Both the position numbers and the translations under genes were made by a program. This document shows, one piece after another, positions 1 to 64,000 of a stretch of DNA of 64,000 nucleotides. Source of the stretch: Flaccisagitta enflata (lineage: Eukaryota); NCBI GenBank assembly GCA_965153355.1, contig OZ231126.1, forward strand, positions 30,504,001 to 30,568,000, in the 5' to 3' direction. The first letter of the stretch is position 1. Each line of letters starts with the position of its first letter. Under the pieces are notes generated by a model that was not told where the DNA came from, searched no databases, and was given only the letters and a program-made list of their open reading frames with translations.

Positions 1-404
1 AATGGATTCAAGAGACTAATTTACATATTGTAGCCAACTATATTTTTGCAAGACGGTGTTTATAAGATAAGAAAAAGAAACTGATATTTTGTAGCCAACT
101 GCGTAGTGAATGATAATGTTGAAACTTGTGCATGGATAGTTACCACCAATCTAAAAAACAGCTGCAGGGGCATAAATGTCAAAACGCAGAATGAGGCTGC
201 GTTGCAGACTAATCAACTAAGACAAATTTAGTAGTCGCGTGCGGTTGCGCAGGGGCAGGGGCAAAGATGATCAAATTCACAGAGAAACATCGTCGCGGAC
301 AAGCCGACCTATCAAAAATTGGTTTGTAAGAGTCGTGTTCACGCGAGTGAAATGAAGAAAGCTACAAAACTGAAATCTACTCGACCACACAAACGTTAGG
401 GGTG

Positions 405-2163
405 TAAACCGCCCAGATATCATATGAAAATAGCTTACATAAGAATTAGAGTGACCGTGCCTCCCAAGCACCAATCAGAATGAAAATAAGCTTGCTGATA
501 GATAAAATCATGTTCTTCAAGCAAGGTACCTCAGTATCTCACAGTCCCCACTAAAATCTGCCTTTTTCTATGTTTTGAGCACCGTTACTCAAAATGACTC
601 CTTGTTACAAAAACGCTGTCTTTTCACTCCTCAAGTGTGAGAAAATCCCAAGGCTTTGTTGATTATTGTTCTTTAGGCTCATAGAAACCTCTCCTGAATT
701 TTGAAAAAAAATGTGTGCAGTCCAACGTGTAATCAATTTTCCCGTTATTCTAAAATTGCTTTTAGCCATCAAGTGTGACGTAGCATCACCTGGCCCTTTT
801 GCGCAGTACCAGGCTTTGTTTACATCCCCCTTTGCCTTTTTTCTCTAGCTTATCCAGTTAGGAGGGCCTCTAGCGGTTATTTGAGGATTTTTGATGGCTG
901 TTTGATGTACAAAAGACAAACGGCCATAACGTACCGGCAAAACGCGAAAAAGCGCGTATCTTACACTATTTAAACAGCTTGGGGCCCCCAAAAAATTTGG
1001 TCAAAAAGTCAAAATAACATCTCCAAGGGGCAAATGATACTGAGATTAATCATTTTGAACCAAAAAATTAATTATTTTTTGGGTTTAAGGCCAGAATTGC
1101 TTGAAAAACGGCTATGCGCGCACTTGTGTCATTGTTTTTGCTAAGAAATTGGCCTTAAACTGGGGATAAAAGGGCAATTTCCAAAGATTATTAGTATCAG
1201 CAATTCACCTGTGGCCCAGAGAATGTGAAATGCATCAAAAAAGAAAAAAAGAAAAAAAACTGTTTGCAACCTTTCCCTTTAAACAGCTTGGGGCCCTCAA
1301 AAAATTTGGTCAAAAAATCAAAATAACATCTCCAAGGGGCAAATGATACTGAGATTAATCATTTTGAACCAAAAAATTAATTATTTTATGGGTTTAAGGC
1401 CAGAATTGCTTGAAAAACGGCTATGCGCGCAATTGTGTCATTGTTTTTGCTAAGAAATTGGCCTTAAACTGGGGATAAAAGGGCAATTTCCAAAGAGTAT
1501 TAGTATCAGCAATTCACTTGTGGCCCAGAGAATGTGAAATGCATCAAAAAAGAAAAAAAGAAAAAAAACTGTTTGCAACCTTTCCCTTTAAAGGGTTTAA
1601 ACCGCCCAGATATCATATGAAAATAGCTTACATAAGAATTAGAGTGACCGTGCCTCCCAAGCACCAATCAGAATGAAAATTAGCTTGCTGAAAGATAAAA
1701 TCATGTTCTTCAAGCAAGGTACCTCAGTATCTCACAGTCCCCACTAAAATCTGCCTTTTTCTATGTTTTGAGTACCGTTACTCAAAATGACCCCTTGTTA
1801 CAAAAGCGCTGTCTTTTCACTCCTCAAGTGTGAGAAAATCCCAAGGCTTTGTTGATTATTGTTCCTTAGGCTCATAGAAACCTCTCCTGAATTTTGAAAA
1901 AAAATGTGTGCAGTCCTACGTGTAATCAATTTTCCCGTAATTCTAAAATTACTTTTAGCCATCAAGTGTGACGTAGCGTCACCCGGCCCTTTGGCGCAGT
2001 TCCAGGCTTTGTTTACATCCCCCTTTGCCTTTTTTCTCTCGCTTATCCAGTTAGGAGGGCCTCTAGCGGTTATTTGAGGATTTTCGATGGCTGTTTGATG
2101 TACAAAAGACAAACGGCCATAACGTACCGGCAAAACGCGGAAAAACGCGTATCTTACACTATT
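405..2163. repeat. Local segmental duplication A-B-B'-A'
   Basis: A 405-970 is near-identical to A' 1598-2163 (~566 bp). B 969-1277 is near-identical to B' 1278-~1590 (~309 bp). Confidence 0.92.
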
Positions 2164-2240
2164 AGAACTAAAATTCAACGTAGACCAAATACTGATATTG
2201 AGTAAAACACTACGACCATTTAGTTCCATTTGGCCTTAAT

Positions 2241-4132
2241 TTTTGGGCAGCGGCCCCAAAGGGCCGATGTCCTGTAGGACACAGGGGGGAATTTTTGGGC
2301 AGCGGCCCCAAAGGGCCGATGTCCTGTAGGACACAGGGGGGAATTTCGAGACGTCCGTCCGCCCTTCCGTCCGTCCGTCCTTCCTTCCGTCCGTCCGTCC
2401 ATCCGTCCGTCCATCCGTCCGTCCCCCCCCTTGGCCATCGGGGGCCTCAATTTTGCTCTTTTAGGCCTGATTTTGGCCCTCTGAGCCATCAGAATAGGCT
2501 GTATAGCCCTTTCAGACCTCAATTTAGCCCTAGAGACCTTAAATCAGCTCTCCAGACATCATATCTGCCCTCCAGACCTCAAATTAGCCCTCCATACCCC
2601 TAATCCACCCTCCAGGCCTCACATCAGCTCTTTAGGCCTCAAATTTGTCCTCTGGGCCTCAAGCCTGCCCCTCAAACCTCAAATCTACTCTTTAGAACCT
2701 AATTTTGCCTTCGAGGCTTCAAAACCGCCTTCAATGACCTCTATCCATCTTCTCAGACCTAATATACCTCAGGACGTCTCGAAATTCCCCCCTGTGTCCT
2801 ACAGGACATCGGCCCTTTGGGGCCGCTGCCCTGCTCTCTCTCCACTATATCACTTAATCACTCCAAGCAGGGCATCGGGTACCGCTGACCATGTGCGATC
2901 CTTGGATGACTAGTTTTCTGTCCATTCGTCCCCCCTCATCAGGCCCCTCAGGCCTCAAATCTAGCCTCTGAGACCTCAAATCTGGTCTCTCAGGCCTCAA
3001 ATCCAGCCTCTCAGGCCTCAAATCCAGCCTCTCAGGCCTCAAATCCAGCCTCTCAGGCCTCACATCTAGCCTCTCAGGCCTCAATTCCAACCTCTCAGGC
3101 CTCAAACCTGGCCTCTCTGGCCTCAAACCTGGCCTTTCTGGCCTCAAATAAGGCTTCTCAGGCCTCAAACCTGGCTTCTGAGGCAGCAAACCTTGCCTCA
3201 AATCAGCTATCTAAGCCTCAATTTATTGCTATCAGGCTTCAAATCAGTCCTCAGACCTTTCAAGCCTTAATCCAGCTCTCTCAAGCCTCAAGTCAGCCCT
3301 CTCAAGCTTCAGATTGGCATTACCAGGCCTTACATTAGCCTTCTTAGACCTCAGTTTAGGCTCTTGAAGGCCTCTATAGCATCTCATCCACGTCTTCAGG
3401 CAGGACAAGCGAAAGACCCCCGGTGTTCTACAGGACTTTAACCCCTTCGTGGCCGCTGCCCTGCTTCCCCTCACTTCCATTCACAATCACTCAAAGCAGG
3501 GCAACGGGTATCGCTGACCACATACTGCCCTTGGGCAACCTGTTCTCCATCCACCCCCTCAAGCCTCAAGCCTTGAAGCCCAAAATCTAGCCTCGAAGCT
3601 CAAATCTAGCCTTCAAAGCTCAAAATCCAGCTTCCAAACTCAAATTCCAGCCCAAAATTTGGCCTTGAGGCTCAAATCCCAGCCTCAAATTTTACCAGCC
3701 TCAAAATTTAGCCTTGAGGCTCACATACCAGCCTCAAATTTTAGGCTAGAGACTCTAATTCCAGCTTCAAGGCTCAAATCCCAGCCTTGAGGCTCTTATC
3801 CCAGCCTTGTGGCTCAAATCCAAGCCTTGAGGCTCAAATCCCAGTCTCGAGACTCAATTCTCAGCCTTAAATCCCAGCCTCAAGACTCAAATCCCAACCT
3901 TGAGGCTTAAATCCCAACTTTGCGGCTCAAATCCTAGCTTTGAGACTAAAATCCCAACTTCAAGGCTCAAATCCTTGCAGCAAGGCTAAAATTCGAGCCT
4001 CAAGCTTCAAAACTTACTGAGCATAGGTCATAGGCCACTTCGGGGCCGCTGCCCAGGTCACCATCGAACTCGCATACGCAAACACAGGGGCAACGGGTAT
4101 CACTGACCATCTTACGCTTTTGCGACTATTTT
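2241..4132 (+). mobile_element. Cluster of three DINE-1/HINE-like (non-autonomous Helentron-like) elements with central ~21-bp minisatellites
   Basis: The first unit (~2241-2915) has T-run + subterminal repeat GGGCAGCGGCCCCAAAGGGCCGATGTCC, a (GTCC)n microsatellite, central tandem repeats, the inverted subterminal copy, hairpin GCCCTGCT..AGCAGGGC and a T-rich end. Two 5'-truncated units of related subfamilies follow (~2916-3544, ~3545-4132). Confidence 0.7.
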
Positions 4133-4271
4133 CATTAACTAGACAAATTTGCTGTCCAATTTTCAAAGACGTGTTAATCTACGTGGAATAAGTAATTAAC
4201 TGACTTGTTAATTTTTTGAAAAAAGTAAAAAACTGACTTGTAAATATTTTTGGAAATAGTAATAAGCTGAC

Positions 4272-17564
<13,293 letters not shown>

Positions 17565-19511
17565 AATCGAGTCTTTTATTAATACAGGGATGATGAAAAT
17601 TAGAAAGGTTTGTTGAGAGTAACGCCGAAGTCAAAAGGTTTTAGTTAACAGATTATTCTTGTGTATGGATTGATCTATTGACGGAAATGCACCAAAAGTG
17701 CAGTGTTTAGTACTTGGATAATGTAATGTAGCTGTTGCCGAGATGTTTGAAGTATTGGCTAATGTCACAATCTCTTTTCGACGCGAGAACCCAACTCACC
17801 ACCACATTAACAGTGTTACCGCAATGTCTATTGCATTGTGACAAGTTTCTATAGTTGGATGACCTCCCTAACTACCCGGATTACCTTGCCAAACCATTTT
17901 TTGTGACTACCCCTACCCCTAGGGGGCCTAAGAATTAGGTCAAATTGGCCACATTGGCATGTCCGGATTTTGTCCGGACAAGCAAATAACAAGCAAAACC
18001 TATCAAAAAATAGATTATCTGATCATTTCTCAGCTTTTAATCAGTTATCATCAATCCGATGTGATGTACAAAAAATTTCATCCTACTGCGCAAATGCTAA
18101 GTTGTTCAAAAATTGTATTATCATCAAATTTTGATCCTACCAATTTTTTTGCTATTTCATGGCAAAATCTCAGTATGCCTATTATCTTTTTCTAAAACTC
18201 TATAAATTCTCAAAGTTAATCACTTTTCAGGTTTCTACCTAATAGAGGACTACTTGAAGGTCATACGCTCCAAATTTCATGCCACTGTGACACCCCAATC
18301 CCCCATAATGACACTTTTCTTCAAGCGTGATTATTCCGCACACCCCCCCAGCTCTTCTGTCACGCTCATGTCACGCTTTAAGTCTGTCACTGTCACGCCA
18401 TTGTGAAACTGATGATGGAAATTTGGATAACATGATGAGAAAGAGCATGAAATTTTGTATTTACACTGAAAATTTCAGGTCTTAACTCCCAGGCATTCAG
18501 CCATAATGAAATTTTCAATGTGATTGGTCAGTAAATTGTTGCAGAATAATCACGCTTCAAGATGGATCTTCGCAGTTAATTCTTTGTTATCGGCGCATGT
18601 ATGCACTTACAGCAAAATGGTAAACCAAAAAAATCATGAAATGCCCATATCTTGGAAACCCTTTGAGAGAGACAAAAGATTTTTTGCATGGATCAATACT
18701 GTACTGGAACTATTACAAACAGAGCATTTGGTGCATCTGGGACACAACTAACCAACCCAACCGGCCCAACCAGCCTACCACCCAAAAATTAAAAAAAATG
18801 GCATAACTTCTAAAATATTTGTCCAATTTGGCTGAAATTTTGCACAGTGGTTCTTTTAGAGAGTGCCTACTTAAATTAATCGTTGCCGAAAGATTCAGTA
18901 AATTTTTGCCAACTGGCCCAACCAGCCAAAAAAGCTGCTTATAGAGAATTTTCAAAAAAAATTGAAATCTTAATTTTTTCCAGCAGAATCGGGTCTGATT
19001 GAATTCTTGAACTGTGATTTTGTAAAATATTCCCATTTTTTTGGTTTTGCTGACTTTAACAACTCAATTTTTGCTTATTTTCGATCATTATTTGTTGCAT
19101 TTCAGCCTAATTTACATGAAAATCAAGGATCAGTAACAAAATTCAGTTTTTGAACCATGTTCATATTGACATAAGCTATCTGATTATGAATGTTTTTGTC
19201 AAATTTTCTTTATTTTGAAATTGACCTATTTGGCCATCTCTCAAAAAGGAGATTATAGAAACAGCCTATTAGATATATAAAGAAATGATGAATGATATTT
19301 TACAAAGGTAAACGAATTTTGTCGCAGATAATTGCTGGTAAAAGCTATTGTTATGCTGTACGCAGGTTCCGCGATTGTTTGAGCGTGTTCTATGGTAACG
19401 GAGTGTATCCGACCAATCAGAGCGCGTCTCAGCGAACTCTCAAAAAGTTAAAGAAGGGAGCGAGAAAGACCAACATGTTCTTATTCAATTAATGTAGTAC
19501 ATGTACATGTA

Positions 19512-20278
19512 CAGGGAGTACCACGCCAAACAGGACAAAAGAAAACGATGTATCTTTGCTTCTAGAAATGGTAGAATGATTCTGTAAACAGGTTCAGAAA
19601 GCTCTTAAAAAACGATTTTTATATCTGTATTTTGCCAAAGGCTCATTAAGAAAACTGAATCCCTTTGTATTGTTTAAAGCAAAGTATAGTTTTTACTTTT
19701 AGTTTTTGCTTGTTTTGTTGTATATTGACAAGCATCTTTTTATCCTACTCTCATTTCCAAACAAATGGTGCTACAATCCTGGCAATGGTCTTGAATTAAA
19801 GATATTGTGAGGTAGAATCATACCTCTGCAAAAAATGAGAAAATTGTACAATATTGGTTAGGTCCAGAGACTTTTTTGTAAGTTTCATTACAAAAAAGTT
19901 TTATGTGCATTGATAAAAATTTCAATAACTATATTGAATGATACAATTTTGACAAAGGTCATGAGGGAATCCCAATCTTCAGTGTCCTAGCGTAACTGAC
20001 AAACATTTCTGACCATTTTTTGTCGTCTATATGTGAATATGACTTGAAAAATCTAAGGAAAAACCTTGAATTTGGATAGAAATTAGCATTTTTTGCTAAA
20101 AAAAGGCATTTTTTCATGGTTTTGCTGAGGATATATGTTAACCATGACTAGCAAAAGTCTGTATCATTCAAAAATCGTCTGAAGTTATCTTTTAGAAACA
20201 GTTTTCAGAAATGATTTTGCACTTCTAGAAGCAAAAATACATCGTTTTCTTTTGTCCTGTTTGATGTGATACACCCTG
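19512..20278. mobile_element. Tc1/mariner-like MITE (TA TSD)
   Basis: ~55-bp imperfect TIRs CAGGGAGTACCACGCCAAACAGGACAAAAGAAAACGATGTAT.. / ..ATACATCGTTTTCTTTTGTCCTGTTTGATGTGATACACCCTG flanked by TA, in a TACATGTA context. Confidence 0.85.
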
Positions 20279-20376
20279 TACATGTAATAGACATTCTCAG
20301 GGCAAATGGCTCTACGAGGATTAAACTGAAATGGTGCATGTATGACAGAGGACAAGGGAAATACAGTGTTTCATGT

Positions 20377-21585
20377 AATAGCAAAAGCGTTATATGATCA
20401 GCGGTACCCTTGCCCTGCCTAAGTGAGTTGTGGTTCAAGTTGAAAGGGGAGCAGGGCAGCGGCCCTCAAGGGGTCTATGACCTATGCTTTCACACATATG
20501 GGGGATTTTTTCCTTCTCTGACTTTTCCCCTCTGACTTTTTCCTTCTCTGACTTTTCCCCTCTGACTCAGATCCTAGCCTCAAGGCCCAAATCCCAGCCT
20601 TGAAGCCCACATCCCAACCTCAAGGCTCAAATCCCAGCCTTGAGGCCCAAATCCCAGCCCTGATGGTTTCATGGATGGGATTTGTACCTCGAGGCTGAAA
20701 TTTGAGCCTCAAGGTTAGACTGCGGGCCTCAAGGCTGCGATTTGGGCCTCAAGGTTGGGATTTGGGCCTCAAGTCTGGGATTTAGGCCTCAAAGATGAGT
20801 TTTGGGCCTCAAGGCTGGCATTTGAGCCTCAAGGCTGGGATTTAGGCCTCAAGGCTGGGATTTGGGCCTCAAGGCTGGGATTCGAGTCTCAAGCCTAGGA
20901 TTCGAGTCTCAAGCCTGGAATTTGGGCCTCGAGGCTAGGATCTGAGTCAGAAGGGGGGTATAACAGGTCGCCCAAGGGCAATATGAGGTTAGTGATACCC
21001 GTTGCCCTGCTTTGCATGGTTGTAAATTGAAATGAGAGGCAGGGCAGCGGCCCCAAAGGAGACGAAGTCCTGTAGAACACAGGGGGACTTTCGTTTTTCC
21101 GTCCGTCCGCCCCCCAGGCCCTCTCAGGCCTGAAATCTGCCCTCTCAGGCCTAAAATCTGCCCTCTCAGGCCTAAAATCTGCCCTCTCAGGCCTGAAATC
21201 TGCCCTCTCAGGCCGTGAATCTGAGGAGCAGATTTCAGGGCTGGGAGGGCAGATTTAAGGCCTGAGAGGACAGGTAACAGGCCAGAAAGGGCAATTTTCA
21301 GGCCTGAGAGGGAAGATTCAAGGCCTGAGATGGCAGATTTCAGGCCTGACAGGGCAGATTTCAGGCCTGAGAGGGCAGATTTTAGGCCTGAGAGGGCAGA
21401 TTGCAGGCCTGAGAGGGCCTTGGGGGGACGCACGGACGAACGGACGAACAAACGGACGGACGAACGAAAGTCCCCCTGTGTTCTACAGGACTTCATCCCA
21501 TTCGGGGCCGCTGCCCAAAACGGAAAAATCCCCCATATGTGTGAAAGCATAGGTCATCGATTCCTTCGGGGCCGCTGCCCAAAAA
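20377..21585 (-). mobile_element. HINE-like element (TAGTCGCAAAAGCG type) interrupted by a second subfamily copy (~20961-21520)
   Basis: The outer element resumes at 21521 with its terminal ..cccccatatgtgtgaaagcataggtcatcg..ggggccgctgcccaaaaa. The inner copy has its own inverted subterminal repeats and AGGCCTGAGAGGGCAGATTT repeats. Confidence 0.68.
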
Positions 21586-22841
21586 GTAGGTCGAAGGAAT
21601 GATTCCCAAATCGGGTGCGGATGGAGCATGGATAGGGGTAGTGATAACCAAAGCTAACCACCATTTTACGCCGAATAGCAAAGTTTACGAATGCATGGAC
21701 GGACGCACCCGCTAATAGGGCATGCCCGCCTTTAAGGCATGTAACCTACTGTCCCATGAGAGACTTTGTAGTTGTTTCTTAATTGGTAATAAGGCAGCTT
21801 CATTATAAGGCATTCTTTTGTTCAATCCCTTGAAATGCGCTCTAGCGAAGATCAACTGTAATTCGTAATTTTAATTGGTTAAGAACATTTTCAATCTAAA
21901 TTAAAGCCCTTCTTGGGGACCTCGCCTGTTAAATCATAAACAATTGAACATTTTGTAAGGAAAAAGAATCATGGATAATCTGGCTCATTGTCGTATGCTA
22001 TAAGGCTCTCTCAGCTCCAAAGATCTCTGACTCTATGAGAGGTTTTGTCCGTCAGTCCATCCGACCGTCCGTCCGTCAGTTGGGTTGTTGATGTTTGAGT
22101 TAAGAAATGGTCAATAGACGAAAAATCTTTGTCTGTAGTGTTGACAGATGTTGACAGATAGTTAATCTTTTTTGTAATATAGCCGACACATCGTTTTACC
22201 CAGGGGTACTGGTTTATAAGCTCTATTATCTCTGTCCCTGCCTTTATTTCGCACATTGTGTAATCGATATATTGATGAGATGAGATCGAGATGACTGACA
22301 TGGACTCTAAATCGACACCTTTGACTTTGCAGTAGATTTGTTAAGAGAAGGTCAACAAACTAAAGTGGATAGAGAAATTTCTTTCAAAAAAGTCATTTTC
22401 TTGAAAGAAATTGTCAAAAGATCGCTTATCGCTTATCATGTAACCTAAATTTTGCCTAATATGCGCGATGTTGCGCAATCAATTAGCCAGTTACTTTTTT
22501 TCCTCCCCCATTAGCTTATCTTTTGTATCCTTTTTTTTTTTTTTTTTTTTTTGTTATTGTCCTTTTTTTTCTTTTTCTTTCTTTTTTCATTCTTTTTCTT
22601 TCTTTTTTCCTTTCTTTTTCTTTGTTTTTTCTTCCTCTCTTTCTTTCTTCCTTTTTTTCTTTCTTTTTTTCGTTCTTTCGTTCTGGGTAGGTATCACCAC
22701 TAGGAAAATCGAACTGCTGAGAATTTTTCAAAAAATTAATTCCTACCAGTGGGATGAAAAAATCATCCCACTGGTGAGAATTTTCTTTTTTACAAATTCT
22801 CACCAATGAAAAGAATTAAATTCTCACCAGTGGGAAAGAGA

Positions 22842-24310
<1,469 letters not shown>

Positions 24311-24333
24311 GGAGAGAAGGAGAGAAGAAGAGA

Positions 24334-24399
<66 letters not shown>

Positions 24400-25450
24400 T
24401 ACAGACAAGAAACAGAAAAAAGAAAAAGAAAAAAAATCAGTAAAAAATGGTATCAAAGCCCCTTCCCACAGAACAAAAAATGATGAAAATGGTAGATTCA
24501 TTTTGCGCCAAAGCATGTGTAGTGTGTCTGTTATTCTATTCATTCATACAATATCTATCCTGGTGGATGTATAACCCTAAATGGCATTGTTAAGATTCTC
24601 TGAGATCAAAGGAAAAATTCCAAATCACGGGAACACCCCCATAAAGAAGAAGCTATAAAAATCCATTTCCAAGACTCATAATCAAAATCATTGTTTTGAG
24701 ATCCAAACCCCAGCAATAACGTCTAAATTTCATGTTTTAGGCTACAATCACACATATCTTTAAATTCAGCCAATACGTAGAGTCAAAATTTTCACTGAAA
24801 CGGTCGCTGCATCAATGGTTTTTTGTTGTGGACTAGTGACTCTATAAGAGGATTTGTCTGTCTGTCTGTCGGTCCGCTGGTCCTTCCATTGTTCTATCTG
24901 GGGTCATCAAGTTGGAAATTGTGAAAACAGGCATTTCCACTTCTGCTTATTCATCCGGGACTGGTATTGGCCATGTATCCGGCCTTGTTTCTTGGTAAAA
25001 GGTCAAAGGTTTACATATATACATATATACATATATACATATATACATATATACATATGCTTTTGTGTTTTGCATCTCCCAATCTACAGCCTAAAATAAA
25101 GCGTAAAAGATTTGATCCTGACCTTGGGTCTCATGTCTCCTTTTAAACTATGATCCTGACATGAAAACATTGAAAGTAGGCCCTTTCCTCCGTCTTCCTC
25201 CCCTTTCCTCCCCCTTCTTCCATTTCCTCCATTTTCTTCCCACTGGTGAGAATTTCTTCTCATAAAATTTATCACCAGTGCGAAATATTTTTTTCTTACC
25301 AGTGGGATGAATTTTCTTTCCCACTGGTGAGAATTTGATTTCATCCCACTGGTGAGAAAAAAATCCTTCCCACTGGAGAGAATTCCCCTTCGTTCTTTCT
25401 TTCTTTCGTTCTATCTTTCTTTTTTTTTCTGTCTTTCTTTTTTCTTTCAT

Positions 25451-25540
<90 letters not shown>

Positions 25541-25684
25541 TTTCTTTCTTTCTTTCTTCTCTCTTTCTTTCGTTCTTTATTTCTTTTTTCTTTCTTTTTT
25601 TCTTTCTTATTTTCTTTCTTTCGTTCTATCTTTCGTTCTTTATTTCTTTTTTCTTTCTTTTTTTTCTTTCTTTCTTTCTTTCGT

Positions 25685-25756
<72 letters not shown>

Positions 25757-26015
25757 TATTTCTTTCTTTCTTTATTTCTTTCTTTCTTTTTTTTCTTTCT
25801 TTGTTTTTTTCCCTTTTCCATTTTTTTGATGCGTCCTCGCATTTCTCTAAGAGGGCGTGTTAGTCCGTCCGTCCATCTCTCCGGAGGAAGGTCCATAACG
25901 TGAAATTTCTCTTCATTGATTCATTTCTCCTTTTTTTATCTTTATATCATATACCTAAAGAGGACGCATCTAATAGTCATCTCTTACTCATTCTCTCAGC
26001 TATCTGGCGCGAACA

Positions 26016-26112
<97 letters not shown>

Positions 26113-26533
26113 GCAAACAAACAAACAAACAAACAAACAAACAAACAAACAAACAAACAAACAAACAAACACACACCTGTAACTTGTATTCACGTGTTTT
26201 TCCTGCGACTTTACGTAAGCACTTGAAAGGGAGATAACAGAAAGCTTTAAAAATTTGACTCAACAGATAAAAAACATTTTGATGGGCTCAAAGTCTTTGG
26301 CATCAAGAATCACGAGATTTAGAAAAATGAATAAAAAGACCAAGAAATCAGATCCACCTCCTTATTACCTCTCACCGACCTGAAGAGAGAGAGGAGACAA
26401 TTAAGAAGCGCCTCTCCTATTCAAACTTTGGAGGACGAAACCCAAAAAATCAAAACCGGTTTTAAGAAACTTTATTCGGAAATTCCAAAAAAACATTTGA
26501 ATTTCAAAAAACTCCCAAGAAAAGTGGCTTAAA

Positions 26534-37045
<10,512 letters not shown>

Positions 37046-38598
37046 AGAGCTCATTTCCCTACGGCGTGTGAACATGAATAAAGAGCGAGTATGTATGTAA
37101 GCGAGCATGCAAGCGAGCGAGCATACAAGCGAGCGAGCGCGCGTGCAAAAACGATGACAAGTTCGTTGCACTTGCAAGTCGAACAAATGCAAACAAAAAT
37201 CTTTTATTTAGGTGTTACTATAACACCTAAACCTCAATGTGTTTATCATAATTTCAATAACCATTAAAGCCCATGTAACGCGGTTTAATCGTTTTTTCTT
37301 TCGTTGTATCCATTCTTTTTTTATTGACATTTCATAGCCCTTCCTTGACACATTCTCTTACCAATCTCACCTCAATCGACTGAATTGAATAAACTGTTTT
37401 GTTAAACCTTGTGATCTTCATAAACCTAATGCTAATTGTAATCCTGACTGTCAAGGAAGTGAATGGGGTGTAACAGTGAATGAAAAGTTGAATACTGAGG
37501 AAATAAATGATAGAAAATGATGCCATTATCAATGGTACCAAAATGGCGTCGACAAAAATGACTTTTTGTTAGATTTTGGAGTGCGGCGGAGAAAAGCGAA
37601 GAGCTTAACTGACATCTTTCGTCCAAGAACGTCAAACAATCTAACGGAGAATATACTAAATTGAAAACAAAAGACACCTTTAGCCCTATCCAGCCCCACT
37701 GAATGACTACATAATAATTTGAGATAATAAACGTTACCTGACTGTATGGCTGCGGCTATCTGGTTCACTTTCAGCCAACGAGACAACTGACAAGGAGTTT
37801 GGTTCGCAAACTTACTACTCTACAAGTGATTGTGTCTGTCCATTGGCCCGTCGGTTGGTCAGAAAGTGGGCTTGGCTGAGAAATTCTCTGATGTGCTCAA
37901 AAAGAAAGGTAGCGACAATTATGTGACAAACGCATTCTATTTGAAATTAACCGGTAATCCCGATTTAGGCGTCCGCATGAGAGATATTGAACCACAAAAT
38001 TTAACCGAGGTCGAGGATAGACAAATTGAAATTCGCTATATCAATTAGACTTTTTTTAATTTATAAGCACCAAGTTTATAAGCACGCCCAGCCTGAAATA
38101 TTTGAAAAATCTAAGCACAATGTTAAGCACGCTCCAGGCTGAGAATTTCCATTAAAAAAAATTTGGTGAAACGAGTTAAAATGTAAAAACAATATTGATA
38201 TAAAAATCTTGTAATTCTTTGTTTGAATTTTTTAGAAAATAATAATTATTTCAATAATCAGAATTTCCACTTTAAAATGATTTCCGTAGGTTCCCATTTT
38301 AATACTTCAGTTTGTAAAAATACCTATGATCAGGCCCAACCTTCAATATATTCAGGATTTTGATATAGATAAAATGATTTAGTTTCATGAAATTTTTTAG
38401 AAAACATTTCTTATGATATCTGATTACATTGATCTGATGCTTTGGTATGATTGTTAATTATAATCTATGTCTGAAACAAATTATAAGTAAGCTCTATATA
38501 AGAATAATTTATCATAATATTGATTATTATCTAAAAAAAGTTTTTATTAAATCAAGATACTAACATATCAATGAAAGATAATGTTAATATTCTATACT

Positions 38599-38862
38599 GA
38601 ATATATGCTTTACTGTATGAAATGTGCAACAAAAAGTATCTTATAAAAAATTTTTGAAGAAAAATGTTTTTCAAAATGAAAATGAAAATAAAAATAAACA
38701 AAACATTCAAAAGTTACTTATTCCTGTATAGTATATGCTTCCACTCATATACTCACCTATCCAATTTTAGGTACGACCTAATTTTAGTGGTTATTGAATA
38801 TCAAAACCTTTGGATAAGTGATTTTTATGCAGAAAACAAGACTTTTGTCTTACAATTAAACA
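38599..38862. repeat. Left copy of ~250-bp direct repeat flanking the PLE
   Basis: gaatatatg...atgaaatgtgcaacaaaaagtatc...tacaattaaaca recurs at ~42400-42647 with about a dozen differences, including small indels. Confidence 0.9.
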
Positions 38863-39195
38863 AAAAATTTTTCATGTATGCTATTGGGTTAGGGGATAAA
38901 AGTTAGCGCTGACTTCTGGCATTGACTGGGATAATCAATTCAGCAAGAGTTACATCTAATTGAAAAAAAGGAACTATGGGTGTCCGACGTCCTAGTGGCT
39001 ACCCTTCCTCTCAATTAAACAAAGGGGGTGGGACTTTGGACAATTTATACTAAATGTTTGTTAAAGGGAAATCTCAGTGATTGGAGGAAAGGGAATTCAT
39101 CTTCAAAGAAGATATATCATGGGATGATAGGTCACCATGAAGGGTAAAATTTACTTTCCCATATTTAGAAAAAAATCCAAGTTTTTGAATATTTT

Positions 39196-39310
39196 ACTAT
39201 ATCCAGTTTCTGGTCATCAGTTGGAGACCTGCACCCTAAAGTGAGTTTTGGTCCTTTAACTCCAATACTCAGGTGCAGGCGGACCCACCAAAAGGTGCCT
39301 TCGCTGGATA
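39196..39310 (-). ncRNA. Candidate structured RNA with hammerhead-like core in the PLE 3' UTR
   Basis: The minus strand reads UAUCCAG..CACC-UUUU-GGUG-GGUCC-G-CCUGCACC-UGAGU-A-UUGGAG-UUAAA-GGACC-AAA-ACUCA-..GGUGCAGG-U-CUCCAA-CUGAUGA-CCA-GAAAC-UGGAUA. It contains six complementary pairs of segments plus CUGAUGA/GAAA. PLEs are known to carry hammerheads, but the topology here is not canonical. Confidence 0.45.
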
Positions 39311-39505
39311 AAGATAAATACTCAAATATTTTGAAGTTAGAATTAAGATTATAATCTTTAGAGTAAAACAATGAAGATGTTCATTTAAGGCTTGCTATTG
39401 ATACAGTAATAGACATCAAATGACAATCAAAAGTCCAGAGAATAATGAGGAGAAGCCAATTGACTCACTCACTCACGAGGACTTCTGATAATCAATTAAG
39501 GCTCA

Positions 39506-42250
39506 TTACGGTAATATATCTTTGATAAAAATGTTGGTATCATTAATATCATATTTCAGTACAATACTGTTTCTACCTTTAAAAAAACGCAAACTAAGCC
39601 TTTTTAAATCTGCAAGTTTGTAACCCTGACTCAGCAGTCTCTCAGTTAAGTTTTTGCACTTAACCTTGAAATTCTGATAGCTAGAATTAATTCTTGCAAA
39701 TCTAATCATTTGACTATAGAATACTCCTAATGCTGACTTTTTAGGTATACAGCTATCCATAAAAGGGAAATTTACTATTTTGAAATTAAAATCATCCCTC
39801 TTATCATATATGGAAAAATCTAATAACCCATTTTCAGATTTAATCCTCAGGTCCAGATAAGAAACCTCCTTTGAATTAACAGATTCTGGCTTGATTTCTA
39901 ACTCTCTTGGATATATTTTATATATGTGCTCTCTGAACTCTGGGAAATTACCTACAAAAAGGTCATCTATGTATCTAGAGCACAAATTAAATTTTCTGGC
40001 CAGAACAATATTTTGCCTTGAAGTTTTCTCTACATAGTCTGCCTCATAGCTATATAATAAAAGGTTTGCTATGTCCTGACCTGAGTCCAACCCAATAGGA
40101 ATTCCTATTACCTGTTTATAAATATTCCTTCCAAATTTAACATAAATGTTATCTAATATGAATTCTAGAATTTCTTGCATATCTGTTACCCGGAAAGAGC
40201 AGCAATTTTTTCCTGCAGTTGTACTGAAATATGCCCTTTGCATGTTCACATTTATAAATTGTTTATTTTCCCTGCTATAGACCTTTTGGAAAATCTTAGC
40301 AAAAGTTCTAATAATTTCTGGATGCGGAAGCGCTGTATATAAAGTAGAAAAATCATATGTTTCCATATGTTGCATATCTTTACTTTTGATTTTATCCATG
40401 AATTCCAAGGAATTCTCTATTATCCAAAAATGATTCAAATCTGCTCTTTGAGACACTGTAAATGAATAATTTTTCATATGATTTAAAATGACCTTCAGAG
40501 CCCTTGAAAAATATTTAGATAATAGTTTGATACTGCAAGATTTTGATCCTGCTGTAAATCTACTGCCTATTGGGTTTTTATGCATTTTAGGAATCCAGTA
40601 AATAAGAGGGATATCTTTCATTTCATTTGGAACTTTTATGTTTTTTGACTTGGAAAAATTTATGATAATGTTATGAATGGTATCCACATCTTTATTTTCT
40701 GGTTTATAGGTTAAGTGTCCTGGTCTACTCAATTCATCTTTAATATTAGAAACATAATGTGACTTACATGTAAAGAGAATATTATTTTGTGCCTTATCAG
40801 TAACAGTTATGACATAAGATTCCCTTAATCTATCCAATTCTCTCTTTACATCTCCTTCAATTCTAAGATTCCAACTTCTCAATTAATGTTTACCAGACTC
40901 TATTTTCCTGTCTACAAGTTCAACTACTTTATTTTTCCATGAATCTAAGCAACTTCCATTGACATTATTATCTTCTGACATTTTTTTCTCTTTTGTTATC
41001 CATTTATCAATATAAGCATCCAGAAATGTTGTTATGATATTTCTATCCTCTTTCCAATTTATCCTTTGAGGTAACCTATACTTAGGTCCTTTCTTTATCA
41101 AATTTTTTTATGTTTCATTTTTTACTATGTCTAGGTTACCGGTTATGACATGACCATGATTTGGATCTTTAAATGGAGAATTATTGCAACTACAAAGTAA
41201 TCTATTATTCTCAAAATGGTCAATACCTTCTTCTGATAAAGTCTCTCTATAGTTAAAAAGTTTACCTGCAATACTTTTATTAAATCTATATCCAATGATT
41301 GGTGGTTCTTTATCATTGAAATAAATTGGTATTCTATTTACAACATCCTTGTTTCTAAGTATTGCACTGATGTTTATGAAATCCAGACCTTTATCTCTGA
41401 AATTCAGATGGTAAAAATCATTTCTTTTTGCTATTTCCACAGGTTTAAACAATCTCAGGTTAGCTATCATTTTAATCATATCTTTAAGTCGGACATCTAT
41501 TACAACAGGAGAATTTTCCACACTCTGAAGTAAAATTTGGAGGTCAACCCTTGGAACACTATACAAAAATGTTTTGAAAAAGTGTATATATCCCGGCTTA
41601 TTGGCTAACTCCCTGTGCTTATCTAGTACAAAATCTAGAGAAAAATCACTTTTAACTCTTAGTCTTTTAGGTTTCCTTTTCTTGTGTTTCCGTTTTCTCC
41701 TCCTCCTTCCGCCAAAATGTTGAAAAACCCCCTGTGAAGGATTAAAATCACCAATACCCTTTACTCTACAATTGAGACCAAAGGGATAGGCTGTTTGAAG
41801 AGTTGAAATCCAAAATTTCTCCCTTTCAAACCTGATTTTATCCTTTGCTCTTGCTTTCTCTACTTGTGATGAAAAGATATTTTCATCAGACTCACTCAAA
41901 ACAATTTTCTCAATTGGTATGATAATGCAGTTTGCAAGACCATGACAATTTTCTTGAAAATGTTTATGAACTAATTGTCCAGATTTGTTTGAATTAATCC
42001 TACTTCTGTGTCCATTGAATCTTATAAGTAAACGATATTTAGTTTCCCCGATGTACTGGAAACCACATAATTTACATTTCATTGGATAAATTATATTTTC
42101 TGATTTACAATTCAAAACATGTTCACCATTAATTGCAGGAAAATATTTTTTACCATTAGTGCTTGATTGAAAAAAATTAGTTTCTTCTAAATATGGGCAA
42201 GTAAGGCAAGTAGACACACCACATTTTTGTATTTTTTTGTACAAATCCAT
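39506..42250 (-). pseudogene. PLE GIY-YIG + reverse transcriptase ORF (915 codons) interrupted by two in-frame TAA stops
   Basis: ORFs 41108-42250, 40883-41101 and 39506-40882 share one frame. The stops are TAA at 41110-41108 (NET*KNLIKKGPKYR) and 40885-40883. There are no frameshifts. Confidence 0.88.
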
Positions 42251-42399
42251 TTTGTTGTTGTTTCAAAAAGAATAAATGAGCAATGTGACAATGTTTTAAG
42301 AAAAACAAGTGTGACACTTTGTCGAAAAAACATGCCCTTAAAGGTAAGAATCGAGAACCACCTTAAGGGGGTCGCCGGCATTCCAAACCAAGGCACTTG

Positions 42400-42647
42400 A
42401 ATATATGAAATGTGCAACAAAAAGTATCTTACAAAAAATTTTTGAAGAAAAACGTTTTTCAAAATCAACTGAAAATCTAAAAATAAACAAAACATTCAAA
42501 AGTCACTTATTCCTGTATAGTACATGCTTCTACTCATATACTCACCTATCCAATTTTAGGTACGACCTAATTTTAGTGGTTAATGAATATCAAAACCTTT
42601 GGATAAGTAATTTTTATGAAACAAGACTTTTGTCTTACAATTAAACA
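42400..42647. repeat. Right copy of ~250-bp direct repeat flanking the PLE
   Basis: Matches 38599-38862. Confidence 0.9.
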
Positions 42648-43561
42648 TGCTGCACAATCATATTTGCCCTTTTGAGTCAATTTTTCTAGTTTATTATAAA
42701 TTTTTTCTTAAAGGCAACAAATGGTTATTGTCAGCAAGCAAATGGTATGAACAGCAAACACATAGTCAAACTTATTGTCACTAGAACAATCGTAATCATC
42801 CTCTGAGACATAATTCAGAGCAAAAGTAGGGCAAACATGTGTAACAGAAAATATGATAAGTCTATCTTGAAAATAACAAATCTGTGATATGGGTCAAAAA
42901 CATACAACTTTAGATATACTAACTTACAAGAGTCGCACGTTCTTAGTTTTTGTAATTTTTGATTCCCTATGCAAATTTGTTATTTTCAGTGGTCTCAAGT
43001 CAGGTGACAAAATAGAAAAATTCTGAGTTTAATATCTTTCATTTTCAAAAGAATATCAGACTTGATCAAAAGCAGATAAAGACTCACAGATTTCACCGAT
43101 GGCGAGATCAAGGGACATATTTTTATTTTCTTATCAATTTTCAATGGATAATTGTAAATTGATATTTTTGAATCAATGTCTAACAAAAGCAAAAATATTC
43201 AAAATTGAAGAAAATCAAGAAAAAATGATTTTGGTAAAGTTGTAGGGGCAATTGAGCTTGCCAATGTGCAAAATATAACTTAACCTAAGGTGAAGAAAAG
43301 CCCTTAGCAAAAATTTTGGAAACAAATCAGCAATCATGAAAAATTTCTAACCTACGCATTAATTAGAATTTCCGCCCTAAATTATTCCATGTTGTATTCT
43401 ATTCTAAACTATATTCTATACTAAACTACATTTTATACTAAATAAGACAATTGTACACCAATAAATAATAAGCACGCACTTAAGCACATTTAAGCCTCAA
43501 AAGTAGGATTTTGCTAAGCACACTCAGCCTCAGCCAAAAAAGGTGCGTGGTTATAAAATGA

Positions 43562-43716
43562 AACAAGGCCGGATACACGGCAATCCAGTCGCGGACGGTT
43601 GGGCAGGAGCGGTAATTCAAGGACCGATCGCAAGTTTAGAAATATTTGTGACGGACGGACGGACGGACGGACCGACCGACACGGTAAGGTGTAGAGTCGC
43701 GTGTCCGCGACTAAAA
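43562..43716 (+). mobile_element. Short HINE-like element (AACAAGGCCGGATACACGGC family), representative of a dozen or more dispersed copies
   Basis: AACAAGGCCGGATACACGGC...GGGCAGG..(GACG)n..terminal hairpin AGTCGCG-TGTC-CGCGACT-AAAAA. Related copies lie at ~6051-6218, 14611-14823, 24825-24990, 45887-46095, 46186-46323, 48279-48500, 48858-49037, 51400-51592, 56385-56631 and elsewhere. Confidence 0.65.
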
Positions 43717-44299
43717 AGTGATTAACTGATTAAGCAAAGAATTTGTCATTTCAAAGTCTCGTTCAATCGACTCTCCAAGTTTGATCGACGTGTCCGTCGC
43801 GTCAGTCTGTTCGTCGTGTCAGTCTGTCCGTCGCACTTTTCAGGCGTATTCGGGCATCTTTTGCCATATCGTCACTGTCCAACTTCATGTTGGGCCTACA
43901 CACTCACTCGTTTCCAGCCTCGTTTTTCGCCGATTTACATTTGGTTGCAATGGAATGTTGTCCTACACATAATTGGGAAAAAAATCGGAAAACGTTTTTC
44001 GATTTTTTGAGTCTCGGGTTACGAATAAATGTTTCCTTTATTTGCTTGGGACGATTTGGGGAAGTTAAGGCAGGACTAGGCTCGCCCGAGGCTGGGGTTG
44101 AAATTGGTATATGGTGAAAGAGGGCACTTTTTTACATCTTCTGGAAAAAAGCAGAGCACTGTCGGACCAATACTTTAGGTGCTTTGAATTTTTTTATCTT
44201 TCTTTATTTTTTCACATTTTCCGCATTTTTCACAAAGATCGATATTTTTCATTGATCTCAATTTTAGGCCCTATTTAACAACAAAAATGAGTTCAGCAC

Positions 44300-44855
44300 A
44301 GGGCAGAAGGAGGGAGGGAGAGGAAGGGAGAGAGAAGGAGGGAGGGAGAGGGAGAGAGAAGGAGGGAGCAGGAAGGAGAGGGAGGGAGAGAGAGGGAGGG
44401 AGGGAGAGGGAGGGAGAAAGGGAGAGGGAGGGAGGGGGAGAGGGGGGGAGAGGGAGGGAGAGGGAAGGAGGGAGAGACAAGGAGGGAGGGGGAGGGATGG
44501 ACGGAGGTAGGGAGAGGGAGGGAGAGGGAGAAAGTGGCAGGGAGAGGGAACGAGGGAGAGGGGGGAGGGAGAAGGGGAGGGAAAGGGAGGGAGAGAGAGA
44601 GAGGGAGGGAGAGGGGGAAAGAGAGAGGGAGGGAGAGATGGAGAGAAGGAGGGAGTGAGAGAAGGGGAGAGAGGGAGAGAGAGGGAGAGAGAAGGAGGGA
44701 GAGGGAGGGAGAGAGGAAAGGAGAGATGGGGAAAAGGAGTGAGAGTGAGGGAGAGAGAAGGAGGGAGAAAGAAGGAGGGAGAGAGAGGGAGAGAAAGGGA
44801 GAGAGAGGGAGAGAGAAGGAGAGAGAGGAAGGAAAAGAAAGGGGAGGGAAAGAGA
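44300..44855. repeat. G/A-rich polypurine low-complexity tract
   Basis: ~550 bp almost entirely G/A, with many GGG runs. Confidence 0.9.
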
Positions 44856-44857
44856 AA

Positions 44858-45440
44858 ACTAGTCATCCAAGGATTGCACATGGTCAGCAGTACCTGATGC
44901 CCTGCTTGGAGTGATCAACTGAAATAGTCGCAAAAGCGTTAGATGGTCAGCAGTAACCGTGCCCTGCTTAAGTAGGTTGTGGTTGAAGTTGAGGGGGGAG
45001 CAGGGTCTTGAGGTTGGGATTTGGGCCTCAAGACTGGGATTTGGGCCTCGAAGCTGGGATATGGGCCTTGAGGCTGAGATATGGGCCTGGAGGCTGGGAG
45101 GAGGGGGGGTATGGAGAAGAAGGAGAAGAAGGAGAAGAAGGAGGAGGAGAAAATTCCCCATATGTGTGAAAGCATAGGTCATCGACCCCTTCGGGGCCGC
45201 TGACCAAAAGTGGAGTGAGAGCAGGGCAGCGGCCCCAAAGGACCGATGTCCTGTAGGACACAGGGGTGAATTTCCAGACGGCCTGAGAAGGCACATTAAA
45301 GGGCTGATTAGATCAATTGAAGCACAGTAATGAGGCATGTAAGGGCTGATTTGGGGGTCAAGGGGTTGGATAGCATCAAGGATGAGGGAAGATAAGAGAC
45401 CTGAGAGGGTTATTTTGAGGGCTGAATTGAGACACAAGTG
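44858..45440 (-). mobile_element. Nested HINE-like elements
   Basis: A CTAGTCATCCAAGG-type copy is interrupted at ~44924-45208 by a TAGTCGCAAAAGCG-type copy. Confidence 0.62.
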
Positions 45441-46363
45441 ATAGGTATAGAAAGTATTTCTTTCAGGATCTTAGTAACTCTATGCCGCCCTTGCTTATGC
45501 ATTGTATTGGTGTCGAAGGGTGAGAAAACAAAGGATTTAGACATTTTTTGGCAAAAAAAATCAATTTTTCGCTGTTTAGTATGGATGAAAATTAGGCGCT
45601 TAATTCCGAGCCGTTTCTGAGGCTTTATTTTTTACCTTTTTTTCATTACCAGCCCATTATTGATCAATTTCAGTGACCATTTCTTGTATTTACCAAAAAG
45701 CCATGAAAAAATGCCTTGATTTAAGCCCAACCGGAGGTTGTTAGCTCAATTTGATGATGAGATATATCAAAATGAAGGCAAATGTGTCGATAAGTTAAAA
45801 GGACAATTCCAGAGAACGTCTTGTTTCTTGAATAACTTCTAAACAAATTGTGCTACAGACCTGGGATTGGCCTAGTTATGAGTATAAACAAGGCCGGATA
45901 CACGGCTACCCCAGTCGCGTGCGGGGGGGTAGGGGTCATAATTGAGGTCACTCCATCATGTGGGCAGGGGCAGTGAGGCAAAAAACCGTAAAAACCCCAA
46001 AAAAGTTAAGTGTGATGGACAGACCGACGGAACGATGGACCGACGGACGGACCAACGGACGGACCTAAAAGCTGAAAAGCAGGGTGTAGAGTCGACAAAA
46101 TGTTCCGCCTCAAAAAATATTCCAACTTGCAAAATGTTCCGCACATTATGTATCATAATTTTTTTTTTTAACCTGTCCGTCATTTTTTTAGTTGCGGACA
46201 CGCAAGTCTATAAGAGGCTTTGTCCATCCCTCAGTCCGTCAGCACGAGTGGAAAAGTGGGAAAACACGGGTATCTGCCCCTGCCCACCTGTCCGCAACTG
46301 ATGGCCGTGTATCCGGCCTTGTTCATTCATTCACTTGTTTGTTCGTCTGTTCATTTTTACGCC

Positions 46364-46409
<46 letters not shown>

Positions 46410-47169
46410 CTCTTTCTTTCTTTCTTCTTTCTTTCTCTCTTTCGCTCTCTCTATGAAATTGAAATTTTGGAATGGCAGGCGGTTTTTGCATTACTGCCCC
46501 TGCCCAACTGTCCTGTCGTGTATCTGGCTGTTTCCCAATGGAACGGTCGATGTCCTTGGAAAGAGCATGAAACAAGAAAAAATTTTCTCCTTACTTATTT
46601 ACGTTTTTCCTGCAATGGTTTTAAGCTATGATAGTGTCACTGAAATAATTTAAGTCTGCACCGCGCAATGCAGAAAACACCACTAGATTGAGTGAAATGA
46701 TTTGGTTGCGAGAAAAGAAAACAAAAACACGGCTGAAGAACGGGGATGAAAAAAATGACATTAGCGACCAATTTGGTTTTACAAAATAGACTCGTGACAA
46801 TCTGTGACAAAAAGAAAAAAAAATCGGGAAAGTGATTCAAAAAGCACTCGCGGGGGGACGTCCAGTGCATGATGCAAGAAAACGGGTAGACATCAGGGGA
46901 AGGCGTGAGAAGAAAAAGAAGGAAAGATTGAATTGAATTCGATACTTCTCAACGTCAAAAATTCCTGAAAATCACACCATTTGAAAGAGCGCAAAAAAAT
47001 CTCCTAGACCGTTATTTTGTTTTGACTCATTTCACGGTTTTGACCGATTTTTCTGGCCTTTTCGTACACTCAAAAAACCTCATTTTTTCGACGTTTCCTC
47101 CCGGGACGAATTTCAAACGCGGTTCCAATTACTTATAAAACCTACAAGTGATCAGATTCTAGGTTTGAT

Positions 47170-47993
47170 AGGGCTGGTTTCAGGCCTGAAATGCTTGATT
47201 TTTAGCCTGACAAGGCTGATTGAGGGTATTAGACAGCTAATTTTTGAGCTGATTTTGGGCCTGATTTTGGTCTGAGGAGGCTGATTTTGGGCCTGAGAGG
47301 GCTGATTATGGGCCTAGGAGGGTTGAGTTTTGGGCCTGAGAGGGCTGATTTTAGGTTTGAAAGGGCCGCTTTGGGCTTGAGAGGCCTGATTTGGGGCCTG
47401 AGAGGGGCCTGGGGGGGGGACGTACGGATGTCTGGAAATTCACCCCTGTGTCCTACAGGACATCGGCCCTTTGGGGCCACTGCCCAAAAAGACACACGCA
47501 CAAATAGTCACAAAAGCGTTAGATGGTCAGCGGTACCCATGCCCTGCCTTAGTAGGTTGTGGTTGAAGTTGAGGGGGGAGCAGGGCAGTGGCCCCGAAGG
47601 GGTCGTTGACCTATGCTTTCACACAGGGGAATTTTCTCCTCCTTTTCCTCCTCCCCCTCCCCCTACCTCCAGGCCTATATCTCAGCCTAAAAGCCCATAT
47701 CCCAGCCTCAAGGCCCAAATCCCAGTCTTGAGGCCAAAATCCCTTGAGGCTGGAATTTGGGCCTCAAAGATAGGATTTTGGCTGTAAGATGAGATTTGGG
47801 CCTTAAGGTTGGGATTTGGACCTCAAGACTGGGATTTGGGCCTCAAGGCTGGGATATGCACCTCGAGGCTGAGATAAGGGCCTGGAGGTAGGGGGGGGGG
47901 GGGTACGGAGAAGGAGGAGGAGGAGGTGGAGGAGGAGGAGGAGGGAGAAAATTCCTCTGTGAAAGCATAGGTCACTCGACCCTTCGCCGCTGC

Positions 47994-47996
<3 letters not shown>
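47170..47996 (-). mobile_element. Two HINE-like elements
   Basis: Partial copy ending ggggccactgcccaaaaa (~47490), and a fold-back copy at 47504-47996. Confidence 0.62.
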
Positions 47997-48068
<72 letters not shown>

Positions 48069-48072
48069 CACA

Positions 48073-48217
<145 letters not shown>

Positions 48218-50238
48218 ACACACACACAAACACACACAAAGGTGTGTAGATATTATGAGGAGAGGGAAGGAACTAAATCAGGGCCGGATACACGGCTACC
48301 GAAGTCGCGTGTGGGTGGGCAGGGGCCGTGCGGGTGGGCAGGGGCCGTATTTGAGGTCACTAGATCATTTGGGCAGGAGCAGTGAGGTCAAAAAAGTAAA
48401 ACGAATAAAAAAAGTAAAATGGAGACCGACCAACCGACCGACCAACCGAAAGACGGACGGACAAAGCGGGGTGTAGAGTTGTATAGCACGCGACTAAAAA
48501 AACAAAAACAATCTTTCGATTTTTTTCCGGTCGGCGGAAGCCGCCTTTACTGGTACTAATCGACCGACAAACGACCGTCAATCGACTGACAATTTGGGAC
48601 GTCCTACGTCCATGTACTCGCTAAGTTATAGTTTATTTGAGTAACTCATTCAATCGGCCAGCGAAATAAACGTAAATGACCTTCGAGAGACTGTTCACAC
48701 TAAAGTTACATTCTATATACTGAACAAATCACGCTGATTGTGAGTAGTAGACAAAATAGTCATAACTAAATTTCGAATCTCGCGCTGACTTGAGAGTTGA
48801 GACACTGGTCGTCCTTGGTAAATTGTTTTATTGCCCTCATCCGCGGTGGAAAAAGTAACAAGGACGGATACACGGCCACCACTTGCGGACGGGTGGGCAG
48901 GGGCGGAAATGCGCGTTTTACCACTTTTCAACTCGAGCGTGACGGACCGACCAACCAACCAACCAACCGACCGACCGACCGACCGACCGACCGACCAATG
49001 GACAAAGCCTCTTATTGAGTTGCGTGTCCTCAACTAAAAATGAGGAGATCACCGCGAAGAAAGAAAGAATGAATGAATGAATGAAAGAATGAATGAATGA
49101 ATGAATGAATGAATGAATGAATGAATGAATGAATGAATGAAAAATTGATTGATTGAGTGATTAAATAACGGGAAAATGAATAAATGATTAATTGATTAAA
49201 TAACTGATTGAATGAATGACAGAATGAATGAATGAATAAATGAATGAATGAATGAATGAATGAATGAATGAATGAATGAATGAATGAATGAATGAATGAA
49301 TGAATGAAAGAAAGAAAGTGAGGAACAAAGAAAGGAAGAAAGAGTTTAAGAAGAAACGACAGAAGAAATAGCGAGGGTAGACTAAAGAAAATGATAGTAA
49401 ATGAACAAGCCCGACCGGGCAACGATGCCACATTCGGTGGTACAGGGGTATCTTCAGCCATAACCGCAAAATGATGACTTTCGAAAATGCGTTTTTTTCT
49501 GTTGTCATATCGAAATATGTATGTTTACGAATCCAAATCCAGATTTGCAACGGTTTTTTCAAAAAAAAAGATGTCCATTCTGACCCTGATTACCAGTGTA
49601 GTCAGTGACCATCCAGATTCTATAAAAGTTAATTGTCGACATAAATAATCAAAAATGCCTGTAAATCAGACATTTTGGTCATTTTCCCCCTTGGACCCGT
49701 AAGTACATGCATTTTCACCATCACAACCCAAATATCTCATTTTTTTGTCAAATAATGTAGCCGTAGTGGAGTATTGAATTATCATCCTAAATTTGCATAT
49801 AAAGCGCTGAAATGACAGCCCTATCTTTTTTGGCACAACAATGCACATTATGGGACCACTTCTGCAAGGTCGGTGATTGAGTTCAGTGCAAGAAAAAAAA
49901 AGTTTGATCACCGCCCGGTCCCGCCCAAAGACGGTTTTCAAGTGATTTTTGATTTTTTGATTATGTAAATAAGGCTTTAGTGAATTTTACAAAATGCGAA
50001 TTCAGGCAGGTTCAAGGTTTCTGCGTCGCTTGCTTAAGGGCAGATATGTTTGTAAATCAGTTGCACGATCACCCGACCAATTATCAACCAACTAACCAAC
50101 CAACCGAGCAAACGACTTTGCAACAAATATACGAGTTTTCGAGAGGGGAAAAGGCATATCATGGCTGAAGCTTTTCCGAATGGAAGTCTACAATAAAGGC
50201 GGCTAATCGCCGTAGGAAAAAAGTCGTAAATGCTGGGA

Positions 50239-50331
<93 letters not shown>

Positions 50332-51850
50332 CAGACAGACAGAGAAGAGAGACGAGAGAGGCGAAAGAGACAGACAGACAGACAGACAGTCATACAGAGA
50401 GACAGACAAACAGAAAGACAGACAGAGCATGAGTGATTTAAGCTAGCGTCCTTTTGACTAATTTCATGTTACGTAGGGCCAGAAGTTACGGTGAATGAAA
50501 TATATTGATCTTTCAGAAAAAAAAACGAAAAATGCAAAAAACAAAAAAAGATTAAAAAAATCATAGCTCCAAAACTATTGATCGCACAGAATTCTGCTTG
50601 GCGTCATCTGAAAGAGGAGAATTAGCTCTTTCTTAGCTATGAATTTCATGCGTAGTCCCATTCAGCTCCAGAAAAGCACCAACTTCCCCAAACGCCTCAT
50701 GACAAAAAAGGAAAAATAACTTATCTTCGAATCTTCGAATCTCGACTTTTTTCCAAATAATTCAGCCACTTATTATTTGCGGACACGCGACTCTATAAAC
50801 CACTTTTTGGTCCATCGGTCCGTCCGTCCATCCATATGTCTGTCCGTCACAAAGTCCTTTGTTGAGGTTATCCTGACTAGATCTGTTATGATCGGCTAAC
50901 CGTTTTCTCAATTTGATACATCATTCTGTGATAGGAATTTGCATTCTGTTGAGTAAGTCATACTGTGATATATTTTCATGTACTGTGATATCATTGTGTC
51001 TACTGTGATAGAATTGTTCATCAAACGACCTAATGGATTTTATCGTTGTTTGACCGTTAGCTCTACAATGATAATAGAGTTCATGAATTTTAACAGAAAA
51101 TATTGATTTCTCAAATTCTCCGCACTGTGGGTAGCAACCAAGCAATATAAAGCCAAACAAGGCCAAGTAGGCCAATAGGTGCGACATGTTGATCGTTGAA
51201 CAAATGCGTTACCAACCAACCAACCGACCGACCGACCGAACAACCAACCGACTAACGGACACAGGCAGTTATAGAGGTGCTTTGTCGCACCTAAAAAAGA
51301 TAATCTTAAATTGATAGTTTTTAAACATTGAATATAAACAAGGTCATCAATTCATGTGCATCAGAAATAAATAAGGTTATTAAACCAATGTGCATCAATT
51401 CTTAGTCGCATACACGCGACTCTACAATCTGCTCTGTCAGTCCATCGGTGTGTCCGTAGATAACACTTGGCTTTTTTGGCGTTTACCAGTGGTTTTTGGG
51501 TTACAGCTCCTTCCAAATTGCCTAGCTGTCCTATTTCTCCACTGCCCCTGCCCAACTGCACGCAATTTGGCCAGCCGTGTATCTGGCTTTGTTTAAGAAA
51601 TAAGTTAGGCAGATACTAAGTCTAAGAAATAGTTTCAGTTTTAATAGAATATCATTTCGAGTTTTAAAAACTTCATTTAATCTGAGGTCACTTGATCATT
51701 TAGTCGACAGGAGCAGTGAGGCCCAAAATCGTTAAAAAACAAAAAAAAGTAAAATGTGAAGGACGGATGGAGAGACCAAGAATGGACAAACATACAGACG
51801 GACTAACAAACTGAAAAGCATGGTGTAGAGTAGCATAGCACATAATTAGA

Positions 51851-52418
51851 AATTGGATTTAGGTTGTAAATAATCCTCAGCAGTAGTGATATGTATGAAT
51901 AAGTACAATTATAGTAAAATTGACATTGCCCCTAAACAAAATTTCCCTAGAAAATTTTTGCAAAAACACTAAGATGTGTCAATTATTTCATATATTTACA
52001 TGTAAATCTTAATGATCTATCAATTTTAAAATTTAGATTCAAGATTCATATTCCTAGTAAAATTTCTAATTATTTGATGGGTCACATTGTATATTTTTAT
52101 ATAAACTTTCATATTTTAAGCTACCGTTAGTAACGGTGGCATATGATATGAAAATTTTATTTTTACATGAAAATATATAGTGTGACCTATCGAATGATTG
52201 AAAAGTTTACCAGGAATATGAATCTTGAATTGGAATTTCAAAATTGATAGATCATTAAGATTTATATGTAAATATTAAAGAAAATTGATATATTTTGGTG
52301 ATTTTTGAAAAAAATTTCAAAATTTTTTTTTTATGATCAGTATTGATTCTTCACCATGAAATGTACTTATTTGTACAAGTCACTACTGCTGAGAAATTAT
52401 CTTAACCTATATCCAATT
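51851..52418. mobile_element. Long imperfect palindrome (fold-back element)
   Basis: AATTGGATTTAGGTT..CAGCAGTAGTGA at the left mirrors TCACTACTGCTG..AACCTATATCCAATT at the right. The centre is the hairpin GCTACCGTTAGTAACGGTGGC at ~52120-52140. Confidence 0.75.
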
Positions 52419-52869
52419 AAAGCCCATTGCGTACCTCTAGTAGCATGCTAAAACTTGTAATTTTCTATTTAAACTTGAAATTTTTCAAAAATATATGAAA
52501 AAAATTATTTTTTATAATGTTTTATAATATTTCCAATGATAAAACACTATTGAGAGGTTTTGGCTGAAGACGACACCGTTTCAGACCATAGTGGATGCGT
52601 CCGGGCTGTGACTCAGCGTGTATTGATCATGTGACATATGTACCATCTTGGCCATAAATATACGGACAGCTTTAAAGTGTCATAACTCGTTTGATTTTAA
52701 TCGCAGTGAGATGATTTTTTTTTCAAAATTGGCATCTTCAAAAAATCTATCAAATGAGACCAAGCTGGTTCCTGTATCTTTTTTCGTTTGGAAATGAGAG
52801 CTGAATGAAGAAAACATTTGCCTTTTGCGAATATACTGGGTATATCTCTTTTAGTTCATGGAATGTGGT

Positions 52870-53838
52870 TAGTGTTCGCAAAAGCAGTGGATATTTTTTC
52901 TGCTGGCAGAAAGCAGAAAATAAATATTTCTGCTAGCACTGCTAGCAATAAAGAGCAGTGCTGTACTTCTATGAAATAACCCAGCTATATTTTGCTGTTA
53001 TCCAAAAATGTATAAATAATAAAGAGACAAGGTATGGGAAGTTATTTACACATTTACATAAAAAAGGTTCAACAAAAGTCTTTTGCTTTTCCATGAATCA
53101 TGATGAAGAGAGCATAGACATGAATCCTCTTGGACATTTCATTGAATCAATTGCTTCATTTGCAACCATTGCCATGAACGGTACAGCTGCACTCATTGCA
53201 AGTTCTGCTTACAATGAAGTAAAATGCTTTAGTTGATATTGCTAAAACAAGGACAACCCTTTACAGTCGCGTGCAGTTGTTAAGACCATTAGACCAAAAG
53301 ACTAAAAGACCAAAAGACTAAGAGTCTAAATGTAAATTGACTTAAATTTACCTTAACTTAAAATGACTTAAAATGACTTAAAATGGCGTAAAACTTCGAA
53401 AAAAAGCTAAGCATTACCGACCGACCGACCGACCAACAGAGTGGATTGTAGAGTCGCGTGCAGGCGACTAAAAACGTTTATAGTGGCAACTCTGTGGCAT
53501 AGAGTATGAGTCAGATTTCAATAAATATCGCCAATTTATCAAAACAAGGAGAATGTCTCTTCAATTTTCACTGTACCCTTGTGGTTCAAAGTCGATGCAA
53601 TTGGAAGGATTGACATATTGTCATTCTAAATGCCCGTATTTTTACAGAAAAGTATGAAGATTTTATATTGACAAGAAAAAAAAGATGCTCAAATCTGATT
53701 TTTACCGTAAGTTTTTTGAAAAACATAAAGATTTTTACTGCTACTTACTGCTAGCAGCTGAAAACTCACTGCTAGCAGAGCAGTTGCAAATTTCTGCTAG
53801 CAGAGCTGCTAGCAAATTGCCTGCTCGTGCGAACACTA
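52870..53838. mobile_element. hAT-like MITE
   Basis: TIRs TAGTGTTCGCAAAAGCAG / CTGCTCGTGCGAACACTA with an exact 8-bp TSD AATGTGGT. Subterminal TGCTAGCA repeats are present, and a HINE-like fragment is nested at ~53247-53474. Confidence 0.88.
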
Positions 53839-53899
53839 AATGTGGTGCACTGGCGCACTGCGCCTTCTGTACTGCAAGATCGATGAGTTAAGCTCGTTA

Positions 53900-54132
53900 A
53901 GGGTTGGCCTAGATCAGTCCGGATCTCAATTCAATTGAGAATTCAAAGATTCCAACGGAAGACACACAGAAATACAGGAAAACAACATTCACAGCAGGGC
54001 TGAAATGAATTGCATTTGAGGTTTGAAACAACATCACTCCAGAGTACCTCCAGTCTCTCTACAAGTCGATGCCAAAGTGTTTAATGTTTGCAGGCGGTGG
54101 TGGATGCCCAATATGGTCATACTCAATTTTAG
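53900..54132 (+). pseudogene. Degenerate Tc1 transposase C-terminal fragment
   Basis: Frameshifted remnants WP..SPDLNSIEN and EYLQSLYKSMP..QAVVDAQYGHTQF*. Confidence 0.65.
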
Positions 54133-56633
54133 ATGTCGAGGTGCAAACGAAGGACAAATTAGAGGAGTCAAAATGTTTTTTTCAATATCTTAGATTTTAC
54201 AAATCTAGACTTTTTTCATAAAAAAATATCATTGTTATGTTACATTGTTTTTAGTTTTGCATAGAAAATCATTTGAAGATAAAAAAAAGAGCGCTGAGCA
54301 AGTGAAGAGGGGAGAAAAAAGAAGGAAATCTTTAGAAAATTTAATTTTGCAACTTGACTTGTCTTAGGGAAAATTCTAAGACTCTCTCTAAATGCAAAAT
54401 TTTGCATTTTCAAAATCATGGCCTCATTGTAAGAACATATAAGATGAGGGCCATGTTCTTAGAAATGCAAAATTGTTCAATTTGTTCATGTCTTAGAATT
54501 TTCCCTTCACAGGTTTTGAATTTTTGCTCTACTATTTTTAAAGGAATCTATTATTTCCAGTAATTCTTTCTTTTCTTAGTCAATAGATGGTATGGAGAGA
54601 CAGATGGACATACAGACGGGTGAAAAGACTCTCAAAACATGTTGATTGATCATCTATTTCAGTGTAGGATCACATGTTGATTGATCATTTATTTCAGTGT
54701 AGGATCTCACCGTGGCCAAAAACAGCCGAGAAACGTGGTTTTAGCACAGGCGTGACGGATGGACGGACGGAAAGACCGACAGACGGACGGACGGACAGAC
54801 GGACGGACCGACGGACGGACAGACCCTCTTATAGAGATGCGTTTCTGACGAACGCATCTAAAAAGACAAACCCGACAGGACATACAAACAATGAAGACAA
54901 ACAGACAACAGGAATTGTCTCGGTGTCAGACAAAAAACACTGAAGAATATCCGCGTTATATATTCCATCACGATATGCCATAGTTATAAATGATGTGATA
55001 TTTTTTAAAATGATTAATTTATGACATAAAAGGACGAATGCACCGAACAGCTGACGTGACGTGTCCAGGACAAATGCCTTCATGCACTCCAATGACAGCC
55101 ATTACGTCACATTACCAAATACGAATCCTAACAACTTATTTTCGCTCATTCCATCTTAGTTATAATTACATTTTTCTTTCTTATTTTCTTTGAGACACGG
55201 ACAAGCGCGCGATATTTTGACATGTACGTCGGATATCAGTTTTTGTCAACTTTTCAATAAAGCTTCTCAAAAAAACAATAAATCTTACGAAAAACAAGTT
55301 CGTTTGTCCTTAAATGAAAAAAGTGTTTCAAAGGTTGATGTACGGTTAATGCCGTCTTGAATGGAAGTATGGAGGAGCTATTAACAAAGATTTGGTTGCG
55401 CAAATGTATCCACTGTATTTCGCTGACAAACAATGCGCCCGCAAAACGAAGAGTTATCTGCGTGAATTTTATCTGAAAAAAATAGGAACCATTGTGTAAA
55501 TCTATCATATGGACTGGTGGTAAATGCACGCGAGCAGACATACAGATTAATCGAAAATTCCTAAGAGCACAAATTTCCAACATTAAGATTCCGGCATTAT
55601 TAACAGTAACACCTCAATGACAATCCACCCAAATGACCTCAATGATTCCGGCATTATTAATAGTAACACCTCAATGACAATCCACCGAAATACATTTAGT
55701 GTTGCTCCGACCGTCGGGGCCCACTTCTGCCGAGGCAAATATAGCCTTGCAACTGAACTATCTTCGACGTTCCGCCAGAGCTGATCTACGATCGCAGGAA
55801 CACCCAATTACATATTTTAACTTTCAAGGAGAGGGTTTTTTTCAGTCTGTGTTTATCTTATTGTAAGCAACTCTTCTAAGACCTCAAAATATGTAAGACC
55901 ACACTGATCTTTATGCACAGGAAAAGTGTTTGTAATTTATCAACAATCGCTAAACAGCATTTTGTCTATGCTTTGATTTAACTCCAGTTGAGTTTAATTC
56001 AAATGATTGACATCTTAAAAATCAGAAATCGTAAAACTGCATTTTGCAAATTAGGTTATTAATGCTGATATTGCATCGATCGCTATCCAAAAAAGAAATT
56101 TTCCACTTTTGATTTCTTTTTTAACATTTCTGGTTTCCTTTACTTTTCTTTTCCGCGACAGCTCACTCCCATTCCACATTTGCATATTCATCCACTTTCT
56201 ACATTCCTTCCTTCAACATTTTCGATTTCTCCCCATACTCCGCCCACTTTTTCTCTTCCAAGATTTTCCGACAAGCTTTCTGCCCTTTCGAGGAGCTCCT
56301 CCATAATCCATAATGTCTGCACGCGTGTTTCTTCATTGTAGGTACATACTGGATACTAGATAGTGTTTCAGCGCCATTACCATCAACAAGGCCGGATACA
56401 CGACCATTATAAGCAGTCGCTTGCGGGTGGGCAGGGGCAGTAACAAGGTCGGGCAGGGGCAATATGTGGAAGGGCGGGGGCTGTCATGTATCTTAGCAGG
56501 GGCAGAGAGGCATAGAAATCACAATTTCATTCGATTTCGCCTCTTCCAAAATTTGGTGTTACCAACCAACCAACAGACATACAGACCAAGGGACACAGCC
56601 TCTTATAGAGTCGCTTAGTAAGCGACTAAAACA

Positions 56634-56678
<45 letters not shown>

Positions 56679-56945
56679 TCTCTCTTCTTTTCTTTAATGA
56701 CAACGGAAATGACGACATAAAGACTGAACAAGATAATGAATTGATGGTCCTCATTACGCACTAGAGCGAAGCAGGTTGAAATCATTAAGGGCTAAACAAT
56801 TAAGAATTGCTTCTATCATAAACACGGAACAATATTATAACAGGTGACGCGGGGTCACAATATCGTTGTGGACGGGTGGGCAGGGGCGTTCAACTCCTAT
56901 CCCCACACCAACTCCCAACCCATACACAAACATACACAAAAAGTA

Positions 56946-57454
56946 CAGTAGATGTCGTCTAGACTTGGAAATACGGGGGCCCTCATATCTTAACTACCAT
57001 TTGCGCTAATAAAATGAAACTGTGTCTGTATTATGCTTATGTCCTATAGGGTTGACGATGAGGTATGGTAGCTCTGTGGATAGAAAATTCTTTTGAATAT
57101 ACTAAAACAAATTTGCTTTGCTCAAACAGCTGCCAGAATTGGTCTAGTGGTTAACTCACTTGACTTCAAACCTCTCTTGATAAATTTCTTTCTTTAAAAG
57201 TTCCGGGTTCGAATCCCAGGCTGGTTTTGCAATTAAAGCAAATAGATGAAGCTGAAATTCTGCCATAAAAGTGATTGATCCTAATATTTTATACTAAAAG
57301 TTTTTTTTGTAAGGTAAGCCGTAAGGGGATGCCATACCCCATCGTCAACCCCTTAGGGTCTGTACATTACACTAGCAAAATATCAGTCCCCTCACTATAC
57401 TGATGCTGAGGTTATGAGCTCCCCCGTATTTCCAAGTCTAGACGACATCTACTG
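56946..57454. mobile_element. Tc1/mariner-like MITE with perfect 34-bp TIRs, carrying a tRNA-like insert
   Basis: TA|CAGTAGATGTCGTCTAGACTTGGAAATACGGGGG ... CCCCCGTATTTCCAAGTCTAGACGACATCTACTG|TA. There is an inner inverted pair at ~57049-57070 / 57331-57352. The MITE is nested in a HINE-like element. Confidence 0.9.
57132..57226 (+). pseudogene. tRNA-like sequence (degenerate tRNA or tRNA-derived SINE head)
   Basis: A-box TGGTCTAGTGG, B-box GGTTCGAATCCC, partial acceptor stem GCCAG/CTGGT and loop CTTCAAA. The anticodon stem does not pair. Confidence 0.55.
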
Positions 57455-57717
57455 TATCTAAAACGCTTCTCTATTCAATTTTTGACTCAATCACCATGGA
57501 CCAACGGACCGACGGCTTGACGGATGGTCAAAGCCTCTTCAGTTGTGTGTCCGTAAGTAAAAACCCTCTTCAGCATCGAAGACAGGCATTATAAGAATTT
57601 AAGATTATAAGTAAGTGATGAATACGTCTTTTATCTGGATTTAATGAACCAAACATTTTTGTTCAAACGGAAGTTTTATTTGGGCACTTGTCTTAAGTAG
57701 CATGGGACGAAGATAAG

Positions 57718-57808
<91 letters not shown>

Positions 57809-59082
57809 AACTAGAAAGAAAGAAAGGAAGAAAGAAAGACGAACAATAATACACCGGCACGGAGCAAATTAGACCACTTATCTCAGAATATTAGCTGAGA
57901 TATGTTTTGTTCATATTCGTAATTTTTCTTAGGATCGTTTTCGGGAGTAAAAAATAAAAAGCCTTCCTTGTTCTTCGAGAAAAGCTGTCCATGGTGAGCT
58001 AAATTGAAGTAAATTGTCACCTTAAGACGCAGAGCAGAATCCGGCCGTCAGAGTTCAGTCGTCTGAATTTAGGGCCCCTTACTGATCATTTTGTTTCCGT
58101 GTAATGAATTGGCCCGTCGAATTACACTTGGTATACCCACTATCAGATATATTATCCATAAAAAACGAGGCAATGGCGCTAGGCAGGCCAAACTGCTTAA
58201 GAAATTGAGGAATTCTTAAGGAAACTGAGTGCCAAGGCCCAATTGTGCCATTGAGTAAACCACATGGTACAGCAATGCCAATACTGCTGACACCCAAACG
58301 ATCAGACCTAGACTCAATTATAGTATATTTTGTGCTACAAAAAAAGTTTGAAGGCTCTCGGACTTGCATCATGTCCGTAAGCCAATTCCGCAAAGCAGAG
58401 GTCAGGATGACAATGACTTTTTAAGTATTTGTGAAATTTGAGTATTATAATGTAAAATGGGTATAAAATCATAAGGGAATGGGTGTGTTTGATAGGTTAT
58501 AGTGTTGTTACATGTTAAACAGCATTACTGGTCGGTTTGCACCTTGTGAGACTTATCTAACTAGGTTTATAAGATTTTCAAGAAGATTTTTGATTGATTT
58601 TTACAATAACGAAAATATTATTTGCTATCTTGAGAATTTCAAATCTTTAAAAGAAATAAGAATTTTGCATTTTTGAAAACATACCGGCCTCCGTATTACA
58701 AATGGCTAGCCCGGTATGTTTTTGTTTTTTTGAAATACTCATTTTCTATGCAAATTTGAAATTCTCAGTGAATTAGTTATATCACAGTTCTATATTATTT
58801 TTTCTCTGATTTTCCTTGGAAAATAACTAAGTTCACAAGACATGGTAATGATCATTTAAACAAGATACTGACCGGCGCGGTTGGTAAAGAAAAAAAGGCT
58901 GGAAACATAGTTCTGCAAGTCTCGGGCTAATGGGCAGGGGCAGTGACATAAAAGGCCACTCAAGCACTTGGGCAGGGGTAGTGATATAAAAACCGCCAAA
59001 AGGTATTAAACTAGGCCGAATACACGGCTATCCCCCCCCCCAGCTCCACGTGTCTCTTTCTTTCTTTCTTTCTCTCTCTTTC

Positions 59083-59153
<71 letters not shown>

Positions 59154-59266
59154 CCTGATTTTTTTCTTCCCTTTTTGTTTTCTTCATTCTTTTCTTTTTT
59201 ATGATGGAATTGTGACTCTACACGTTTCTGCGTAATTCCGTTGGTCCGTCCCTCCATCCGAATGTT

Positions 59267-59341
<75 letters not shown>

Positions 59342-61922
59342 AGCCGTTTGTGACTCTCCAAGAGGGTGTGTCCCTTGTGAGGTAGCTCCATCTGAAAATT
59401 TGGATGACGGTAAATCGATAAAGGATTTTTTTTTAGCATTACTGCCCCCTAAACAGCCACAAAACAGCTCCCACACTCTCTCATACTGCCCCTGCCAACC
59501 AGCATTACTGCCCCTGTCGACCCAAAAAGCGACTACTCATTGGCCGCGTATCCGACCTTATCATTAATCATTCATGCATCATTTTTTTATTTTTATGGAT
59601 TTTAAAAATTCCAATGAAACAAAAATTGCAGCTGATTTTCTTATGGTATGTGGGTTTGTTTTCTGCTCCTCAAGATAAATTTTTCTGGGTTAATGGATAA
59701 ATTATCATTGTTAATGAGTTATGACTTGTCAACGTTTCGGACGAGATCTACACTTTATTGAATAAATGAAATGACATGAATGAATTTTACATGTGGATAG
59801 ACCGTCTGAATGATTTAGTCAATGCATGATTGTAAAGATGAATGAATGAATGAATGAATGAATGAATGAATGAATGAATGAATGAATGAATGAATGAAAG
59901 AATGAAAGAATGAATGAATGAATGAATGAATGAATGAATGAATGAATTAAATGATGGCAAATACAAAAGTACCTGTAATAATGTAATATCTGATACGGTT
60001 TTCATAGCTTTAGAAAATTATGACATGACGAAAGATATGATTGAAGAATGGATTCATAGATGAATAAAATAGATAGAATAAAAATATAAATAAATAAAAT
60101 CAATGAACTAATGAACAAATGAATAAATGAATTAATAAATAAATAAACAAGTTATACAAATGATATTTCATTGTTATAGAGCAAATAAAAAATACCAATA
60201 CTTAACTTTAGTTTAGAAGAAACAAAAACCTTTAAAATTTTTATTAATGCATAATTCTATGAATGATTAATAAATAGATTTATGAATAATAGACAAATAG
60301 TACTTTTACACTATGCTACATCCATAGTTTTACAAGTTGATATAATAATGATAAATCATAAATGAAGTTTTTGAATTTCTTCTGATAATTTATCCTGCAT
60401 TAATAAATAAGCCTTTTTAGCAATAAATAGCTAAAAAAATCATTATTTGCATTAATTTTTTTTGCAATGTAATCAGTATACATTGCCTAATAGTAATTCA
60501 ATATTGGTTACCCTCAAGTTAGTATTCTATTTTTTGACCTATATGAATGGGATCTGCATGGCTGATCTTGCTCTGCGTCTTAATGATGAAACCCACTCAT
60601 TTCAGTGCCAGGAACTCTCTCAAAGATAATTTTGAAATCCTAAAATGTCGCCCAGCTTATCAACACTACTCTTAGGAAACAGGAGAATTTGCAGAATTTG
60701 CCCAGATGATCCACTCAGCTCCTAAACAAAGTTCTTTGATAACAATTTATAATTTCTGTTTCAATTTAGCAAGGTCTGAATTCTAAAAATCTATCTCCTA
60801 CAAATCACTCACTAAGTGAAATGAAATAAAATACTGCATGTTTCTCACATAATAAATTGGTATTAGCTTTAAATATAAAACAGTCCACCAACAGTTAAAA
60901 CGAACACCACAACAGCGTTACAAAATGCTAATATCACAGATGCTCGAAAATGAAATGCTCGGAAAAATACATTAACTTTGAGGCAACGCACCAGATAGAC
61001 AAGATCCCACAAGCAATTGTTAGGGAGATAAACAATGACGCGTACCAAGAAATAAAAACAACTAAAAAACGATAAGCATAAACTGAACAATTTACGAAGT
61101 TTGATGTCGATCGTCAGTTAAGGGCTTCTAGAATTCCAATCCAAACTGTCTGAGAAAACTTGCTCTGGCCTACCAGGTGCGAACAACCCTAATTGAGCAC
61201 CGATGAATGAGTTACCGACACTGACAAAAGCAATTGTCAGATCTTTTCAACAATGACCAAATTGGCAAAATTGATAATTAAGATATGTACTGTTTTTTGA
61301 AACTGTGGACTTTAAAAATCTGTACAAACTCCAGTTTTCAGTAAAGCATATGTATGCTAAAGGATGGTCGGAGTCAAATTTTATAGGGGATATTTTTGAG
61401 TGGGCAAAACAATACAAAAAATAAACTAGACAAGTAAATTTAGCAAAAATGAGTTTTTGGCTCCGACCAACCCTTCACAATCATCGTCATACATCAAAAA
61501 TTTCGCGGCTTTCTGCGGTCAGGAACCTGCAGAAAAATAAACCTTCCATTTTTACTATTCCTCGGTTCAATGTTCTGATTTGAATTTGGTACCATGTGTT
61601 TTCATTGATTCGGTTTTTGAAAAGCTTTGTTTCTGGCCAGTATCTTGGTAACGCGTTGCTAAGAAAACACACCACTTCGAATGTCAGTGATGCACGCTTG
61701 CCTTTGTACAGTGATGCTATATCTGTTTCTGATATGTCATGCTACACCTATAGTCGTCCATCATGATTCAATGTCAAATTTGTCAGCGTCTAAAAGTACA
61801 TAACATTTATCACCATGAATCGATTTAATGATTTTCTTCACATAACTCAACTAGAAGCCCTTAAGCTGATTAAAACTAGAAAATTCGGATAAAGTACCGA
61901 GGGTAAATTTGCCGAGGCCAAG

Positions 61923-64000
<2,078 letters not shown>

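What the first reader, a model, noticed from the sequence alone, without database searches (positions are those of the whole stretch)
39196..39310. Pseudoknotted, hammerhead-like RNA module in the 3' UTR of the Penelope-like element
Seen: in ~115 nt of the minus strand there are six complementary segment pairs (UAUCCAG/CUGGAUA closing the domain, CACC/GGUG, GGUCC/GGACC, CCUGCACC/GGUGCAGG, UGAGU/ACUCA, UUGGAG/CUCCAA), several crossing each other. A GUA triplet sits directly before UUGGAG, whose partner CUCCAA sits directly before CUGAUGA-CCA-GAAAC, as expected for hammerhead stem I and the cleavage site. Known: PLEs usually carry minimal hammerheads. Inference: this is a hammerhead variant with almost no stem II embedded in a pseudoknot or switch, or an unrelated structured RNA. 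It does not fit type I/II/III cleanly.
Basis: partly seen in the sequence, partly recalled or inferred. Interest (0 to 1): 0.72.

Follow-up and report, generated by a model that had tools for sequence, protein, structure and literature searches.

The report
Rearranged hammerhead ribozyme in Naiad retrotransposon
The structured RNA after the gene of this Naiad-type Penelope-like retrotransposon is a hammerhead ribozyme whose parts lie in an order not described before, in a group of elements said to lack hammerheads; this copy carries a change at a catalytic base and is probably dead.

Summary
The module is a hammerhead core. It has the CUGANGA box, a U-H cleavage site at 39266, and stems I, II and III. 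A fourth helix ties the far ends of stems I and II together, as in the type-SGC permuted hammerheads of Eckert et al. 2023.

It differs from every described type. The stem II strand that should follow the CUGANGA box lies upstream instead. The gap is bridged by a closing helix and a small hairpin.

The real one follows stem II at 39249-39246. In this copy it begins with A instead of the catalytic G. Nearly all other copies in four sequencing runs have G there.

The same architecture lies 105-574 nt after the stop codon in five metagenomic Naiad-like families. It also appears in two published Naiad consensus sequences. No Rfam model detects it, and the papers searched do not describe it. Self-cleavage is inferred, not shown.

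The parts
39304..39310 (-). It closes the module.
   Evidence: A closing helix is predicted in 6 of 6 modules folded. It was found in 6 of 6 by script, with 1-288 of 2000 shuffles doing as well.
39298..39303 (-). Internal loop of helix a (39303-39300) and a 2-bp proximal part a' (39299-39298). The a' part pairs with 39213-39212, directly after the CUGANGA box.
   Evidence: Most other copies read a different base at 39303 in one run.
39286..39297 (-). It ends directly before the first base of stem II.
   Evidence: A hairpin ending 0-1 nt before stem II occurs in 6 of 6 modules. The stem changes on both sides between the window and L004.
39281..39285 (-). Stem II, the strand that normally follows the CUGANGA box (positions 10.x).
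   Evidence: Three of 5 pairs change on both sides among 3 close relatives. The first pair is G-C in 6 of 6.
39272..39280 (-). It ties the far ends of stems I and II together.
   Evidence: It corresponds to the extra stem of type-SGC ribozymes as described in the text read.
39267..39271 (-).
   Evidence: The U-A first pair is invariant in 6 of 6.
39266..39266 (-). Cleavage-site nucleotide H17, which is A here. The predicted cut lies between 39266 and 39265.
   Evidence: This rests on position relative to stems III and I. Cleavage was not tested.
39260..39265 (-).
   Evidence: Three of 6 pairs change on both sides among close relatives.
39255..39259 (-). A 5-nt linker running from the far end of stem I straight into stem II.
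   Evidence: The linker is 1-5 nt in the six modules. Type-SGC has 'typically three'.
39250..39254 (-). Stem II, the strand that precedes the GAAA box (positions 11.x; other half of pair 3).
39247..39249 (-). Positions 12-14 of the GAAA box. In this copy position 12 (39249) is A, not G.
   Evidence: Six of 6 related loci have G there. Other copies read G-equivalent C on the + strand. By depth this is 19916 of 20631 in X8, 82111 of 82727 in X13, 23.8 of 23.8 in X9 RNA contigs, and 12.1 of 12.1 in X1.
39242..39246 (-). Stem III, the strand that begins with A15.1 (other half of pair 5).
39236..39241 (-). A 6-nt one-sided bulge between stem III and helix Y.
   Evidence: The bulge is 4-6 nt on this strand in the close family. 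It lies on the other strand in L021 and L025.
39227..39235 (-). Helix Y, 3' strand (other half of pair 4).
39221..39226 (-). Stem I, the strand directly 5' of the CUGANGA box (other half of pair 6).
39214..39220 (-). CUGANGA box (core positions 3-9).
   Evidence: Among the six modules only position 7 varies, being U in 5 and C in 1.
39200..39213 (-). Helix a, 3' strand.
39506..42250 (-). Single reading frame of the element, with an N-terminal GIY-YIG-like part followed by reverse transcriptase. It is broken by two in-frame TAA codons at 41110-41108 and 40885-40883.
   Evidence: Pfam gives only a weak GIY-YIG match at E = 1.1.
38608..38862 (-). 3' copy of the terminal direct repeat (pseudo-LTR). 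Its partner is at 42396-42647.
   Evidence: 92.6% identity over 257 columns.

Best explanation
The module at 39310-39200 on the minus strand is the family-typical ribozyme domain of a Naiad-type Penelope-like element. It is a hammerhead whose three core blocks lie in the order site block, GAAA block, CUGANGA block, as in the type-SGC permutation. A short linker joins stems I and II, and a helix Y ties their other strands together.

One further rearrangement sets it apart. The stem II strand that should directly follow the CUGANGA box lies at the 5' side of the domain. The chain leaves the core after A9 into closing helix a. It returns through hairpin b straight into G10.1. This would make a four-way junction at that point and leave the stem II-core stack intact.

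In intact copies the RNA is expected to cut itself after H17, between 39266 and 39265, about 240 nt after the stop codon. In head-to-tail or pseudo-LTR arrangements this would trim read-through transcripts to unit length or free the downstream copy.

The window copy has A in place of the catalytic G12, plus two premature stop codons. It is most likely a dead relic.

Shown here: the sequence, the helices, their covariation, the conserved core, the position in the 3' UTR, and G at position 12 in other copies. Inferred: the four-way-junction geometry, self-cleavage, and the biological role.
For: 1. Every hammerhead core element is present and adjacent to the right helix.

2. A tight structural descriptor finds the same architecture in 6 of 80 metagenomic loci that encode relatives of the RT. 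These are L002, L003, L004, L019, L021 and L025, making five distinct sequences. All are on the RT strand. There were 0 hits in 40 shuffled copies of all 80 loci. A looser version gave 2 hits in 20 shuffles.

3. All six loci have the EN-then-RT order. The module lies 105-574 nt after the stop in five of them. In L003 it lies about 725 nt upstream of the ORF, as expected for a tandem or pseudo-LTR copy.

4. Across six modules, 23 of 25 pair positions change on both sides, and 1 of 142 cells is unpaired. The only invariant pairs are G10.1-C11.1 and A15.1-U16.1, which are the pairs kept in hammerheads.

5. A structure-blind alignment of the three close relatives gives 98.6% paired cells and 8 of 25 compensatory pairs, with 0 of 500 shuffles matching either.

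6. Helix a and hairpin b were not part of the descriptor. They are present in 6 of 6 modules.

7. Other genomic and RNA-contig copies have G at position 12.

8. Two published Naiad consensus sequences, Naiad_Plae and Naiad-4_Dst, show the same order of parts when read by eye. Craig et al. flagged Naiad-4_Dst only as 'HHR_half_core'.

9. Type-SGC ribozymes with the same S-G-C order and tethering helix self-cleave in vitro.
Against: No cleavage data exist. All runs found were contigs, which cannot show RNA ends.

No hammerhead is known with an insertion between A9 and G10.1. Eckert et al. state that known alignments have at most one or two inserted nucleotides next to the box. Activity of this topology is therefore unproven.

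Stem III joins helix Y with no linker on one strand. This is geometrically awkward. The same puzzle is noted for some type-SGC ribozymes.

The distant examples were found with a descriptor that demands the boxes and the pairing. Their conservation is therefore partly by construction.

The module is not universal. By my count, only 5 of 33 Naiad-like loci with at least 29% identity and at least 400 nt after the ORF carry it. In the same set, 23 of 33 have no CUGANGA box within about 1400 nt after the RT match.

No Rfam model matches.

For another PLE, hammerhead cleavage was not needed for in vitro insertion, and no RNA-seq ends were found at the site.
Confidence: 0.7

Rival explanations
1. The module is a conserved structured 3' UTR element that no longer cleaves, or never did. 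For example, it could be a binding or priming platform for the element's RT/EN protein, built on a hammerhead-like scaffold.
For: The element's RT must recognise its own RNA. For a Poseidon PLE, ribozyme-dead mutants still inserted in vitro and no reads ended at the site. The split after A9 has no tested precedent. Many Naiad-like loci do without any CUGANGA box.
Against: All catalytic positions are kept across lineages whose RT is only 30-65% identical. Meanwhile every helix changes by compensation. The only variable box position is the one that is free in hammerheads. A purely structural role would not need G5, G8, G12 or a non-G at the site.
Confidence: 0.2
2. It is a hammerhead whose GAAA box is the GAAAC three bases after the CUGANGA box, so stem II is almost absent. 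The other pairs act as a pseudoknot or switch around it.
For: The letters are there in the window and in L002.
Against: The stretch differs in L004 and is absent in L019, L021 and L025. In all six modules it lies within helix a or its loop. A second GAAA position with a covarying stem II in front of it and stem III behind it is conserved in 6 of 6 relatives.
Confidence: 0.03
3. It is a chance collection of short complementary words next to a chance CUGANGA box.
For: Pairs of 4-7 bases and one heptamer are individually expected in a 64-kb AT-rich window. A weaker descriptor hit occurs inside the ORF near 41889.
Against: See the covariation and shuffle controls. The position and strand recur in relatives. 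The family is kept at high copy number in two runs of one organism.
Confidence: 0.02
4. It is a SECIS element, as described in the 3' UTR of selenoprotein-encoding Naiads.
For: Craig et al. report SECIS elements just after the stop codon in four Naiad families.
Against: Both in-frame stops here are TAA, not TGA. By eye I found no SECIS core quartet in the hairpin. No Rfam SECIS hit appears at E <= 10.
Confidence: 0.01

Closest known systems
Type-SGC hammerhead ribozymes (HRIMA-1 motif and variants; Eckert, Friedrich, Weinberg and Weinberg, NAR 2023, PMC10085705). I read sections 13, 15 and 18 part 1 and some passages; the figures were not seen.
   Same: The block order is site, GAAA, CUGANGA. 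A short linker runs from stem I directly into stem II. An extra helix joins the other strands of stems I and II. The core helices cross one another. The far end of stem III connects to that extra helix with few or no nucleotides.
   Different: In type SGC the stem II strand follows the CUGANGA box directly and the RNA ends after the extra helix. Here that strand and one strand of the extra helix lie upstream of the site block. The result is a circular permutation of type SGC opened inside block C. The opening is bridged by helix a and hairpin b.

Type-SGC RNAs were found only in metatranscriptomes, beside hairpin ribozymes, and not in genomes of known organisms. This module is DNA-encoded in an animal-type retrotransposon.
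Minimal type I hammerheads of Penelope/Poseidon, Neptune and other PLEs (Cervera and de la Pena 2014; Lunse et al. 2017). Both are recalled; only their reference entries were seen.
   Same: They share the host class of elements and the catalytic core. The location suits processing of tandem or pseudo-LTR transcripts.
   Different: Those have nested type I connectivity with a tiny stem III and act as dimers (recalled). This one has a 4-7 bp stem III in the metagenomic modules, crossing helices and two extra helices. It lies in the 3' UTR of the N-terminal-EN clade, which is reported to lack canonical hammerheads.
'HHR_core' and 'HHR_half_core' notes for Naiads in Craig et al. 2021 (PMC8557442). 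I read passages, the metadata sheet and parts of the consensus FASTA.
   Same: The authors saw a CUGANGA box in Naiad 3' UTRs, with GAAA either 7-17 nt away or 35-50 nt away on either side. They stated that these fit no stem-loop descriptor. Naiad-4_Dst, flagged half_core, has the architecture described here.
   Different: No fold, helices, cleavage site or link to permuted hammerheads is given in what I read. Naiad_Plae, which also has the architecture, is not flagged at all.
Discontinuous hammerhead in mammalian CLEC2 3' UTRs (Martick et al. 2008; recalled, not read here).
   Same: It is a hammerhead embedded in the 3' UTR of a protein-coding transcript, with unusual spacing of its parts.
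   Different: That one is a nested type III with a very large insertion in a loop. No core strand is interrupted.

Membership tests
Hammerhead ribozyme (core) | CUGANGA box directly 3' of one strand of stem I | tested here: met
   The box is at 39220-39214 and stem I is at 39226-39221. The same holds in 6 of 6 related modules.
Hammerhead ribozyme (core) | GAAA box between stem II and stem III, in this copy | tested here: not met
   Position 12 (39249) is A on the RNA strand.
Hammerhead ribozyme (core) | GAAA box between stem II and stem III, in the family | tested here: met
   Six of 6 loci have G. At least 96% of depth in X8 and 99% in X13 reads the G-equivalent base. All laid depth in X9 and X1 does so.
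Hammerhead ribozyme (core) | Cleavage site U-H (H not G), with the U paired to the last A of the GAAA box | tested here: met
   The site is at 39267-39266. The U-A pair is invariant in 6 of 6. H is A in 3, C in 2 and U in 1. The descriptor excluded G for the distant ones.
Hammerhead ribozyme (core) | Three helices flanking the boxes, supported by covariation; G10.1-C11.1 kept | tested here: met
Hammerhead ribozyme (core) | Site-specific self-cleavage | not testable with these tools
   Only contigs were available, so no RNA ends could be seen.
Hammerhead ribozyme (Rfam models) | Match to a curated covariance model | tested here: not met
   There were 0 matches at gathering score in the window. 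No ribozyme family appears at E <= 10 in 38700-39800 or in L002, L004, L021 and L025.
Hammerhead types I, II, III | Nested three-way junction with one open stem | tested here: not met
   Stems I, II and III all cross one another.
Type-SGC hammerhead | Blocks in the order S, G, C; short stem I to stem II linker; extra helix joining the other strands of I and II | tested here: met
Type-SGC hammerhead | Block C uninterrupted, with the stem II strand directly after the CUGANGA box | tested here: not met
   The box is followed by helix a. The covarying stem II strand is at 39285-39281, upstream of the site.
Naiad clade of Penelope-like elements | N-terminal GIY-YIG endonuclease, then RT, in one ORF | tested here: inconclusive
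   Order and homology are clear. There are 942 RT homologues at E <= 1e-10 among 4288 candidates, some carrying precomputed PF00078 or PF01541. The same order occurs in relatives. Pfam itself finds nothing in the RT part and gives GIY-YIG only at E = 1.1.
Naiad clade of Penelope-like elements | CxC motif in the linker, and DKA in place of DKG | tested here: met
   Both are visible in the translations. They are named as diagnostic in the passage read.
Naiad clade of Penelope-like elements | Pseudo-LTRs from partial tandem insertion | tested here: met
   42396-42647 matches 38608-38862 at 92.6%.
SECIS element | In-frame UGA codons in the ORF plus a SECIS core in the 3' UTR | tested here: not met
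   The in-frame stops are TAA. There is no Rfam hit.

The most novel reading that the evidence does not exclude
Naiad Penelope-like elements, reported to lack hammerheads, in fact carry an active hammerhead of a connectivity outside all six block permutations considered so far. It is a type-SGC-like fold, circularly permuted so that the core strand is interrupted between A9 and G10.1 and re-joined through a four-way junction. It would be the first non-circularly permuted ribozyme encoded in the DNA of known eukaryotic mobile elements. It is spread across several animal phyla and can reach very high copy number.
Probability: 0.55. Interest if true: 0.9.

Novelty: new variant of a known kind. 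Interest (0 to 1): 0.8.

Why it matters
It would resolve an oddity in the PLE literature, namely that the most abundant PLE clade apparently does without the ribozyme found in the others. It would extend the known topologies of the hammerhead fold beyond the assumption that the three core blocks cannot be interrupted. It would move non-circular RNA permutations from anonymous metatranscriptome RNAs into genomes, where copies, hosts and expression can be studied. It also shows why descriptor and Rfam searches miss such ribozymes, and it yields a concrete descriptor for finding more. Finally, the window copy is a natural position-12 variant that could serve as a ready negative control.

Tried and rejected
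**Rfam.** The gathering-score scan of the whole window gave nothing. The E <= 10 scan of 38700-39800 gave four weak non-ribozyme matches. Four intact relatives gave nothing.

**Genome and earlier notes.** No whole genome is held. Earlier notes of the scan held nothing.

**Self-comparison.** The module is not duplicated in the window; only the 255-bp terminal repeat is. The repeat finder output was dominated by microsatellites and did not help.

**MAFFT.** The alignment of six modules misaligned the three distant ones. In the three-sequence alignment the helix a and hairpin b region was shifted. Only stems I, II, III and Y were therefore counted with the tool.

**Covariance model R1.** It was built from the three close modules. 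It found only window, L002, L003 and L004 at E < 1e-21. Five further matches at E 0.56-5.6 are partial and were judged chance. It did not find L019, L021 or L025.

**L005.** It passes the loose descriptor. However, it has four G-U pairs in stem I, long insertions and no hairpin b. It was left out of all counts.

**Other CUGANGA boxes downstream of RT genes.** Those in L010, L016, L030, L032, L033, L041, L064 and L066 show no matching helices by eye.

**Supplement of Craig et al.** Motif look-ups hit only coding regions or Chlamys elements. The header look-up returned the protein FASTA, not the DNA. Part 8 showed three further cases:
- Naiad_Bfor has an S-G arrangement with an upstream stem II strand and a long helix Y. 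Its stem I is only about 2 bp, so it was not counted.
- Naiad_Mley shows no CUGANGA box in its 3' UTR.
- Naiad-1_Chem shows no CUGANGA box in its 3' UTR either.

I read only parts 1 and 8 and passages of this 53-part file. The PDF supplementary figures could not be read. Most published Naiad consensus sequences remain unchecked.

**SECIS idea.** Rejected because the in-frame stops are TAA.

**Steric argument.** I reasoned that all helices cannot coexist in a monomer. I set this aside because Eckert et al. report the same zero-linker connection in ribozymes that cleave.

**Pfam.** No family at E <= 0.01 for either half of the ORF.

**Read laying.** No places where molecules begin or end were reported, and contigs could not show them.

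Full report
**What is in the sequence**

The G-U-A triplet ends at 39266 and the CUGANGA box is at 39220-39214. Nested folding of 39196-39310 gives -40 kcal/mol with z = -2.92, and 2 of 200 shuffles fold as well. Pairs 3 and 6 cross them. Pairs this short are individually expected by chance, so the case rests on relatives.

**Context**

The module lies about 220 nt after the stop codon (39508-39506) of one long minus-strand frame, 42250-39506. The first half of that frame has a GIY-YIG-like motif and a CxC motif. The second half is a reverse transcriptase with DKA. The frame is broken by two TAA codons at 41110-41108 and 40885-40883.

A 255-bp direct repeat, 42396-42647 and 38608-38862 at 92.6%, flanks the unit like a pseudo-LTR. 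The module itself is not repeated in the window.

The RT half has 942 homologues at E <= 1e-10 among 4288 candidates. Almost all are from metagenome assemblies, and the named ones are bivalve hypothetical RT proteins at 39% identity. Pfam itself recognises neither half at E <= 0.01 and gives GIY-YIG only at E = 1.1. The domain order, the CxC and DKA motifs and the pseudo-LTR are the features Craig et al. 2021 give for Naiad elements (passages).

**Known RNA families**

No Rfam family reaches its gathering score anywhere in the window. At E <= 10 on 38700-39800 there are four weak matches, none a ribozyme. Four intact relatives give nothing either.

**Relatives**

An alignment of 19 RT homologues was used to scan metagenome contigs. 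It matched 255 stretches, of which 185 were confirmed and 80 loci were kept.

I wrote a descriptor for the parts in the order seen in the window:
- stem II strand, helix Y strand, stem III strand, U-H, stem I strand
- a short linker
- stem II strand, GAAA, stem III strand, helix Y strand, stem I strand, CUGANGA

The tight form requires stem I >= 5, II >= 5, III >= 4, Y >= 6 with at most one mismatch, and a linker <= 8. It hits 6 of the 80 loci: L002, L003, L004, L019, L021 and L025. L003 and L004 carry the same module. All hits are on the RT strand. It hits nothing in 40 shuffled copies of all 80 loci on both strands. A looser form gave 4 real hits and 2 hits in 20 shuffles.

All six loci have the EN-then-RT order. 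The module lies 105-574 nt after the stop codon in five. In L003 it lies about 725 nt before the ORF, the spacing expected if the upstream partial copy of a tandem includes it.

The module is not universal. By my count from the table, 33 loci have at least 29% identity and at least 400 nt beyond the ORF. Of these, 5 carry the module, and 23 have no CUGANGA box within about 1400 nt after the RT match.

**Covariation**

Across the six modules (window, L002, L004, L019, L021, L025), 25 pair positions are present in at least four sequences. Of these, 23 show a change on both sides, and 1 of 142 cells is not a standard pair. The two positions that never vary are the first pair of stem II (G-C) and the first pair of stem III (U-A). 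These are G10.1-C11.1 and U16.1-A15.1 of the hammerhead. In the CUGANGA box only position 7 varies.

The distant modules were selected by a descriptor that demands boxes and pairing. This count is therefore partly by construction, and the shuffle controls and the recurring position carry the weight.

An independent check needs no descriptor. MAFFT aligned the window with L002 and L004, whose RT is 62-65% identical. On that alignment the tool counts 98.6% of 71 cells paired and 8 of 25 pairs changed on both sides. These are 3 of 5 in stem II, 3 of 6 in stem I and 2 of 9 in helix Y. None of 500 shuffles reaches these values, and slid controls pair at 25-47%.

Two helices that were not in the descriptor also recur. 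One is a closing helix a, whose proximal pairs start 0-1 nt after the CUGANGA box. The other is hairpin b, which ends 0-1 nt before stem II. Both are present in 6 of 6 modules by script. For helix a, 288, 22, 8, 1, 105 and 71 of 2000 shuffles do as well. Both are also predicted in 6 of 6 minimum-energy folds, with z from -1.15 to -5.98.

It lies in the internal loop and first pair of helix a (39210-39206). It is altered in L004 and absent in L019, L021 and L025.

The conserved GAAA position is elsewhere. There the window reads A at 39249 where all six related loci read G.

I laid contigs of four runs on 38900-39600 at 80% likeness. The other copies read the G-equivalent base at 39249:

| Run | Type | G-equivalent depth / total | Contigs |
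|---|---|---|---|
| X8 | DNA, organism A | 19916 / 20631 | 22 |
| X13 | DNA, organism A | 82111 / 82727 | 32 |
| X9 | RNA contigs | 23.8 / 23.8 | 2 |
| X1 | DNA | 12.1 / 12.1 | 3 |

The window also differs from the majority at 39239, which is in the bulge. At 39303, in the loop of helix a, it differs from the majority in X8 but not in X13. Forty further differences on the laid stretch were not shown.

This copy therefore carries a private change at G12, the catalytic general base of hammerheads (recalled knowledge). It also has two premature stops. I read it as a dead copy of a family that is very abundant in organism A. RNA contigs span the module (X9, record 32, 39120-39600), but contigs cannot show cleavage.

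**Comparison with what is known**

Craig et al. 2021 state that Naiads lack canonical hammerheads. They add that some have the catalytic core without fitting any stem-loop descriptor, marked HHR_core. Eight have the two halves 35-50 nt apart, marked HHR_half_core.

In their consensus FASTA, two sequences show the same order of parts as the window when read by eye, including helix a and hairpin b. One precedes Naiad_Dcar; by the order of both the table and the protein file it is Naiad_Plae, which is not flagged. The other precedes Naiad_Ppla; it is Naiad-4_Dst, identified by matching its coding text to the protein record, and it is flagged half_core.

Eckert et al. 2023 divide the hammerhead into three blocks, S, G and C. 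They describe validated non-circular permutations, type SGC and type CSG. Type SGC has a roughly 3-nt link from stem I into stem II and an extra stem joining the other sides of stems I and II. The window module has that order, that link and that extra stem, which is my helix Y.

Eckert et al. assume the blocks are never interrupted. They note that known alignments have at most one or two inserted nucleotides next to the CUGANGA box. Here block C is split. The box is followed by helix a. The covarying stem II strand lies upstream, followed by helix Y and the S block.

Formally this is type SGC circularly permuted with the opening between A9 and G10.1. Helix a' and hairpin b abut without linker. 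The simplest geometry is therefore a four-way junction in which a' stacks on b and stem II stays stacked on the core. This geometry is my inference.

I worried that stem III and helix Y, joined without a linker on one strand, cannot coexist with stems I and II. Eckert et al. voice the same concern for some type-SGC ribozymes, which nevertheless cleave. Their permuted ribozymes were not found in genomes of known organisms, apart from one doubtful bacterial type-GCS candidate.

**Literature searches**

| Search terms | Papers found |
|---|---|
| 'Penelope-like' + 'Naiad' + 'hammerhead' | 4 |
| 'type-SGC' | 1 |
| 'Penelope-like' + 'hammerhead' + 'permut' | 11 |
| 'hammerhead' + 'Penelope-like' + 'pseudoknot' | 5 |

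None of these describes this fold in Naiads. The library lacks most subscription journals.

**How it most likely works**

In intact copies the RNA folds into the permuted hammerhead and cuts itself after H17. PLEs insert as partial tandems. A ribozyme in the upstream partial copy, as in L003, would free the downstream copy's RNA from upstream transcript. Two ribozymes would give unit-length RNA.

This role is inferred by analogy with other PLEs, and it is uncertain even there. For a Poseidon element, ribozyme-dead mutants inserted normally in vitro, and no RNA-seq reads ended at the site. The main rival is that the module is kept as a protein-binding scaffold. The conservation of every catalytic base while all helices drift argues against this, but only a cleavage assay can settle it.

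**Verdict**

The feature is a new variant of a known kind, and its activity is untested.

Noticed in passing
L048, L049, L050, L052, L056, L061, L063, L068, L071, L072, L074, L077, L079, L080 (about 300 nt after the RT match): A distant PLE family, 24-31% identical in RT and mostly on long contigs, also has a site block, a GAAA block and a CUGANGA box in S-G-C order. Its stem III has 8 bp and its stem I has 5 bp. A helix encloses stem I's strand and the box. A second CUGAGGA box lies about 150-180 nt downstream in most members. The partner of stem II is unclear, because the candidates are G-U rich and the family varies too little to test.
   Followed up: partly
window 39311-39444: Contigs in X8, X13 and X9 join 39310 directly to 39444-39446. 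Subfamilies therefore differ by a 133-135-nt indel that abuts the first base of the module.
   Followed up: no
window 39092-39139: Summed contig depth is about 5-10 times that of the neighbouring bins in X8, X13 and X9. This short stretch of the 3' region seems to be shared with a more abundant repeat.
   Followed up: no
window 39241 (loose ends in X8, X13, X9): One contig type matches the 3' half of the module up to 39241. It then continues into a variant GAAA-block remnant followed by a (TA)n tract. This looks like a 5'-truncated copy inserted in a TA microsatellite, which is the Naiad target preference noted by Craig et al.
   Followed up: no
window about 41780-41890, minus strand, inside the ORF: The loose descriptor also hits a CUGANGA box within the endonuclease-coding region, with AU-rich helices and a 49-nt linker and no helix Y. 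I judged it chance.
   Followed up: no
window 2890-4020, 10070-17400, 20450-26300, 30270-31570, 34700-35120, 47260-47750, 62370-62620: The window is unusually rich in microsatellites and in 8-, 9-, 12-, 20-, 21- and 29-nt tandem arrays, including long (CA)n tracts. Several arrays recur in both orientations.
   Followed up: no
L019 2880-4056: The ORF continues about 390 codons beyond the end of the RT match before its stop codon. This Naiad-like element therefore has a C-terminal extension.
   Followed up: no
window 39506-42250 (P0001, P0002): Pfam-A finds no RT domain in a protein that has 942 clear RT homologues. Naiad RTs evidently escape the curated model.
   Followed up: partly
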